DNA of 64,000 nt. Source: Blepharisma stoltei ATCC 30299. Its lineage: Eukaryota > Protista > Ciliophora. A program made the position numbers and the translations under genes. This document shows positions 1 to 64,000 of the stretch, piece by piece (positions within the stretch are counted from its first letter, which is position 1; the number at the start of each line of letters is the position of its first letter). The notes beneath the pieces were generated by a model, which saw only the letters and a list, made by a program, of their open reading frames with translations, was not told where the DNA came from and made no database searches. The stretch covers positions 1 to 64,000 of the forward strand of contig CBFDEM010000033.1 in the NCBI GenBank assembly GCA_965603825.1, given 5' to 3'.

Positions 1-1497
1 AACACCCTAACACCCTAACACCCTAACACCCTAACACCCTAACACCCTAACACCCTCCCTAACACCCTAACACCCTAACACCCTAACACCCTAACACCCT
101 AACACACCTAACACCCTAACACCCTAACACCCTAACACCCTAACACCCTAACACCCTAACACCCTAACACCCTAACACCCTAACACCCTAAACACCCTAA
201 CACCCTAACACCCTAACACCCTAACACCCTAACACCCTAACACCCTAACACCCTAACACCCTAACACCCTAACACCCTAACACCCTAACACCCTAACACC
301 CCTAACACCCTAACACCCTAACACCCTAACACCCTAACCTACACCCTAACACCCTAACACCCTAAACACCCCTAACACCCCTAACACCCTAACACCCTAA
401 CACCCTAACCCCTAACACCCTAACACCCTAACACCCTAACTCCCTAACACCCTAACCCCTAACACCCTAACACCCTAACACCCTAACACCCTAACACCCT
501 AACACCCTAACACCCTAACACCCTAACACCCTAACACCCTAACACCCTAACACCCTAACACCCTAACACCCTAACACCCTACACCCTAACACCCTAACAC
601 ACCCTAACACCCTAACACCCTAACACCCTAACACCCTAACACCCCTAACACCCTAACACCCTAACACCCCTAACACCCTAACACCCTAACACCCCTAACA
701 CCCTAACCACCCCTAACACCCTAACACCCTAACACCCTAACACCCTAACACCCTAACACCCTAACACCCTAACACCCCTAACACCCTAACACCCCTAACA
801 CCTCTAACACCCTAACACCCTAACACCCCTAACACCCTAACACCCCCTAACACCCTAACACCCTAACACCCTAACACCCTAACACCCTAACACCCTAACA
901 CCCTAACACCCTAACACCCTAACACCCTAACACCCTAACACCCTAACACCCTAACACCCCTAACACCCTAACACCCTAACACCCTAACACCCTAACACCC
1001 CTAACACCCTAACACCCTAACACCCTAACACCCTAACACCCTAACACCCTAACACCCTAACACCCTAACACCCCTAACACCCCTAACACCCTAACACCAC
1101 CCTAACACCCTAACACCCTAACACCCTAACACCCTAACACCCTAACACCCTAACACCCTAACACCCTAACACCCTAACACCCTAACACCCTAACACCCTA
1201 CACCCTAACACCCTAACACCCTAAACACCCTAACACCCTAACACCCTAACACCCTAACACCCTAACACCCTAACACCCTAACACCCTAACACCCTAACAC
1301 CCTAACACCCTAACACCCTAACACCCTAACACCCTAACACCCTAACACCCTAACACCCTAACACCCTAACACCCTAAACACCCCTAACACCCTAACACCC
1401 TAACACCCTAAACACCCTAACACCCTAACACCCCTAACACCCTAACACCCTAACACCCTAACACCCTAACACCTCCCCTAACACCCTAACACCCTAA
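1..1497 (+). repeat. Telomere, (CCCTAACA)n C-rich strand
   Basis: Tandem 8-nt CCCTAACA from base 1 with scattered 1-2 nt indel variants; this is the heterotrich (Blepharisma/Stentor) telomere unit. Confidence 0.98.
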
Positions 1498-1498
1498 G

Positions 1499-1633
1499 AA
1501 AGATTTGAGGAGTGAATTGAAGAAAGATATGGAAAAAAATCATAGAAGCAGACCACAAGATTTTAAAACGGTTATTTATTCAATAATGAAAGCAATAGAG
1601 AGTAATGCTGAACTTCAGCATTGAAGTTCCTAA
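1499..1633 (+). pseudogene. Probable 3' fragment of a CDS truncated by telomere addition
   Basis: Open, purine-rich frame starting at the junction: KDLRSELKKDMEKNHRSRPQDFKTVIYSIMKAIESNAELQH(TGA)SS-TAA. No recognisable domain. Confidence 0.45.
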
Positions 1634-1820
1634 TAATGATTTTGGTTTTTTCCTTGCAATTTGAAAAAGTGAACAGTAAAAAATAATTGCCAACACAAGA
1701 TATTGTTTCTGTATCTATTTAAAACGTTTAATTGTGTTTTAGCAAACAGAAAATCATTTAATCTTTTAATCTGATTTTTTATTTTTACTCTATTCTATTT
1801 ATTTAGCTTTGATATCATAA

Positions 1821-2021
1821 TTTCTATCACCATTGGTATTTTCATACCTACCCATAAATGCAAGCAGCTTTGATTTATGAACAATTCAGCATGATGGAGT
1901 TTCAAAGATCAACACAAGTCCATATGATTCGTTTATTGAGCTTGATATGAAACAATACGAAGGGCCTATGAGTATTTGTAACACAACAGTTAATTTTGAT
2001 ACTGACACAGGAGCAACATAA
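1821..2021 (+). pseudogene. Possible pepsin-like aspartic protease N-terminal remnant
   Basis: Frame reads ...MKQYEGPMSICNTTVNFDTDTGAT-TAA, resembling the QYYGxIxIG...F...DTG start of A1 proteases, and stops just after DTG. Confidence 0.35.
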
Positions 2022-2822
2022 TAGCGTAATACATTCTAGTTAAAACTAATCTAAATTAATATTATCAGAATCCTCCCATTTTAATTAGACTTATTCCCAC
2101 TTTAGCCTCAGCTTAATCAAATTATTTTAGTCCTGCTAGAGTAATGCTTGACACCTAAATTTCCAACCACAGGATGCTTCCAAAACCTACCTGATATTTT
2201 TTTCTTATTTCTCAGCTTGGAGTTAGCGCCATTTCGCGTGGCCTTGCGTCCTGAAATGTTATACAAAGAGCAGTTGGCAAGTGTCACATTTTAATGTATT
2301 AATTATGGAGCAAGGTAAAGCATTTAGCAATTTTTTTTTGCACTTTAAAATTGGTCCAATTATTGGTAAAAATTTCAATTTGTTCCTTTTATTTAAAGCA
2401 AAATTATATTTTTATAGGCAAATACTATAACTTCTATATGAATACTTTAATGACCAATTTAATATCTCCAAAACCAAAAATTTATCAATAGCTTGTTTAA
2501 TTTTAAAAGTTAGTATAAGAAAATATAATTAAACAAATGAAGCACCTTAATTCGATAAACTTCATCCCCTTTAAATTTAAACAGATGTTTTTTATTCAAT
2601 TAGGAGGCTAATCAATTTAAAATTAACTATTATTAGAATTGTCAAAATTAATCGCCAACTAATACAGATTCTTAATTTCTTACTATTCGATAATTATGCA
2701 AATATCAAATATTTTAAAAATTTATTATTGAATGCATTCATAATTCAAAAATTTTAGAAAATAACTTTTGGGCTTACTAATTTAGACATCTAATTATTTA
2801 TAATGACCTTGAATTATTTACT

Positions 2823-5800
2823 TTATTTTTTGATCTTTTTTATCTTTTCAAAATAATCACTGCCAGCTGTATCTTGATAAGTGGGTTGCACTTCAAATGA
2901 AACCATTTTTTTCTCATGAATAACCGTTGCCCTTTTCGCCTTTTCCACTGACTCTTTACCTTCAAAATAAGCCAAATTTTCATTATCATCATCAGTTTTA
3001 GTTACCAATTGCTTCTTCAGTTTTTCTTTTGGATCTATCTCAACTTTTTCACCTCTTCCATAATTCTTAATAAACCTATTTGCAAAATTTTTCATAAACC
3101 AATCCTTCGCCTTTTTGATTCCATTAAGTATAGAAATAATTTGAGTAACAAGATTAGCAACCAAATGAAACAGCAAAGACACTGACAATAAAGCAATAAC
3201 TCCCCAGCCTAAATTGGTGCGCTCATTATCAGACAATCCATTATCCAGGAACTTTAAAATTATGCAATGAGCTGCAAAATAAAAAGTTTCGCTTGCAATA
3301 TTCACGATATTCCCAAGGATCATTTTCTCATATGGCCGTATTAATATTAAAGATAGAGTAAAGGAAAAGGATAACAAGATTGACAGAGACACCTGTATTG
3401 CTGGGTACTCATACAAGAACACACAAAGCAAAACGAAAAGCACTCTTCTTAAATTCTGAACGATAAGATATGAGGTAGAAATCTTGAAATTCCTCTTGAA
3501 GCTCTCATACAATGTCCCGTACTTCCTTTCGTGCTGCTCCTTGTTAAGGACTGATTCAGGCTTTAATGTAACTTGCCATATTATGATTACAAAAGTCAGC
3601 ATCAGATACGCAAAAGTCAAGAAGCTTAATATGAGGGAAAAATAGCCAATGTTTTGTGCTGGGGTGACGATTTCTCTTCATTGCAGAAACACTGAAAGCG
3701 AAATTTCTAAAAATGATTCTATGCCTGCCCTAAGTAATATAGAGTATAAATAGGCATTTTTGATCCATCTTACTAGTCGAAATCTTGAAAAATATCTGTA
3801 AGCAATAAAAGTGATAGGGATGCCTGATAAGATTATTACCCAAAGCAATAAAAATTGCCCTGCGTTCATGAAAAAATCTGTATTGAAATTTTCATCGAGA
3901 AATGATTCTGGAGGGTCAGGAAAGGGATCGTCCTTGACGAGATACATCTGAAATGGATTGGGTATGAAGTTCCCATTTGCAATGCTGAGTGCGCTTAAAA
4001 ATGTTTTGACGTTGTCTGGGTATTTTGGAGATAAAAATATCAAATAGTTGATTAGCTGCATCATTTCTACCATGCCCCATAGAGCTTGAAGATTAAATAG
4101 CCCACCAGAAAATGAGCCACTTGTTGAGCCAATGACTCCTCCGACAACAACAACCGTAGTAGCTGTTGTGACAGTTGTGGTAACAGCTTGGCCGTAAGAA
4201 TATGTATAAGAAGTTGGGAGGCTGAGCTCTACCTTGGACGTCTCCATTTTGTTTCCGCTTAAATCAGTTATAACTTCTGGATGGTAGAATTTGAGAGAAA
4301 CAATCGTCCCAGTTGCAACACTATCATATACATTTAGCTTGATTGTATAAATAGAATGCGTGGCTTGTATAGTTCAATCAGTTTTTCTGGTGCTTTCTAA
4401 GGATATTTCGATATTTGAAGACATTTCTGTTGAAGTCTGAATTTGCTCACTAAAAGATAAGGCGAGAGCATAGCCTGTCCCAGTTTCGTAAAGGTAGGCC
4501 AGTATTGGAATTGGAGGCGTTTGGTCTATACAAGTATCTGGGTTGCTCATACTCCCACCTGAGCAAGACCACCCAGATTCAACAGTGCAATTAGCAGAGC
4601 ATCCATCCCCATTAATTGTATTTCCATCGTCACATTCAGCTTCTCCCATATTCCTGCCATCTCCACAGATTTCTGTGCAATTTTGAGCCAGCTCAGCTAA
4701 TAAATCATTTGAACCTATTGAACTCGGGTTCTTTGTTCCATAACCTACAAATGCGTTGCATGGGAAGCAGCTAGATGATCAAAGAACTGGCGATTTCTCA
4801 GCGCATGTTAGACAATTGTATGATGAAGAAGTACAGGTCTTGCATGGATATCTGCATTGAGAGCATTTCCCATATTGATCAATATAAGACCCATCAGGGC
4901 AAGTGCATTGACTATCCACTTTTAGATAGTCAGAATAGCATATCATACAAGTAGAACTATTGAAACAAGTTTTGCAGTAATCTGGGCATTTAGAGCATTT
5001 ATTTTCAACGAGATTTAAAAAGTATCCATCTCCGCAGTCGTCAACGCAGGTGTTTTCTTTTCGAATAAATCCTACTGAGCAGCTGCACTGCCCGCTTGAC
5101 AAGGTTGCATTATCAACACATTTTATGCAGGTTCCAATGTCATATTTAGTGCATGAGTAGCATAAGTCGTCATAGCATAGGTTGCATGTGCCACTTCTAG
5201 AGCAAGGATAGCCACAACTGCTGCTGCAGTCTACACACGATCCAGATCCATCAACATACTGGGATGCACTGCACGTAGAGATGCAGTAATTCAATGATAA
5301 TGGGCAGGCTGAGCAGGAGCTGCAAGAGCCTAGACCTCCTTGAACTTGAGCAGGAGTTCTTGCATAGTTATAAAGGGATAAAGAATAAAGAAATCCATGA
5401 AACGCGCCTTCTCCAGTGGAGGACCCAATCCAATGTCTCGTTCCACCTGCTTCTTTATAATAGCCCGAAATGGAAGAATAAGAATAGCTAAAGGTATTTC
5501 TCATCATGGTCAGCTCAGATGTGATTGCCGTATCATCAAATTTTATCGAAATTGCATAGAGCGCCCACTCAGTTTTGGTGACATCGGCGGCAACTGGGCT
5601 TAAATATGTTTTACCATCCCCATACATGCTAATGCCCCACCAAGCCTCAAGTCTGCCATAATCGTCCAGAAAATATGCAATTGGATGAGTCCGATTTCAT
5701 TGTGACGTTGAGACATAATTCACATAGTATCAGGTTGGATCTGATACACTGCTTGAAAACAAGCATCCCTTGTAACTAAGTAGCATTGCCCACATTTGGA

Positions 5801-7631
5801 TTGTGAAATCGGTGCCAAACAGCTTATGGTCTGTCGATGACTGAGGGATGATTTCAATTCTGTCTACTGAGAGAAAGATTCCTCTCTTAATAGCTGGTGA
5901 TGGATCCAAGTAGTCAAATGTAGGATAATACTGATCAGAGTACATTCCAAAGCTTAAAAGAATGTTGTTGGAAGTGAAATCCCCTTTTAAGTTGTTTTCA
6001 AATGATACATCTAATATATTCCCTGCAGTTCCTGTGCAGGCATTTAGGGTTGAGTCTCTATAGTACCCAAAAGGACAATAGTTTAAGCATAAACTACTGT
6101 GGGTTGGCTGAGAATAATATCCGGATGCACAGCTTGTGCACTTATATTCAACTATAGACCCCGAACAGCTGGAGCAGGACTCATGACATTCTAATTATAG
6201 CTTACTGTTGCACATTCCATTTGTATCCATCCAATAGCCGTCAGGGCATTTTTGACACGTCCAAATTCCGCTAAATTGATTAAAAGCACCAGTGCCACTT
6301 AGCGTGCAAGCAGGAAACAAATAATCCGGCACGTGGTTGATAATATTACTTGTTAAATCTGCTAAATTAATGACAACTCCTGGATATAGTCTAATATCTG
6401 CATAATATCCTCCATATAAAGTTGAATCAGTTCCTCCTACATAAATGACCATTTCTGAGGGTTTGAGGAGAAGCGCGGAATGTGTAGCAGTTGTAGTGTC
6501 ATGAGAAATACTTGCCAGTGATTTTGCTACATACAGATCCATATAACTTCCATCTGAAGTGGCTGAGAAAAAGGTCCAGCTAGAAAAGGGTCCTGGGTAT
6601 GAGGACTGGGTAAGTTGAATATCAGCTGAAGTTATTGTATCATGCAAGCTGAAGCTCATATAGCAGCTGCCAGAAGTAGTAGTGCTAACAGTTGAGTGTG
6701 AATGAGTTGTGGATGCAATTTTCAGAAAAGTGCCTGAAGAGCAAGCGCCTGATTTGTACATCCAGCCAGTCACTGTAAAAGAAGTGGAGCTACTCAAAGG
6801 ACTGCTCCAGTCGAGATAAATCTCATCATACCCATAAATAATGTCGCTTGTTACTGTAGGAGCTGTATACGGGGTTGTAGAGTACATATAAGGCTGAACC
6901 AATGCCAAGAAACGGTTATGTGACTGACATCATTGATCCGCTTGAGAATAGCATATCAGGTTAGAAGAGCATGAATTTGGGCAAGAGTTTCTCAGTGAAT
7001 ATTGAGTATCCCAATCTGCTTTTTGAAAATATTGATTCAAGTGGAGTTTGAAGTCTCCTACTCTGCCATTGAACGAAGAACTTCCTCCCATTTTAAGATA
7101 GGAGTTAAACTTGATGCCAACGTCAGCATTCCACGTCCCTGTAGAACAAACTGACCCAGAGCCTTGGTTAATGCACAATAGGGATTGATAGTGAGAAAAG
7201 CCACAGGAAATCCCAATAAATTTTCATTGATTAGGAGATGTCTATGTAGATATTACGATTGAGTGGGAAAGAACTTGATTTAGAATTGGATAGTCTGAAT
7301 TTTTCCATGTGAGCTTAATTGTGCTTGAATCATAGTAAAGCAATGGAAAATAGTTAATATAGGCATAGTTTGTTCTAAATAAAAAATACTGAATTCTATA
7401 TAAGTCAAATATCTGTCCCGCATCTGTGGAGTCACTGATTTTTATTCAAAGGGATATTCCAAACTCTCCTTTATTTTCTTCACCTGACAAGAATGCTTCG
7501 GTAAGAGAGATTGTTATTTCTGATGCGTTTGAACAAAAATATTGGGAAAAGGCTCGAGGGAAGATTACATAATCGCTAGCGTTGGAAGATCTTATTAAAA
7601 GAAGTAAGGTACAACATATTCAGGAAATCAT
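2823..7631 (-). CDS. Large Cys-rich surface membrane protein (~1592 aa): signal peptide, LamG-like regions, furin-like Cys repeats, CGDG...ECDDGN repeat, multi-TM C-terminus
   Basis: Seven track ORFs share one frame and are separated only by TGA or two 15-nt introns. ATG at 7631 (MISWICCTLLLLIRSSNA), TAA at 2823. Confidence 0.88.
6191..6205 (-). other. 15-nt intron GTAAGCTATAATTAG
   Basis: Removes in-frame TAA; GT-AG, A at position 10; restores ...CNKCHESC. Confidence 0.9.
7242..7256 (-). other. 15-nt intron GTAATATCTACATAG
   Basis: Removes in-frame TAG; A at position 10. Confidence 0.88.
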
Positions 7632-7942
7632 TATATTTTTATATTATAACTTAAAATGCTAGATAAAATTAACCTATCTATTTAGAAACATTACTGAGGA
7701 TAAAAAAAAAACCAATTTGTTTAGAATCTATTCATTTTTCTATTGCTTATTTTCTTAATTAACGGTTATAGACCTTTAGTGTTTTTATCTTCAAGCAGTA
7801 TAAATAAATTGATTCAAAATCATATATTATAATTAAAAATCTTAAAAAAATTGCAGACTTTAATTCGATTAAAATTTTGGAATTGTTACAATCTCTTCAT
7901 TAATTAAATATTTTGATATTTATAATATTATTGGAAACAAAA

Positions 7943-10900
7943 TTAATGGATTTGATCTTTGATTTTTCTGAAGAGTGAATCTTTTTGCGACAGCTCCTCA
8001 GGGCTCCCTATTTCTGCAGCAATTCCATCTTGCATCACAATAATAAAGTCGCTTTCCATAACTGTTATGAGTCTGTGGGCGATAGTGAGAATAGTACAGC
8101 CGAAAAACTTTCCTTTTATTAAATTCTGGATTTCATGATCACTCTCCTGATCAACTCCAGCAGTTGCTTCGTCAAATAAAATAACTTTTGTATTGGCAAG
8201 CATGGCTCTCGCTATACTGATGAGCTGTTTTTCTCCAGCTGATAAATTTGACCCACTACCTTTGATATCGTGGTCAATTGAGAATTTTGAGAGATTTACT
8301 TCTTCCAACGCCTTTTTTATTTCATCATCTGATTTCAGTTGACACGGATCTAAATTCTTTCTTAGAGTGGAAGAAAAGACTAATGGATCTTGAGGTACTA
8401 GTGTAATTGCTGACCTCAGTTTGTCTAACCCTATATGTGATATGTCTACGCCGTCAATAAAAATTATTCCTTTATCGATTTCAACAATTCTCAAAAGGGC
8501 AAGAAAAACAGAAGACTTTCCGCTTCCAGTTCGCCCTACAAATCCTATTCGTTTTGATCCTTTGATTTTAAAGTTTACTCCTTTTAAAATATATGGTGTA
8601 TCAGGCCTGTATTTCATGAAAACATTTCTGAATTCAATTGATGGATTCTCTGGCCAACGAAATAAATTTTTGTCAGTCTGTAATTGGCTTGGCTTTTCTA
8701 CAGGAATGTTCATATACTGTTCGGCCCTTTCGACTGAGATCACTGAGTTCTCCAAGTATGCTAAATCAAAAATCAAATAGCTCATATCAATTGGTAAAGG
8801 AATAACATAAGCCAAACATAATCCAACAGTTGCGGCAGATAGATCATACCTTAGTAGAATAATTGTACAAAGCAAAAGGAATATAAATGCAGAAGTCAAA
8901 AGTCCAAGATATAAATTAATCCAGCAATAGCATGCTCCGAGTGAATAAAGTATCCTAGAGTTGCTGTTTAATAAATCATAATTTTTAGCATGAAAGACCT
9001 CAGTTTGTTTGAATGCCCGAATAAGCTTAGCCCCAGTAAGTGTTTCAGAAAAGTGATTAAGAATTGGAGACTTTGAGATTGCCTCCAGTCTTGTCAATTC
9101 CCTTGAAGCTCCCAAGTATGCATCTTTTATTTTTAGCGCAAAGTAAATGAATAAAGGCAAGGCAATAACCAGGTGTGGAAAATATATAAGAGCCATAAAA
9201 ATCGCTGCGCTAGCCTCTGACAGCATAACCAATGTGTAGCCAATAACAAGTGGAACAGTCGCATCGATTTTATCTATATCTTTGCTTAGCCTGTTCAAAA
9301 TTCTCCCTGTAGGTGTAACATCATAGAAAAGATTGATTGGTGCCCTTATAAAAGATTCAATCATTTTGTCGTGAATGTTTTGAGAAGCTCTGTTCCCGAG
9401 AAAATAATTGAGGAAAATTGCTCTTAAAGGTACAAATATGCTACCACCAACTCTTAAGCATAAATAAAGTACTAGTAGTGTGGAAGTGTCACTGGGATTG
9501 CTGCTTCATTCTTTTAGAACTATATCTCCAGATACTCGAGTAGTAGTCCAGAGAGCCACAGATAAGCAAGTTAAAGCAAGCATAGTGTATCCGCCTGAGA
9601 ATTTAAAATAGTCCTTATACACTTTACTGCTTACTTTTCCTGACTCTTTTTCCTCGTCTTCTATCAGCTTTTTAGGCTCATGGGGAATTTCTTGGGGTTC
9701 AGAATTATCCTTCTCAATAAGTGATTCTTGAATGCTCAAAGTAGCAGGCTCAGAAATTTGGCTTATTTTTCCATCTTCTAAAACAATGATACGATCCACT
9801 TTGTCTAAGATATTCAAGCGGTGGGTAACAAGAATTCGTGTTTTGTTAGAGAGTAGATTAAGAAAACAGTTATTCATAATGGAATTGGCTACAAAATTGT
9901 CAACAGAGCTTAAAGGATCATCAAGGAGATAAATTTCTTTATCAGCATATACAGCCCTTGCTAGGCAAACTCTAGCCTTTTGTCCCCCGCTTAAATTGAT
10001 ACCTTTTTCTCCTATTTCTGTAAAATCTTTATCAGGTAATGAACTTATATCTTGAGACAAGCAGCATGCATCTATGACTTTCATGTATCAGCTCTCATTA
10101 TATGGCTTTCCAAATAAAATATTATTCCTTAGGCTGTCGTTTTGGAGCCAAGATTCTAAAGAAGGAGCATACGCAATTTGATCATTTACACAAATCTCCC
10201 CAGATTCGACCTTGAGCTCTCCCATAATTGCATTGAGAAGTGATGACTTCCCGCTCCCAACTGGCCCAACAATAGCGATGAATTCATTTTTCTTTAAGTT
10301 TAGGTTAATACAATTTAATAGCGTTTTGCCTTCACACTCAAATGAACAATTTTTGATTTCGACAGTATCACCTTTAGGAAGTTGTCTCAATTCGCTGACA
10401 TCAAGGAACTTTTGCACTCTTTTTATGCTTACAAAGCATAAAATTAAGCTAGTCAGTATGTAAGGAACTTCTTGAAGAGAGTCCTGAAGAATGAGCAAAG
10501 TTGATAAAGTTACAAAGGTGACTTCTGGATTTAGTGACTTTTCCATAATTTGTGTGTAGTAGACGAATACAGAAGCGGCTGTTAAACTTGGGGTTGACCA
10601 GAATAAATATGATGCTCCAGAGTACGCTAAATTGTAAGATTTTAGAGAAGAAAGCTCTCTTTTCCTGATATCATGGATTAGATTTTTGAAGAAGTTTTCT
10701 CATACGTAAGCTTTGATGATTTTGATATTTCTGACGAGTTGAGAAGACATCTCGATCCTTTCATCTTTTATAGCCATCGTTTTACTTTGAAACTTCTTTA
10801 ATAGCGAAGAAGAAAAATAGCTCAAAGATAAGCACATCAACAATACTCCTAATCCAGCAAAAACTGCGGATCCAACTTGCAAGTAGATTAAATAAATAGA

Positions 10901-11533
10901 TAAGACAGCTTGAACCGGGCATGAGATGAATAGCCCAAGGTCGATGAACACAGAGTAAATCTTTTCTGCGTCTACTTCTAGAACGTTGACTCCAAGCCCT
11001 TCAGGGACTTTTGAAGCTTTTAAGACTTTTCCATAAATAGCATTTGCCAAGGAATTTTTTACTCTGATCTCAATAAGTTTGCTATTAAATTTCACTCTTC
11101 CTTTTAATATCTGATTTAGTATATGAATAGCTGAAAAGGCTAATAAAATATAGACCCCAGTCGTGAGAGGCTTTTCTTCAGACTCGATGTAAGAGATGAG
11201 CCATTTTATAAGTAAGGGAGCTGACAGATCTAACAATGCACATGCATTTCCTAGAAAAATAGATAAAAGTATAAGTTTTAGGTTGGAAAGTATAATGGCT
11301 CAAAAAAGCTTGTGTTTTTTCAGGTTCTGGGTGAGTTCTTCATTCTCTGCCTTTTCTTCATCTGGTAGAGGGTAAGTGTCATCAGAAGTAACATCTTTCT
11401 TTTTACTTAAATCAAGGATCGATTTTACTCATGTGAAGAAAGTCATTGAAAAAAATCCTGGCTTTTTTGTGGAGCGTGCTGGAAAATATGTGTAAGAGCT
11501 TTGATTTAAATTGTTGAGAGGTTGAAGTTCCAT
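7943..11533 (-). CDS. ABCC/MRP-type ABC transporter, copy 1 (1196 aa, TMD-NBD-TMD-NBD)
   Basis: Single frame with TGA=W. NBD1 GPVGSGKS/LSGGQ/LLDD; NBD2 GRTGSGKS/LSAGEKQ/DEAT; FYDVTPTGRILNR motif. Confidence 0.93.
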
Positions 11534-12114
11534 TTTAATTCTTTATATGGAGATAAAATTGCTTTAATACAGAAGTCTTTAAGATATTTGAAGCTTTGAA
11601 GGCACTAATTTTTAAAACTTTATCGTAGTAAAATATATATTTCCTTTTATGTTATTTTATTATTTCAACAGAGCTCTCTTTATTAAGTGCATTATAGCTT
11701 TTTTCTTTCCTATTTCATTTTTTTACAATTTCTTTAAATAATTTAAGAGGCAGTCAAAAAATCATTTATGCAAATAGCAATTATATTTTAGAAAAAAGAA
11801 TTAGAAGATTATAAAACTCTTCCCACAATTGAAGCAAAAAATATTATGCACCCAACCAAAACCATCAAAATAAATCTTAAGAATCGTTCCTATTAATAGA
11901 GAGGCGAGGTTAATTTTTTAAAAGTCCAGTTTAATGGATTTGATATTTGAAAAGTTAATAAGATTTATTATGAAGTCTAACTAATTAACCATTAATGCAT
12001 ATGTTTTCAAAATGCATAAATATTCGGAACAATTCTCATATCACAAATCTGAAAAAATTTGATTTCTAATAAAATTTATCTTCATTAATATTATCAATTT
12101 TAATCGTAAAATAA

Positions 12115-15100
12115 TTAATGAATCTGATCTTTGATTTTTCTGAAGAGTGAATCTTTTTGCAGCAACTCCTCAGGGTTCCCTATTTCTGCAGCAATTCCAT
12201 CTTGCATCACAATAATAAAGTCGTTTTCCATAACTGTTATGAGTCTGTGGGCGATAGTGAGAATAGTGCAGCCGAAAATCTTTCCTTTTATTAAATTCTG
12301 GATTTCATGATCACTCTCTTGATCAACTCCAGCAGTTGCTTCGTCAAATAAAATAACTTTTGTATTGGCAAGCATGGCTCTCGCTATACTGATGAGCTGT
12401 TTTTCTCCAGCTGATAAATTTGACCCACTACCTTTGATATCGTGGTCAATTGAGAATTTTGAGAGATTTACTTCTTCCAACGCCTTTTTTATTTCATCAT
12501 CTGATTTCAGTTGACACGGATCTAAATTCTTTCTTAGAGTGGAAGAAAAGACTAATGGATCTTGAGGTACTAGTGTAATTGCTGACCTCAGTTTGTCTAA
12601 CCCTATATGTGATATGTCTACGCCGTCAATAAAAATTATTCCTTTATCGATTTCAACAATTCTTAAAAGGGCAAGAAATACAGAAGACTTTCCACTTCCA
12701 GTCCGCCCTACAAATCCTATTCGTTTTGATCCTTCGATTTTAAAGTTTACTCCTTTTAAAATATATGGTGTATCAGGTCTATATTTCATGAAAACGTTTC
12801 TGAATTCAATTGATGGATTCTCTGGCCACCGAACTAAATTTTTATCTGTCGGCAACTGACTTGGCTTTTCCGCAGGAATGTTCATATACTGTTCAGCTCT
12901 TTCAACTGAGATTACTGAATTTTCCAAATATGCTCAATCAAAAATCAAATAATGCATGTCTATTGGCAAGGGAACAACATAAGCTAGACATAATCCAACA
13001 GTTGCAGCAGATAGATCGTTTCTTAGCATAATAATTGCAAAAAGCAAAATAAATATAAAGGCAGAACTCAGAAGTCCAAGATATAAGTTAATTCAGCACT
13101 CACATGCTCCTAGTCAATATAAGATTTTTGAATTTTTATTCAATAAATTATAGTTTTTAGCGTGAAAATTTTCGGTTTGTTTAAAGGCTCGAATGAGTTT
13201 AGCGCCGGATAATGTTTCAGAAAAGTGATTGAGAATTGGAGACTTTGAGATTGCCTCCAGTCTTGTCAATTCCCTTGAAGCTCCTAAGTACGCATCTTTT
13301 ATCTTTAGCGCAAAGTAAATGAATAAAGGCAATGCGAAAACTAGATATGGAATATATATGAGAGCCATTAAAATTACAGCACCGGTCTCTCCCAGCAGGA
13401 CTATTATGTAACCAATAGCATTAGGCACACTCCCATCAATCTCATCCATGTCCTTGCTTAGTCTATTTAAAATTCTCCCTATTGGTGTCACGTCATAGAA
13501 TAAATTGACTGGTGCCCTTGAGAAAGATTCTATCATTTTGTCATGAATAGCTTGAGAAGCTCGGATTCCAAGGATATAATTGAGTAAAATCGCTCTTAAA
13601 GGTATTAAAATGTCTCCTCCAATCCTTAAGCATAAATATAAAACTAGAAGTGTGAATGCATCACTAGGATTGCTGCTTCATTCTTTCAGGACTATGTCTC
13701 CAGACATTCGAGTTGCAGTTCAGAGAACTATGGATATACAAGCTAAAACTAGTATAGTGTATCCGCCTGAGAATTTAAAGTAGTCCTTATATACTTTACT
13801 GCTTACTTTTCCTGACTCTTTTTCTTCATCTTCTATCAGCTTTTTAGGTTCATGGGGAATTTCTTGGGGTTTAGAATTATCCTTCTCGATAAGTGATTCT
13901 TGAATACTCAAAGAAGCAGGCTCAGAAATTTGGCTTATTTTTCCATCTTCTAAAACAATAATACGATCCACTTTGTCTAAGATATTCAAGCGGTGAGTAA
14001 CAAGAATTCGTGTCTTGTTAGAGAGGAGATTAAGAAAACAGTTATTCATTATTGAGCTGGCTACAAAATTGTCAACAGAGCTTAGCGGATCATCAAGGAG
14101 ATAGATTTCTTTATCAGCATACACAGCTCTTGCTAAGCATACTCGAGCTTTTTGTCCCCCGCTTAAATTGATACCTTTTTCTCCTATTTCTGTTAAATCT
14201 TTATCAGGTAACGAATTTATATCTTGTGCTAGCGAGCAAGCGTCTATGACTTTTGAGTACCAGCTCTCATTATATGGCTTTCCAAATAAAATATTATTCC
14301 TCAAACTGTCGTTTTGGAGCCAAGATTCCAAAGAAGGCGCATACGCAATTTGGTCACTTACACGAATCTCCCCAGATTTGACCTTGAGCTCTCCCATAAT
14401 TGCATTGAGAAGTGATGACTTCCCGCTCCCAACTGGCCCAACAATAGCGATGAATTCATTTTTCTTTAAGTTTAGGCTAATGTCATTTAATAGCGTTTTG
14501 CCTTCACACTCAAATGAACAATTTTTGATTTCGACAGTATCGCCTTTAGGAAGTTCACTCAAGTCACTGACATCAAGGAACTTTTGCACTCTTTTTATGC
14601 TTACAAAGCATAAAATTAAGCTAGTTAGTATATAAGGAAATACTTGAAGAGAGTCCTGAAGAATGATCAAAGTCGTTAAAGTTACAAAGGTGACTCCTGG
14701 ATTTAGTGACTCTCCCATAATTTGTGTGTAGTAGATAAATACAGATGCTGCTGTTATGCTTGGAGTTGACCAGAATAAATATGATGAGGCTGAATAAGCT
14801 AAATGATACGATTTTAGAGAAGAAAGTTCTCTTTTCCTGATATCATGGATTAGATTTTTGAAGAAGTTTTCTCATACATAGGCTTTGATAATTTTGATAT
14901 TTCCTAAGAATTGAGAAGATACTTCTATCCTTTCATCTTTTATTGTCATCAATTTAGTTTGGTATTTCTCAAGCAATGAAGAGGAAAAATAGCTTAGCAC
15001 CAGACACATTAGCATGACTCCTAATCCAGCAAAAATCGCAGATCCAACTTGCAGGTAGATTAAATAAATCGATAAAACAGCTTGAACTGGGCATGAGATG

Positions 15101-15705
15101 AAGAGCCCAAGGTCGATGAATACAGAGTAAATCTTTTCTGCGTCCACCTCAAGAATGTTTACTCCAAGGCCTTCAGGGGGTTTTGAAGCTTTTAATACTT
15201 TCATATAAATAGCATTTGACAAAGAATTTTTTACTCTGATCTCAATGAGCATGTCATTAAATTTCACTTTTCCTTTTAGTATCTGATTTAGTATATTAAC
15301 AATTGAAAAGCTAGATAAAATATAGATCCCTGTCATAAGAGGCTTCTCATCAGACTCAATATAAGAAATGAGTCAATCAATAAACAACGGAGCTGATAGA
15401 TCTAGCAATGCACATACATTTCCTAGAAAAACAGATAAAAGTATCAGTTTTATATTGGAACGTATAATGGCTCAAAAAAGCTTGTGCTTTTTCAAGTTCT
15501 TGGTAAGTTCTTCGTTCTCTGCTTTTTCTCCATCTGGGAGAGGGTAAGTATCGTCTACGGTAACATCTTTCTTTTTACTTAAATCAAGGATCGATTTTAC
15601 TCATGTGAAGAAAGTCTTTGAAAAAAATCCTGGCTTTTTTGTGGAAAGCGCTGGAAAATATGTGTAAGAGCTTTGGCTTAAATTATTAAGAGGCTGAAGC
15701 TCCAT
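12115..15705 (-). CDS. ABCC/MRP-type ABC transporter, copy 2 (1196 aa), tandem paralog
   Basis: Same length and motifs as copy 1 at an offset of 4172 nt; TGA/TGG interchange at aligned Trp (ESW-Y, CW-IN). Confidence 0.93.
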
Positions 15706-16172
15706 TTTACTAATGTCATCTGACAATTATTTTGCTCCAATATGTATATTTACACAATTCATAATTTTTTAAGTTTCTTTTAAACAAAATCTTTTGTAAA
15801 ACATCCAATTTTATAGTATTTTAATATTTTAAAGCACTTTATTTATCAATCTCATAATAGCTTTATTCTCCCAATTAACTTTTTTTTAAAAATATTTTGG
15901 GATAATGCATGAAAATGAGTAATAAAACTGATATAAATAAGCAGCTATAGTATTTAATATATAGGATGGCATTTACTAAAAGTTTAATATTCCTCAGTGC
16001 TATTTTTGCTTTAATATTAAAATTTCATGTTGAATTTATATTTCGACAGATAGTAATTGCATTTGAATTATTATAAGGCGATAAATTATGAATATTAGAA
16101 ATAAAAAAAATATTTTAACTATATTATCACTTAGATGGGTAGCCTGCACATTTATAATATTTATATTCAAAA

Positions 16173-17477
16173 TTAATCTCAGTTTTTCGGAGTATCATTA
16201 TCTTTCTTAATCATTTTTCCATAATTTCATTTATTTTTTGATACACTTCCATCAGTAGAAATCGAATACCCAATCCCATGTTTTTTGCCTTTAAATCATT
16301 CTCCCTCATATTTTTTCCCATCCTTTCAAGAAAAAACTCCGAATCCGCTCATAGCTCCATCTACCCAGTCTCCTAAATATTGTCTGCCGTCCGCCCACAT
16401 ATATTTTCCAATCCCATTAATGACATTAGCTTTTCACTGTCCTATATAAATAGTCCCATCTTCTCAATTATACTTCCCCACTCCTTCTTTTAAGTTATTT
16501 TTATATCCTCCAATATATGTTGATCCATCAACCCATACGTTTCTCCCTCAGGAATTTTGCATGTCATTAGCTCACAAGCCCTCGTATCTATCTCCATTAT
16601 CCCAGATATTAAGGCCTTTGCCTTCTCTGACCTTCCCTCTAAATTCTCCATAATATTTTATATTTATATCATAAGTGTGCTCTTGGAGCTGGCTTTTGAA
16701 ATTTTCGTTAAAAACATTATTGATAAACTCTGTAGGTTGATTGAGCTCGGATTCGATTTTGTTGAAGTCGTCATAGAGGGTTTTCAATCTTTTATAGTGC
16801 TTTAGAGAGAATTTAGAAGATCTTTGCTCTGATGGCAGAGATTTTAACATTTCTTGTTTATAATACAGCCAGCCTGAATAAATATTACAGTATCCATTTT
16901 CCGATTCGGCCTGGGAGTTATTTTGGATAATCATTGGGCTTTTTCAATTGCCCTCGTAAGATTCTCCATCAAAGTGTGTGAATTTCCCATATCTAAAAGG
17001 GATACCGTAATCTCAGATCCCTTCGTAAATGCAGCCATCAGGCCAAACCATTTTTCCTTTTCCATCTCTAATTCCTCCTCGTCACTCTCCTTTATAAGTA
17101 GCTCCATTTGCATAAGTATAAAGCGACCTTTTCTTGCGCTTTGGTGAAATTGGAATATTTGATATAGTTTCTTTAGTGTAAACTTCTGAAAAGTATTCGT
17201 GATTAGGCTGAAAAAGATTTTTAAATTGTTGATATTGGTTTTTATAATAGTAACGGAGCCATGCTTTTTGGATTTTTGAAGCGTGTGTGGAAAGATCGCT
17301 TTTGGGGAATTTTATAAATAAATCTTCCTTAGGCTGTGATTCTTGCTTAGAAATGCTGTGTCGGACTTGGGGATAGTTTTGCTTTATGACCTAAATTAAA
17401 CTGACTGAAGTCTTTAAGTCGAGTTCTGACTTCCCATCAAACCCTTGACAATATTTGGTGCAGTTTATATTTCCCAT
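16173..17477 (-). CDS. MORN-repeat protein with N-terminal acylation motif (MGNINC) and IQ-like motif
   Basis: YxGxW...G.G repeats with TGA at Trp positions; ASKIQKAWLRY; introns at 17391-17405 and probably 16874-16888. Confidence 0.88.
16874..16888 (-). other. Probable 15-nt intron GTAATATTTATTCAG (no stop inside)
   Basis: Matches the consensus including A10, but is not required to keep the frame open. Confidence 0.6.
17391..17405 (-). other. 15-nt intron GTCAGTTTAATTTAG
   Basis: Removes in-frame TAG; A10. Confidence 0.85.
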
Positions 17478-17628
17478 TTTGAATATTACAAATCTCAAAT
17501 GTCATAAAAGTAAGTATCGAAATTCATGTAGGTGCAATGCCTTTCAAATGTCTAGATAATACAACAAATTTTAAATATTTTAGATAGTCAATAATTCTTA
17601 GAAGCTTAGGCTTATATGAGAGCATAAA

Positions 17629-18114
17629 TTAAAGCAAGTAAGGCCCTATTAATGAATGTCTGAGAAAAACAGCTGCTTTGTGCTTTTCCCAGTTTAAATC
17701 GCTATTTGCTACGCTCTCCAGAAAATTGTATAGATTTGGATTTTCTTCTTTATGAGATTTTGCATATTCCAGAGCCAAATTCTCAAATGGACTTTTACCA
17801 TTCTTAATCGTTGCACCTAATTTTACAAGTAGACCAACAGTTTTATTGATATTAGGATCGTTGCGCAACACAATGAATGTCAAAGGTGACCAATTAGTCG
17901 AATTTAGAATGCTTATATCAGCTCCAAACATCATTACAAGAAATTCTATCATGTCGATGTCCATCTTCAAAGCTGCAAGGTGTATTGGTCTGTTCCCGAA
18001 AGAGTCAAGAGGCTCATTTATATTTGAAGAATTTAGAAGCTGCCTCAAAGTGTCATAGTCCGACTTGCTTAACGCCAACATAATTTCTTGCTCTATAGTG
18101 GTGTCCAAGTTCAT
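17629..18114 (-). CDS. Small ankyrin-repeat protein
   Basis: GNRPIHLAA...IEFLV...GADI and NWSPL...LLVKLGA repeats; ATG to TAA. Confidence 0.85.
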   Translation of the reverse strand: MNLDTTIEQEIMLALSKSDYDTLRQLLNSSNINEPLDSFGNRPIHLAALKMDIDMIEFLVMMFGADISILNSTNWSPLTFIVLRNDPNINKTVGLLVKLGATIKNGKSPFENLALEYAKSHKEENPNLYNFLESVANSDLNWEKHKAAVFLRHSLIGPYLL

Positions 18115-18264
18115 ATTTTATCAGTTTTTTCCATACTAGTTCATAAGTTAATTGAATATATATTTCTCATTTAAACGTGCTTCCTTCAGCGCATTAACTA
18201 ATCTTTTTGAAATTAGGGGGCTCAGCTTCCATATTTTGAATTCCGGCTATAGTCTATAAATAAA

Positions 18265-21200
18265 ATGTCCAGTTTGCAAAATCCCGCTACCAAGCACGCT
18301 CAACCGGATTCCATGGCTATTTACCAAGAAGTAAACCCAGAAACTCCTCAAAAGCGCCTTCGTCCTGCTCATGCCTCTGAATCTGACCTCAAAGAAAGCC
18401 TGGAAAATCTTGACTTAAACTCCAGTATCCGATCCAAAACTCGAGCAGAGCTTGAGCAAAAGCTCTTTTCTGACGAGGCAATCCCTCGCAAACAAGCTAA
18501 AATAGCATCTGACACTGAAAGCGATGTCTCCATGGAGCCCGGAGAAATCCCAGAACACCTCGGAGAAAACTTTGACGTCGCTGCTGAGATCTTTGGACCA
18601 GCCCCAGAGCCAGGCCAAGCTGAAGCAAGAAAAATCGAATTTGAGCCTTATGACTACATCAGCCAGTATGGAACAGCAGAAGATATCATGCTAAAGCAGC
18701 TTGACATTCCGGAGCGTTTACAAATTTCCCTAAAAAACCGCGAATATCCAACTGAAGCTGAGCTGAACTTAGAAGAAGAGTGGCTCTTGCAAAGGCTTCT
18801 TCAAAAGAATCCTCATGGGATTAAAGGAGCAATCAAAGCAAAAATCCATACTTTCTTGTTACTATATAGGGTAGAAAAATATGAAATTTCTTTCATATAT
18901 AAATACAGGCTCGATGTCCTGAAGCCAGAAATAGAAACTGAAAATGACTTACTAGAGCTTTGGGCGTGGGATAAAGATTGGGGCTTCTTGTACTCAACAA
19001 AACAAAATCTGCAAAATTTACTTAATTCAGCTGCAGCTAATGGAGATGCATTATCAAAAGGAAGGCCTCTGAATGATGGTGACAAAGTTTTAGTTTCAGA
19101 AACTCCTGGGATTTTGCCTGACTGTGTAAGCGCACTGCTAAACTCTCATTCAACAAATGACTATTTGCTAGAAATAAATGACCTCGAAGCCTATATAAAA
19201 GCTTATGTATATACTCACCAAGATGGAAGTAGAATGCTGAGAAAAGCATATAACCCAGTCCAAGAGTCCAGAATGAACAAGCTCAATGAATTCGCTGCAA
19301 AAGCAGGCCTAAGTCCTTCACAGATCTCAGAGAATCTAAAACAAAACAAACAAGTCCACAAACCTCTTAAGCCAGACCTGAAGCCACAAGGTTTAGCATT
19401 CAAACTGCGCAGCCCTACCTTTTCAGAAGAAATTCAAGTCATCACAAATGCTTGCAATCTCATGCAGGCCGAACTTTCTAATTTCCCAGCATTTAGGAGC
19501 TTCATACGAGAAGAATACAAAAAGCATGTGAAAATTTATACATCGCCAACTGAGAAAGGCAAAACAGTTCTGGACGTGTTTCACCCATTCTATGGAGTCA
19601 AGAACCTCGCCAATGGTAAACCAATAGACTCTTGGTCACCTGAGCTTTGGGGTCAAGCCTTAAAATGTGAAAGCTCTGATCTAATAAAAATTGAGTTCAA
19701 ACTGCCATGGGAAGACGCCAAAGAAGACAAGATTTTCAACTTGGTTAAAGGACTCTACACAACAGTCACAACTGAAAGCGTCGAATCAGAATGGAACCAG
19801 TTCAGAACTGAAGTTTTGAAGCTCACATTTGCACAGCTCTATAAAGAGTTTGAAGACAGCTTCAAGAAACAACTGCTTTCAAAAAGTGAAGACTGGATTA
19901 TTGAACAAATTCAAAGCAAGTTTAGTGAAATGCTGAATAGGCCAAGCTACATTGTGGAAGGGTCAAATAATCCATGTGTTGTTTCTATAGTAACTGACCC
20001 TGATGTAAAATTCCTAGGCCAGACAGCTGTGGTGGCGCTCAAAAGAAATGGGGATATTATTGACATAGCTTTGCTCAACACTTTGATGGTGCGGAAACCT
20101 GAAGAATTGCATGAAACTGACAAGGCAAGATACTTAAAAGAAAGATCTCAATTCATCAACCTGCTTTTAGCCAGCAAGCCAAATGCGATCATCATTGGGG
20201 CCAACTCGCTGCAAAGCGTACAGCTAAGAAGATCTATTGGACTGCTGGCTGAAGCTTTAACTGTGGATAGCTTTAACGAAATGGAAATTGGTGTAGAAGT
20301 AGACAAAGCCCAGCTTTTCAGCAAAACCCCTCTTATCACTATGGGAGATACCAACATCGCCAAACTCTTTGCCACATCCCAAAGATCAATCAAGATGTGT
20401 GAGAATCATAAAGTTTTGACCAGGATGGCTATTTCGCTAGGAAGATCTTTGCAAAACCCTAAAGCTGAAATTCTAGGCTTATGGAACGACCCAAATGAGT
20501 TGCAGATCAAATATCTAAGTCTGCATCCTTTAGAGTCCTTAGCTAATGAGCACAAAAAGCTGGCAAGCATGGAAATTGTTGCTGTTTGCGTCTGCTCACA
20601 CTCTGGGGTTGACATTAACGAAGTCATGCATAAGCCGCATTTATATGGACTTTTGTCATTTATCCCTGGGCTAGGACCTGTGCGAGCTTACTCATTAATA
20701 GAAAGCATCAAGCATATATGTGGTGGTACTTTGACTACAAGACAAGAAATTCTTACTAAAAGAATCCTCCCTCAGAGAGTCTGCGAAAATGCTTGTGGAT
20801 TCATAAAAATCCCTTACGAGCTTGGAAAAACTAATCCATTGGACTCCACCAGAATTCACCCTGAATACTACGAGCTAGCTGCAATAGTCTCAAAAAGCGC
20901 TTTAAACGACGAGCAGGTCCCTGACGAGCTTCTAATCCACGAAATCCTTAGGTCTCCTCAGAAAATGCAAGAACTAGACCTTGATTATTACGCTCAAATG
21001 CAGGCCGAAAAAGGCTTCAAAAACATGAAAGAGACCCTAGAGTTTATCGTTTCAGAGCTCAGCTCTCCATTTGGAAACCCCAAAAAACGGTACTTTGAGC
21101 CAACTCCAGAAGAACTCTTATACATGTGCACAAATGAAACCCCCAGCACTCTTAAGCGTGGAAGTGTAGTCCAGGTTATGGTTCTTGGCTATGACGAGCG

Positions 21201-23820
21201 TCGTGAATGTTTAAGGTGTCTGCTAGAATGTGAGCTAGAAGGGATTATCGAGCAAAGGCACCTTGTAGAAGGAAGGATCCCTAATGAAGCAGACCTGAAA
21301 AAATTTGTGAAGGGTGGAAAACTCACTGCAAGAATCATTGAAGTCACAGCTAAGCTGCGGTCACAAAAAGACTTATTCTTTAAAATGAAATTAAGCTTGC
21401 TTCCAGACGACATCATAAACCACGGCAAGTTTATTAACCTCACTCTTGATGAAGCCTTTATCATAGAAGAAGGCGACTGGACTGAAAAAACAGTGATGGA
21501 GGACGAGCAGAAAACTGGCCAAAAATACGTCCCAAGGGTAATAAACCACTTGAAATATAGAAATGTTGGGATGAGGACTGCATGTGATGAGCTCTCGTCA
21601 AAAGAAATTGGAGATTTTATATTCAGACCCTCAAGTCGTGGGCAAGATCACTTAACATGCACGTGGAAATTTTATGATTATATATATGCACATCTCGATA
21701 TCATAGAAGAAGGAAAGCCATCTGCCAATATGCTGGGATCCAGATTTCGCATTGGGACTGAAGTATATGAGTCTCTGCAAGATGCTGTTGATCGCTATAT
21801 AGCACCTTGTGAAAAACTTGTAAGAGAAGCTATCACTCATCCAAAATTCAAAGAAACAAACTCAGCCAGCCTAACAGTTTTAGAAAATTTGATTTCCCAA
21901 GAAAAGACTACGAGGCCGACAACAGTTCCTTATTACTTTGCTGTGACCCCTCATTATCCTCAATATTTTGTTCTTTTATATCAAAAAACGGACCAAATTA
22001 TTAAAGAATTCATCAAGGTCAAGCCTAAAGGTCTCTTTTTCCATGAAGCCTACCATCCGAATATGGGATTTTTAATAAGCTGGTTTAAGCGCCACTGCAA
22101 TGATCTTTCTTATTTAAGCCAGCTCTCAAGATCTAAACCTCCAAACATTGATACTTCAAATGCTTTTCTCACCCAAAACAAACCTCCAGAGCAAGACGAA
22201 AACGCTCAAGTCGTGTCCCAAACTCCTGCTAGAACTCCTGGGTGGGGCAATGCAACACCTTATGATAAAACTCCGCATATTGGTGCTCAGGAATGGTCTG
22301 GCGGCAAAGACTTAACTAAAACTCCAAGAGCTGATGAGTGGGGAAGCACAAGCAATTTTGAAAGCTGGGGCGGCGAAGAAAAGAAGCAAGAAGCAAGCAA
22401 TTCTGCCCCTAAAAATTCTGGAGGATGGGGAGGAAGCTCTGGTGCAAGTCAGCCACCAGCACAAAGCTCTGGAGGCTGGGGAGGAGGAAACTCTAGTGCA
22501 AGCCAACAAAGCTCAGGAGGCTGGGGAGGAGGTGGCGAAGAAAACAAACAGAGCTCAGGCGGATGGGGTGGAAGCAGCCAAGGCGGCCAAAGTTCTGGAG
22601 CTTCATGGGGAGGATCTCAAGAAAAATCAGGCGGAAGCTGGGGAGAGTCATCTGGAGAATCTTGGGGCTCATCAGCTCCACAAGTTCCGTCCACAAATTG
22701 GGGTGGTTCTGAGGATAATGACCAGTCAGCAGACAGAGGCTCAAGAGGAGGCCGCGGAGGCAGAGGAAGAGGAAGGGGATGCTTCAAATGTGGTCAGGAA
22801 GGTCATATGTCTAAAGACTGCCCAAATCCAGGAGAAAATAAACCTAAAGGCTGCTTTAAATGTGGTCAGGAAGGCCATATGTCAAGAGAATGTCCAAATC
22901 CAGGCGAAAGCAAACCTAAAGGCTGCTTTAAGTGCGGCCAAGAAGGCCATATGTCAAGAGAATGTCCAAATCCAGGCGAAAGTAAACCTAAAGGCTGTTT
23001 CAAATGTGGCCAAGAAGGGCATATGTCAAGAGAATGCCCCAACCCAGGCGAAAGCAAACCTAAAGGCTGCTTTAAATGTGGCCAAGAAGGCCATATGTCA
23101 AGAGAATGCCCCAACCCAGGTGAAAGCAAACCTAAAGGCTGCTTTAAATGTGGACAAGAAGGCCACATGTCAAGAGACTGTCCAAATCCAGGAGAAAACA
23201 GAGGAAGAGGCAGAGGCCGAGGAAGAGGACGAAGAGAATCTGGAGATAACGACAGAGAAAACTCTAACTCAGGGTCTTCTGGCTGGGCTGACTCAGGAAG
23301 TTCTTCTGCAGGATGGGGTAGCTCAGGAGGTTCTAGTGGTGGATGGGGGGATTCTGGAAGCACTACTCAAGCAAGCTCATCTGGATGGGGAGACGCAGGA
23401 AGTTCTACACAAGCAAGCTCAGGTGGCTGGGGTGGGAGTACTGAAACTACTCAATCCTCATCCAGTTCTTGGGGTGGAAGTACAACTCAGCCTGCTTCTT
23501 CTGGAGGCTGGGGTGATTCATCAACGCCTGCACCAACTACAAGCGGAGGAGGAGGATGGGGTGGTTCATCATCGACAAGTTCGCAGCCAACTTCAAGTAC
23601 CCCTGCAAGCTCTTCATGGGGAAACCCTCCAGCAGAGCAAGCTCCAGCTTCGTCATCTTGGAATTCAGCACCAGCCCCTCAGCAGTCATCATGAAACTCA
23701 ACACCAGCTCAAAGCAATGAAAAGCCTGGTGAAAGCAATACTTCTTCTTGGGGAGCCAAACCTGCTGAAAGCTCTGGAAACTCGTGGGGAAACAGTTCAA
23801 GTGGCTCTTCATGGGGATAA
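18265..23820 (+). CDS. SPT6: Transcription elongation factor Spt6 with C-terminal WG/GW tail, RGG boxes and six CCHC zinc knuckles (1851 aa)
   Basis: Spt6 core motifs ([22 protein letters not shown] Hh[13 protein letters not shown]1, SH2 [11 protein letters not shown]). Frame continues through TGA 23692-94 to TAA 23818-20. Confidence 0.93.
22777..23190 (+). repeat. Six 72-nt coding repeats encoding [24 protein letters not shown] (CX2CX4HX4C)
   Basis: Direct inspection; units differ mainly at synonymous positions. Confidence 0.95.
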
Positions 23821-24077
23821 TAAAGATCCTTATTAAATTGAATTTTTAGCTATAAGCATTTTTAAAATAAATTTCAGTTATATGGATCAATCTGGCATCT
23901 AAAACACTTAATTTATTGCAATGGCAAATGTTTTTATTTAAATTTTAAATCACTTTATTTAAAGGTAAGCTAATGATATATATTAACTATAATGAGAATT
24001 ATTTAAAGTTTTAATTTAATAAAAATAGGCATATAAATTAAGCAATACAGATTCTAGTAGTTTTAATAAAAACATCT

Positions 24078-25013
24078 TTGAAATTAAAATTAGAAGAATG
24101 GTGGCACACTGAAGACGAAAAACTGCCTTATAACTACATACAGAGGATAGACGATTACCCTATAAAAACTCCACAAAAGAGTGAGGCAAAAATAGAAAAG
24201 CAAACCCTCAAAATTCCCAACCCTGAAATATTTACACCTAGTAAAAAATCGTTGAAAACTGAAAAAAAAGTTTCCAAAATCCCTCAAGAAACTCTAAAAG
24301 TTCAAAACAGTCTCCGAAAAGAAACATCAGTTTCCCAAAAAGAAATTTCAGTAGTTCAAAAAGAAAGTCTATTAATTCGAAAAGAAACTCCAGCACTCCC
24401 AAAAGCTATTCCAGTTGTCCGAAAAGAGACCCCAGCAGTCCAAAAAATCCACCACAAAACTCTTGAAAAAGATGGTTTTGAGTCTCCCCCAAAAGTTAAC
24501 CTAAGACGTTTTCAAATTGAACAGCCCAAGACTAGAAAAATTGCCAAAACTGAGTCTAATGAAACTGAAGAGCCCAAGACTAGAAAAATTGCCAAAACTG
24601 AGTCTAATGAAACAAAAATGAGTATTTTCTGCTCCTCAAAGTCTTGCCCTTTTGTTTCAAGTTCAATTAATGAATTAGTAGAGCACATCAAACAGGCTCA
24701 CAGCTTCACTTGTTCAATTCCTCAATGCGGATATTCAGCAAAGTGCTTATGCAAAGTGGCAGAACATGTCCAAGCAGTCCACTCAAATTACCAACCGATT
24801 TCATTAAATTCGTCTAGACTGTTAAGAAAATATCTGTTGCCAATTTCTGCGAATGTTGATATTGCAGAACAAAGAGAATACATGGATATGGAGGAAGAAG
24901 AAAAAGAGGAAGAAGAGGAAGAGTCTTACTCTCTGCTAGCAAAAATGAAAGAAGTCAAGAAAAACGATCCTTCGCTGGTCCTTTCTAACTCAACGAAAAT
25001 TAGAAAATGATAA
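24078..25013 (+). CDS. C2H2-type zinc-finger protein (5' end unresolved)
   Basis: CSSKSC...HIKQAH and CSIPQC...HVQAVH fingers; exact internal duplication with 48-nt period (PKTRKIAKTESNET x2, ~24523-24613); ends TGA-TAA; no in-frame ATG near the 5' end. Confidence 0.7.
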
Positions 25014-25256
25014 TTATAATAAGTTATTTTATTTTAATATCCGACCTAAACTGTTCTTGAAAATAATTACTCGCACTCCGATTGAAAGCGCCGAGTGTTT
25101 AAAATAATTGAGCTGAGGTGTCTGACTAGATCTTTAGCTAGATTAAAACTTTTTTTGACTGAAAGTTGCCAATTTTAGCCCTTTAGAAAAATGACAAGAC
25201 TAACTTGATTATTAATCAATAATACATATATTAGCAAGAATTATCATAATTAAAAA

Positions 25257-26060
25257 TTAATTGTCATCTAGCAATTCTTTTGCGTCAAGATTGTAGATTT
25301 GCCTGCTTTCATAAGGAGCAGCTGATTTCAGACTCTTTTTTTCAAAAACCTCAATCATGTTTTGGTTTGATAGTGGCCTTTCTTTTTTCTGTTTTATTGA
25401 CTTCATTGGCCTTCTTGGAGTGTTTGGTGACATACTTTTAGCATTTGCCTTAGAGAGGTTCAAGCAATCCCTAGCTGTAGTAATAAATGTATCCTTGCTT
25501 TGCAAGGAGCTCATTTTGCTTGTCTTCGTCCTCTTGAAGGTGTGCAAGAGAGATTCTTTCAGCGTATTCAGTTTAGCAATCTTATACCTGGGGACATTAG
25601 GCTGCATGGCATCAACTGTGAATTCTCCTCTAGGCAGCCCAAAGCCTGATCGTGTCATTTCTTCGTACTCTTTAATATAAGGCACTTCTTTCCTGAGCTT
25701 TGGACTCTTATCAGCCATTAGATCTAACGCCTTGCTGAATTTGAGACTGTGGCAATCGAAAGTCGTTTTAGTTTCGTCAAATTGGAATTTAGGCTTTTCT
25801 TCAACCTTATTCACTTTTAGGTCACTTATGAAACGATTTGGAGAACGATCTCCTCTGGAGATTATTTTATTTTTCTCTTCATTGCTGAGAACTGCTACAT
25901 ATTTTACATGAAAACAATCAGGAGATTCGGCACTTACACCCTGCCTTATATTGGGAACGACCCCTTTGTGAAAAAGCTTTTTAGGAGGTGATGGGTTTGA
26001 TACAGAGTATTGGCTACGGAGGTAATTTGGAAGATCTTCACTAACTCCACAGGATTTCAT
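25257..26060 (-). CDS. Hypothetical basic protein (267 aa)
   Basis: Long ATG-TAA ORF with coding-like composition. Confidence 0.75.
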   Translation of the reverse strand: MKSCGVSEDLPNYLRSQYSVSNPSPPKKLFHKGVVPNIRQGVSAESPDCFHVKYVAVLSNEEKNKIISRGDRSPNRFISDLKVNKVEEKPKFQFDETKTTFDCHSLKFSKALDLMADKSPKLRKEVPYIKEYEEMTRSGFGLPRGEFTVDAMQPNVPRYKIAKLNTLKESLLHTFKRTKTSKMSSLQSKDTFITTARDCLNLSKANAKSMSPNTPRRPMKSIKQKKERPLSNQNMIEVFEKKSLKSAAPYESRQIYNLDAKELLDDN

Positions 26061-26582
26061 GAATTTAATGATGAATTAAGAAATTGCAAATTAAAAAATT
26101 AAAAGGCTCTTATTTATTATAAGGATAATTTCAGGTAGTTAATATTCATATAAGCCGGAACTAATTTTATAATTCTTCATAAGTATTTGCAATTATTATT
26201 TATTATTCATTTCTGCCTAAAAATGATAATACCCATAAAAAGTTTTAAAAGGAACCATAAAGAGAGACAAAAGATAAATCCAAATTTATTATCGCACTGC
26301 AATGCTTTTTCAATTAGTTTTCCTCGAACGTCTATGATTCTGATTTTTAATTAGGCATTTAAATAGGTTATGAGAAAATTCAGCAAAAAAGTTATATTGT
26401 TTATCACAAGTATATCGTTATTAAAGCCAAAAGCAAATATAAAAGATGGCGCAGACGTGAATAAATATTCTCAGTCCACCACACAAACCTTCAGCCAAAC
26501 TTAGCGTTTTTCAATTCAAAATTTCTTTTTCTGTCAGTATTGCTATTAATAAATTGATCTGTCTGATAATCGTTTTATATAA

Positions 26583-26816
26583 ATGGGTTGCTCTGTAATA
26601 AGATCATATCATGCGTCTATGAATCCTACTTGTGAAGTGTCTAACAATAAATTTTTTAAACCAAATGAAAGCCAGATTAATCAAATAAGCAACTGCAATG
26701 AGTCAAATGCAGATTATTCCAAAAGTTTTTCAAAGTCAAAAGTATTCGTTTTCAATGTAAACGCTGGGCAATACATTATTGAGATCTCTGCGCCGAAGTC
26801 TCTGGAGAAGATATAG
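26583..26816 (+). CDS. Small protein with MGC acylation-type N-terminus
   Basis: AAAATG start, 77 aa, TAG stop. Confidence 0.55.
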   Translation: MGCSVIRSYHASMNPTCEVSNNKFFKPNESQINQISNCNESNADYSKSFSKSKVFVFNVNAGQYIIEISAPKSLEKI

Positions 26817-27564
26817 TACATTGCACTCTTTTATTATTTGCACTTTATGCACTATCTTTTTGGCATGTGAAGATCCAAACTTCACAGACCTTCAAATGCC
26901 AAAAAAAATTATTCATAGAGTGTCGATCTGAAAATAGTGAAATGCATTATAGAAGATATCGAGATCAGCGATTTATGCTAATTTAGCAATTTTGATTGTA
27001 CACAAACTATGTGAGTATATGGGTTAAAATTATGCGTTTATTTTAAATTCATTTTTATTGATAATTTAAATTTGAGCTTGTGATTATTGGCTGTAACAGT
27101 ATTTAATCATTTCTATAAAGGAGATGAAAAATAAGATAGTTGTAATTGATCTTAAAAATGAGCTGAAAGCCTGCTGAAGACTATATTCGCTAAAAATATT
27201 AAAAATAAAACTCAAAAAAGTAAACTATTAGATTTGAAATAGATCCCTAACTATATGCTTTGTGACCCTGAAAGTAATCAATAAAAACCAAAATTTATTA
27301 AAAATTTTCCTATCTGACAGAAGTATATTCCTGATGTCTCTATGCTGTAACTCATTGTGTGATTTAAAATTATCTCTGGATAATTCCTAAATATAGATTT
27401 AGGGTCTCTTTAGAAATATTATTAAAAGGTAGATTTTTAAAAATATTTATAAATATTGTAAGGAAGCTTATGAAAATAAGAATTTTAAATGCACAGATTA
27501 TAAATTGAGATAATAGCATCTAATCAAGCTATTTTGACTTGTCTTATGCATGTGCTTTTATATT

Positions 27565-28896
27565 ATGGAAACTTTCCCTATAAAGATTTTTGAATCTTTT
27601 TTACAAGATTTTCAAATTGAAGATCTCAGGAATTTTTGCAAAAGCCTTAATCTGTTTGGTTCTGGAAGTCGATTCGAGGTTATTGCTCGATTATATAATT
27701 ATTACAGCACTAAATCAAAATCCCAAGATCCCTCTGAACTAATTCACCAACTCTGCAAAAGCCAGAATTGCCAAGTGCCTCGGCTAAACTGCATTTGCAA
27801 CCAAAAATTCTCCCGCCTTCAGCTTATCCAGTGTTCTCTTTGCCGTAGCTTTCAGCACAAGCAATGCATCAAAAATCCTAACATAATCCCATATGAATGC
27901 TTCATTTGTCAGCTTCACCAAATGAATCCCTTAGAAGAGATCAAAGAATTCCTAGTTCCCCCTTTTTTATGCGAGAATGGGATGCAGAGATCGCCTCATT
28001 TTACAAAAAATTTTGACTACTCCGAAGAATTTCGTAAAAAAATCCAGCTTGGGAATGGAAATTTCCAAATCCAAGTAAGATGCATCAAGCTAGAAGGAGA
28101 CCCTTATACTCAGCAATGACCTTTAGCGGGCTGTCTCATAATTAATGATAAATTAGCAATGCTATTTCAACCCCCAAATATAAATGCAAAAAAGCGAAAA
28201 GACCAGCCTTTAAATATAACCACAATTCTGAGATCAGACTCACCAAACAATATTTGCCTCTTGCAGGATGAAAAAATTGGCAAGTTTATATGTGGAGTCG
28301 CTTTGATACAAGAGAAAAGCAACGAAAGTCTAATTGAAGAAATTAAAAGCCAGCCAGGAGTATCTGTGGATGAAGGCAAGGTATTTATTAATACAATTTT
28401 AGCTCAAGGAGACTCTGATGTAGTCTCCGACAGCATCAAATTTTCTATAAAATGTCCAATCACCATGACTTTAGTTGAAATCCCAGTGAGAGGAATAAGA
28501 TGCACTCACATCCCCTGCTTCAATTTAGGACCTTATATTAATCTGCAGAGATACTCCAAAGTCAATAGATGAAAATGCCCAATTTGTAAGAAGCCAGTAA
28601 ATAAAATGACAATAGATAGATTTGTCGAGCAAATGATAATTGCAGCAAGGACGATAGAAAATGCGAGCCAGATTGAGCTATTCTCGAATGGGACGTTTAG
28701 GATCATTTTGGATGAAATTAATAACTCAGATTCAGAGCAAAGTGACGAAGAAATCAAGAAAAGGCGAAAACTGAAAGAGGAAGAAGAAAAAGTCCCTGAT
28801 GAAAGTATCAAAATGGATAAAGAAATCCCATTAAGCAGCAGGCCAAATAAGAAAGACGGCAAGGCATCACCTGAAATCATAGAGATTTCTGACTAA
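27565..28896 (+). CDS. SIZ1: SIZ/PIAS-type SUMO E3 ligase (SAP, PHD, PINIT-like, SP-RING, C-terminal SIM)
   Basis: LRNFCKSLNLFGSGSRFEVIARL (SAP); CIC...QC..C...QH..C PHD; CPIT...IPVRG..CTHIPCF...(TGA=W)KCPIC SP-RING; EIIEISD. Alternative ATG at 27550. Confidence 0.9.
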
Positions 28897-28983
28897 TCAA
28901 ATTGTAAACAATTCTTTTTTTTTAATTGGACAATAATTACTTAACCTATTGCTCAGCACAATAAACTCAAAATCTCTATCAAA

Positions 28984-29529
28984 ATGGGACTGATAGAAAA
29001 ACTCCAACAATGCATGGAATTCATCGCGACGAAGTATTTTCTGGTATGTAATAATTAGATTTGGTATTTATCCACTGCGATATTCTTTATCGTTCTGCTG
29101 TACTCACAGCTTTTCTCTCCAAAAAAAGTTTTTATCTCTTGAATCCTGTCATCTGGCATACAGTTTATAATCCGCCTCTACTACTTAAGCCACGAGGAGT
29201 CTCCTGAGCAAGAGCGCCAACGGTACATAGAGCTTGCCATTGAAATCTTGCGAAATTACCGCGGAGAGCTACTTTCTTTATATGCGGCATCATTACGAAA
29301 TGAAGACAATAACGAAGGGGCAGCACAAGAGGCTATCATTGATCTGCCACACATAGAAGCTATAGAGAAAGGCTACTGCTGTATCTGCATGAGCGATATT
29401 GTAGAAAGCCAACTTATAACAAAAATCAACTGCGTGCATACTTTTCATTCTGAATGTATAGATACCTGGCTTGAAACTCGAGCTGTTTGCCCTATATGTA
29501 AAGTGAAAATTCCTGCATCAATAATCTAA
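28984..29529 (+). CDS. Membrane-anchored RING-H2 E3 ligase
   Basis: Two hydrophobic segments, one TGA, one intron; CCIC...CVHTFHSECIDTWL...CPICK. Confidence 0.87.
29044..29058 (+). other. 15-nt intron GTATGTAATAATTAG
   Basis: Removes in-frame TAG; A10. Confidence 0.9.
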
Positions 29530-29662
29530 TTATCCAGCTGGATTAAATTTTAAATTTTGTGTGTTCTAAATTTCGATTATGAAATTTTGTTTTAAAACTG
29601 ATTAAATTGATATTTTACTAAGAAATCTGCTTTTAATTGGAATTTATTAACTTGATACAAAA

Positions 29663-30766
29663 ATGCAATCCAACTTCGATCGTCTCCCCACAATCCCAGA
29701 AGAAAACGAAGCAATTGAGCTGATGCAGGTCGACAGCAACTCTACACAAGTGGACCCGAAGCAGCTCGAATCGGAAAGGGCAAGCGAAGTGGTTTTTCAA
29801 CTCTTATTGACTTCAATAGAAGCAGCTTTTCAAGCATTTCCCAATATCACTAGTCAGACCTTTGCAGGCGCTGTTTCAGAAATCAATAAATTCCTATCAT
29901 ACCATCATACATATGATGACAGTGAAATGACTGATTATTTATGCCACAATGTCACAAGACTATTAGAAAATTTTACTTGAAGTCAAGAAGTCAGCAAATG
30001 GCTGAAACTCAAATGGTCAGACATCGTCAAGGACATTATGAACAATAAACCTTCAACCTATTACCCCGCAATAGATCAGCTCACAGAGGCTGGATTTTCA
30101 GGCATCAGAAATTTGTATGGAAACTTGCTAGATTCCATTCAAAAAACTCCTTTAAAAAACTGCAGGTTCTCTCCAAAGCTGAGTGACTGGGAAGGCTTTT
30201 TCCATCAGAAGTCACAAGAGCTGAAGCAAAACACAAAAAAATTGAAAGTTCAATTAAAGCTGAACCCTGGAGTTGAGCCACCTCAGATTAAAAGAGTAAC
30301 CAGAGAATACTACAAAACTGTGAGAAGACCTTACACAGAGTGAAACACCTTTATTCATGAAGAAGAATTTGAAGTCGACGTACAGCCGTCATGTGTGATG
30401 GTTCCCATGATCCATAGAATATGCAGCCCATTCACTGAAACAAAGCGAGAAGTCGTCACCTATTACGCTCCAGCAGGCTGGGAAGTGACAAGGGTTGGGG
30501 CCAATGTAATGGACGGCCACTTTAAGACTGCCAATGTCAGAAGGGTAGGTTTCAGAGAAAATCGAGCGATGGCAGAAATTGAGGTGGTGTTTCCTCGACT
30601 AATTAAAGATCGGGTTTGATGCAAAGTACAGATTGAAGGTGTGATGTCGAGAAAGAGGATCCAAGATGTGCAGGTTGGAGAAGTGAAATCAGTCTTTGTC
30701 ATTGTGGATGACTATGGAGAGCATGAGCTGCCACAAGGATTCTTAGAGGATGATACAGAGATTTAA
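29663..30766 (+). CDS. Hypothetical protein (367 aa)
   Basis: Three same-frame track ORFs joined through TGAs; TAA at 30764. Confidence 0.8.
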
Positions 30767-30884
30767 GTAGATATAACTATCATATTAATAATTTGTAAAA
30801 AAGCTTGAAAAATTAGCACTATTTCATAAATCATATAAAATTGGGTTTAAATTTTCGATTAAATATGATATAAACTTTAACACA

Positions 30885-33395
30885 ATGGCAAAAGTTGGAG
30901 AAGTCATGATTTGCGGAATGGAAACTAATGGCAATTTGGCCTCACTTGAAGGATACAACGGCCGAACTGTTGATTGTATAGGCGGAGGCTTTAATAAGCT
31001 TTATATCGTAGAAGCAGCAGGCCAAGTAACTGCTCTTCAATCAGACACTACAGAACCCCCAGATGAATCAGAAATCGAAGTTCTAGAGAAACTTGGACTA
31101 AAAAATATCAAATGTGGGATGTTTCACTCAGTTTTTCTCACAAAGAATGGCTTTGTTTTTACTTGTGGGAATGGGGTTTTCGGAGTTTTAGGCCATGGAG
31201 GAGCATTTGCGACCAAAACTCCTCAAATTGTGAAGGCGCTTTCCGATAAAGTTGTCATGGATATTGCATGTGGGGAAGCTCATACATTGGCGCTTACAGA
31301 AGGTGGAGACATCTATGCATGGGGAAGAGGCTTTGAAGGCCAGCTAGGGATCAGGAATTCTATTGAGGCAGTATCAGTTCCTAAATATGTGGATGCATTT
31401 TATGGGAAAACAATGGTAAAAGTTGCATGTGGGCAAAGACACTCATTAGCGATTGACAGTGAAGGGGTTTTATATGCATGGGGAGAAGCTAGATGTGGAC
31501 AACTTGGCAACGGAACTCATCGGCAAATTAAAAGACCCCAAGTAGTCAGCTTTCCAGAGGGAGTCAAAGTCAAAGAAGTGTCGGCTGGCTCTGGGCACAC
31601 TGCAGCATTAAGTACTGAAGGCTGCATTTATCTTTGGGGGTATAATCATTATGGCCAGCTCGGCCTTGGAGACCAAAACCCTCGATGGTTTCCAGAAATC
31701 GTCAAAACTGACTACTCAGGCCTGCCTCTCCTAAAAATAGAAAAAATCAAATGTGCAGTCAATGCGACATTTTGTATTGATATTGAAGGAAAAGCTTACT
31801 CTTGGGGAAAAGGCATGATAGGTCATGGTAATATATTGATCCAATCATCTCCTAAAAAGATTGATATGAATACAGACTATCGCCAATATTCTCAAGTCTA
31901 CGCATGTGACCACACTGTATTATTCTTTTCTCCCCTCAGAATTTTCTCTATATCCCCTATATGTGGTCCTGCTTCAGGTGGTACAAAATTAGCTCTTATA
32001 GGAACTGCTTTTTCCCAAACCGAGAAATTAAAGGTCAGATTCCGCTATGGCCATCTACAAATAGAAAGTGAATGCAAGCTAGACCCAGCGACTTCTTCAT
32101 TAGAGCTAATCACTCCAAAGTTCATTGATGACGGTGAAGAAATACAGCTTCCTATAGAATCCTATATAGACGTCACCATGGATGGCGAGCACTATGTGAC
32201 TTGTGAAAAAAAATTCCTGATTTATTCCAATAACTTGATTTCTCATGCAATCAACCCTAAATGTGCTTCAGTATCAGGCGGAACCTTGCTAGAAATCAAC
32301 ATTGATTTAGATATGATGGACAAATCCTGACTTTTCCACTTAACTGTAGGATTTTTGCCTAAACCTAAAGGATATCATATGAATAAATCTATCAATACTG
32401 ATGTAACACCCAGCATGATCAGAAGAGAAAGCCACGACGAAAGCAGGATAAGCATAAGTTCAGGCAAAATGGAAGACGCAGATTGGCAAATGACAAGTGG
32501 AAGATACATTGATGGAAAAGTCCTGTGCAAGGTTCCGACTCTGTTTGAATATGATGAAAATTCTATGGGGTATGTGGTAGATGTCGCTATTAATGGACAG
32601 CAATTTACAGGAAAACCAATTAACTTTAGGTATTATGACATCGAAATCTTTGAAATGGTGCCAAACTCAGGCTACAGCAATGAAGGAACCACTGTGAGGA
32701 TTCTTGGAAGAGGTCTTTATGATAGCAGTGCTAAAAAAGTAAGAATCAGCACTGAGTATGGAGAACGAGAAGTATCAGTGAACTGGGAAAGAAAAACAAA
32801 ATCTTACTTGTGTGTGATTCCACCGTTAAGCTGACTCTTTGGAGGAGAGGAGCCAGATCCAGCTGTGCTGAGAAGTGTAAAAAGCAAGCCAATCAAGTTA
32901 GAACTGACTTTAAACGGGATCGAGTACACTGCTTTGCCACCATTTTATTACATTGATGTAAAAATCCTAAGAGCTTCCAAGGTGAAATTTGATGAAAATC
33001 TTCCAATTCCAGTTAAAACAGAGCTTTGGGAACGAGAAGAGCCAGAAGAGCACGAGGATCCAGAAATCAAAGCTAAGCGAGAACAAGAAGAAAACATCGC
33101 CATGCAGCTCCCATGCAAGCCAAACACTCGGCTTTTCTTATGGTGCGATGGCCTTATCAAGACTCCTACCATGATAGCTCAATTTGTATTAAATAACAGT
33201 GCAATCCAAGTCCCAGGAATCTACAAAAACTCCAAAAGGCTAGCTGTAATTGTGCCTGACCTCGGAGACATCCCAACACCAGCTGACGTATCTATCGCGC
33301 TTAGCCTGAACGGACAGACATTTTCAAAAGAAACAGTAAACATCAAATACGTTGGGCTAAGCGCCCACGATGAGCCGCCTAAGAGAAAGCGTTAA
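30885..33395 (+). CDS. RCC1-repeat plus IPT/TIG-domain protein (836 aa)
   Basis: IACGEAHTLAL...YAWGRG..GQLG repeats; ISPICGPASGGT and PNSGYSNEGTTV IPT motifs; two TGAs. Confidence 0.9.
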
Positions 33396-33417
33396 TTTAT
33401 TTAATCTTTGAAAAATC

Positions 33418-34338
33418 TTAGTTTTTTGTATTAGAAATCTTACTTTCATCGCAGCTTTCCAGCCACTTGTGCTGGTAGATTTCATCTATAGTAGGCCGAT
33501 TAATTGGATTTTTGGTCAGCATTTTCCTGACGCAGTCTTTGGCGTCTTCACTTACAGAAGCCCAGCAGCCTTCAGTCATGTTAATTTGATTATTTTTTAT
33601 TCGATTATAAATTTCTTGCTCGTTGCTCAGCACGAATGGAGGGCTCCCTGAGAGCATGGCATAGAGCGTAATTCCGAGGCTTCATACGTCACATTTTTCG
33701 TCATATTTCCCTTTGATTAGCTCAGGTGCCATATACGCAGGAGTTCCTACACATTTCTGCATGACTTCGCCTTTTGTGAAGTGCACAGCGTTGCCAAAGT
33801 CGATCACTTTTATTATAGGGTCCTTTGTTATTAGGATATTTTCTGGTTTTAGGTCTCTGTGGACTATTCCTTTTGAATGGCAATATTTAACTGCTGAGAC
33901 GATTTGCTTCATGTAGACGACAGCGTCGTTTTCTTGAATTCCATTATTTGCGTTGATTTTGTCGATTAAGTCTCCACCTCGGCAATATTCGGTCACAATA
34001 CTAAGACTTTTTGAATCTATGTAAACATCAAAAACTTCTATGATATTAGGGTGCGATAATAATCTCAAGATCTTCACTTCTTCAAGAATGCGGTCTATTT
34101 GTGATTCCGTCACTGTGCTAAGATTTATAGTTTTCACTGCCATTTGCTCATCTGTTGTTTTATGCCTTCCTAAGCGGACTTCTCCATATCCTCCAGTCCC
34201 TAATCTTTTGATGATTACATAGTCTTCAATTACTTTACCTTTAATCATATCGCTAAAGTCTTTTCCTGTGACACTGAATCTTTTGGTTTGGCTGCGAACT
34301 ACCTTATCTTTAGATTTTTTTGAATGGCAAGCACCCAT
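33418..34338 (-). CDS. CAMK/CDPK-related Ser/Thr kinase without EF-hands, MGAC N-terminus (306 aa)
   Basis: GTGGYG, HRDLKPEN, DFG, APE, DV(TGA=W)SLG. Confidence 0.92.
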
Positions 34339-35592
34339 AAATTAAATTAGAATTAGGTTTAAGCTATTTAAGCCCAAAAAAGGAAAAAGAAGAATGCGTT
34401 GAAAAGCCTTAAATTAATTTGCTAAAATTTGATACAAAAAAATAAAATAATATTAATTGAGTAAGAATGATATAAATCTTCAAACTGTAGATAAAATGAT
34501 CTATATAAAAGGGAAGATTATAGAATATTTCTTTGATTTTTATGGAAATAAATTTGCAACGTTTATAATAAAAAGCTATTATTTATTTAATTGAGTGTTG
34601 AGTAATAAGTTACGTTTTAAGTGTTTAATAGAGAATAGGAAAACTAATTAATACGCATTAAAGTTTTCATTATGATAAAGATATTTCTAATGAAATAAAT
34701 AAGGATTATCATTAAGAGTTAGCGTTTTGCATATTTTTGAGGGCGTTGTAGGTGCTAGATATGATTTTCTTGCAACGATCTTGGTAGATTCCTAAATAGC
34801 TCATATATTTTAAAAAGCAAATTAGGATTTCGTAATAATTTTAAAATTTGGAATTTAATTACCAATTCTTTTTAGAAATTTCAAAAATTAATAAATAAAA
34901 AAGAAAGCCATAACCCTGAATTTATAATTTAATGCAAAAAATCTCAAGAATAGATGAATGCTTCTTTAGTTACTATAATAATTTAGGAATAAGTAAATAA
35001 GAGAAGATTGCCTGTTTAATCAATCTGTATTTAAATTTGCTTTCAAAAATTATATGCTTGAGTTGAAATCATAATTTAAATAAGCTGCTCACCCTAATTA
35101 GTTGTGCTAACACCATAAATAATCATCAATTTTGTCTGGTTTCACCAGCTTCAATGCACTCAATTTGGTATAGTAAAACATAATTGTTACACATTTCAAC
35201 ACTGTATTGAATGTTGATCTACCTAATAATAAATTACTCATCGTGGCATAAATTTCGAATTTATTTTAGTGATAAATTGTTTGCAACTGCTGCAAAACTA
35301 CTTTTTGGCTCAATGCTGGCAATAATGCATTCATATTTCAGGCTATTTCAGCAACTTATAAATCCGAAATAATTAGATGGCTGCAATCACTATAAAATTA
35401 GTGTTTTTATTAGCAATTTAAAGATCTTCGTCGTTTTTGGAACATTAGACAGAAAGCTTGGCTATTATTGCTTTCGGGCTTTGGGACAAACTCCTTGAAA
35501 GTCTTCTTATTTTGATCTCTGACGCACTTACCATCTACCATCTTATGTTGATATCTTTTCCAAAATCCAGAAAGCTTATAATATTTATTTGC

Positions 35593-37184
35593 ATGAGTCA
35601 AAATTTACCAAGCAGGCGCTCCCAGGAGTTCTCTTCTCAAGATTCTAATAGTACTTTGACAGCAAAATGACTACTAGTTTCGTTTTTTAATTGCGATTTG
35701 CCTCGAGACATTATTAATGAGGCAATGAGAAATGTTTCTCCAAAACCATCCAAATGGATGGTGGCTAGAGAAATGAATTTACCAGAAAGCTGAACCATAT
35801 GCGTACTGGTTGAATATGAACGTGAAATGACCATTGATTCTCATATCTTTAATTTTTTTGGGGAGTAGGGGTGTGCAAAAAAATTTTTACTTACAATGGT
35901 TACATAAATAGACTCAATTGACTTAAAGCTGTGGACTCTGGAGCAATTTATCATGAGAGGTCTTCAAGCCTTAATAGTGAAAGGTACTATGAAAATCCAC
36001 AGGATATTATTGATCTCACTGAAGAAGAAGAAGAAGAAGAAGAAAATCATAAGACTCCAAGAAGATGCAGAAGTAGAAGCAGATCACCTAAACCAGCTAA
36101 AAAGCTTTCTCCTAGCATTTTGGGTCACCAATATAGAATGAGAAGTGATTCACCGCCTTCAAGTCCATCTCCTCCAAGAACTACAATAAATGAAATACCT
36201 ATAAGCATCAGAACTTCTTCAAATAGAAAATCCCAAGCCTCTCCTATCTCGTTGCCTCATGAAACTTCTGCAAATAGAAACAGCCAAGCCTCTTCTATTT
36301 CATTTTCCCATGGAACTTCTCCAATTTTAAACAGCCAAGCCTCTGCTATTTTAGTGCCCCACGGAACTTTTCCAAATAGAATCATCGAAGCTCCTTCTAC
36401 TTCAACTTCTCCTGCGAATAGCCCAACTCAACGTCATTACCCAGAAACTTATATAGGACCCCTTCCCGCAACTTACATAGGTCCCTTCCCTCCGAGGCCT
36501 GAACCTGTTGCTCATCATAGCTCTCCTCAAGAATTGCAGCAGGGTAATAATCAGTCAGATTCATTCCGTTTAGCAAATCAATCACCTCCAACTCTAGAGC
36601 CAAATGCAAATAGCCCAGCAAAAAAGCAAGCTGAATCAAAAAGGCCTTGTGCCAAAAAAGTATCTTTTGCAGAAGAAATGCTGAGTAGCTCACCAAATAA
36701 TGATCCTATTGGAAGCCAAAGAAATATTGGAAATTCCAACAGCCAAGACTCATCAAATCCTTCAAATGAGGCTCCAAGACCTGCTATGAAAGCACCCAAA
36801 AATTATATAAGGCCTCCTAATGAAGAAAATAGGCAAATTAGGCAGTTGGAAACTACTGAAAACCAGTCTTCCGGCCAACCAGAGCAAATAGCCAGAGACT
36901 TGGCAAATACAACAATTAGTTCTTCTTCAATTAATAATCAAGACCGTATTTCTATAAATCTGAACAATGAAAGCCAGATAAAAGTTGTTGAGGTGGAGAT
37001 CAAGGATAAAAGCCATCAAAGCTTGGGCAGCATTGAGTTCAAGTTAAATTTAAGACCATCTGAAGCCGAAATTCCTAATGGCAGGGAAAATTTCTGGGGT
37101 TGCCCAATCTGCGGAAACATCAATTCATCTAAAATCGAATTTTGCCCAATGTGCATAGCCCACAGATATTGGGCTAATAGCTAA
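35593..37184 (+). CDS. Frameshifted gene (~530 aa): Rep-like N-terminal domain, SIM-acidic motif, Ser/Pro-rich linker, RanBP2-type zinc finger
   Basis: ATG 35593 frame is open to TAG 35866; the -1 frame is open from 35853 to TAA 37184 with no suitable ATG of its own; IIDLTEEEE; WGCPICGNIN...CPMC. Confidence 0.65.
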
Positions 37185-37518
37185 TTCAATTAAGTAATTC
37201 TTAACAATTAAAAACGTATCTTAAATTCAGTATTCATATGTAAATCCTTTATTGTCATATTCTAATTTAAGCTGCATAAAATATTTATTTAAATGAAACA
37301 AAATAATTATTTATATAAAAAAACATAATCTTTTGCCCAATATCTTAACAGAAACTGATTTTCCTCACAGCAATTTCTTTTCTCCATAATAATTTGTATA
37401 AGCTGTAAAAATGAATATCTCCAGCTTTTGATTGAAATTATTCGGCACCTCCAAAAATAGCTAAATCCAGTCTAAGTGTATTTAGATTAAGAGTTGATTG
37501 AAAACTAAAGTTAAAGAA

Positions 37519-37884
37519 TTAAATTGCTCAAGAAGACATAAAGGACGGAAGGACAGGAATCAAAAAGTTATTGAAGCGAGGAGGATCGAGCACCGCGTAA
37601 GCCCCAACTGACAGCTTCGGTCTTTTGTTTGGCTGGAGGTCTTGTGTAGTGACTATCAGCAGAGGTGCTTTCAGGAGAGGCTGTCGAGTGTTGTGTAATT
37701 GAAGAGCCCTCGAAACACTTTCTGGGTGATCAAACTTGATCATGCAGTACTTTCGACCGAGAAAGCGAATACTTTCTATGCGCCCGCACCTTGAAAATAG
37801 CTCAGAGACTGCGTCCGCCTTCACAGTTGACCCGATGCCACTAACGAAGATGCGCTTGATTTCATCACGATCACGCTTTGCCAT
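37519..37884 (-). CDS. Single-RRM protein
   Basis: RIFVSGI (RNP2) and KYCMIKF (RNP1); ends TGA-GCA-ATT-TAA. Confidence 0.82.
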
Positions 37885-38814
37885 TATGCAAATTATATTG
37901 TTATGGGCGTGGCCATAGGAATTTAGATATGAAATCTCATATGTAAGAAGCTGGGGATGAAGAAAAGTGGAGGGAAATATAAAGCTCAGTCCATTTTACC
38001 ATAATATAATCCCAAATTCTTCCTATTTAGAATAAAGAAAGCTAAGGATTCTAGAATGCGGAGAATAGTTTTAGCTGAAGCTTTTTTTAATTAATTAAAT
38101 TTTTGAATGAGATGAATTTTAAATGGAAGAAAATCAAAGAGTTAGGAGAAAAGCAAATTTTATGAAAATGAAAACAAATATTTCATAATCAAATAAAAGT
38201 TAGAATTTTTAACATTGTATATTTTATTAAGAAGCTTAAATAAAGTCTATGAGCAACTGATTCATTCAATATTCTAAACCATACTTGTGCAGATGAATAA
38301 ATATTCTCTAGCAATGAGATAGTCTGTAATGGTATTCTAATTTGCTAGTGATATGTTAATCTTAGGATTTTTATTGTGTGGGATACGAGCCAACTAGAAT
38401 TTTTAAATTTTTAGTCGCTAATAGATCAGAATAGAACAAGATTGTCTAATTTAGAGCTACTTCTCATTTATAATGGACAAAAATTGGGATTAATTTAATT
38501 TGATTTATTGCTTTCATCTGAGATTGACTGCTATATATTTCTATGCTTGAAAATGTTTAAATGAGAGAAAAATCTTCTGAAACTAGATATCCAGCAATTA
38601 AATTAAAGTAATTTATAAATTTTAAAAGGAGAATTTAGCAAATATTAATGATTTTTATCAGCTTTTAATCAGCTTAGACTGCTTTTTCATGCCATTAAAA
38701 TAAATCAAATAATAAGCAACTATAGACAATAAATATGAAATATATATCGGAATTTGGAAAATAATTTAATGGCCAAATTAATTTTTATGATCCATTTATA
38801 TCTATAGTAAAGCG

Positions 38815-40370
38815 ATGAATTGCTGAAAATCCTATTGCACTCAAAAGGCTGCAATGTTTTGTCTATGTTCTGATGAAAGAATTTATTCTTGTGAAACCCA
38901 TTTAATTGAGCACTTCAAACTATTTCCTCATAAAGCTCATAATCCAGAAGTCTTATGCTTTAGCCCGCATCCAGGAACTAAGCAAGCTCTCATTTTTTAT
39001 CTTTCAAAAAGAATAGTAGAATTGAATAGTTGGTTTCCCTAAAATAAATAAATATACTATGATTATTACAAATTTAGAGGGCTGCATTATATTTTCCTAC
39101 CCCTATATGCATTGCAATGAATTAATTTTACTTAATAAAGCAACAAATTATTTTAAAATGATTAGAAAAATGGTAAGATGTCCGTTCTAAAATCAAGACG
39201 ATTTACATAGAAGCCAAACTCTCGTTAAAATTAGCACATTAAAACATAAAACAATAATTAAAGTGTGTTTGAGTTAAATGGTGCATCAAGAGATAATATG
39301 GGTGAGTATAAATTAGATCAACCAATAGTTTCCAATCAAAATTAATATGCGATATTTCTATAAAGATTAAGGAACTGAATTCTCAGCTAAAAATTGCAGT
39401 TGATGAAATTAAAAGAGTAAAAAATGAAGCCCATTCCTTAATAGAAACAATATCTTCAGCTGTTCTCTTAAAAAAAGAAGATAAATTTGGTAAAATTTTA
39501 GTTTTTGACCTTGATGCAGCAATTAAACATATAGAAATTAATTTTTGCAGAGTCGATAAAGATAAGTTTCTGGATGGTTTTGATATTTACAATTATCAAA
39601 ATGAGCGAAATGAAATGTATCTTCTTAAAGATAAGCCTAGAAGTCTACTTCGAGTAAATCTCAATGATCTCAAAAGCAGTAAAATGGAGATTCAAGTGTT
39701 AAATGAAAATGATGCATTAGCAATAGCCAAAATTTCAGATAATGCTCTTTTCTGTACTTTATGAGATGATAAAGTTTATCATTATTCTAGCTATACATCA
39801 ACTTCCTTTTTGATATATCCTGATTGTAGAATTAGCTATATTCCTGATCGCTTGTTCTCATGTATTCGTGTATGCCCTATTTTCTGTAATGATGAAGTGT
39901 ATGTTTTTGGTGGTCAAACTTCAAATGGATTACTATTAACTCCAGAAAAATATATCATATCAGAAAATAAATGAAAACAAATTCGCAAAATGAGCTGTGG
40001 AGCAAACTACTGCAACGGCTTTTCTTATAAAAATCAAATTTTCTTTACTGGGAGTGAGCATAAAAGTATTTATATTTATAATGTTTTGCTTGATACTTAC
40101 AAAGAAATACACGCTAATTTATCTGGCTCAGGAAAAATTTTATTTTTAAAAAATACTGTATTTTATGTAATTGAAAGCTCCTCAAATATTTTTGAAATCA
40201 GCGCTGATGATCCAAATAAATTCAAATTCTTTGGAAAAATTTCATCATTTTGGGGCCCTATATCTCAAATTGTGCAATTTAAAGACTCTGTTTATTTTAT
40301 AAGTTCTTACACTTCTCTTTATAAATTCAATTTAGTTCAAAGATCTATTGAGAAGTTGAACCTATCATAA
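38815..40370 (+). CDS. B-box-like/coiled-coil/kelch-like protein (418 aa after removing the 299-bp insertion)
   Basis: MNCWKSYCTQKAAMFCLC...CETHLIEH; VYVFGG...EKY...(TGA=W) kelch motif; the two halves join in frame on excision. Confidence 0.8.
39027..39327. mobile_element. IES-like insertion: TA-bounded, 299 bp net, within AATAGTT direct repeats, imperfect TIR
   Basis: AATAGTT at 39025-31 and 39324-30; left end TAGTTGGTT versus right-end reverse complement TATTGGTT; AT-rich non-coding interior; excision restores the ORF. Confidence 0.8.
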
Positions 40371-40778
40371 TTTAAAAGATAAATGCTTTTATGAGCCAAT
40401 TTATTTTCGATTTTTAATTTGTTAACAGTAAATATCTTTGGGTTTGAGAAATTTGTCTGATAAGTATCCTTTATTTTCATCAATTAAGTTCATAAGATGC
40501 TCAAGATTTTCATTTTGCTCACTTTGGTGATCAGCTAAATTTATTCTATATCGCTGAAAATAATTGGCATTAGCCATTCCCAAAATACATCATTAATATC
40601 TTTAATTCATTTTAAAATTATTAATTACTTAAACTAATAGCCTTATTTCAATTTTAATCTGCTCTGCAATTATTATTTTAATATAAAAACTCTGAGGCAA
40701 TAGTTTAGATTTCTATAAGCCTTATTCTTCATTTTTTATTAAATAGTCAATAATTTCGTCACCTGGAGAAAAATATAA

Positions 40779-42116
40779 ATGTGGGTTCACCTTCTTTTAA
40801 TAGGAACAGCCCTGAGTGCACCTTTAGCTGATTTAGTAAAAAATCGTCCAGGGCTCCCAGCAGACTCTCCACCTAATTTCGATACATATTCTGGTTATCT
40901 TAACATTCCTAACTCAAATGGAAAATCATTACATTACATCCTCGTTGAAAGTCAAAATAACCCAGCGACTGATCCTTTGCTACTATGGCTTAATGGAGGC
41001 CCAGGCTGTTCTTCACTAGACGGCTTTATCTATGAGCATGGCCCTTATGTATTTCCAGACGAAGGCACTACTCTTTTTAAAAATCAATGGTCTTGGAATA
41101 CCAATGCTAGTGTCATCTACCTTGAAGCACCAGCTGGGGTGGGCTGGTCCGTTATGGGAGACCTTTCTAACAATAGCACAGACGATGAAATCACTGCCCA
41201 CGACAGCCTTCAAGCAATTTTACAATTTTTCAGGAAATTCCCTGAATACAGATACCACGATTTTTACATCTCAGGAGAAAGCTATGCAGGCATTTATGTC
41301 CCTACGCTAGCATACAATGTCCTTATGTATAACAACTATAGTCCTCACAATAGCATTAACCTAAAAGGCATTGCTGTTGGAAATGGAATTACAGATTGGA
41401 ATGTGGACTCTACCCCAGCCTTTATGAAACTAGCCTGGACCCATGCTCTTATTGGCTATGAATGGTATGAAAAATTAGTCGCTGATTGTGACAATCTCAA
41501 TGACTGGAGCAGTGAAGCCTGCAATAATGACGTTTATTATATAGAAGCCACTCTTCTAAACAATATTAATATTTATGATGTATATGGCCCTTGCATTTAT
41601 CATAACTCGACACAAGCACAGCTGGACAATAATAGATACCTGAAATTTGTATTAGATCAAAATCCAAATTTGGGAATAATCCCTCCATGCTGTGCATGGC
41701 AAGGCGCTTATGAGTATCTCCAAAGCCAAGCTGTAAGGACTGCTTTTAATATACCGAATAGTGTACAGCAGTGGACTTTTTGTGTGAATTTGGACTATCA
41801 GGATGACTATCTTCATGGCTCAGTCTATATATATCCTTACTTGATACGTGCAGGGCTACGAATTTTGGTCTACTCAGGAGATGTCGATGGGTCAGTACCA
41901 TTTATAGGGACAAGGGAATGGATTAACAGCTTAAATTTAGATGTGAAACAAAGTTATGCTTCTTGGTATGTTGATGAACAAGTCGCTGGATATTATATAG
42001 AATATGAAGGGCTGACTTGGGTAACTGTAAAAGGAGCAGGACATATGGTGCCACAGTGGAAAAGACCTCAAGCTTGGCATATGATTAATTCTTTCTTAAG
42101 TGGAGTTTCACCATAA
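40779..42116 (+). CDS. Secreted serine carboxypeptidase (S10), copy 1
   Basis: WLNGGPGCSS, GESYAG, YSGDVD, GAGHMVP; signal peptide. Confidence 0.96.
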   Translation: MWVHLLLIGTALSAPLADLVKNRPGLPADSPPNFDTYSGYLNIPNSNGKSLHYILVESQNNPATDPLLLWLNGGPGCSSLDGFIYEHGPYVFPDEGTTLFKNQWSWNTNASVIYLEAPAGVGWSVMGDLSNNSTDDEITAHDSLQAILQFFRKFPEYRYHDFYISGESYAGIYVPTLAYNVLMYNNYSPHNSINLKGIAVGNGITDWNVDSTPAFMKLAWTHALIGYEWYEKLVADCDNLNDWSSEACNNDVYYIEATLLNNINIYDVYGPCIYHNSTQAQLDNNRYLKFVLDQNPNLGIIPPCCAWQGAYEYLQSQAVRTAFNIPNSVQQWTFCVNLDYQDDYLHGSVYIYPYLIRAGLRILVYSGDVDGSVPFIGTREWINSLNLDVKQSYASWYVDEQVAGYYIEYEGLTWVTVKGAGHMVPQWKRPQAWHMINSFLSGVSP

Positions 42117-42251
42117 TTAATTTTAAATATTATTAAGAGGATATAATATCCTAATTTTTAAGAAATCTGAATGATTTTTACTAGAAAAATTATAGTTCAA
42201 TAGCTTTTTTAATTTTTGATGTAGAAATATTTATTTTGGTGAAAAATATAA

Positions 42252-43586
42252 ATGTGGGTTCTTCTTATTTTAGTAGAAACAGTTTTAGGTGCACCTTTAG
42301 CTGACTTAGTCAAAAATCGGCCAGGACTTCCACCAGACTCTCCTCCCAATTTCGATACATATTCTGGATACCTTGATATTCCCAATTCTAACGGAAAATC
42401 ATTACACTATGTTCTTGTTGAAAGCCAAAATAACCCAGCAACAGATCCTTTGCTACTATGACTTAATGGAGGTCCAGGCTGCTCTTCATTAGATGGCTTT
42501 GCCTATGAGCATGGCCCTTATGTATTTCCTGATGAGGGCACAACTCTTTTTAAGAATCAGTGGTCTTGGAATACCAATGCCAGCGTCTTATACCTTGAAT
42601 CCCCAGCTGGTGTTGGCTTCTCAATTTTGGGAGACCCTTCAAATAATAGCACCGATGATGAAATTGCTGCTCATGATAATCTTCTTGCCATTGTCCAATT
42701 TTTCAGAAAGTTTCCTGAGTATAGAAACCATGAGTTTTATATTTCAGGGGAAAGCTATGCAGGAATGTATTTACCTTACTTAGCCTATAACATTCTAATG
42801 TATAACAACTATAGTCCTCACAATATTAACCTCAAAGGAATGATAATTGGAGGTCCAGCTACTGATTTTACATATGATTTCACCCCAGCTTTGATGAAAT
42901 TACTCTGAACTCATGCTCTAATTGATTATAACTGGTATTATAAACTAGTAAATGACTGTGATAATTTCAATGAATGGGATGGCGAAGCTTGTGGAAATGA
43001 CACAAATTATATACAAACTGAGCTCCTAAGTAACTTGAATTATTATAATATTTATGGGCCTTGCATATATCAAAATGATACTAGAGCACAAAAGGATAAC
43101 AATATTTTCCTCAGAGCTGCATTAGATTCAATGGCTTCTCCAGGAATTATTCCACCATGTGCAGCTTGGGAAGGCGCTTATGACTATTTCTTAAATGATA
43201 CAGTAAGAAAAGCATTCAATATCCCAGCGAATGTCCAGCCTTGGACTTTTTGTATTTTCCTTGACTATATTTCAGATTATCAGCATGGGTCAGTCTTTTT
43301 GTATCCTTTTCTTATTCGTTCTAGCTTGCGCATATGGATTTATTCAGGAGATGCTGATGGGTCTACACCTTTTATTGGTACCAGAGAGTGGATAACTGGC
43401 TTAAATCTAAATGTGAAGCAGCCGTATACTTCATGATATGTAGATGATCAAGTGGCTGGGTTTTATACTGAGTATGAAGGACTTACCTGGGTGCTGGTGA
43501 AGGGTGGTGGGCATATGGTTCCACAGTGGAAGCGTCCACAAGCATGGCACATAATCAATTCGTTTTTAAGTGGTGTTTCACTTTAA
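42252..43586 (+). CDS. Secreted serine carboxypeptidase (S10), copy 2 (444 aa)
   Basis: Colinear with copy 1; TGAs at 42459, 42906 and 43434 align with TGG in copy 1. Confidence 0.94.
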
Positions 43587-43777
43587 TTTGTAAGCTGAAT
43601 AGCTTAAATTTAATATTTATTAGCGACATAAATATTGTGATACCATCATCACAATAAATAATACATAATTATAAAATTAAAGCAATCTCAAAGAGAATTA
43701 AATAATCAATCTCTCAACATAATTTAACTTCCTATAGATATAATTAAAAAGAATACTTATTAAACCGGGAAGATTAG

Positions 43778-45592
43778 TTAGTGAAACTTACGAGAATCTT
43801 CGAAATTTCCGGTTTCTCCAGCTGGCTCAATTTTATTAATGCTTGCAAATAGTTCTTTCAGGGTTTCTTGGCTGATAGACTTAACAGTTTTTGAACCACT
43901 CGCATACTTGAAATTAGTGTTGATTTTATGAGTCGCTGCATTATAAGAAGCAATCTGAGTCTTGGCAATAGCAATTTGCTTCTTCAATCTTTCTCTCCAA
44001 CTAGTTCCTGGAATTTCTTTAGGCACTTTCAGCACTAATTTTTGAGTCCCTAGTGGCTTAGAATAGTCCTTAAAAACACCTGCAAACTGGACTTTATCTT
44101 CTGCGGTCATATAGTCAAAGTCCTTTAAGTCTTCAACATCACTTTCATAGTAATCTTTATACTGTTGTACAGCTTCATCCATAATGAAGTTCTGGATGTC
44201 ATCAACCTTGCTATATACTGCCTTTTTTAAGTCTCTTGATCTTATGGCACTTTCCTTAGTCATGTTATGGGCTTGCTCTTCAGCATCTTTAAAGCTTAAT
44301 TCCTTAGGGTCTCTTTTTTGCAGTCTATCCAGGTATCTCCTAATCATTCTGTTTTCCCTGATAAAGTGGGTTGCAGGGTCGTCGTTCCACTTTCTGTGCT
44401 TAAACCTGAACATTTTCTTTTCATAAGTCCCCATGACGACTGGAACAGGGTTCATTAAGTCTTCTTCTACAAACTCGTAGTTCTTGAAGTTAAAAATTCC
44501 TGAGGCGACAAGATCTTCATAGTCGTCCTGAGTGTTTTGAAGTTCCTCTTCAGGGTCTAGGTCAGTCTGATAGTAGTCGTTAAATCGCTGCTCCAGCTCA
44601 TTAGTATGCAAATAAAAGACGTAGTTTTTGCCTGTCCTTTCAGCTGCCCTTTCAAGCATCCTTTTTTCTCTCCTTTCATGGTCTATTGGTTCTAAGATGC
44701 TTCTTTTTTCAAACTGCGAGACTTTTTGGAAAATCCTGTCCAGCTTTCTAATGGCAAGCTCAGAAGTAATAAGATCTTCGTAGTCTTGGACTGAATAGTT
44801 GTACTTAGGGTAATAGCCGCCGTTTTCCCATAGGATTCTGTTTTCTACATCAATTAAAGCTTTGTGGAGGTCAGTCAGCTTCTCATGGCCCTCATGGAGT
44901 TTCTGCATCCTGTAGGCAGGGTCTGTGAGGATTCTGTCATGGTCGTCTGGGTTGACCAAAATATAGGCATAATTGGTGTTCTGATGAGGGTGCAGGACTG
45001 CATAAGGCTCAGCGAACTTGTGGAAGGACCACCTGGTGACCAAATCGTCGTCATCTCCCATCTCTTCTTCTAATACTGGCATATAGTGCTCCAAGTAGTA
45101 GTCATTTTCAGCGCTGATCTCGTCTTTTAAGTTAATCAGTTTAAAGCATTGGCCACAGGAGTGGCATCTGTGGATTGGCCCTTCTCTGAGGATAAACCAG
45201 ATGCCCTGATGCTGGAGACCTTCTTCTTCGTCGTTGGCGCCTGCACACATCACGTATCGCCAGCCAACATTGGCTGAGAACAGCAGAACTGGGTTGTCGA
45301 GGGTGCCGAAGTTGCGCAGAGGGTTGGTGTCACCCATCATGATTTCTAGATCGAAAGGGTTGTTGGTTACCATGGCCTGGACCTCATGGGCGTCTTCGTC
45401 GAAGAGTTCGGTCTCTGTTGCTTCCATTGTATGAGTATTATGTCTTCCAGGACCTGGCTCGATAGCATGCTTAAATTGTCCCTTCAAGGAGGCATAGATA
45501 CTGCCTAAACCAAATAAGCCTCGGCTCGGTTGGGTGGCTAACAGTGAGGCTTTATTAGCAAGAGCTATGCTCTGCCGTAAACTTCTTAACAT
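43778..45592 (-). CDS. COX5B: Cytochrome c oxidase subunit 5B with long ciliate-type extension
   Basis: Mitochondrial presequence; FGTLDNPV...RYVMC...WF.LREGPIHRCHSCGQCFKL. Confidence 0.85.
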   Translation of the reverse strand: MLRSLRQSIALANKASLLATQPSRGLFGLGSIYASLKGQFKHAIEPGPGRHNTHTMEATETELFDEDAHEVQAMVTNNPFDLEIMMGDTNPLRNFGTLDNPVLLFSANVGWRYVMCAGANDEEEGLQHQGIWFILREGPIHRCHSCGQCFKLINLKDEISAENDYYLEHYMPVLEEEMGDDDDLVTRWSFHKFAEPYAVLHPHQNTNYAYILVNPDDHDRILTDPAYRMQKLHEGHEKLTDLHKALIDVENRILWENGGYYPKYNYSVQDYEDLITSELAIRKLDRIFQKVSQFEKRSILEPIDHERREKRMLERAAERTGKNYVFYLHTNELEQRFNDYYQTDLDPEEELQNTQDDYEDLVASGIFNFKNYEFVEEDLMNPVPVVMGTYEKKMFRFKHRKWNDDPATHFIRENRMIRRYLDRLQKRDPKELSFKDAEEQAHNMTKESAIRSRDLKKAVYSKVDDIQNFIMDEAVQQYKDYYESDVEDLKDFDYMTAEDKVQFAGVFKDYSKPLGTQKLVLKVPKEIPGTSWRERLKKQIAIAKTQIASYNAATHKINTNFKYASGSKTVKSISQETLKELFASINKIEPAGETGNFEDSRKFH

Positions 45593-45770
45593 ATTAATAT
45601 AGCCATTTGTTCGTATATCTGTATCAAAAAGGATGGTGATTTAAATTTACAACATGAATAGAGATAGAAGAAAAATTAATGTGGAATTGCTGAGGAAAAT
45701 AACGAATTTTCATATTTTATTTTATTATGGAATAATTATAATGAAGAATTTATTAATTGGGAGTATTTTT

Positions 45771-46694
45771 CTATTCTTTTTTCTTATCAAGCTTATTAGG
45801 TGGCCAATCATAAGCGCCAGGCCCAGGAACCCATTGCTTACTTTTTATATGTGCGTCTGTCATTCTTGTCACTTTATAAGGGAATATTCTTGCTGTTAGG
45901 CCTTTTTTGGTAATCGCTTTATACCCATTGTCAATCTCTTTATAAGCGCCAACTCCTGGGAAGCCTTTAGTCTGGTGGCCTTTAAGCTCAATTGCATTGG
46001 GTGGGTGGTCTTTTGGGAAGGAATACAAAGGCTCTCTTTCTGTCACAAATTTGATTGGCTTGTCAATTGAGTATTTCCCAGGCCCACGCTCTCTAGCTTT
46101 TTGCTCTTGTTCAGTAGCTACTCTTTTGTCCTTAGGTTTAGCCCATCCGTGCTCTTTATTGATTTCAGTTTTATGTGGGTTATAAGCCCAGCTGCAAGGG
46201 GTTTCTTCAGCATAAAATTCAGTTGTTGTCAGAAAGCTGAGCCTTTCTCCTGATCTATATAAAAATTACGAAAACTTCCCAAGTGCGACATGGCCTGTAG
46301 GCATTTCAGGCTTTTTTGCTTTTTTCGAAGTGGGTTTAGGCCAGAAAGCGCCTGGGCCTGGCATTGATGCACTTTTTCTCATTACTTCGTCAATAACTGT
46401 TTCACGTTTTGAATATAAAAATTTGCCATTGGACTTTTCCCAATTCATTTTGCTTGCTTCTTTGTACTCCAACGTATATTTCGTTGGATCTGGCTCAGTG
46501 GCCCGTTTTTTCGCAATTGCATAAGAATCAGCTCTTGGACTTTTAGGGAATGCGTGCTCACGAGTTAGGTAAAGGTTGTTTTCGCTTGGGACTCGGTAGC
46601 CTTCTATTCCCCACTCATCCTTTTGGCCACGTGTGATTTTATAAAGTTCTTCAATTGAATGTTTTTCTTGTTTTTGAGATGGTTGGTATTCCAT
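45771..46694 (-). CDS. SHIPPO/ODF3-like PGPGxY-repeat ciliary protein
   Basis: PGPGAF, GPGKY, PGVGAY, PGPGAY; one intron. Confidence 0.82.
46255..46269 (-). other. 15-nt intron GTAATTTTTATATAG
   Basis: Removes in-frame TAA; A10. Confidence 0.9.
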
Positions 46695-46832
46695 TATATT
46701 TTTATCTAAAACAGAGCGTTTTAATACAAATTATATTTATATTTTCTAAAATAAGCCTAAAATTTAAATTATTTAGTATTAGTTTTGGAAATTAAATAAG
46801 CTAAGCTATTATTCCATAATTATTTTCAGAAA

Positions 46833-49169
46833 ATGTTCAATGAAAAAGAGCTTGATGAATTTCTTCGAGACATCGAATACGTCTCCTCCGAAGTCGAAGG
46901 CATCATAAAAGGCGACATTGACGTTGAACAAATCAAAAAATCTGAAGAACAACAAAAAGCCCTGGAAGCCCAAAAAATTGCTAGAGAGCTTGAAGAAAAA
47001 CAAAAAGCTGAAGAAGAAAAAAAGCGAGGCAGAAAAGGCAAAGGCATAAAATTCGACACATATAAATCTTATTGTCCTAATTGTCAGCGTGAATTCGAGC
47101 GAGAGCGAGAAATGTGCTATGTATGTGGCAGAAAATGCATATCAAGCGAAAAGCGAAAACAAGACCTTTTATCCAAAGTAGAAGAGCTTAAAAAAGAACG
47201 CGCAGAAAAAGCAGAAAAAAAAGTCCGTTGGGAAAACTGGCAAAAAACCCAAGCTATGCTTTATAAGAGAACTGCTACGAATTATAAGAAATGGGACTAT
47301 TTTGATGACTATGAAGAAGAAGCTGAGCCAGAGTTCATCCCTCCTGATAATGACCCAAATTTTAAAGCTCTAGAGTTAGATATGAAAGAAAGAGCTGAAA
47401 AAAGAAAGCAGGAACTAGCCATAGCGACAGAGCTGAGGGAACAAGGGAATGCCTTTTTTAAAGAAGGAAAATACAATAATGCGATCTTAAAATACGAGGA
47501 AGCCCAGAACGTCAAAAAAGACTGGATGATTCTCTACACAAATTCAGCAATCGCAAGAATAAAAATAGAAGACTATGAAGGAGCCATAAAAGACTGCTCA
47601 CGAGTCCTGGATTACTATGAAGTTTTTGAAGACGGCTACGAAAAAAGCAAAGATGTCTGCTTCAAAGCATTAATTAGAAGAGGAGAAGCTTTAAGGCATC
47701 AGAAAAAATACACAGAAGCTATAAAAGATTTAACACAAGCCCTGGATTTAAAAGATGATGAAGAAATTGAAAGGATTTTAAACATGTGTAGAGAAGAAGC
47801 CAATATAGCTGGGCAGGAACTAGAAGAAATAAAGGTGGAGGAAATACAGTCAGCTGAGGTCATTATTGAGCAGCTTAATTCTGAGGAAAAAATATTGGGA
47901 TTTAGGCAGAGCGGAGGGTATATTGTGCTTTTTAAAAGGATTTTAGAAAGTAAAGATATTGAGGCGCTAAAGGTGTTGGAGTTTTTGATGGGGGACGAAA
48001 ATAAGTATGCACAGCTGGAGCCGCTTATTGCGAATGTTTATGATAAAAAAAGAACTGGGGCAATTGTGATGTTGGAAAGTATTGATAGATATATTAATGA
48101 TGAAATTTTTCACAGTCTAGCAAAGATTTTGTGCTTGGCCGTAGAGAATAAAGTAATCAGGGAAGAAATTGTGAAGCATTCAGCTACAACTAAAGGCAAA
48201 AAGTTCTGCCGATATGCTGTTGAGATATTTATTAAGAGGCCATCAAAATCTTTTTCACCAATTATCACAAATTTAAGCTTATCTACCTATAAAAGCTCCT
48301 TCGAAAGAAAGCCAAATCCAGGAAACATCAAAGCTATCATAAGGCATCAATGGAACAGCTTTTATCCTGCTTTCCAAAGGTTATTAGACAACCCAGAAAG
48401 CTTGCGAGAAGCTACAGGGATGCTATGCAATTTGGCTGCAGATCAAAAAATAAAATCTTTGTGTATGGGCCAGCACCGTCTAATGACTGTTTGCAATGAA
48501 ATTATCAATAACGGCACAAATTCTTTACAAATAGAAAACGCTTTAGGATTCTTAATTAACTGTGCAACATTGCCAGCGCCATTAGAAAAACTAGAAGAAT
48601 TCTATCAAGAATTCATCAGCGGAGTAATAAGACTTATAAACCTGCAGACTGGAATACAAAGTATTACTTATAGGTCATTTTTACTATTATTCAGACTTTT
48701 ATTCGCAAAACCAGAGCTCTCTGACACAGTCTGTCAAAACTCTACTGTAATGGAGCTAATTTTCAGGGCTTTAGAAAACCCTGATACCATTGACATTTCA
48801 GTCAAAATAATTACCATTGGCTCTTCTCAGTATAATTTCTGCAGAGCAATTCCTATCCAAAAAATATTAGAAATCACACAAAAATCAATCGCAGAATTTT
48901 TATCAGGAAAAAAAATCGACGACAGGATGGGAAACTTAGGTTTGTGCGTCGGAAAGATTGCTGACAAAATACCTAGCACTTCTACACAATTTATGCCACT
49001 AATTGAAGGTTTTGTCTCTGTAATTAAAGAAAAACTTGGCCCTGCAAGAAAAAATGTAGCAATTGGGCTATCAAAATTAGCTAATAATGAAGAAACCAAA
49101 GAGGAGCTGCGAAAGTTCCATGGATTTGAGATTTTGAATAGCGTCATAGGGCATCTAGATAATAAATAA
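46833..49169 (+). CDS. TTC12: TTC12-like TPR plus ARM protein (dynein-arm assembly)
   Basis: ELDMKERAEKR...LREQGNAFFKEGKY...KDWMILYTN...DYEGAIKDC resembles TTC12; ARM-like C-terminus. Confidence 0.72.
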   Translation: MFNEKELDEFLRDIEYVSSEVEGIIKGDIDVEQIKKSEEQQKALEAQKIARELEEKQKAEEEKKRGRKGKGIKFDTYKSYCPNCQREFEREREMCYVCGRKCISSEKRKQDLLSKVEELKKERAEKAEKKVRWENWQKTQAMLYKRTATNYKKWDYFDDYEEEAEPEFIPPDNDPNFKALELDMKERAEKRKQELAIATELREQGNAFFKEGKYNNAILKYEEAQNVKKDWMILYTNSAIARIKIEDYEGAIKDCSRVLDYYEVFEDGYEKSKDVCFKALIRRGEALRHQKKYTEAIKDLTQALDLKDDEEIERILNMCREEANIAGQELEEIKVEEIQSAEVIIEQLNSEEKILGFRQSGGYIVLFKRILESKDIEALKVLEFLMGDENKYAQLEPLIANVYDKKRTGAIVMLESIDRYINDEIFHSLAKILCLAVENKVIREEIVKHSATTKGKKFCRYAVEIFIKRPSKSFSPIITNLSLSTYKSSFERKPNPGNIKAIIRHQWNSFYPAFQRLLDNPESLREATGMLCNLAADQKIKSLCMGQHRLMTVCNEIINNGTNSLQIENALGFLINCATLPAPLEKLEEFYQEFISGVIRLINLQTGIQSITYRSFLLLFRLLFAKPELSDTVCQNSTVMELIFRALENPDTIDISVKIITIGSSQYNFCRAIPIQKILEITQKSIAEFLSGKKIDDRMGNLGLCVGKIADKIPSTSTQFMPLIEGFVSVIKEKLGPARKNVAIGLSKLANNEETKEELRKFHGFEILNSVIGHLDNK

Positions 49170-49171
49170 AT

Positions 49172-49924
49172 ATGACTTCTAATCTAACACCAATCTATGA
49201 GAGGAATCAAGATGCAACAATTTATGTAGGAAACTTAGACCAAAGAGTCCATGAAGAGCTCTTATGAGAACTTTTTATCCAATGCGGACCAGTTGTAAAC
49301 GTCCACATGCCCAGGGACAAGACATCTAATGAACATCAAGGATATGGCTTCGTAGAATTCCGCAATGAAGAAGACGCTGATTATGCTATCAAAATCATGC
49401 ATATGATAAAATTATATGGAAAACCTATAAAAGCCAATAAGGCTTCTCAGGACAAAAAAAGCCAAGACATCGGGGCAAATATTTTTGTGGGGAATTTAGA
49501 TGCAGAAGTAGACGAAAAAAAGCTTTTTGAGACTTTTTCAATATTTGGGAATGTGATTTCAGCGAGGATTAATAGAGATAATATGACTGGGACTTCGCAT
49601 AGGTATGGGTTTGTGAGTTTTGATAATTTTGAAAGCTCAGATGGGGCGATACAGTCTATGAATGGACAATTTTTGTGTAATAAGCCAATTACAGTGACTT
49701 ATGCTTATAAGAGAGACTCGAAAAGAGAAAAATTCGGGTCTATGGCTGAAAGGATTTTAGCAGCTAATCGGCCTTATAGCAGACCTATGTGGACTGGAGC
49801 TTATAAAGCTCCACAGGTCCCTCAAAGTTCACAGCCTCCGCCTATTCCAAGCCAGTCAAGATCTTTTCCTCCACCCCCGCCTCCTCCGCCTATACGTCCT
49901 TCACTTCCTCCTCCAATTAATTAA
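49172..49924 (+). CDS. SF3B4: Splicing factor 3B subunit 4 (two RRMs, Pro-rich tail)
   Basis: [14 protein letters not shown]...ELL(TGA=W)ELF.Q.GPVVN.HMP; HQGYGFVEF; MIKLYGKPI. Confidence 0.95.
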
Positions 49925-50053
49925 TTATCTTACACATTATTTTCCAATAAACCCTCTCTACTTATTTTTAAAAAATTCCGCTATCTTCAGCTTCATCTAA
50001 TTTTTATTAAAATTGTTTTCAAGCTTTTTATTCAAAATTCAATAATTTAAAAA

Positions 50054-50611
50054 ATGAGATCAAAACTCGATGACCTCTTAGACGAACTTAATGACATTGA
50101 CGAGCATCCCCAGCCAATCCAAATGCGAAATCAGCAGCCTCTTGCTGTCCAGACCAAGAAAAATAAATCCTCTCATCGAGAAATTGATGATCTTCTTGAT
50201 CTTGTAAATGATATTGACTCTCCTGAGCCAGAAAAGCCGGCTTATGTGCCTAGCTACCAAATCCCAGTTTCAAACTCAAGTAGGCTGCAGAAGTGCTATC
50301 CTCTGTGTATAGGCGGAAGCAATTTAGAAGTCGGCATTTGCTTTAGTTCAGCTTCTTTGAAATGCTGCAATAAAATGAGATGCACAAAATGTGATTTATC
50401 AGTCAAGAGGTATCAAAACAAAATCTGGAAAGATGGGTGTAATTATTTGTTTTTTAGAAATAACTATTCAAGAGATGATATGCTACAGCCTGCACTTGCA
50501 GATGCAAATGGTTTTTGTGCTTATTTTTGCCAATGCCAGTGGCGAAATGTAAATGAGCCTGTCGTGCTGAGAGATAATCAGTGGGTATGTGGAGGACATT
50601 TAGGTAATTAA
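50054..50611 (+). CDS. CFAP418: CFAP418 (C8orf37)-like ciliary protein
   Basis: CYPLCIGG...RCTKCD...W...CNYLFFRNN...AYFCQCQWR...WVCGGH. Confidence 0.88.
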   Translation: MRSKLDDLLDELNDIDEHPQPIQMRNQQPLAVQTKKNKSSHREIDDLLDLVNDIDSPEPEKPAYVPSYQIPVSNSSRLQKCYPLCIGGSNLEVGICFSSASLKCCNKMRCTKCDLSVKRYQNKIWKDGCNYLFFRNNYSRDDMLQPALADANGFCAYFCQCQWRNVNEPVVLRDNQWVCGGHLGN

Positions 50612-50898
50612 GAGACGGAGATGTCGCAGAAAAAACTTAATATAATTCAAAATTTGATCACAATAAGTAAAGAAACTAAATGTTTTTAAAATTAAATTGG
50701 TATAAAACTGGAAAATCACGGACTAATATCGCTATATTAAATAATCAGAAATATCATGATTTTATAAGTTTTTTTCTATTATAATTTTGTTTTTGAGAAC
50801 TATTGTAAATAGTGTCCACTATTTTTTGTGTTATTGGTTCTTATATATAAAAAGTTAGAATCCTAAATGTGTAATTTTAAAAAGAATTCTAGAAAAAG

Positions 50899-51228
50899 CT
50901 AAAATCTGGCCTTGAAGTCAGATCTTACATTTTGGACTGTGTTTGAGAAGCAATCCCATTTACAAAGTCTTTTTAGAACCAGTTTGAAAAATGAGGAATC
51001 TTTTGTGTGTTTTGGGGTAGATTCGATTGATATTTCAGCTGGGTTATCAATGCTTAATGTAATTGATATAGTTGACTTATTTGTGGAGTCTTTTTCTAGA
51101 GAGTTTTGTAAGCAGCCTTTTGTTTGTAGCCGCAGCTTCCTTGCTTTTTCTAATCTTTCTTTGATTTGTTTGGGCTAAGTTAAGAATACAGTTGGAAGTT
51201 TCATCGTTTTTGCATTTTTCATGTTCAT
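50899..51228 (-). CDS. Small hypothetical protein (~100 aa), absent from the ORF track
   Basis: MNMKNAKTMKLPT, intron, PKQIKERLEKARKLRL...ARF-TAG; start could be 51204 or 51222. Confidence 0.65.
51175..51189 (-). other. 15-nt intron GTATTCTTAACTTAG
   Basis: Removes in-frame TAG; A10. Confidence 0.75.
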
Positions 51229-51895
51229 TTTAAGCAGGAAATGACAAATTGATAATTATAATAGAAAAATAAGATGGATTAAAAATAGTCACCAGAAAAA
51301 AATTTTTCCTTTCTTTGCAGGTAAATTCTGGATTTATAATAGTTAAATATAACTATAAAAACTTTATTTAAAAATTCTTTGTGGTTTAAACCTCACAAAT
51401 TTATTCATTCAAAAATCAGAAAGATTTTTGCTTTATTATATAAGGTAAGGATATTGATATCCGCTTCATTGAAGATCAATTTTAGTAAGCTTATAATTCT
51501 GGCAAGATAAAAGTTTTATAGCCAAAATTGGTAGCTGGCTCTTCAATAGAAAGTGAACCGGCTTTATATTAGCCATGTTTTTCTTTATTTATGCTTGCAT
51601 CTCTGGTTTAATTAATAAGTAAAATCTGGATTATAAAAAGAATTAATAAAAGAAATATCTCAGCCTACTTAAAAATAATGAATGCTTAATATATTATTCA
51701 TGATACTTCTTGATTGGTTATAAAATAATTTTTAATCCTTCTATAAATAGTGATCAAGACTTCAATTTTCTTTCTACCTTTACAATCCTATTAAAAAATA
51801 CAAATTAATGCATATCTCTTCTAAATAAAATTATTTACTCAAATGTCTTTTCCATTTCTCCAGTTAAAATATCAGCATTATCATAATTAAATATA

Positions 51896-53386
51896 TTAAA
51901 GCATCGATATTCTGTTTGCTTTTTTAGAAGGCCCAGTTTCTGACACTCTCGTATATGGAATGAGCTCTCTTGGATCTGTATTTGCTTGCATTTCAAACTG
52001 CTTTTCAGCTTCAATCGCCTCAAAGCTCGCTTCTCTCAGCCTCTTCAAAGCTTCACAAAACGCAGTCTAACTACAAATTACGTTAAAATGCACATGTTCC
52101 TGTGACTCAGAAAAAAATTCCAGCGTCTTCCCCAGCATTTCAAGCCCCAGCTCAATCTGTTCTTTTTGAAATCTCTGCAATTCTTCTTCAGTTTTTAATT
52201 TTTTTAATAAAATTTGATTTTTTTCGCATTTTGCTTGTGATCTTATTCTTTCGCTCATAGTATTTACCAGTCCGAATCTTAAATCCTCGATTTTCATCAT
52301 TCACATTTCTTCGTATTCTCTTGACCTTTCTAGCTTCATTAAATAGTGATGTTTTATTATTTCTTCTTCGTTCATTAATTCTTCTTGAGTAATTTTTTCA
52401 TCTTCAAGATGGGCACCTAGCTCGTCATATCTTAGGACTCCTTGGACGTTTTGTTCAGTAATCTTGCTGAGCACTGATTTTATGTCCATTCTGATGGTCC
52501 TGTAGTCTTCCATGCATTTTTTCTTGAGATTCAATAAATGTTCATATTCTGCTTTTAGGCCGAAATTTTGTGATAATAGGCTGTTTTTCTGTTTTTCTAG
52601 TTTTTCCCATTCTTTTAGCGCGATTTCCATAAGTGTCGTATCATTCTTTTTCTCTTTATACCCAAGCTTATTTCAAAAGGCAGCTTTATTTTCTGGCAGC
52701 TGCAAAGTCTGGTCATTGAGAGCAAGAAAAACCATTTCTTCAGGCTTGCATGACCTTGCAAATATACTTTTCAAATTTCCAGTATTAAATAGCTCAGGTA
52801 TCGCTTCATTAACCCCATAAGACTCTTCAAGCTGCTGAGAAGCTCCTTTTTCATCCCCCGAAGCTTCTTCAAAAGAGTCATTTTCAAAGAAATTTATCAC
52901 GTTTTCTTCAGTTTTGATGCTCCTTGAACTGGGTATTGAAATTGCTTCAATTTCTGTTTTATTCTGTGGCCTGAACCTATTTTTCTCATTATTTTGCTTT
53001 TTTAAAGGAAAGCCAATGTCTGCGTCTTTGAAGGATAAATTTGACGTTTTTCGAGAATCCATGTCGATTCCTCTTACTAGGACTGGAAATTCCATAGAAG
53101 GGACAAAGTTTTTAATAGAGTTTGACCGTTTAGCACGGCGAAAAACTGGGGAGTTTGAAGAGGATGAAGCGGAGACTGGGGATTCTTCGACTGTTGCGCT
53201 TTCGGAATGGCCATCTTCAGAATGAGTTATAAATCGAGATGGAGATTTGCTGCCTTCGTTACGCTGAGGAGGGTGCAGCTCGCGGCGGGTCTCGTCATCT
53301 TCTTCCTCTTCTTCTTTGATTATGCCGAGAGATTTTTGTGTTGCGCGAGATGGGCTAAATTCTCCGTAGCTACTGCGGAATTCCAT
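51896..53386 (-). CDS. Hypothetical coiled-coil protein with disordered N-terminus
   Basis: Three same-frame ORFs joined through two TGAs and one intron; TAA at 51896. Confidence 0.82.
52067..52081 (-). other. 15-nt intron GTAATTTGTAGTTAG
   Basis: Removes in-frame TAG; A10. Confidence 0.88.
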
Positions 53387-54020
53387 TTTTTGAAAATTTG
53401 TGAGAAAGGTAAATTAAATAGCTTTGATTAAATTTCCCCAAAATAAAAGACTGATTTTTTAAGCGAAATTTAGCTTGAAATTATTGTAAAATTGATAAAA
53501 GCATTATTAAAAGAGACTTAGTATATAATTAAGAGATTGATGATATCAATGCTTATCAATTATAACTTTCTCTTGATTTATAAGACTTCCGATTTGTGCA
53601 TTATTTTTAATATTTTAGTCCACTTTTATAGTTTAGCTGAAGTTGCTGATTATTTTATAGCTAACTGATTGGAGTAATTTACTGGTGTAGACATACTTAA
53701 ATATGCAGACATTTTTAAGTATGATTTTATTATAATCGTTTTTGCCTGATGTCTCCTGACAATCAAAAATTCACTTATTTATGAAGTACATATTTAATCC
53801 TCGACCCAAAATGTCTGATCTTATCTGGCAGCTGGTCTTCAAATTTGCAGACTTTCAAAAAATTGCTAAAAAACTATCTATTATGCTCAGATTAATAAAA
53901 CATTCAAAATCCTTTTAAATTATATACCAAAAACTCTTATCTCCAATTTCTATATAATTTCCTCTTCTTTTTTCACAATAATCTACAAACGATAATTTTA
54001 TACCCATTAATCCATAAATA

Positions 54021-55183
54021 ATGATTATTCTAACCTACAGCTTAATTGTTCTCCTCAGCCCTACTCTTGTCCTTTCCAAGTTTGCCCCAGTCCATGGATT
54101 TTCTCTTTCTAAAATCCGCTCCTCTATAAAAGAAGAACTGTAGGCTGTTCCAAAGTTAAATGTGATTCTAAAGGGATTGTGCCTGAAAATCTGTGCGGTG
54201 CTTATGAAGAAGACTCAGATACATGATTCTTCAGAAACTGCATATCTGGAGACTACTGCACCTTGAATACTACTAACAATTCATTTACTTGCAAACCCAT
54301 CCCTCAAAATTGGTTCTGGCCTATGGAAAAATGCAAAATAGATTCGCAGTGTAACCCAGATTTTTCAGCAGGCTGTGATAGTAAAACTGGCACTTGCAGC
54401 CCAGGTAAATCTTACCCTAACTGCACCTATGATTATGAGTGCAAAAATGGAGAATGGTGCCAAGGAGGAGAAGAAAGCGGAAAATGTGTCTCTTTGCTTC
54501 CAATTGGTCAGTTTGGCTGCGAATATGACACAAGTTGCGTTTATAACGCAGGCTGCCATGTAGCAAATCCTGAGAATTCTTATTTAAATTTATGTGTCGA
54601 ATATGGGTCAATTCAACCTGGTGAGACAATTAAAGCTGAGTCTTGTATAGATAATAAAAGCAGACTTTGCAGCTCGGGATACTGTAGCATTGCAGAAGAT
54701 GGCAATTATTATTGTTTAAATGAACTGAAATCCCTAACTTTTACTCCTATGAGATGTTACAATTCAGAAGCCTTTGATTTTTGCCCTTCACAGATAGACA
54801 AGGTGACTGGGTATTACCAAAACGGGACTTGTCTGTGTGGGCTAAATGAAGAGGGTTATGGCTACTGCTCCCTGCACCATGGAGATCCCCCATTTATCAG
54901 ATACAGAAAACAGCTTCAAAAGTGGCTTAACAGCAATGAGGTCAAGAATTGCAATACAGGCAGGAGGTTTGCTTTGTCCTGCGCTGAAAATTATTGGAAT
55001 AAGGACGATTATGCAATTTTAAGCTATTATGCTTTGTATGTTGATTATTACTCAGACTTGCAAGGCTCTGACAAGTGTATATGGGCAACAGTATATCCTG
55101 ATTACGCTGCAGCCAAAAAAGAGTACGAAAAAGTAAACGCTGCTGGATTTTTAGCATTATCAAGTTTATTATTATTTAGCTAA
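54021..55183 (+). CDS. Secreted, probably GPI-anchored Cys-rich surface protein with a 1-nt frameshift near 54130
   Basis: Signal peptide MIILTYSLIVLLSPTLVLS is in one frame and the Cys-rich body plus hydrophobic C-terminus in the -1 frame. Confidence 0.75.
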
Positions 55184-55186
55184 TAA

Positions 55187-56382
55187 CTATAAAATTAAAG
55201 AAATAGTTAGCATGAGCTTCCATAAGTAAGAAACCCACGCTGAGCTGGTCCTTGCTTTTGCAAAGCCAATTCTATTATTGTCCATATCAAAATTAGTGTA
55301 GTATTTTCTCATAAAAACATCACCTAATATCCAGTAAGCATCTTCACCGTTAGCATCAATCGCAACCAGGCATCTTCCTTCACCAATAGCGCCCATATAG
55401 GCATCTGAGTTTAATTCAAACGTTTTTCCATTTAACTCAAAAATCAGATCAGGATATTTTTTCCCTTTTGGCGGCTTGCAAGAGCATGTTAAGCTTCCCC
55501 CTTGATTATTTGAGCATCCAAACAATTTTATCAATATCAAAGCTATCTCATTAAATCCTTCTTGTGGAGCTGATATAAAGCTAGTGCCTGAATCAATCAC
55601 AGCTGGAACACTAAAATCAATTTGAGCGTCGTAAAATGTAACTTTATTACACAAAAGTGTCCAAAAGCCCAGAATGTTTGTAGCTGTTGGGATATAAGTA
55701 AACTTGCTTTCCTTCGAGTATTTCTTTAAGTCATAGCCGTCTATTATCAGACTAGAAGAAATATCATCGTTTTCATTATCACTCAAATATAAGGCAAACT
55801 GTCTGTTTTTGATTTTGCCTTGGTTTTTTAAAGCAGTCACAAATGAAACATACCCTGGTTCCATATTATCTAATGCAAATCCAATGAGCCCATCGCTTTC
55901 CTGAGCATCGTTATTTTCTTCATGATCTACCAAAAGGAACTTAAAACTGTTAGCTGAAAATGCGGTTTTATCGCCAATGCTTACGACGTCGTCTGACACT
56001 AGTGTACCGTTTACTACGCTATTGTCGCCGTAGGTTATAGAATGCAATTGGTTAGTAGAAGTAAATGTGAAGAAGCTGCCGAGTTAAAAGTATTGTTGCA
56101 TTGATGGCACTTGGTGCAGCCTTTTTCTACAACCCAAAGAATTACACTCCCAGTATCAATTTGGACAGTAAATTTCTGTGGAGGAGTCCCTATTGAGATG
56201 ACACCATAATATTGCAACTAAATAGAAATTACATCCTCATAATTTGTGATCTTCGATGATGAGCCTTTTGATTTTCTTAACATGCGGTCTTGCATCATCT
56301 CATCTTTGCTGGAGAATTTTGAGTGGAGGTCCATTGAAATCGATGCGAAAGCTAAAGAAATGCAGAGATAAAGAAAACTCAT
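55187..56382 (-). CDS. Pepsin-like aspartic protease (A1) with one intron and a 1-nt frameshift near 56068
   Basis: [26 protein letters not shown]; AVIDSGTS; [23 protein letters not shown]. Confidence 0.88.
56218..56232 (-). other. 15-nt intron GTAATTTCTATTTAG
   Basis: Removes in-frame TAG; A10. Confidence 0.9.
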
Positions 56383-56558
56383 TGTAGAAAAATTAATTAT
56401 AAATGTCCCATAATTAAGGATAAACCATAATTCGAAAGAGAAAAGTATGCCATGCATTTTATTGTAGATTTTTTGAATAAAGTTAAGAAGCATTTTTTAT
56501 AAATGAAGTCATCAGACTGGAATAGGCATAATTATGGCGTATTTAAGTTTATCAAAAT

Positions 56559-56630
56559 GTCAGAGATCAGGATTTGAACCTGAACTAGCAGCTTTGGAAC
56601 TCAGCTGTGCTACCATTACACTATCTCTGA
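56559..56630 (-). tRNA. tRNA-like gene with atypical anticodon arm (loop region GAGTTCCAAA; identity undetermined, Trp-CCA or Gly-TCC)
   Basis: Acceptor TCAGAGA/TCTCTGA, D arm GTGT-AATGGTA-GCAC, T arm TCAGG-TTCAAAT-CCTGA, A and B boxes, downstream TTTT; canonical 27-31/39-43 positions do not pair. Confidence 0.8.
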
Positions 56631-56974
56631 TTCAGAATTTTCTTACTCAAAATTCTTATATTTTCTTTCTCAAAATACTTAAATTTTCTTAATATGCATT
56701 AATTGGCCTAAATTAATAACTCAACCAGAGCAAAATAATATGCATGGTTAAATAATAGAATTTTCCGTATTATTCTTTGCTTTTTAAGCAGTGTGTGAGG
56801 TGCCTTTACAGAAATCAAAGAATTCCTGCCTATTTTCCTCATTTTTCTTCTAGGAAAGCTTGGGACTGACTTAACTCGCCAAGCCAGCGTATCGCTTTCC
56901 ATAAGTTTCATATCAAAACTACTCACTATAAAAATTCGTCGACGAGAATAATGTCTCCCATTTATCATAATAAA

Positions 56975-58366
56975 ATGAAGGCTTTAATTTTATTGTGTCT
57001 CCTCGGCCTTGCCCTTTCCCACACGGCATCAGAATGGGCCTCACGCACCATTTACCAAGTTTTAACAGACCGCATGGCCCGTCCAGACGGTGATACAAGT
57101 GGTTGTCCTAACCTTTCCAACTACTGTGGAGGAGGTTGGGCTGGAATTACCAATAATCTCGGCTACATCCAAAACATGGGCTTTGACGCCATCTGGGTTT
57201 CCCCAGTCGTGACAAATACTCCAAATGGTTACCACGGGTACTGGGCTCAGAACTTCTTTACTTTGAATTCGAATTTTGGCTCAGAGCAAGACTTCATTAA
57301 CTTAGTTTCTGCCTTGCACGCCAGAGGCATGTGGATTATGCTAGATGTGGTGGCAAACCACGCAGGGCCGACTGTTGATACAAATCTTGATAACACTAAT
57401 GTGATTTCTCCATTCAACCAGTCGTCATATTACCACCCATTTTGTAATATTGATTGGAATAATCAGTACAGCATTGAAAACTGTTGGCTTGCGAGTTTAC
57501 CTGATTTGAACCAGACCGTGCCATATGTAGGCAATACTCTTTTAAGCTGGATTAGCTGGATTGTTACCACTTACAATATTGATGGTCTTAGAATTGATAC
57601 ATGTATGGAAGTTCCAACATGGTTCTGGTCACAGTTCGCAAAAGCATCTGGAGTTTATACAGTTTGTGAAGTCGACAACCCAAGTATCAGTACCAATGCA
57701 GGATACCAAGGAATTGTGGACGGGACCTTGAACTATCCTTTGTATTACTTGATAAGGGATTTATTCCAACAAGGGCAGTCAATGTACAATGCAAGATCAT
57801 TCATGCAACAGGCATCATCAGCCTTTTCCAATTTGAATTATCTAGGAAACTTCGTAGATAATCATGATAATCCTAGATTTTTATATCAGTACAACATGAT
57901 AAATAGATTCCAAAATGCAATTGCATGGAGTATGACCTGGCCTGGAATTGGAATTTTATACTACGGCGATGAACAAGCCTATGCAGGCGGTAACGACCCT
58001 TACAACAGAGAAATTCTTTGGCCAAACCTCGGAAACACTGGTTCTCAAATGTATACATTTGTGACCAAAGTTGTCCAATATAGAAAAGCCAACCAAGTCT
58101 GGAACTACCCATGGGTTGAAAGATACGCAGACGACAATTTCTACTGCTACACCAGAGGATTAGCGATGATGGCTTTCAGTAACACCAATAACAACCTTCA
58201 GTACAACGTCACTTATCATCCTTACCAAGTTGGTCAAGTTCTTTGCAATATTTTCTATTCAACAGACTGTGTAACTGTTCTGTCAACTGGTGTGCCTGTT
58301 TACTTAAATGGAGGAGAGACCAAGCTTTATCAGCTGCAGTCTAAAGAAACTCCTAGTGAGATATAA
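56975..58366 (+). CDS. Secreted alpha-amylase (GH13, Taka-amylase-like)
   Basis: IYQVLTDR, GFDAIWVSP, YHGYW, DVVANH, DGLRIDT, NHD; signal peptide from 56975 (upstream ATG at 56951). Confidence 0.95.
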   Translation: MKALILLCLLGLALSHTASEWASRTIYQVLTDRMARPDGDTSGCPNLSNYCGGGWAGITNNLGYIQNMGFDAIWVSPVVTNTPNGYHGYWAQNFFTLNSNFGSEQDFINLVSALHARGMWIMLDVVANHAGPTVDTNLDNTNVISPFNQSSYYHPFCNIDWNNQYSIENCWLASLPDLNQTVPYVGNTLLSWISWIVTTYNIDGLRIDTCMEVPTWFWSQFAKASGVYTVCEVDNPSISTNAGYQGIVDGTLNYPLYYLIRDLFQQGQSMYNARSFMQQASSAFSNLNYLGNFVDNHDNPRFLYQYNMINRFQNAIAWSMTWPGIGILYYGDEQAYAGGNDPYNREILWPNLGNTGSQMYTFVTKVVQYRKANQVWNYPWVERYADDNFYCYTRGLAMMAFSNTNNNLQYNVTYHPYQVGQVLCNIFYSTDCVTVLSTGVPVYLNGGETKLYQLQSKETPSEI

Positions 58367-58462
58367 GTTACTTAATCTCCTTATAATAAAAAATTATGCA
58401 AAATCAATTTTATAATCTGTTAACAAGCCAATGCTAATTTAGATAAAAATTATGCTTCTATA

Positions 58463-59029
58463 TTAAATTAAAAAAATTTCTTCTTCATCAGTATAGTCTT
58501 CAGATAAAACGATTTCCCATGACCCTTTATTCTCATCTAAATGCTTTTTGGGGTTTCCTTGAGAGTTTATTCTTCCATATGCCCAAATGAAATTCATTTT
58601 TGCATTTTTCGCTAGCATTTTGTCATATTTATCCCCAGTATTTAGTGGCTTGCTCCAAGAAAACATTTTATATTTATCAACTGCGTTTACAGATTTTTCA
58701 GCTAAACTATCAAGGCCTCCTAATTTTATATCAGATTCTGGCTTAGAGTTCATAAAGGACCAGTAGTCGTCTATACGGCCGTCATGTAGGTTTATCATAA
58801 CAATATCAGCGTTTCTCATGTCACCTCCATCCATTATATCTTTAAAGCCAATGCCGACCCAGTCATAGTCGTCTTCCATTAAAGACATAGGGCAATGGTA
58901 CTCGAATTTAACAGAGTTTTCATCTGGAAAACTCCAATATAACATTTGATTGCGTGGTAGGTGAATAGTGCCTTTACCGTAAGCTAGGATTGTCAGAGAT
59001 AGCAAGAGCAAAGTGATTTGTTTAGCCAT
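58463..59029 (-). CDS. Secreted single DOMON-domain protein, copy 1
   Basis: WVGIGF...M..ADI...D.W...P..D; IWAYG...H; signal peptide. Confidence 0.88.
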   Translation of the reverse strand: MAKQITLLLLSLTILAYGKGTIHLPRNQMLYWSFPDENSVKFEYHCPMSLMEDDYDWVGIGFKDIMDGGDMRNADIVMINLHDGRIDDYWSFMNSKPESDIKLGGLDSLAEKSVNAVDKYKMFSWSKPLNTGDKYDKMLAKNAKMNFIWAYGRINSQGNPKKHLDENKGSWEIVLSEDYTDEEEIFLI

Positions 59030-59506
59030 TTTAATTTGAATATTAACGGAATTTTTTATATAAATAAGTGCAGTTAACGGAATAGTTGTAACATACTAAA
59101 TTTGTTCTTTTAAAAAATTTGGAAATACTTGAATATTAATTTATAAAAAATTTGATCGAGGCTAAATAGATAAAAAAATTAATAAATAGAATTCATCATT
59201 TGGATAAGCTGAAAAATGGAAAGATTTATATGCAATTCAAAAACTTGTTTTCAATATAATTAAAATAAAGATGGAGAATATAAGTTTACTATATATGCAA
59301 TACTTTTACTGCAAAAGATTAATTGTTTATAAAATGTTCTTAAAATTATCAGATAGAAAAACAATATTTTATTATAAAACTGCTTAAAGTAATTTAGCCA
59401 TTAAAACATAAAGATATTTATAAAAGCTATAGTGTCTGTAAAGCATAGCAGTTTTTTTAATACCATGTTATGCTTCTTTTTAATAATTTAATAATCGCCT
59501 TTAATA

Positions 59507-61324
59507 ATGGAATCAACAAATTTCCAAAGCCTTTCATCAGATGACGAAGAAGTAAAAATCAATTAGGCATCTGTTCGCACAGTAGAAATTAGAAGAGAGC
59601 TTGAAAACCTCAAAGAACTAATGGACAAGGCTAAAAGGCGCCATCCTACCAAAGCTTTGCAAAGTTTCAGCAGCCAGAATTTGCCAAATCAATCTCAGGC
59701 AAAGCATTTATCCTCTAGTGAAAATATTCATGAAATTTTATTGCAATATTCCAAAGGACCTCAAATTTATTCTCTCCTTGCAAACTTATGCACAAGTTAC
59801 AAAATTCCACTGAATATTCCTGAAACTTTATTATTTATTTCTTCTATCCAATATCCAATATTTTTATATACAAATAAAGGCTATGTTTATTCTGAAATCT
59901 CAGACAACTCAATTGACAGCTTTTTCGATAAAGTTGAAAATATTTCGCATAATTATCATGGCAATCAGAACTACCCAATTTTTATACACATAGCAATGAA
60001 TGATAGAGTCCGCCTATGCTTTTCTAAGTCAGAAGCTAGAGAATTATTTATGAATTGCCCTCATTATACTCACAGACTGCAAAGATTCATCCCACCTTCA
60101 ACAAATTTTGCGTCAAAAATTCGAGTTCATTGAACTTCTGGAAACAAAACATCAAAAATGTTTTTTATGTCAAATACGACGCAAATAGTTTTAAAACAGT
60201 ATAAATCAAAAATCCCACCTCCTCCAGTAGGCAAGATCAGGAAACCTCTTATCATAAGTCACACTTATAGTGAAAAACTTTTAGAAACTTCAGTTTCTTT
60301 ATCTATGCCATTTAAAGCAATCAGAAGAAATATATCAAAAACAAGGCAGTCATCACCACACAGCATGATTTTTAAAGATTCGGATAACAGCCCTGATGAA
60401 ACAAATACCTCATTTTTCCCCAAGGTTAGGAAAAGTCATAAGCGAGTTTTTAGTGTGGGAGATTTTAGCACAAATAATATTATTGACCAAAATCCTCAAG
60501 AAATTGACTCCAGTAAATTTATAGTAAAATCTGATAATTACAGCCAAGTTAATGTAGTTATTAGTTCACAGCCTATTCCAGAAATAAACCATGAGCTCAA
60601 AACGATCACAAGTTTAATAAACACTTTTATTCTAAAAAAACAAAATTACTTAGACGAACTTTTAATTGATTTCATTAAAGACTCCAAAGAAAAGTTCGTG
60701 TTTTTATCTTGTAAACGCTATAAGGTCAAAGGAGAGCAGCCCCGTGAGATTTTTTCTACCAAAAAAGATTCTTCGAAATCCAATTTTAAGGTAGCTTTTC
60801 CAGATATTGTGATAAACAATATTTCTGAGCAAACAACCCCTGGGAGAGATAGAGAAATGGAAGAAAAATTACAGAAAGCGAGGATGACTGCGCATAAAGA
60901 AGCAATTAGCATTGACCAAACACAGTCGATGATAGAACAAAAAAGCTCAGAAATGGAAATAAAAAGAGACGTGAATTTAAGTTTGGAGGAAATTTCAGAA
61001 TTAAATAAAGATAATTATTTAGTGCAAAGAAAGTCTGATAAGCTTGGGAGAATTCCTTATAACATTATAGGAATTATGCCACACAACAAGACAAATCAGC
61101 TGATTTCTTTTATAGAAAAACAAAAAGAGCCGGCATTAAAACCGCTCAGGCACAAAGAAAGATCAAAAAATTTATTCTGAATTGGAAGTGACCAAATATC
61201 TCCTATAAAGTATACAGAAATAATGTCAAAATCTATCGATAAAATCGCTAAACATTTTGACAAGAGAAAAAAGCAAGCTGAAGAAGGTAAAAAAGGTACA
61301 AATAAAAATGAAAATATAATTTAA
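59507..61324 (+). CDS. Hypothetical protein (~600 aa)
   Basis: ATG 59507, one intron, two TGAs, TAA 61322. Confidence 0.8.
59552..59566 (+). other. 15-nt intron GTAAAAATCAATTAG
   Basis: Removes in-frame TAG; A10. Confidence 0.82.
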
Positions 61325-61790
61325 ATATGTATAAATCTATATGAAATCTATTAAATGCATTTTACTTGCAAAAATGATTATAATTGATTAATTTAATTAG
61401 AGTTTACAGCTAAATAAATAGAGAGTAAATAGCAATGCTATTAAGGACCGGTAGAAGTGGAATCATTTACCAATTAAATACAGTAATGAACCTATATCTA
61501 AAAAAGGACAGACTTCAATAGTAAAGAAATAATGCAGCTTTATTGAAATAGTTTAATTAACAGCAGCTCTTACAGTAGAATTATTAATTTATAAACAAAT
61601 AAAGCTATATTACGTTTTTATTGTAGCATTATCTTATTTTTCAAATAAATAGCATTAAAGCTTCTTCATCTTATGGTTTTCTTTACAAAATTTCCTCAAA
61701 TATTTTTTTTAATTTTTAAACTCTAAAACTTTCCATCATTAAACTCTGCTAATTTCAAACCAAAAAATTCCGTTAAGTTTTAAATTAAAT

Positions 61791-62354
61791 ATGGTTAAAC
61801 AAATCATCCTGTTAATAGCTGCTCTAGTTCTCATCACTTATGGAAAAGGAGTCACCCATCTGCCACAAGACCAGCATCTCTACTGAAGCTTCCCTGATGA
61901 AATGTCCGTTAAATTCGAGCTATATGTGCCACTTTCTTTTACCGAAGAATATGAATGGACTGGCTTTGGCTTGAAAGAAGTATCCAAGATAAGCAGCATG
62001 AAAGATGCAGACATAACTATGATATATCTTAATGATGATAGAATAGAAGACTGCTGGAGCAGTATGAATGCTAGGCCTGACCCAGATATTGAGGTAGAAG
62101 GCTTTGATAGTTTAACAGAAAAATCAGTTAATGTTGTCGATGACTATAAGGTTTATACATGGATTAAAATGATGAATACAGGCGATGAAAAAGATATGGT
62201 TCTATCACAAGGTGCTCAAGCTGGCATTATATGGGCATATGGGGCTGTTAATTCTGAAGGAAAACCTAAAAAGCATAAAGGAACAGATAGAGGATATCAT
62301 GAAATTACACTTTCAGAAGACTTTAATGATGGAGAAATCGTTTCCTTAATCTAA
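61791..62354 (+). CDS. Secreted single DOMON-domain protein, copy 2
   Basis: Colinear with copy 1; TGA at 61884 aligns with W in LYWSFPDE. Confidence 0.88.
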
Positions 62355-62508
62355 TTCAGTTTTATTTTTTGCTATTTAGTGAGTGATAAAATGCCATTTT
62401 TGCTGTTTATATAAATATTTCTTATAATTTTTATGTTAAATTCAATATGCATTATTCCATTCTTATATTATTAGATATATTTTAGTGCAATACCAAAAAA
62501 ATTCACGA

Positions 62509-63453
62509 TTATTTTTTACTTTGGCCGAAATTTTCACTTTTTTTCTCTTCTTTCACTTCTCTTTTTTTCGGTCCTATCAAGATCCAGTCAAAAATAAAAT
62601 CCACCTCCCTGAATTCTTTATTATACAAATCCTTAAACAGTCTTTTGATATAAGCATAATCAGGTCTATCTTCGAATCCCAAAGATTTGCAATAGGTAAT
62701 ATAAGTTTGGAATTCTATAGGAAACCCTCTGCATAAAGCTTCTGTGCTTGTCCCAACTTTTCTTTCTAATATTCTATCATATTTTTCCTTTTTATTAGAT
62801 CCTGCTAATCCTTGTCAAGGTAAAGATCCTCTTAAAAAATACATAAAAACATATCCCAAGCCTTCTAAATCGTCTCTTCGTGACTGCTCAATGCCCATAT
62901 GGGTATTTATCGATGCATATCTGGCAGTTCCAGTTAAATTTTTCCCTTCAACATATTGAATATGCTGGTTTGTCTTTGGGTCTCTGTATTTTTTCGCCAA
63001 TCCAAAATCAATTATGTGTAATAAATTGCATTTTCTGCCTAGTCCTATTAAAAAGTTGTCTGGCTTCACGTCTCTATGTAGGAAGTTTTTAGCGTGCATG
63101 TATTCAATACGCGAAATCATTTGTTCAGCAACCATTAAGGTTGTTTTGAGAGAAAAACGTCTTTGGCAATAATTAAATAAATCTTCAAGAGATGGGCCTA
63201 GTAAATCAATTATGAGGACATTAAATTCTCCTTCAACCCCAAACCAGTGGATTGCTGGAATTCCTGGGCCTCCCTGGATGATGCGATATATACGTGACTC
63301 ATATAATAATTGGGGATGGCGAGTTTTTACGTTTTCTAATTTTATCGCGACTTCTTCATTAGTTTGGATATTCGTCCCTAGATAAATTTCCCCGAAACTC
63401 CCGTTGCCTATTTTTCTTCCTAGCCTATATTTTCCACAGATTCGAATTTCCAT
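62509..63453 (-). CDS. CK1: Casein kinase 1 (314 aa)
   Basis: [50 protein letters not shown](TGA=W)QG. Confidence 0.97.
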
Positions 63454-64000
63454 TATTTAAAAACTTATCAATTTTTAAGAATTGAAAAAGGAATTAAGCT
63501 TGATTATAATAAAAATAATTAATTGTTTAGATTTTAGCTGTCAAGATCCTAAACTGAGTAATTTTCGCGTCTTCATACTCAATATATTCAAAGCACTATT
63601 ATGAAGCTATCGAATTCATACTTTATAGCTTATTAAAATGCAATATGAATTGCTAATATAATGGGCTGAAATCATAAATTAAATAAATTATAATTTGTTA
63701 AACTTGTGCATCAGAACTGATTATATATTTCGATATTTTATTTATCCGAGCAAATTAACAAAAGCTATGCAGTTTAACTTTATTATTTTAATATAAAGAT
63801 CTTCTTCTATATTATTACTTGATTCTTTTATGTTAACTTTTATAATCTCAATATCTTTGTACTCGAGATTGATTTATTAAAGAATTGAGTAATTTTCTTT
63901 TAAACTTCAATAATCCAAATCTCAGAAATTTTGCATCATATCAAAATATATGTTTTTGACTAGAATCTCCCCTATATCAGGCAAATTTAAACTATGCAGC

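What the first reader, a model, noticed from the sequence alone, without database searches (positions are those of the whole stretch)
18265..23820. Spt6 fused to an Argonaute-hook WG/GW tail split by RGG-flanked CCHC zinc knuckles
Seen: a full Spt6 core with SH2, then ~500 aa of Ser/Gly-rich tail with about 25 Trp mostly in WG/GW context, interrupted by six near-identical knuckles bracketed by RGG/RG boxes. Established: WG/GW platforms bind Argonaute/Piwi proteins; plant SPT6L has such a tail; Tetrahymena CnjBp is a GW-repeat plus zinc-knuckle partner of Twi1p in DNA elimination. Inference: this protein couples Pol II elongation to Piwi-small RNA scanning of nascent transcripts in an early-diverging ciliate lineage and may be the CnjB counterpart. 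The architecture may therefore not be new, but its role in heterotrichs would be.
Basis: partly seen in the sequence, partly recalled or inferred. Interest (0 to 1): 0.75.

Follow-up and report, generated by a model that had tools for sequence, protein, structure and literature searches.

The report
Ciliate Spt6 with Piwi hook; CnjB kin
This ciliate gene encodes the transcription factor Spt6 with a tail predicted to catch Piwi/small-RNA complexes and RNA, and following it showed that CnjB, a known Piwi partner in Tetrahymena DNA elimination, is itself a diverged Spt6, which likely explains how small RNAs are brought to freshly made transcripts.

Summary
Observation confirmed: one intact 1,851-aa ORF (TGA=Trp) with an Spt6 core and tandem SH2, then a 561-aa tail with 26 Trp (23 in WG/GW) split by six CCHC knuckles between RG-rich boxes. 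Code and telomere point to a Blepharisma-like heterotrich. The tail is not unique: WG/knuckle tails recur on Spt6 across ciliates (Stentor, Stylonychia, many unnamed records) and in one amoebozoan. The main result lies outside the window: Tetrahymena CnjB is not only tail-like; its N-terminal ~900 residues are a diverged Spt6 core (profile E 6e-70, best PDB hit SPT6) that has lost the SH2. I found this in none of the papers I could search, but the two primary CnjB papers were unreadable. The window gene is a homologue of CnjB, not its one-to-one orthologue (AU p 6e-5): tailed and short-tailed copies seem to have split several times. It groups with Stentor's long-tailed copy and, like it, has a weak acidic N-terminus, so it is likely the specialised copy. 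Piwi binding, timing and any IES role are untested. New variant of a known kind (plant SPT6L); interest 0.65.

The parts
18265..23820 (+). Spt6 gene with WG/CCHC tail, 1,851 aa, TGA read as Trp
   Evidence: contigs of 4 runs (one study) cover it with no gap or joint listed, breaking only in repeats and at allele differences
18265..18615 (+). Short, weakly acidic N-terminal region (117 aa, 19% Asp/Glu; no SPT6_acidic match)
   Evidence: in-frame stop just upstream of the ATG
18751..21351 (+). Spt6 core: HtH, YqgF, HhH (HHH_7, HHH_9), S1
   Evidence: Pfam; model of residues 405-1290 matches SPT6 chains in Pol II complexes, best E 1e-44
21493..22095 (+). Tandem SH2 domain, FRPSS motif at residue 1120
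   Evidence: SH2_2 E 2e-52; motif
22219..22344 (+). Thr-Pro-rich linker with a conserved TPxIGxxEW motif (possible kinase sites; inferred)
   Evidence: motif in 13 of 26 heterotrich-like rows scored, in none of the 7 with the shortest tails
22243..22704 (+). First WG/GW block (12 Trp, spaced 8-20 residues)
22735..22779 (+). RGG/RG box
22780..23197 (+). Six CCHC zinc knuckles, 72-bp tandem repeat
23200..23229 (+). RG box (five RG)
23284..23817 (+). Second WG/GW block (14 Trp), includes the TGA codon at 23692

Best explanation
The gene encodes an Spt6 elongation factor whose long tail is predicted to bind Piwi/Argonaute through its WG motifs and RNA through its knuckles and RG boxes, so that it likely tethers Piwi-small RNA complexes to nascent RNA polymerase II transcripts during nuclear development. 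Shown: the domain order, the excess of WG, the spread of this tail among ciliate Spt6 proteins, and that the Piwi partner CnjB is a diverged Spt6 with the same tail. Inferred: the core and SH2 dock on elongating Pol II as in other Spt6 proteins; the two WG blocks hold Piwi proteins on either side of the RNA-binding array, raising the chance that a small RNA pairs with the emerging transcript; this drives scnRNA selection in the old macronucleus or IES marking in the new one. The tail was likely on the ancestral ciliate Spt6, and several lineages likely split the gene into a short-tailed, acidic housekeeping copy and a long-tailed specialised copy; this gene likely is such a specialised copy and CnjB the most degenerate one.
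For: Architecture and WG excess. CnjB residues 167-1053 match a profile of 54 Spt6 cores that holds no CnjB at 242 bits, E 6e-70; reversed core -5.7 bits, best shuffle 8.0 (196 of 200 shuffles scored); Pfam HHH_7 above cut-off in 3 of 3 Tetrahymena species; best PDB hit SPT6, E 1e-14. CnjB tail: WG block, 7 knuckles, WG block. CnjBp co-purifies with Twi1p and acts with Wag1p in scnRNA selection (PMC5666084, PMC6562869, passages). Core-only search: of 38 rows in the ciliate clade 24 have a knuckle and 12 have a knuckle plus at least 5 WG/GW Trp; 1 of 95 other rows has a knuckle. Stentor coeruleus has a long-tailed (P0009) and a short-tailed, Trp-free copy (P0016); this gene groups with the long one (SH-aLRT 100; alternative rejected, AU p 0.002). 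Long-tailed copies in three duplicated lineages have weak acidic N-termini (best 30-residue window 4-9 Asp/Glu) against 14-21 in the short-tailed ones with a whole N-terminus. Blepharisma has 24-nt scnRNA-like RNAs with turnover and developmentally induced Piwi (PMC9942856, PMC9942806, passages).
Against: No binding, localisation or timing data for this protein. No short-tailed paralogue of this organism was among 61 hits, and no genome was available; if it is the only Spt6 it must also be the housekeeping one. Several tailed proteins keep an acidic N-terminus (P0008 20, P0070 18, P0099 23), so the pattern is not a rule. WG-rich low-complexity proteins include false positives for Argonaute binding, and in 2010 no direct AGO binding had been shown for plant SPT6L (PMC2910046, passages). 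Many ciliate Spt6 rows have knuckles but few WG. CnjB is a long branch with odd composition; its place is unsure (SH-aLRT 92, unstarred), and it lacks the SH2, so it may no longer bind Pol II.
Confidence: 0.6

Rival explanations
1. It is the organism's only, housekeeping Spt6, and the tail is a general RNA-binding or condensate-forming region (as in Vasa-type helicases with knuckles and RG boxes) that helps elongation or RNA processing without needing Piwi.
For: No second copy found. Vasa/DDX4 helicases score high against the tail through knuckles and RG. Short-tailed ciliate copies keep 1-2 knuckles with no WG, so knuckles have a WG-independent job.
Against: The two Vasa hits counted have 1-2 WG/GW Trp against 23 here; WG is far above composition; the homologous tail of CnjB sits on a proven Piwi partner; the weak acidic N-terminus and the tree fit a specialised copy.
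Confidence: 0.2
2. The tail does bind Piwi/Argonaute, but for something other than scanning for DNA elimination: silencing of transposons or vegetative RNAi at transcribed loci, or handing precursor transcripts to small-RNA production.
For: Plants and Physarum carry WG-tailed Spt6 without ciliate-type DNA elimination (PMC10991848, PMC9864664); Pelomyxa Spt6 has WG, RGG and two knuckles. PMC9942856 itself raises transposon silencing as an alternative role of the 24-nt RNAs.
Against: The one ciliate family member tested (CnjB) acts in scnRNA selection and is co-expressed with TWI1.
Confidence: 0.18
3. The fusion is an artefact of assembly or of reading through a stop, joining Spt6 to a separate knuckle protein.
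For: The frame needs TGA=Trp once; no contig bridges the whole knuckle array.
Against: The TGA lies 41 codons from the end, after the knuckles; single contigs run from the core into the first knuckles; the same fusion is in 14 of 27 heterotrich-like rows with at least 10 WG/GW Trp and 2 knuckles.
Confidence: 0.02

Closest known systems
Tetrahymena CnjBp (TTHERM_01091290; P0064)
   Same: Spt6-derived N-terminal core (20% identity over 948 aligned residues; profile E 6e-70), weak acidic N-terminus, tail of WG block, 7 CCHC knuckles, WG block
   Different: CnjB has no detectable tandem SH2 (best score below 0 bits), few RG, and a very long branch; not a one-to-one orthologue
Plant SPT6L/GTB1 (AGO-hook Spt6; PMC10991848, PMC2910046)
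   Same: Complete Spt6 with a C-terminal WG/GW platform
   Different: No knuckles in the WG-tailed rows that group with the named plant sequence; acts with Pol II/Pol V in DNA methylation; described as arising in streptophytes
Plant SPT5L/KTF1/RDM3
   Same: An elongation factor with a WG platform; the four plant SPT5L-type hits counted have 17-29 WG/GW Trp and 9-14 CCHC knuckles
   Different: Spt5, not Spt6; serves Pol V; similarity is of tail type, likely convergent
Tetrahymena SPT6 (essential, SUMOylated by Ema2; PMC10830130)
   Same: Tex-like core and SH2; tied to the long non-coding transcription that scnRNAs scan
   Different: Described with an N-terminal low-complexity region and no tail; by my estimate from block lengths in its supplement only about 120 residues follow the SH2
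Stentor coeruleus SteCoe_8277 (P0009)
   Same: Nearest named relative in the tree; 14 Trp, 9 knuckles, weak acidic N-terminus
   Different: Annotated as hypothetical; has a short-tailed paralogue SteCoe_24471 in the same species

Membership tests
Eukaryotic Spt6 | HtH, YqgF, HhH, S1 and tandem SH2 in order | tested here: met
   (YqgF and S1 below curated cut-off but in place); fold search hits SPT6
Eukaryotic Spt6 | Acidic N-terminal histone-binding region | tested here: not met
   no PF14632 match at E<=0.1; 19% Asp/Glu over 117 aa against about 30% in short-tailed relatives. Lowers 'housekeeping Spt6', not 'Spt6 homologue'
Eukaryotic Spt6 | Binds elongating RNA polymerase II | not testable with these tools
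   inferred from core, SH2 and the FRPSS motif (its phosphate-binding role is recalled, from no call)
Argonaute-hook (WG/GW) platform | Repeated WG/GW in a Gly/Ser-rich low-complexity region, above chance | tested here: met
   23 of 26 tail Trp; 0 of 10,000 shuffles reach it
Argonaute-hook (WG/GW) platform | Trp-dependent binding to an Argonaute/Piwi | not testable with these tools
   no host Piwi sequence was in hand; no complex was folded
CnjB | Spt6-like core followed by WG block, multiple CCHC knuckles, WG block | tested here: met
CnjB | One-to-one orthology | tested here: not met
   AU p 6e-5 for CnjB with this gene and Stentor's long copy; p 0.041 with all heterotrich-like rows; p 4e-38 for one ancient tailed clade
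CnjB | Loss of the tandem SH2 | tested here: not met
   this protein 304 bits, CnjB below 0 on the same SH2 profile
CnjB | Induced in conjugation and bound to the scnRNA Piwi | not testable with these tools
   only contigs were available, which cannot show RNA level
Plant SPT6L | Spt6 with C-terminal AGO hook | tested here: met
Plant SPT6L | Common origin of the hook with streptophyte SPT6L | tested here: inconclusive
   tails cannot be aligned; WG tails are patchy outside ciliates (9 of 95 rows)

The most novel reading that the evidence does not exclude
Ciliate genome scanning is built on Spt6: the ancestral ciliate Spt6 carried a Piwi hook and RNA-binding knuckles, this heterotrich gene is a near-complete living form of it, and CnjBp is an unrecognised, SH2-less Spt6 paralogue that rides on Pol II to deliver Twi1p-scnRNA to nascent transcripts. 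With WG-tailed Spt6 also in plants and amoebozoans, an Argonaute-recruiting Spt6 could be an ancient or repeatedly invented link between elongation and nuclear RNAi.
Probability: 0.45. Interest if true: 0.82.

Novelty: new variant of a known kind. Interest (0 to 1): 0.65.

Why it matters
How Piwi-scnRNA complexes find nascent transcripts is called elusive in the Tetrahymena review I read (PMC5666084), and CnjBp is treated there only as a GW-repeat protein. If CnjBp is a Pol II-riding Spt6 paralogue, that step gets a concrete, testable mechanism in a genetically tractable model, and it joins up with the finding that canonical Spt6 is SUMOylated and needed on chromatin for the same transcripts (PMC10830130). 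The window gene extends the module to the other major ciliate branch and gives a candidate to knock down there. It also parallels the plant SPT5/SPT5L split on a different elongation factor.

Tried and rejected
Own genome: none held, so paralogue number in this organism is open. Expression: no RNA holder listed. The four runs laid (one study, RNA only a guess) behave like spliced RNA (gene-sized contigs, a 15-base GT..AG piece missing at 29043 in 3 of 4). Contig depth on this gene is 31-51 on the long core contigs of X1/X2 and several hundred to over 1,000 in X3/X4, which also carry a second allele, while neighbours stay under 150 in all four; the tool states that contig depth cannot rank genes and the runs were picked by this gene, so I do not count it. 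Search with the CnjB core found only 3 Tetrahymena proteins, a word-limited search. The careful bootstrap tree did not finish; trees are quick ones, AU tests used LG+G4, and the groups were named after earlier trees were seen. FastTree joined CnjB to other long branches; IQ-TREE did not, so I treat that as long-branch attraction. The overlapping 500-codon frame at 22334-23836 is a by-product: only 6 of 501 tail codons can seed a stop in that frame against 166 of 1,290 in the core. ESM Atlas for the CnjB core gave Tex/Spt6 clusters at 0.89-0.91, a lead only. The structure model is modest (pLDDT 62.6). No complex was folded. Earlier scan findings: none.
Full report
The sequence. The stretch 18265-23820 is one open frame of 1,851 codons if TGA is read as Trp; it uses TGA once, at residue 1810, and ends in TAA TAA. 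Many neighbouring frames also need TGA=Trp, the window begins with 185 copies of a CCCTAACA-type repeat, and a 15-base GT..AG piece at 29043 is missing from contigs of 3 of 4 runs. These three traits are those reported for Blepharisma (PMC9942806, passages), so I read the window as the somatic genome of a Blepharisma-like heterotrich. Pfam gives HtH, YqgF, two HhH, S1, tandem SH2 and six CCHC knuckles. A model of residues 405-1290 (pLDDT 62.6) matches SPT6 chains in Pol II complexes. The tail has 26 Trp, 23 beside Gly; none of 10,000 shuffles reaches this. The knuckle units differ mostly at silent sites. Of 36 listed allele differences inside the frame, 29 are silent (6 further differences in the laid stretch were not shown by the tool). 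Contigs cover the frame with no gap or joint listed, though none spans the knuckle array.

Relatives. A core query returned 61 proteins. The nearest form a heterotrich-like clade that includes two Stentor coeruleus genes: SteCoe_8277 (478-aa tail, 14 Trp, 9 knuckles) and SteCoe_24471 (136-aa tail, no Trp, 2 knuckles). A tail query returned 67 proteins, among them further tailed Spt6 proteins, Stylonychia Spt6, plant SPT5L/RDM3, Vasa helicases and Tetrahymena CnjB. For a count not biased by the tail I used a core-only profile search (the profile included CnjB): 133 of its 150 listed rows covered enough core to be placed, 17 partial ones were dropped. Of 38 rows in the ciliate clade, 24 have at least one knuckle, 12 a knuckle plus 5 or more WG/GW Trp, and 8 at least two knuckles plus 10 or more. 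Of 95 other rows, 9 have 5 or more WG/GW Trp and 1 has knuckles, Pelomyxa schiedti Spt6. 'Ciliate clade' rests on the tree and a few named members; most rows are unnamed and some are cut short.

CnjB is an Spt6. CnjB (P0064) passes Pfam's cut-off for the Spt6 HHH_7 domain in 3 of 3 Tetrahymena species. Its residues 167-1053 match positions 9-894 of a 1,170-position profile made from 54 Spt6 cores without CnjB (242 bits, E 6e-70); reversed and shuffled controls score at most 8 bits. Its best PDB match is SPT6 (E 1e-14). It has no trace of the tandem SH2. Its tail has the same order as here: WG block, seven knuckles, WG block. The HHH_7 match is already visible in precomputed Pfam data, so the fact was open to anyone who looked.

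Orthology. In a 39-row, 928-column tree (IQ-TREE quick, mixture model; the careful run did not finish) heterotrich-like rows form one starred clade, CnjB falls with an unnamed short-tailed group (92, unstarred, long branch), and three fast-evolving long-tailed unnamed rows nest among Litonotus-like rows. AU tests under LG+G4 reject CnjB with this gene and Stentor's long copy (p 6e-5), one ancient tailed clade (p 4e-38), and, weakly, CnjB with all heterotrich-like rows (p 0.041). They also reject placing this gene outside both Stentor copies (p 0.002), so the heterotrich duplication likely predates the split of the two genera and a short-tailed sister copy is expected in this organism unless lost; none was among the 61 hits. 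The N-terminus here, in Stentor's long copy, in CnjB and in the three fast-evolving long-tailed rows is weakly acidic, and strongly acidic in short-tailed rows, with exceptions that have both tail and acidic region. Tetrahymena's essential SPT6 is drawn as low-complexity region, Tex-like core and SH2 (PMC10830130, sections 9, 12, 13, 30 and passages); from the length of the last synthetic block in its supplement, of which I saw 400 of 1,199 letters, I estimate about 120 residues after the SH2.

Mechanism. Shown: architecture, WG excess, spread, and CnjB homology. From established knowledge: Spt6 travels with Pol II (PDB titles); WG/GW platforms bind Argonautes (PMC2910046, passages); CCHC knuckles and RG boxes bind RNA (recalled). 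From papers: CnjBp co-purifies with Twi1p and acts redundantly with Wag1p in scnRNA selection (PMC5666084, PMC6562869, passages) and is co-expressed with TWI1 (PMC2636879, passages); Blepharisma makes 24-nt RNAs whose dynamics fit scnRNA turnover (PMC9942856, passages). Inferred: this protein holds Piwi-small RNA complexes next to the emerging transcript in development (0.6). Rivals are a Piwi-independent RNA-binding tail on a housekeeping Spt6 (0.2), Piwi binding for silencing or small-RNA production (0.18) and artefact (0.02).

What is in print. WG-tailed Spt6 is known in plants (PMC10991848: abstract, section 3.3 and passages, no mention of ciliates) and Physarum (PMC9864664, passages). Searches: CnjB + Spt6 gave 1 paper, which names them in separate contexts; CnjB alone 30 and CnjBp or Wag1p 7 (listings); Spt6 + ciliate + scnRNA 3; Spt6 + Tetrahymena + GW repeat 2; SPT6L + AGO hook 2; Blepharisma + Spt6, Spt6 + Paramecium + Ptiwi, and Spt6 + zinc knuckle + ciliate none. 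Passages of PMC5416832, PMC12615304, PMC5737661 and bioRxiv 10.1101/2021.12.14.471607 did not link CnjB or this gene to Spt6. I could not see Bednenko 2009 or the original cnjB paper (not held; the latter recalled), nor the supplement of PMC9942806, whose table of induced genes may list this gene. The claim of novelty is limited by these gaps and by subscription journals not being searched.

Verdict. It is a new variant of a known kind: an AGO-hook Spt6 with added knuckles, common in ciliates. Its value is the link it exposed, that CnjB is a degenerate Spt6, which turns an open step of scnRNA selection into a direct experiment. Interest 0.65.

Noticed in passing
P0064 (Tetrahymena CnjB) residues 167-1053: Diverged Spt6 core without the tandem SH2; not noted in the papers I could read
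   Followed up: yes
P0201 (Pelomyxa schiedti Spt6, KAH3765056.1): Non-ciliate Spt6 with WG block, RGG box, two CCHC knuckles and WG block, the same order as here
   Followed up: partly
P0063, P0067, P0071, P0088 (plant SPT5L/RDM3-type): WG platforms with 9-14 CCHC knuckles on Spt5, a parallel to this tail
   Followed up: partly
window 27550-28896 (+): SAP/PINIT/SP-RING SUMO E3 ligase gene 3.7 kb from the Spt6 gene; an SP-RING ligase SUMOylates Spt6 in Tetrahymena, but nearness is probably chance
   Followed up: no
window 1-1497: Long telomeric array, 185 copies of an 8-base unit
   Followed up: partly
window 7943-11533 and 12115-15705 (-); 40779-42116 (+) and 42252-43586 (-): Neighbouring duplicate pairs that look like ABC transporters and serine carboxypeptidases (by eye from translations, not scanned)
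   Followed up: no
window 29043-29058: 15-base GT..AG piece absent from contigs of 3 of 4 runs, a tiny intron
   Followed up: partly
window 26810-26949: Contigs of X3 and X4 skip 138 bases (ends AT..TT), in the runs that carry a second allele; an allele indel or variably kept element
   Followed up: no
P0075, P0077, P0078 (unnamed): Fast-evolving long-tailed Spt6 copies with 25-33 WG/GW Trp and 5-6 knuckles nested among Litonotus-like rows, a likely independent CnjB-like specialisation
   Followed up: partly

What the first reader, a model, noticed from the sequence alone, without database searches (positions are those of the whole stretch)
35593..37184. Hidden gene with a catalytically dead CRESS/geminivirus-like HUH Rep domain fused to a SIM and a RanBP2-type zinc finger
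Seen: with TGA=W, ATG 35593 gives ...TLTAKWLLVSFFNCDLPRDIINEAMRNVSPKPSKWMVAREMNLPESWTICVLVEYEREMTIDSHIFNFF. The -1 frame then gives GVGVCKKIFTYNGYINRLNWLKAVDSG, running into the 417-aa ORF that has no proper start. By eye this tracks the geminivirus Rep N-terminal pattern (AKNYFLTYPNCSL...P..KK.I.V..E.H..G.PHLHVLIQFE......FFD...Y..KDG), keeping AK, NCxL, P, K, V..E, VL..E and F with near-identical spacing. The catalytic motifs are replaced (HLH to TIC, YxxK to WLKA). Downstream lie IIDLTEEEE (SIM plus acidic tract), 17-aa degenerate repeats (~36222-36390) and W.CPICG..N...C..C. Inference: a virus- or rolling-circle-element-derived nucleic-acid-binding fold recruited as a SUMO-reading host factor, possibly in nuclear development.
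Basis: partly seen in the sequence, partly recalled or inferred. Interest (0 to 1): 0.85.

Follow-up and report, generated by a model that had tools for sequence, protein, structure and literature searches.

The report
Ciliate gene with dead viral Rep
A ciliate gene begins with what is likely a disarmed DNA-cutting domain of small circular DNA viruses, joined to a predicted SUMO-binding motif and a zinc finger, but in this strain one missing base splits it in two, while a close relative has the extra base that keeps the two halves in one frame.

Summary
A 91-aa ORF (35593-35868, TGA=W) and a 443-codon ORF in the -1 frame meet at a T7G4 run. One contig in each of 4 of 4 probable RNA runs (one study) spans both ORFs with no gap, so the break is neither an assembly error nor an intron. 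A syntenic contig about 94% identical (run X12) has one more G there, which puts both ORFs in one frame. The window therefore most likely holds a strain-specific frameshift allele of a gene of about 525 aa. Residues 19-84 resemble geminivirus/genomovirus Rep: 16.2 bits on a custom profile, 0 of 3000 shuffles, best of 754 window ORFs. Single-sequence models rank geminivirus Rep first among 48,161 chains, but weakly (Z 5.3 and 6.0; RRMs 4.8-4.9). HLH is replaced by TIC. Motif III could not be located, so the claim 'YxxK to WLKA' is unsupported. Pfam, Foldseek and two of five profiles gave no significant Rep hit. No homologue was found elsewhere, and pN/pS is about 0.9, so domestication is unproven. 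Likely role of the intact protein: a non-cutting nucleic-acid binder that reads SUMO (inferred).

The parts
35593..35868 (+). ORF-A, 91 aa with TGA=W; 5' part of the gene; deposited as its own 107-aa protein from ATG 35545
   Evidence: the 30 nt before ATG 35593 have GC 0.23 (17 window genes: 0.10-0.37), against 0.43 for ATG 35545 and 0.40 for ATG 36138
35647..35844 (+). Rep-like segment, residues 19-84, predicted strand-helix-strand-strand
   Evidence: profile match; models; VIA-align
35674..35694 (+). Motif I-like stretch L-V-S-F-F-N-C (I-V-T-F-R-N-C in run X12)
   Evidence: block test 0 of 300 shuffles; C34 shared by 93% of natural Rep rows; X12 differences
35767..35772 (+). R59-E60, the Arg-Glu pair before motif II; Glu is the candidate third metal ligand (R59 is Ile in X12)
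   Evidence: 97% and 99% of natural rows; role of the Glu from PMC10288648 passages
35794..35802 (+). T68-I69-C70 in the columns of H-L-H (HUH lost)
   Evidence: alignment to natural Reps; block test 1 of 300
35853..35863 (+). T7G4 run, site of the frame break; run X12 has one more G. The T7 is also an in-frame U_UUU_UUU heptamer
35863..35892 (+). Weak hairpin 3 nt after the heptamer; not above background
   Evidence: -6.6 kcal/mol, z -1.2; 40% of 569 coding positions as stable
35853..37184 (+). ORF-B, open -1 frame of 443 codons; first ATG at 36138 (deposited 348-aa protein)
36006..36044 (+). SIM-like IIDLT followed by 8 Glu (the GAA run is inferred to be 12 nt shorter in X12)
   Evidence: SIM consensus recalled; the pattern occurs 4 times in 11,569 aa of other window proteins
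36211..36381 (+). 51-nt (17-aa) degenerate tandem repeats in a Ser/Pro-rich linker
37095..37154 (+). RanBP2-type zinc finger pattern
   Evidence: full pattern match; PF00641 E 0.022, 14.5 bits, below the cut-off of 27; Atlas feature score 0.78, a lead only
35601..37214 (+). Extent of the probable transcript (strand assumed from the ORFs)
   Evidence: 4 of 4 RNA? runs, one study; cover stops near the gene ends where DNA runs go on

Best explanation
This is one ciliate gene of about 525-530 codons, split in this strain by a one-base difference in a G run, whose first domain is likely a nuclease-dead relic of a geminivirus/genomovirus-type Rep and whose intact product would likely act as a non-cutting nucleic-acid binder that docks on SUMO-modified nuclear proteins. 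Shown: two overlapping coding frames, the same break in DNA and probable RNA contigs, an extra G in a syntenic relative, loss of HUH in the aligned columns, no Walker A motif in the gene. Inferred: Rep ancestry (about 0.75); the continuous frame is ancestral and the window allele is a null or near-null that makes mainly a 91-aa fragment lacking the last strand and helix (about 0.8). Inferred, weakly (about 0.35): the intact protein uses the Rep sheet to hold ssDNA or origin-like DNA, as the dead HUH origin-binding domains of papovaviruses do, while IIDLT plus the acidic run binds SUMO and the zinc finger binds a further partner. Fast, nearly neutral change and loss in one strain suit a young, dispensable gene or one in conflict with mobile DNA.
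For: Frame: 0 gaps in DNA contigs X3 (flagged as possible source) and X5, and in 4 of 4 RNA? contigs. X12 contig 35412-37233 has 103 other letters and +G behind 35859; its other listed gaps lie upstream (35447) or in the last codons (37176, giving a stop two codons earlier); the remaining 12 gap letters fit an in-frame loss in the skipped GAA run. No GT-AG 14- or 17-nt intron candidate at the junction. Codon usage supports both frames. Rep: gemini+genomo profile 16.2 bits, P 5e-7, 0 of 3000 shuffles, best of 754 six-frame ORFs (E 0.0014, next 0.86) and of 1656 tiles. Three RRM pieces from the window score 0.6 bits or less, and 30 of 99 true circo-type Reps score 16.2 or less on the same profile. 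Best pairwise score 68 against 116 natural Reps, 0 of 500 shuffles. VIA-align: 1l2m Z 5.3 (rmsd 3.0, 73 aligned); 1l2m Z 6.0 (rmsd 2.6, 72 aligned) and 7kik Z 5.2 as the top two. Named BFVD hits are mostly Reps. Precedent for dead HUH as a DNA binder: PMC6668415 and PMC13595969 passages.
Against: No Pfam or PHROGs family for ORF-A at E up to 10. Foldseek on PDB lists mostly RRMs, best E 0.28; BFVD best E 0.12-0.15. Models are weak (pLDDT 57 and 65) and overlap in sequence, so they are not independent. Of five profiles, circo-type (-1.9 bits) and all-three (-1.0) gave nothing, and the genomo-only and gemini-only profiles were matched or beaten by 2 and 1 unrelated window ORFs. GRS, sDBM and motif III blocks are not above chance (51, 78 and 255 of 300). 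pN/pS is 0.51 in ORF-A (4 S, 8 N) and 1.22 in 35862-36209 (4.5 S, 18.5 N), pooled about 0.87: no purifying selection shown. Only 40 of 98 X12 substitutions were listed, so a stop past 36209 is not excluded. Expression of the intact form was not seen. No binding data.
Confidence: 0.55

Rival explanations
1. The first domain is a divergent host RRM or other ferredoxin-like fold, and the gene is an ordinary fast-evolving RRM plus RanBP2-finger RNA-binding protein with a frameshift allele.
For: Foldseek PDB hits are mostly RRMs, led by RBM5 RRM1-zinc finger (E 0.28); RRMs reach Z 4.8-4.9; RRM plus RanBP2 finger is a common host architecture (recalled); no Pfam Rep hit.
Against: No RRM_1 hit either, while the neighbouring RRM gene hits at 1.4e-7. 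Sequence blocks match Rep motifs I and II. Window RRMs do not score on the Rep profile. In the better model 1l2m stands 1.1 Z above the best RRM.
Confidence: 0.2
2. The window allele is functional through -1 ribosomal frameshifting at U_UUU_UUU, programmed or as a low-level rescue; a -1 slip would give a full-length product differing from the relative's by one residue at the junction.
For: The heptamer is in frame at the break. It occurs 0 times in 34.7 kb of other coding DNA against 2.8 expected (P 0.052). A hairpin starts 3 nt downstream, and X12's one change in it keeps a G-U pair. No substitution in 35793-35888. ORF-B stays open and the RNA? contigs are full length. Compensatory frameshifting of indels has precedent (PMC5009743 passages).
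Against: X12 shows no change in the T7 yet is in frame, so the heptamer needs no frameshift role. The hairpin is ordinary (z -1.2; 40% of positions as stable). Other substitution-free runs of 152, 79 and 64 nt exist. [quoted passage not shown]
Confidence: 0.1
3. The locus is a decaying, transcribed pseudogene: a Rep fragment that landed in front of a host low-complexity zinc-finger ORF and never gained a function in either lineage.
For: pN/pS about 0.87; listed coding differences (35 in 35593-36209) are denser than upstream ones (5 in 35412-35592); no relatives found; X12 lost the conserved R59.
Against: Both frames keep coding-type codon usage; no stop arises from the 35 listed coding changes; zinc-finger cysteines and the SIM-like motif are complete; probable transcripts in 4 of 4 runs.
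Confidence: 0.12
4. Two separate genes, as deposited (107 aa and 348 aa).
For: Both are in NCBI/UniRef/nr.
Against: Single RNA? contigs span both; frame 3 is coding-like for 92 codons before ATG 36138; both deposited ATGs have GC-rich upstream context; X12 joins the frames.
Confidence: 0.03

Closest known systems
Rep endonuclease domain of geminiviruses and genomoviruses (Repensiviricetes; PDB 1l2m, 7kik)
   Same: Motif I region, the Arg-Glu pair and the motif II strand align with near-identical spacing; predicted strand-helix-strand-strand fold
   Different: HUH is T-I-C; motif III not detectable; no helicase motif; fused to SIM-like motif, low-complexity linker and zinc finger; sits among ordinary host genes
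Origin-binding domains of papilloma- and polyomaviruses (inactivated HUH; PMC6668415, PMC13595969)
   Same: HUH fold kept, catalytic motifs lost; model for a switch from cutting to binding
   Different: Those are viral and keep an active SF3 helicase; binding here is untested
Endogenous CRESS Rep elements in protists, fungi and plants (PMC3198968, PMC7493932)
   Same: Rep-related sequence in a eukaryotic genome, some conserved and expressed
   Different: Those are recognisable Rep or whole-virus insertions; this is a lone, very diverged nuclease domain in a new domain architecture; PMC3198968 holds 0 mentions of ciliate, Tetrahymena or Paramecium
Replitron transposases (PMC10288648)
   Same: Eukaryotic CRESS-like Rep domain without helicase, with unalignable flanks
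   Different: Replitrons keep HUQ and GYxxK and are multicopy mobile elements; 0 mentions of ciliates in the paper
SIM-bearing nuclear adaptors such as RNF4/Slx5 and PIAS (recalled)
   Same: V/I-V/I-D-L-T core with an acidic tract in a disordered region
   Different: One SIM-like motif, no RING; a RanBP2-type finger instead

Membership tests
CRESS/geminivirus-type Rep HUH endonuclease | Motif I (UUTU) | tested here: met
   L-V-S-F here, I-V-T-F in X12; block 0 of 300 shuffles; definition
CRESS/geminivirus-type Rep HUH endonuclease | Motif II HUH or HUQ | tested here: not met
   T-I-C in the HLH columns; no X12 change listed at these codons
CRESS/geminivirus-type Rep HUH endonuclease | Motif III YxxK | tested here: not met
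   No placement above chance in residues 92-125, 255 of 300 shuffles; the Lys of WLKA is Gln in X12
CRESS/geminivirus-type Rep HUH endonuclease | Glu before motif II (third metal ligand) | tested here: met
   E60, 99% of natural rows
CRESS/geminivirus-type Rep HUH endonuclease | GRS and sDBM | tested here: inconclusive
   Best offsets fall at the expected place, around the break, but 51 and 78 of 300 shuffles score as well
CRESS/geminivirus-type Rep HUH endonuclease | HUH fold | tested here: inconclusive
   Top VIA rows at Z 5.3 and 6.0, under 8; only the part before the break was folded
CRESS/geminivirus-type Rep HUH endonuclease | C-terminal SF3 helicase | tested here: not met
   No Walker A pattern in any frame of the locus; no helicase family for ORF-B
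Endogenous CRESS virus or Replitron | Origin nonanucleotide in a hairpin, terminal repeats, several copies | tested here: inconclusive
   No TAATATTAC or TAGTATTAC near the gene; no long flanking repeats; the genome was not available for copy number
RRM | RRM_1 profile and fold | tested here: inconclusive
   No Pfam hit; RRMs at Z 4.8-4.9 and Foldseek E 0.28 or worse
RanBP2-type zinc finger | W-x-C-x2,4-C-x3-N-x6-C-x2-C (pattern recalled) | tested here: met
   Exact match 37095-37154; Pfam score 14.5 is under the cut-off of 27
SUMO-interacting motif | Binds SUMO | not testable with these tools
   Pattern only; it occurs 4 times in 11,569 aa of other window proteins
Programmed -1 frameshift gene | Slippery heptamer in frame at the overlap | tested here: met
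   U_UUU_UUU at 35853-35859
Programmed -1 frameshift gene | Frame break conserved in relatives | tested here: not met
   The one relative seen is in frame
Programmed -1 frameshift gene | Stable stimulatory structure downstream | tested here: not met
   z -1.2 or worse in 4 downstream windows; 40% of coding positions as stable
Domesticated viral gene | Purifying selection and orthologues across species | tested here: inconclusive
   pN/pS about 0.87 on 35 changes against one relative; no orthologue found

The most novel reading that the evidence does not exclude
A heterotrich ciliate captured the nuclease domain of a geminivirus/genomovirus-type Rep, disarmed it, and wired it to SUMO- and zinc-finger modules as a fast-evolving sensor of rolling-circle or excised circular DNA. 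This would be a first sign that Repensiviricetes-like viruses infect ciliates, with a natural null allele segregating between strains that -1 slippage on U7 may partly rescue.
Probability: 0.2. Interest if true: 0.8.

Novelty: new variant of a known kind. Interest (0 to 1): 0.5.

Why it matters
If the ancestry holds, a cellular protein reuses a viral HUH domain as a non-cutting module in an architecture (Rep, SIM, RanBP2 finger, no helicase) that my ten literature searches did not show, and it would point to ciliates as hosts of geminivirus-like elements. The natural pair of alleles, one broken and one in frame, gives a ready comparison for function and for -1 slippage in a TGA=Trp ciliate. 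It also corrects an annotation: two deposited proteins are likely halves of one gene. The value is limited by the moderate homology evidence, the lack of orthologues and the lack of purifying selection.

Tried and rejected
Assembly error: rejected, 0 gaps in X3, X5 and four RNA? contigs. Tiny intron: no fitting GT-AG candidate and no joint in RNA? contigs; contigs drop rare variants, so rare splicing is not excluded. Euplotes-like double +1 shift at two TAGs: dropped; frame 2 has negative codon scores. No whole genome was held, so paralogues were not searched. Homologue searches: none among 23 longer candidates; only the gene's own products (the other 4 of 5 rows are repeat-rich proteins matching 24-40 residues); none in viral contigs or plasmids; one chance 8-residue match in a LysR-like bacterial gene (L251; family label recalled). 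PDB sequence search gave two spike proteins at E 0.7. Rfam gave 0 matches. Atlas search of the C-terminal part gave leads under 0.9 only; the N-terminal domain has no Atlas result. The whole domain across the break was not folded, so strand 4 and the last helix are untested. No listed run is on record as RNA; X13 laid nothing. The TAATATTT before the ATG is chance (17 in the window). Literature searches showed, by title and abstract start, no report of this gene or of a Rep-derived gene in a ciliate; supplements were not read and may list it.

Full report
Setting. The window starts with about 1.5 kb of CCCTAACA-type telomere repeats, and its long ORFs read through TGA as Trp. Passages of PMC9942806 and bioRxiv 2021.12.14.471607 give this telomere unit, UGA=Trp, 15-16 bp introns and short UTRs for Blepharisma. 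I infer a Blepharisma macronuclear contig. The gene lies between a protein kinase gene (33418-34341, minus) and an RRM gene (37519-37884, minus). No whole genome was available.

The observation. ORF-A runs from ATG 35593 to TAG 35868 (91 aa). ORF-B is open in the -1 frame from 35853 to 37184, with its first ATG at 36138. The databases hold them as two proteins of 107 and 348 aa. A codon model trained on 17 window genes favours frame 1 for ORF-A and frame 3 for the 92 codons before ATG 36138. The 30 nt before ATG 35593 are AT-rich like other starts; those before the two deposited ATGs are richer in GC than all 17 training genes.

The break is real, and it is an allele. Of 13 runs listed, I laid 8. 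DNA contigs of X3 (a possible source) and X5 match the junction with no gap. Each of the four RNA? runs (one study; RNA is the tool's guess) gives one contig from about 35601-35683 to 37172-37214, with no gap or substitution, and no cover in the flanks where DNA runs go on. No 14- or 17-nt GT-AG intron fits the junction. Run X12 holds a syntenic contig (35412-37233, 103 other letters, 16 gap letters) with one G added behind 35859, which puts ORF-A and ORF-B in one frame. Its other listed gaps are +1 upstream and -2 in the last codons, giving a stop two codons earlier. The length balance leaves -12, which fits four fewer Glu in the skipped GAA run. The intact product would be about 524 aa. Only 40 of 98 substitutions were shown, so a stop after 36209 is not excluded. 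No X12-type contig appeared in X3 or X5, and no window-type contig in X12, so these look like alleles or orthologues rather than paralogues. X13 laid nothing.

Is it Rep? Standard searches are blank: Pfam and PHROGs, 1.84 billion representatives, PDB sequences. I therefore extracted natural Rep N-terminal domains from viral contigs: 96 genomovirus-type, 116 begomovirus-type and 99 circovirus-type. ORF-A scored 7.8, 9.1 and -1.9 bits on these, 16.2 on the first two combined (P 5e-7), and -1.0 on all three. On the combined profile none of 3000 shuffles reached the score of the read-through domain (14.9), ORF-A was best of 754 window ORFs (E 0.0014, next 0.86), window RRMs scored 0.6 or less, and 30 of 99 true circo-type Reps scored no higher. 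On the single-family profiles, one or two unrelated window ORFs did as well. The match covers residues 19-84 only. A24, K25, C34, L36, R59 and E60 are shared with 64-99% of natural rows, and the HLH columns hold T-I-C. Block tests support motif I (0 of 300) and motif II (1 of 300), but not GRS (51), sDBM (78) or motif III (255). Single-sequence models of ORF-A (pLDDT 57 and 65) give strand-helix-strand-strand. Among 48,161 chains VIA-align ranks geminivirus Rep 1l2m first both times (Z 5.3, then 6.0 with wheat dwarf virus Rep 7kik second at 5.2), with RRMs at 4.8-4.9. Foldseek on PDB lists mostly RRMs at E 0.28 or worse. BFVD lists mostly Reps among named rows, at E 0.12 or worse and up to 26% identity. 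By the definitions in PMC10288648 (passages) the protein is not a member of the Rep endonucleases: motifs II and III and the helicase are missing.

Selection. On the 35 listed coding differences, pN/pS is 0.51 in ORF-A and 1.22 in 35862-36209; pooled by hand, about 0.87. Seven changes cluster in motif I (35674-35688). None of the 35 creates a stop in the gene's frame. This neither shows constraint nor separates decay from fast adaptive change. No orthologue was found.

Frameshifting as a rival. The T7 is an in-frame U_UUU_UUU, absent from 34.7 kb of other coding DNA (2.8 expected, P 0.052). But the downstream hairpin is ordinary, and X12 shows no change in the T7 while being in frame. [quoted passage not shown] Leaky rescue is possible; a programmed site is unlikely (about 0.1).

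How it likely works. In this strain the main product would be a 91-aa fragment ending before the strand that, in Reps, forms the ssDNA-bridging motif (bioRxiv 2020.09.01.278671 passages), so the allele is likely null or near-null. In the relative, the protein would have a non-cutting Rep-like domain, a SIM-like motif with an acidic run, basic patches, a Ser/Pro-rich linker and a zinc finger. Dead HUH domains serve as origin binders in papovaviruses (PMC6668415, PMC13595969 passages), and geminivirus Reps engage the SUMO E2 enzyme (PMC10548238 passages). From this I infer a nucleic-acid-binding adaptor to SUMO-modified nuclear proteins. No step of this function was tested, and nothing here ties it to nuclear development.

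Novelty. Endogenous Rep sequences are known in protists, fungi and plants (PMC3198968, PMC7493932 passages), and helicase-less Reps occur in Replitrons. PMC7468197 passages raise ciliates only as possible crucivirus hosts. PMC13685798 passages gave background on Blepharisma genomes. Ten searches, judged from listings, showed no Rep-derived ciliate gene; supplements were not read. An unchecked note from this scan describes nuclease-dead Rep-helicase genes in Perkinsus, a parallel that I did not test. Verdict: a new variant of a known kind, interest 0.5.

Noticed in passing
window 27550-28893 (+): PIAS/Siz-type SUMO E3 ligase (zf-MIZ, weak PINIT and SAP hits) 6.7 kb upstream of the finding, ending in a SIM-like IIEISD; the proximity is probably chance.
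   Followed up: partly
window 1-1497: About 1.5 kb of CCCTAACA-type telomere repeats with scattered indels.
   Followed up: partly
window 35350-35411: Run X12's loose end before 35412 resembles window 35320-35349, implying an indel of about 62 nt upstream of the gene.
   Followed up: partly
window 35674-35688 and 35790-35792: Clusters of 7 changes in 15 nt and 3 adjacent changes between the window and X12, in otherwise well-conserved stretches; one turns a TGA (Trp) codon into CAA.
   Followed up: partly
window 7943-11542 and 12115-15726 (-): Tandem pair of near-identical ORFs of about 1200 aa, each with two Walker A motifs; ABC-transporter-like by recall.
   Followed up: no
window 40779-42116 and 42252-43586 (+): Tandem pair of secreted serine-carboxypeptidase-like genes (label recalled); one uses TGG and the other TGA at several Trp positions.
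   Followed up: no
window 58463-59095 (-) and 61743-62354 (+): Two similar small secreted-looking ORFs in opposite orientation.
   Followed up: no
window 34342-35592: An intergenic stretch of 1.25 kb, long for this gene-dense window; no Rfam match and no Rep-like remnant.
   Followed up: partly

Follow-up and report, generated by a model that had tools for sequence, protein, structure and literature searches.

A gene of a large Blepharisma stoltei ATCC 30299 family with kelch-like repeats is split by a 299-nt insert that is found both in somatic DNA and in germline-rich libraries. The insert is probably a germline-encoded MITE/IES-like element with terminal inverted repeats (TIRs) which stays in somatic DNA, leaving a young pseudogene in a redundant family. 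In anatomy it resembles an IES or MITE, yet it lacks the property that defines an IES, removal from somatic DNA. The window analysed is the whole 64,000-nt stretch at the start of contig CBFDEM010000033.1 (C33) of assembly GCA_965603825.1, and all positions refer to it.

The split gene and the structure of the insert

The upstream open reading frame (ORF) runs from an ATG at 38815 into the insert, where a TAA at 39040-42 ends it early. The downstream frame, which begins NSFQSKLICDISIKIKELNSQLK... (also given as NSFQSKLICDIS...), has its earliest in-frame ATG only at 39615. The two frames are out of register, 299 being 2 mod 3. The gene and insert comprise the following features.

38815 to 39042, + strand: N-terminal piece of the interrupted gene with 72 native codons, rich in Cys/His and ending ...KRIVELNS, then WFP and TAA
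39025 to 39031: left AATAGTT direct repeat, containing TA, core TAG at 39027-29
39030 to 39325: AT-rich non-coding element of 296 bp, which with one TAG makes up the 299-nt insert
39030 to 39042: left TIR arm TTGGTTTCCCTAA, 6 perfect pairs, 10/13 overall
39313 to 39325: right TIR arm TTAGATCAACCAA, paired with the left arm
39324 to 39330: right AATAGTT direct repeat, core TAG at 39326-28
39324 to 40370, + strand: C-terminal piece of the interrupted gene, reading through 348 codons as far as TAA at 40368-70, with a coiled-coil-like stretch and kelch-like repeats

The initial annotation had described an identical pair of AATAGTT 7-mers 299 nt apart and an uninterrupted 418-aa ORF after deletion of the intervening DNA. 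Both copies of the 7-mer were located (39025-31 and 39324-30), with identity ending on either side of it. When the 299 nt were deleted by script, the 72-codon and 348-codon frames joined into one 418-codon ORF with TGA read as Trp. The AATAGTT pair alone proves nothing, since identical 7-mers are frequent at such spacing: the window holds 65 identical pairs per kb at 150-500 nt.

The paralogs gave the decisive evidence: their colinearity across the predicted junction had been named at the outset as the test on which an interrupted gene would stand or fall. All homology searches were run piecewise, and the joined, insert-removed protein was translated in scripts only. Searched separately against its own genome, the N-terminal piece gave 150 matches and the next piece 22. 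At every locus matching both pieces, the two hits adjoin each other and the codon count between them is exactly as expected. Across the junction, at least 12 intact paralogs of 415-429 aa show zero gap in alignment; they sit on C53, on C12 (two) and in arrays on C46, C44 and C63. In these alignments the NS that closes the first piece coincides with the NS that opens the second. This gap-free colinearity with 12 intact paralogs is beyond chance, as is the TIR described below, and shows that the gene was once continuous and that one copy of it took up the 299 nt.

The N-terminal piece is 41-44% identical to the N-termini of its closest paralogs, and the family as a whole has more than 100 matches in the genome, several copies carrying TAA/TAG stops. 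Four TGA-free pieces of the gene were scanned against Pfam and all kelch matches were sub-threshold, with a Kelch_1 (PF01344) score of 16.9 bits, below the cut-off of 20.1. The closest paralog, on C53, scores above threshold (24.3 bits, E 2.2e-5). No Pfam match was found for the Cys/His-rich N-terminus, which looks B-box-like by eye only. Tandem arrays of the family occupy C44:635-690 kb and C46:154-169 kb (loci L004-L010 and L021-L031). Several of the array copies contain interrupting TAA/TAG stops, a pattern suggestive of birth-and-death evolution in the family.

The insert itself is 27% GC over its 299 nt and has stop codons in all six frames. Its ends are laid out symmetrically and in register, as TAG (39027-29), TTGGTTTCCCTAA, the interior, TTAGATCAACCAA and TAG (39326-28), and the direct repeat reaches 7 nt through chance identity of the bases beside TAG. 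The imperfect TIR seen at the start is thus borne out, at 13 nt with 10/13 pairs, but the one-base offset ascribed to it is absent. The idea that such an offset impairs excision falls with it. The window contains 4034 pairs of identical 7-mers spaced 150-500 nt apart, and with every register allowed just 0.12% of them had a TIR as good as this.

The TAG-TIR...TIR-TAG layout looks like the footprint of a cut-and-paste element, and it is also how many Blepharisma IESs appear. As in MITEs and class II TIR elements, the TIR is directly flanked by a target-site duplication, and the insert is small (296-299 bp) with no coding capacity. Several homologous copies at non-homologous sites, also expected of a MITE, were not found within the 41.5-Mb somatic genome. 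There, the BLAST search for other copies that the initial annotation had proposed, run with the 299 nt, and a pattern search for the TIR architecture both returned the insert only. Apparently single-copy in the somatic genome, the element does not seem placeable in a MITE family. As in IESs, a TA-containing terminal direct repeat (AATAGTT on both sides) would allow precise excision, and such excision restores the ORF in silico.

Somatic, germline and RNA forms of the locus

The reference was compared with published descriptions of the somatic genome. The assembly totals 41,464,486 bases in 64 contigs, CCCTAACA telomeric repeats fill positions 1-1497 of the window (~1.5 kb at the contig start), and TGA must be read as Trp for genes to remain open. 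The published B. stoltei ATCC 30299 somatic (MAC) assembly has 41 Mb in 64 telomere-to-telomere contigs, CCCTAACA telomeres and UGA as Trp (PMC9942806). The match in size, contig number, telomere and code indicates that the reference fits this somatic assembly. Scattered variant units occur within the telomeric tract.

Public sequencing runs were examined as assembled contigs, which drop rare variants, so that a minority of insert-free molecules would escape. X1 derives from the same sample as the probable source of the assembly and may be the assembly's own data, and is thus not independent of the reference. It gave a single 11.3-kb contig (depth 52.8) that is identical to the reference over 38300-40700, has no branch, and carries the insert but lacks every germline-only insertion described below. 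All sampled words of the locus are present in X1-X5.

X6 and X7 are germline-rich runs from a second study, whose four runs most probably represent the four sucrose-gradient fractions from a MIC-enrichment experiment. Their contigs run across both boundaries of the insert and also bear further germline-only DNA. The insert is thus germline-encoded, its presence in germline (micronuclear) DNA being one of the properties of an IES. Germline-only insertions were seen at the following sites.

38362 to 38364: BogoMITE-type end at a TTA site in intergenic DNA upstream of the gene, in germline-rich libraries
39044 to 39046: nested IES at an ATA site inside the insert, ~260 extra nt in X6 and X7, absent from the somatic form
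39132 to 39134: nested germline-only BogoMITE within the insert, at a TTA site from which X7 contigs break off into its G/C-run terminus
39498 to 39500: 90-nt germline-only insertion at a TTA site in the downstream exon, both forms in X6
39625 to 39627: BogoMITE-type loose ends at a TTA site in the downstream exon, in X6 and X7

All of these insertions are gone from the somatic form, which keeps the 299-nt insert. BogoMITE is the most abundant germline-limited repeat. The ends at 38362-64, 39132-34 and 39625-27 in X6/X7 read GGGGG...GAG / CTCCCC...CGTGAGTGAACAA, and the C-rich ends agree with the published BogoMITE inverted repeat and TAA/TTA duplication. Three BogoMITE insertions lie within 1.3 kb of germline DNA, one each in upstream intergenic DNA, the insert and a coding exon. 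Contigs of X7 also break or bear loose ends at 38629-38712 and 39719-39752; these breaks suggest further germline-only insertions, at a local density of about one per 350 bp.

A pattern search for the BogoMITE TIR found no match anywhere in the window, and the window is without all the germline-only insertions that X6/X7 show around the split gene. The reference is thus not a MAC+IES hybrid at this locus, and the initial claim that the contig is not simply germline sequence stands: it is somatic. A hybrid reference, or germline reads contaminating the somatic assembly, would make the insert an ordinary excised IES. That the reference consensus was built from one strain's long reads, with X1 possibly the same data, leaves some room for such an artefact. 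Against it, the somatic assembly is matched in genome size and contig number (PMC9942806), X4 and X5 from the second study contain all sampled words of the locus, and an empty-site contig is absent from X1, X6, X7 and X8. We regard an assembly artefact as extremely improbable and rejected it on the missing BogoMITE terminus and missing germline-only insertions.

No joint of 39024 to 39324, as precise excision would give, occurs in the contigs of X1, X6 and X7 (DNA) or X8 (probable RNA), and the empty-site junction is absent from the whole assembly. By contrast, the 90-nt IES at 39498 survives in X6 as two separate contig forms. X1 and the reference both keep the insert; removal from somatic DNA is thus not seen in contigs, which a rare excised form could escape. 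X12, a run of the source's own study with 80 Mb of contigs, holds 0.06 of the sampled words of 38300-40400. X12 may be a second strain, one that perhaps lacks this subtelomeric locus or has diverged strongly there.

Transcript evidence came from X8, which is RNA by the program's guess and whose strand was taken from the ORF rather than from the data.

39156 to 40357, + strand (from the ORF): extent of X8 contigs, beginning inside the insert, without 39438-39486

A 998-nt contig covers 39156-39437 and 39487-40202, and a second covers 40181-40357. The first passes the right edge of the insert (39323/39324) unspliced. Each of the four RNA-like runs holds less than half of the sampled words of 38300-40400, which is what the two X8 contigs alone would give, and exon 1 thus seems uncovered in RNA-like runs. 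The initial annotation had proposed looking for the restored junction in RNA; X8 (probable RNA) contains no insert-free contig. The 49 nt missing from the X8 contig (39438-39486, ends TT..AT, 2 nt ambiguous) are not GT...AG on either strand, and their loss shifts the frame. No such gap is present in the DNA contigs of X1, X6 and X7.

An unusually long spliceosomal intron, removed from mRNA, would also restore the reading frame on removal. However, no register of the repeat gives a 299-nt GT...AG interval, and the sole GT...AG choice is 300 nt long and soon hits a stop. Blepharisma introns are mostly 15-16 nt (PMC9942806). With no frame-restoring GT...AG interval and an RNA-like contig that is unspliced at 39323/24, an intron was rejected; we give it almost no credence.

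Origin and fate of the insert

Taken together, our results are best explained by a failure of somatic removal. A non-coding TIR element of ~296 bp would have inserted in the germline, hitting codon 71/72 in a single paralog of a large family whose members combine a Cys/His-rich N-terminus with a coiled-coil-like stretch and kelch-like repeats. The short target duplication would be TAG, which together with neighbouring bases reads AATAGTT. Somatic editing takes out no fewer than five further germline insertions within or near the gene, two of them nested in the element, and leaves the element itself. In the main somatic form the element thus counts as macronucleus-destined sequence. What is left of the gene is a stub of 75 codons and a remainder of 348 codons that has no start of its own, with weak transcripts that begin in, or read through, the element. 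Such a copy would be a young pseudogene or, at best, the source of an N-terminally truncated product. The mobile-element origin is an inference; that the element failed to be excised, and was not simply something other than an IES from the start, and that the gene has lost its function are likewise presumed.

Both ORF halves are still open, so that on the scale of neutral decay the lesion is young. This strains the explanation: open halves call for a recent insertion or some remaining use of the gene, yet two nested germline insertions imply age. Enough time has passed for a 260-nt IES and a BogoMITE to settle in the element, BogoMITE being a family reported to have been active recently (preprint 10.1101/2022.05.02.489906).

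The initial annotation had proposed a somatically retained or polymorphic IES. Somatic presence, IES/MITE anatomy and insertion into a once continuous gene uphold part of this proposal, but a polymorphic or partly excised state gains no support, X1, X6, X7 and X8 containing no insert-free contig. The other possibility it raised, that of a recent insertion flanked by a target duplication, accounts for the findings no less well than a retained IES, with the duplication read as TAG rather than 7 bp. In a stricter form of the retained IES, retention would be very high but incomplete, a minority of somatic copies excising precisely at the TA-containing repeat to give the 418-aa protein, with retention possibly upheld by the maternal macronucleus via scnRNA scanning. 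The TA-containing direct repeat, the inverted repeat, the AT-rich non-coding interior, the ORF restored by precise in-silico removal and the two intact ORF halves all favour this reading. So do reports that excision is a continuum, that assemblies conceal partly retained IESs, and that Blepharisma has scnRNA-like 24-nt RNAs (10.1101/2022.05.02.489906). However, a young pseudogene predicts intact halves equally, the insert is kept in RNA contigs, and neither an insert-free contig nor a graph branch occurs in X1, X6, X7 and X8, although X6 keeps both forms of the 90-nt IES at 39498. Low-level excision giving a rare excised form is possible, but an incompletely retained IES is on balance unlikely.

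We also considered that the insert was never mobile, being filler or templated DNA captured in germline break repair, with microhomology as the direct repeat and chance as the source of the inverted repeat. It is single-copy in the somatic genome with no relative found there, and identical 7-mers are common in this AT-rich window. Against this, so few 7-mer pairs carry a comparable TIR, and the symmetric TAG-TIR...TIR-TAG is what cut-and-paste elements leave; capture during repair therefore seems quite improbable. Nor is there much to recommend an epigenetic lock, in which an excisable IES is retained in the laboratory strain by the maternal macronucleus copy and other lines from the same germline allele would excise it and express the 418-aa protein. 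If true, an early-branching ciliate would have a gene that is naturally and heritably on or off; we consider such a lock very improbable. Only the insert-bearing form was seen and nothing supports a switch. The heritable off-switch like mtA/mtB that had been suggested initially thus finds a single form, in a family of more than 100 matches with several copies already dead. A non-removed, germline-encoded element remains our preferred reading.

Comparison with known systems

Blepharisma IESs have been described by Seah et al. (bioRxiv 10.1101/2022.05.02.489906). Like them, the insert is intragenic, AT-rich and non-coding, has a TA-containing direct repeat of more than 2 nt and a short TIR, falls into the non-periodic length class and hosts nested elements. 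Unlike them, it persists in the main somatic form and belongs to no known family, and its termini depart from the published weak consensus motifs (10.1101/2022.05.02.489906). With BogoMITE and the 'MITIES' it shares small size, non-autonomy, inverted-repeat ends, a 3-nt T-A-containing duplication and a position inside a gene.

The hallmarks of BogoMITE are a C-rich TIR of ~30 nt (CTCCCC...CTCCGTGAGCGAACAAAA), a TAA/TTA duplication and a length of ~389 bp (preprint 10.1101/2022.05.02.489906). None of the three is shown by the outer insert, whose TIR reads TTGGTT... rather than CTCCCC..., whose duplication is TAG rather than TAA/TTA and which measures ~296 rather than ~389 bp; it is also single-copy in somatic DNA and not excised. 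The BogoMITE TIR is instead shown by the nested insertions at TTA sites.

The insert fits branch 3b of the 'MITIES' model, a MITE that the excisase leaves in (10.1101/2022.05.02.489906). The locus is a clean and datable example of this branch in Blepharisma, where a domesticated excisase would leave a transposon-like insert that is tolerated because a redundant gene copy was hit. The event is of an already known kind and leaves current views unchanged. Within the same few hundred bases, a removable 260-nt IES and a BogoMITE lie inside a non-removable insert. The locus thereby offers a convenient natural setting in which to study how DNA is marked out for elimination in the Blepharisma lineage.

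Two Paramecium systems bear comparison. The mtA/mtB mating types reportedly switch through alternative IES-like excision, in work of Singh et al. from 2014. A switch of the mtA type needs two alternative somatic forms that are maternally inherited. The likeness is in general idea only, that keeping or removing a germline segment decides gene function; here one form is seen, in a redundant family member.

The nested IESs of Paramecium tetraurelia are closer. Mayer, Mikami and Forney are said to have found, in the late 1990s, that a mutated outer IES stays and the inner IES is still excised. The outer sequence there is a proven IES disabled by mutation of a boundary TA, whereas the Blepharisma insert has an intact TA/TAG boundary on either side, its past excision being putative. 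In both systems, inner germline inserts are removed whilst the surrounding element persists in somatic DNA.
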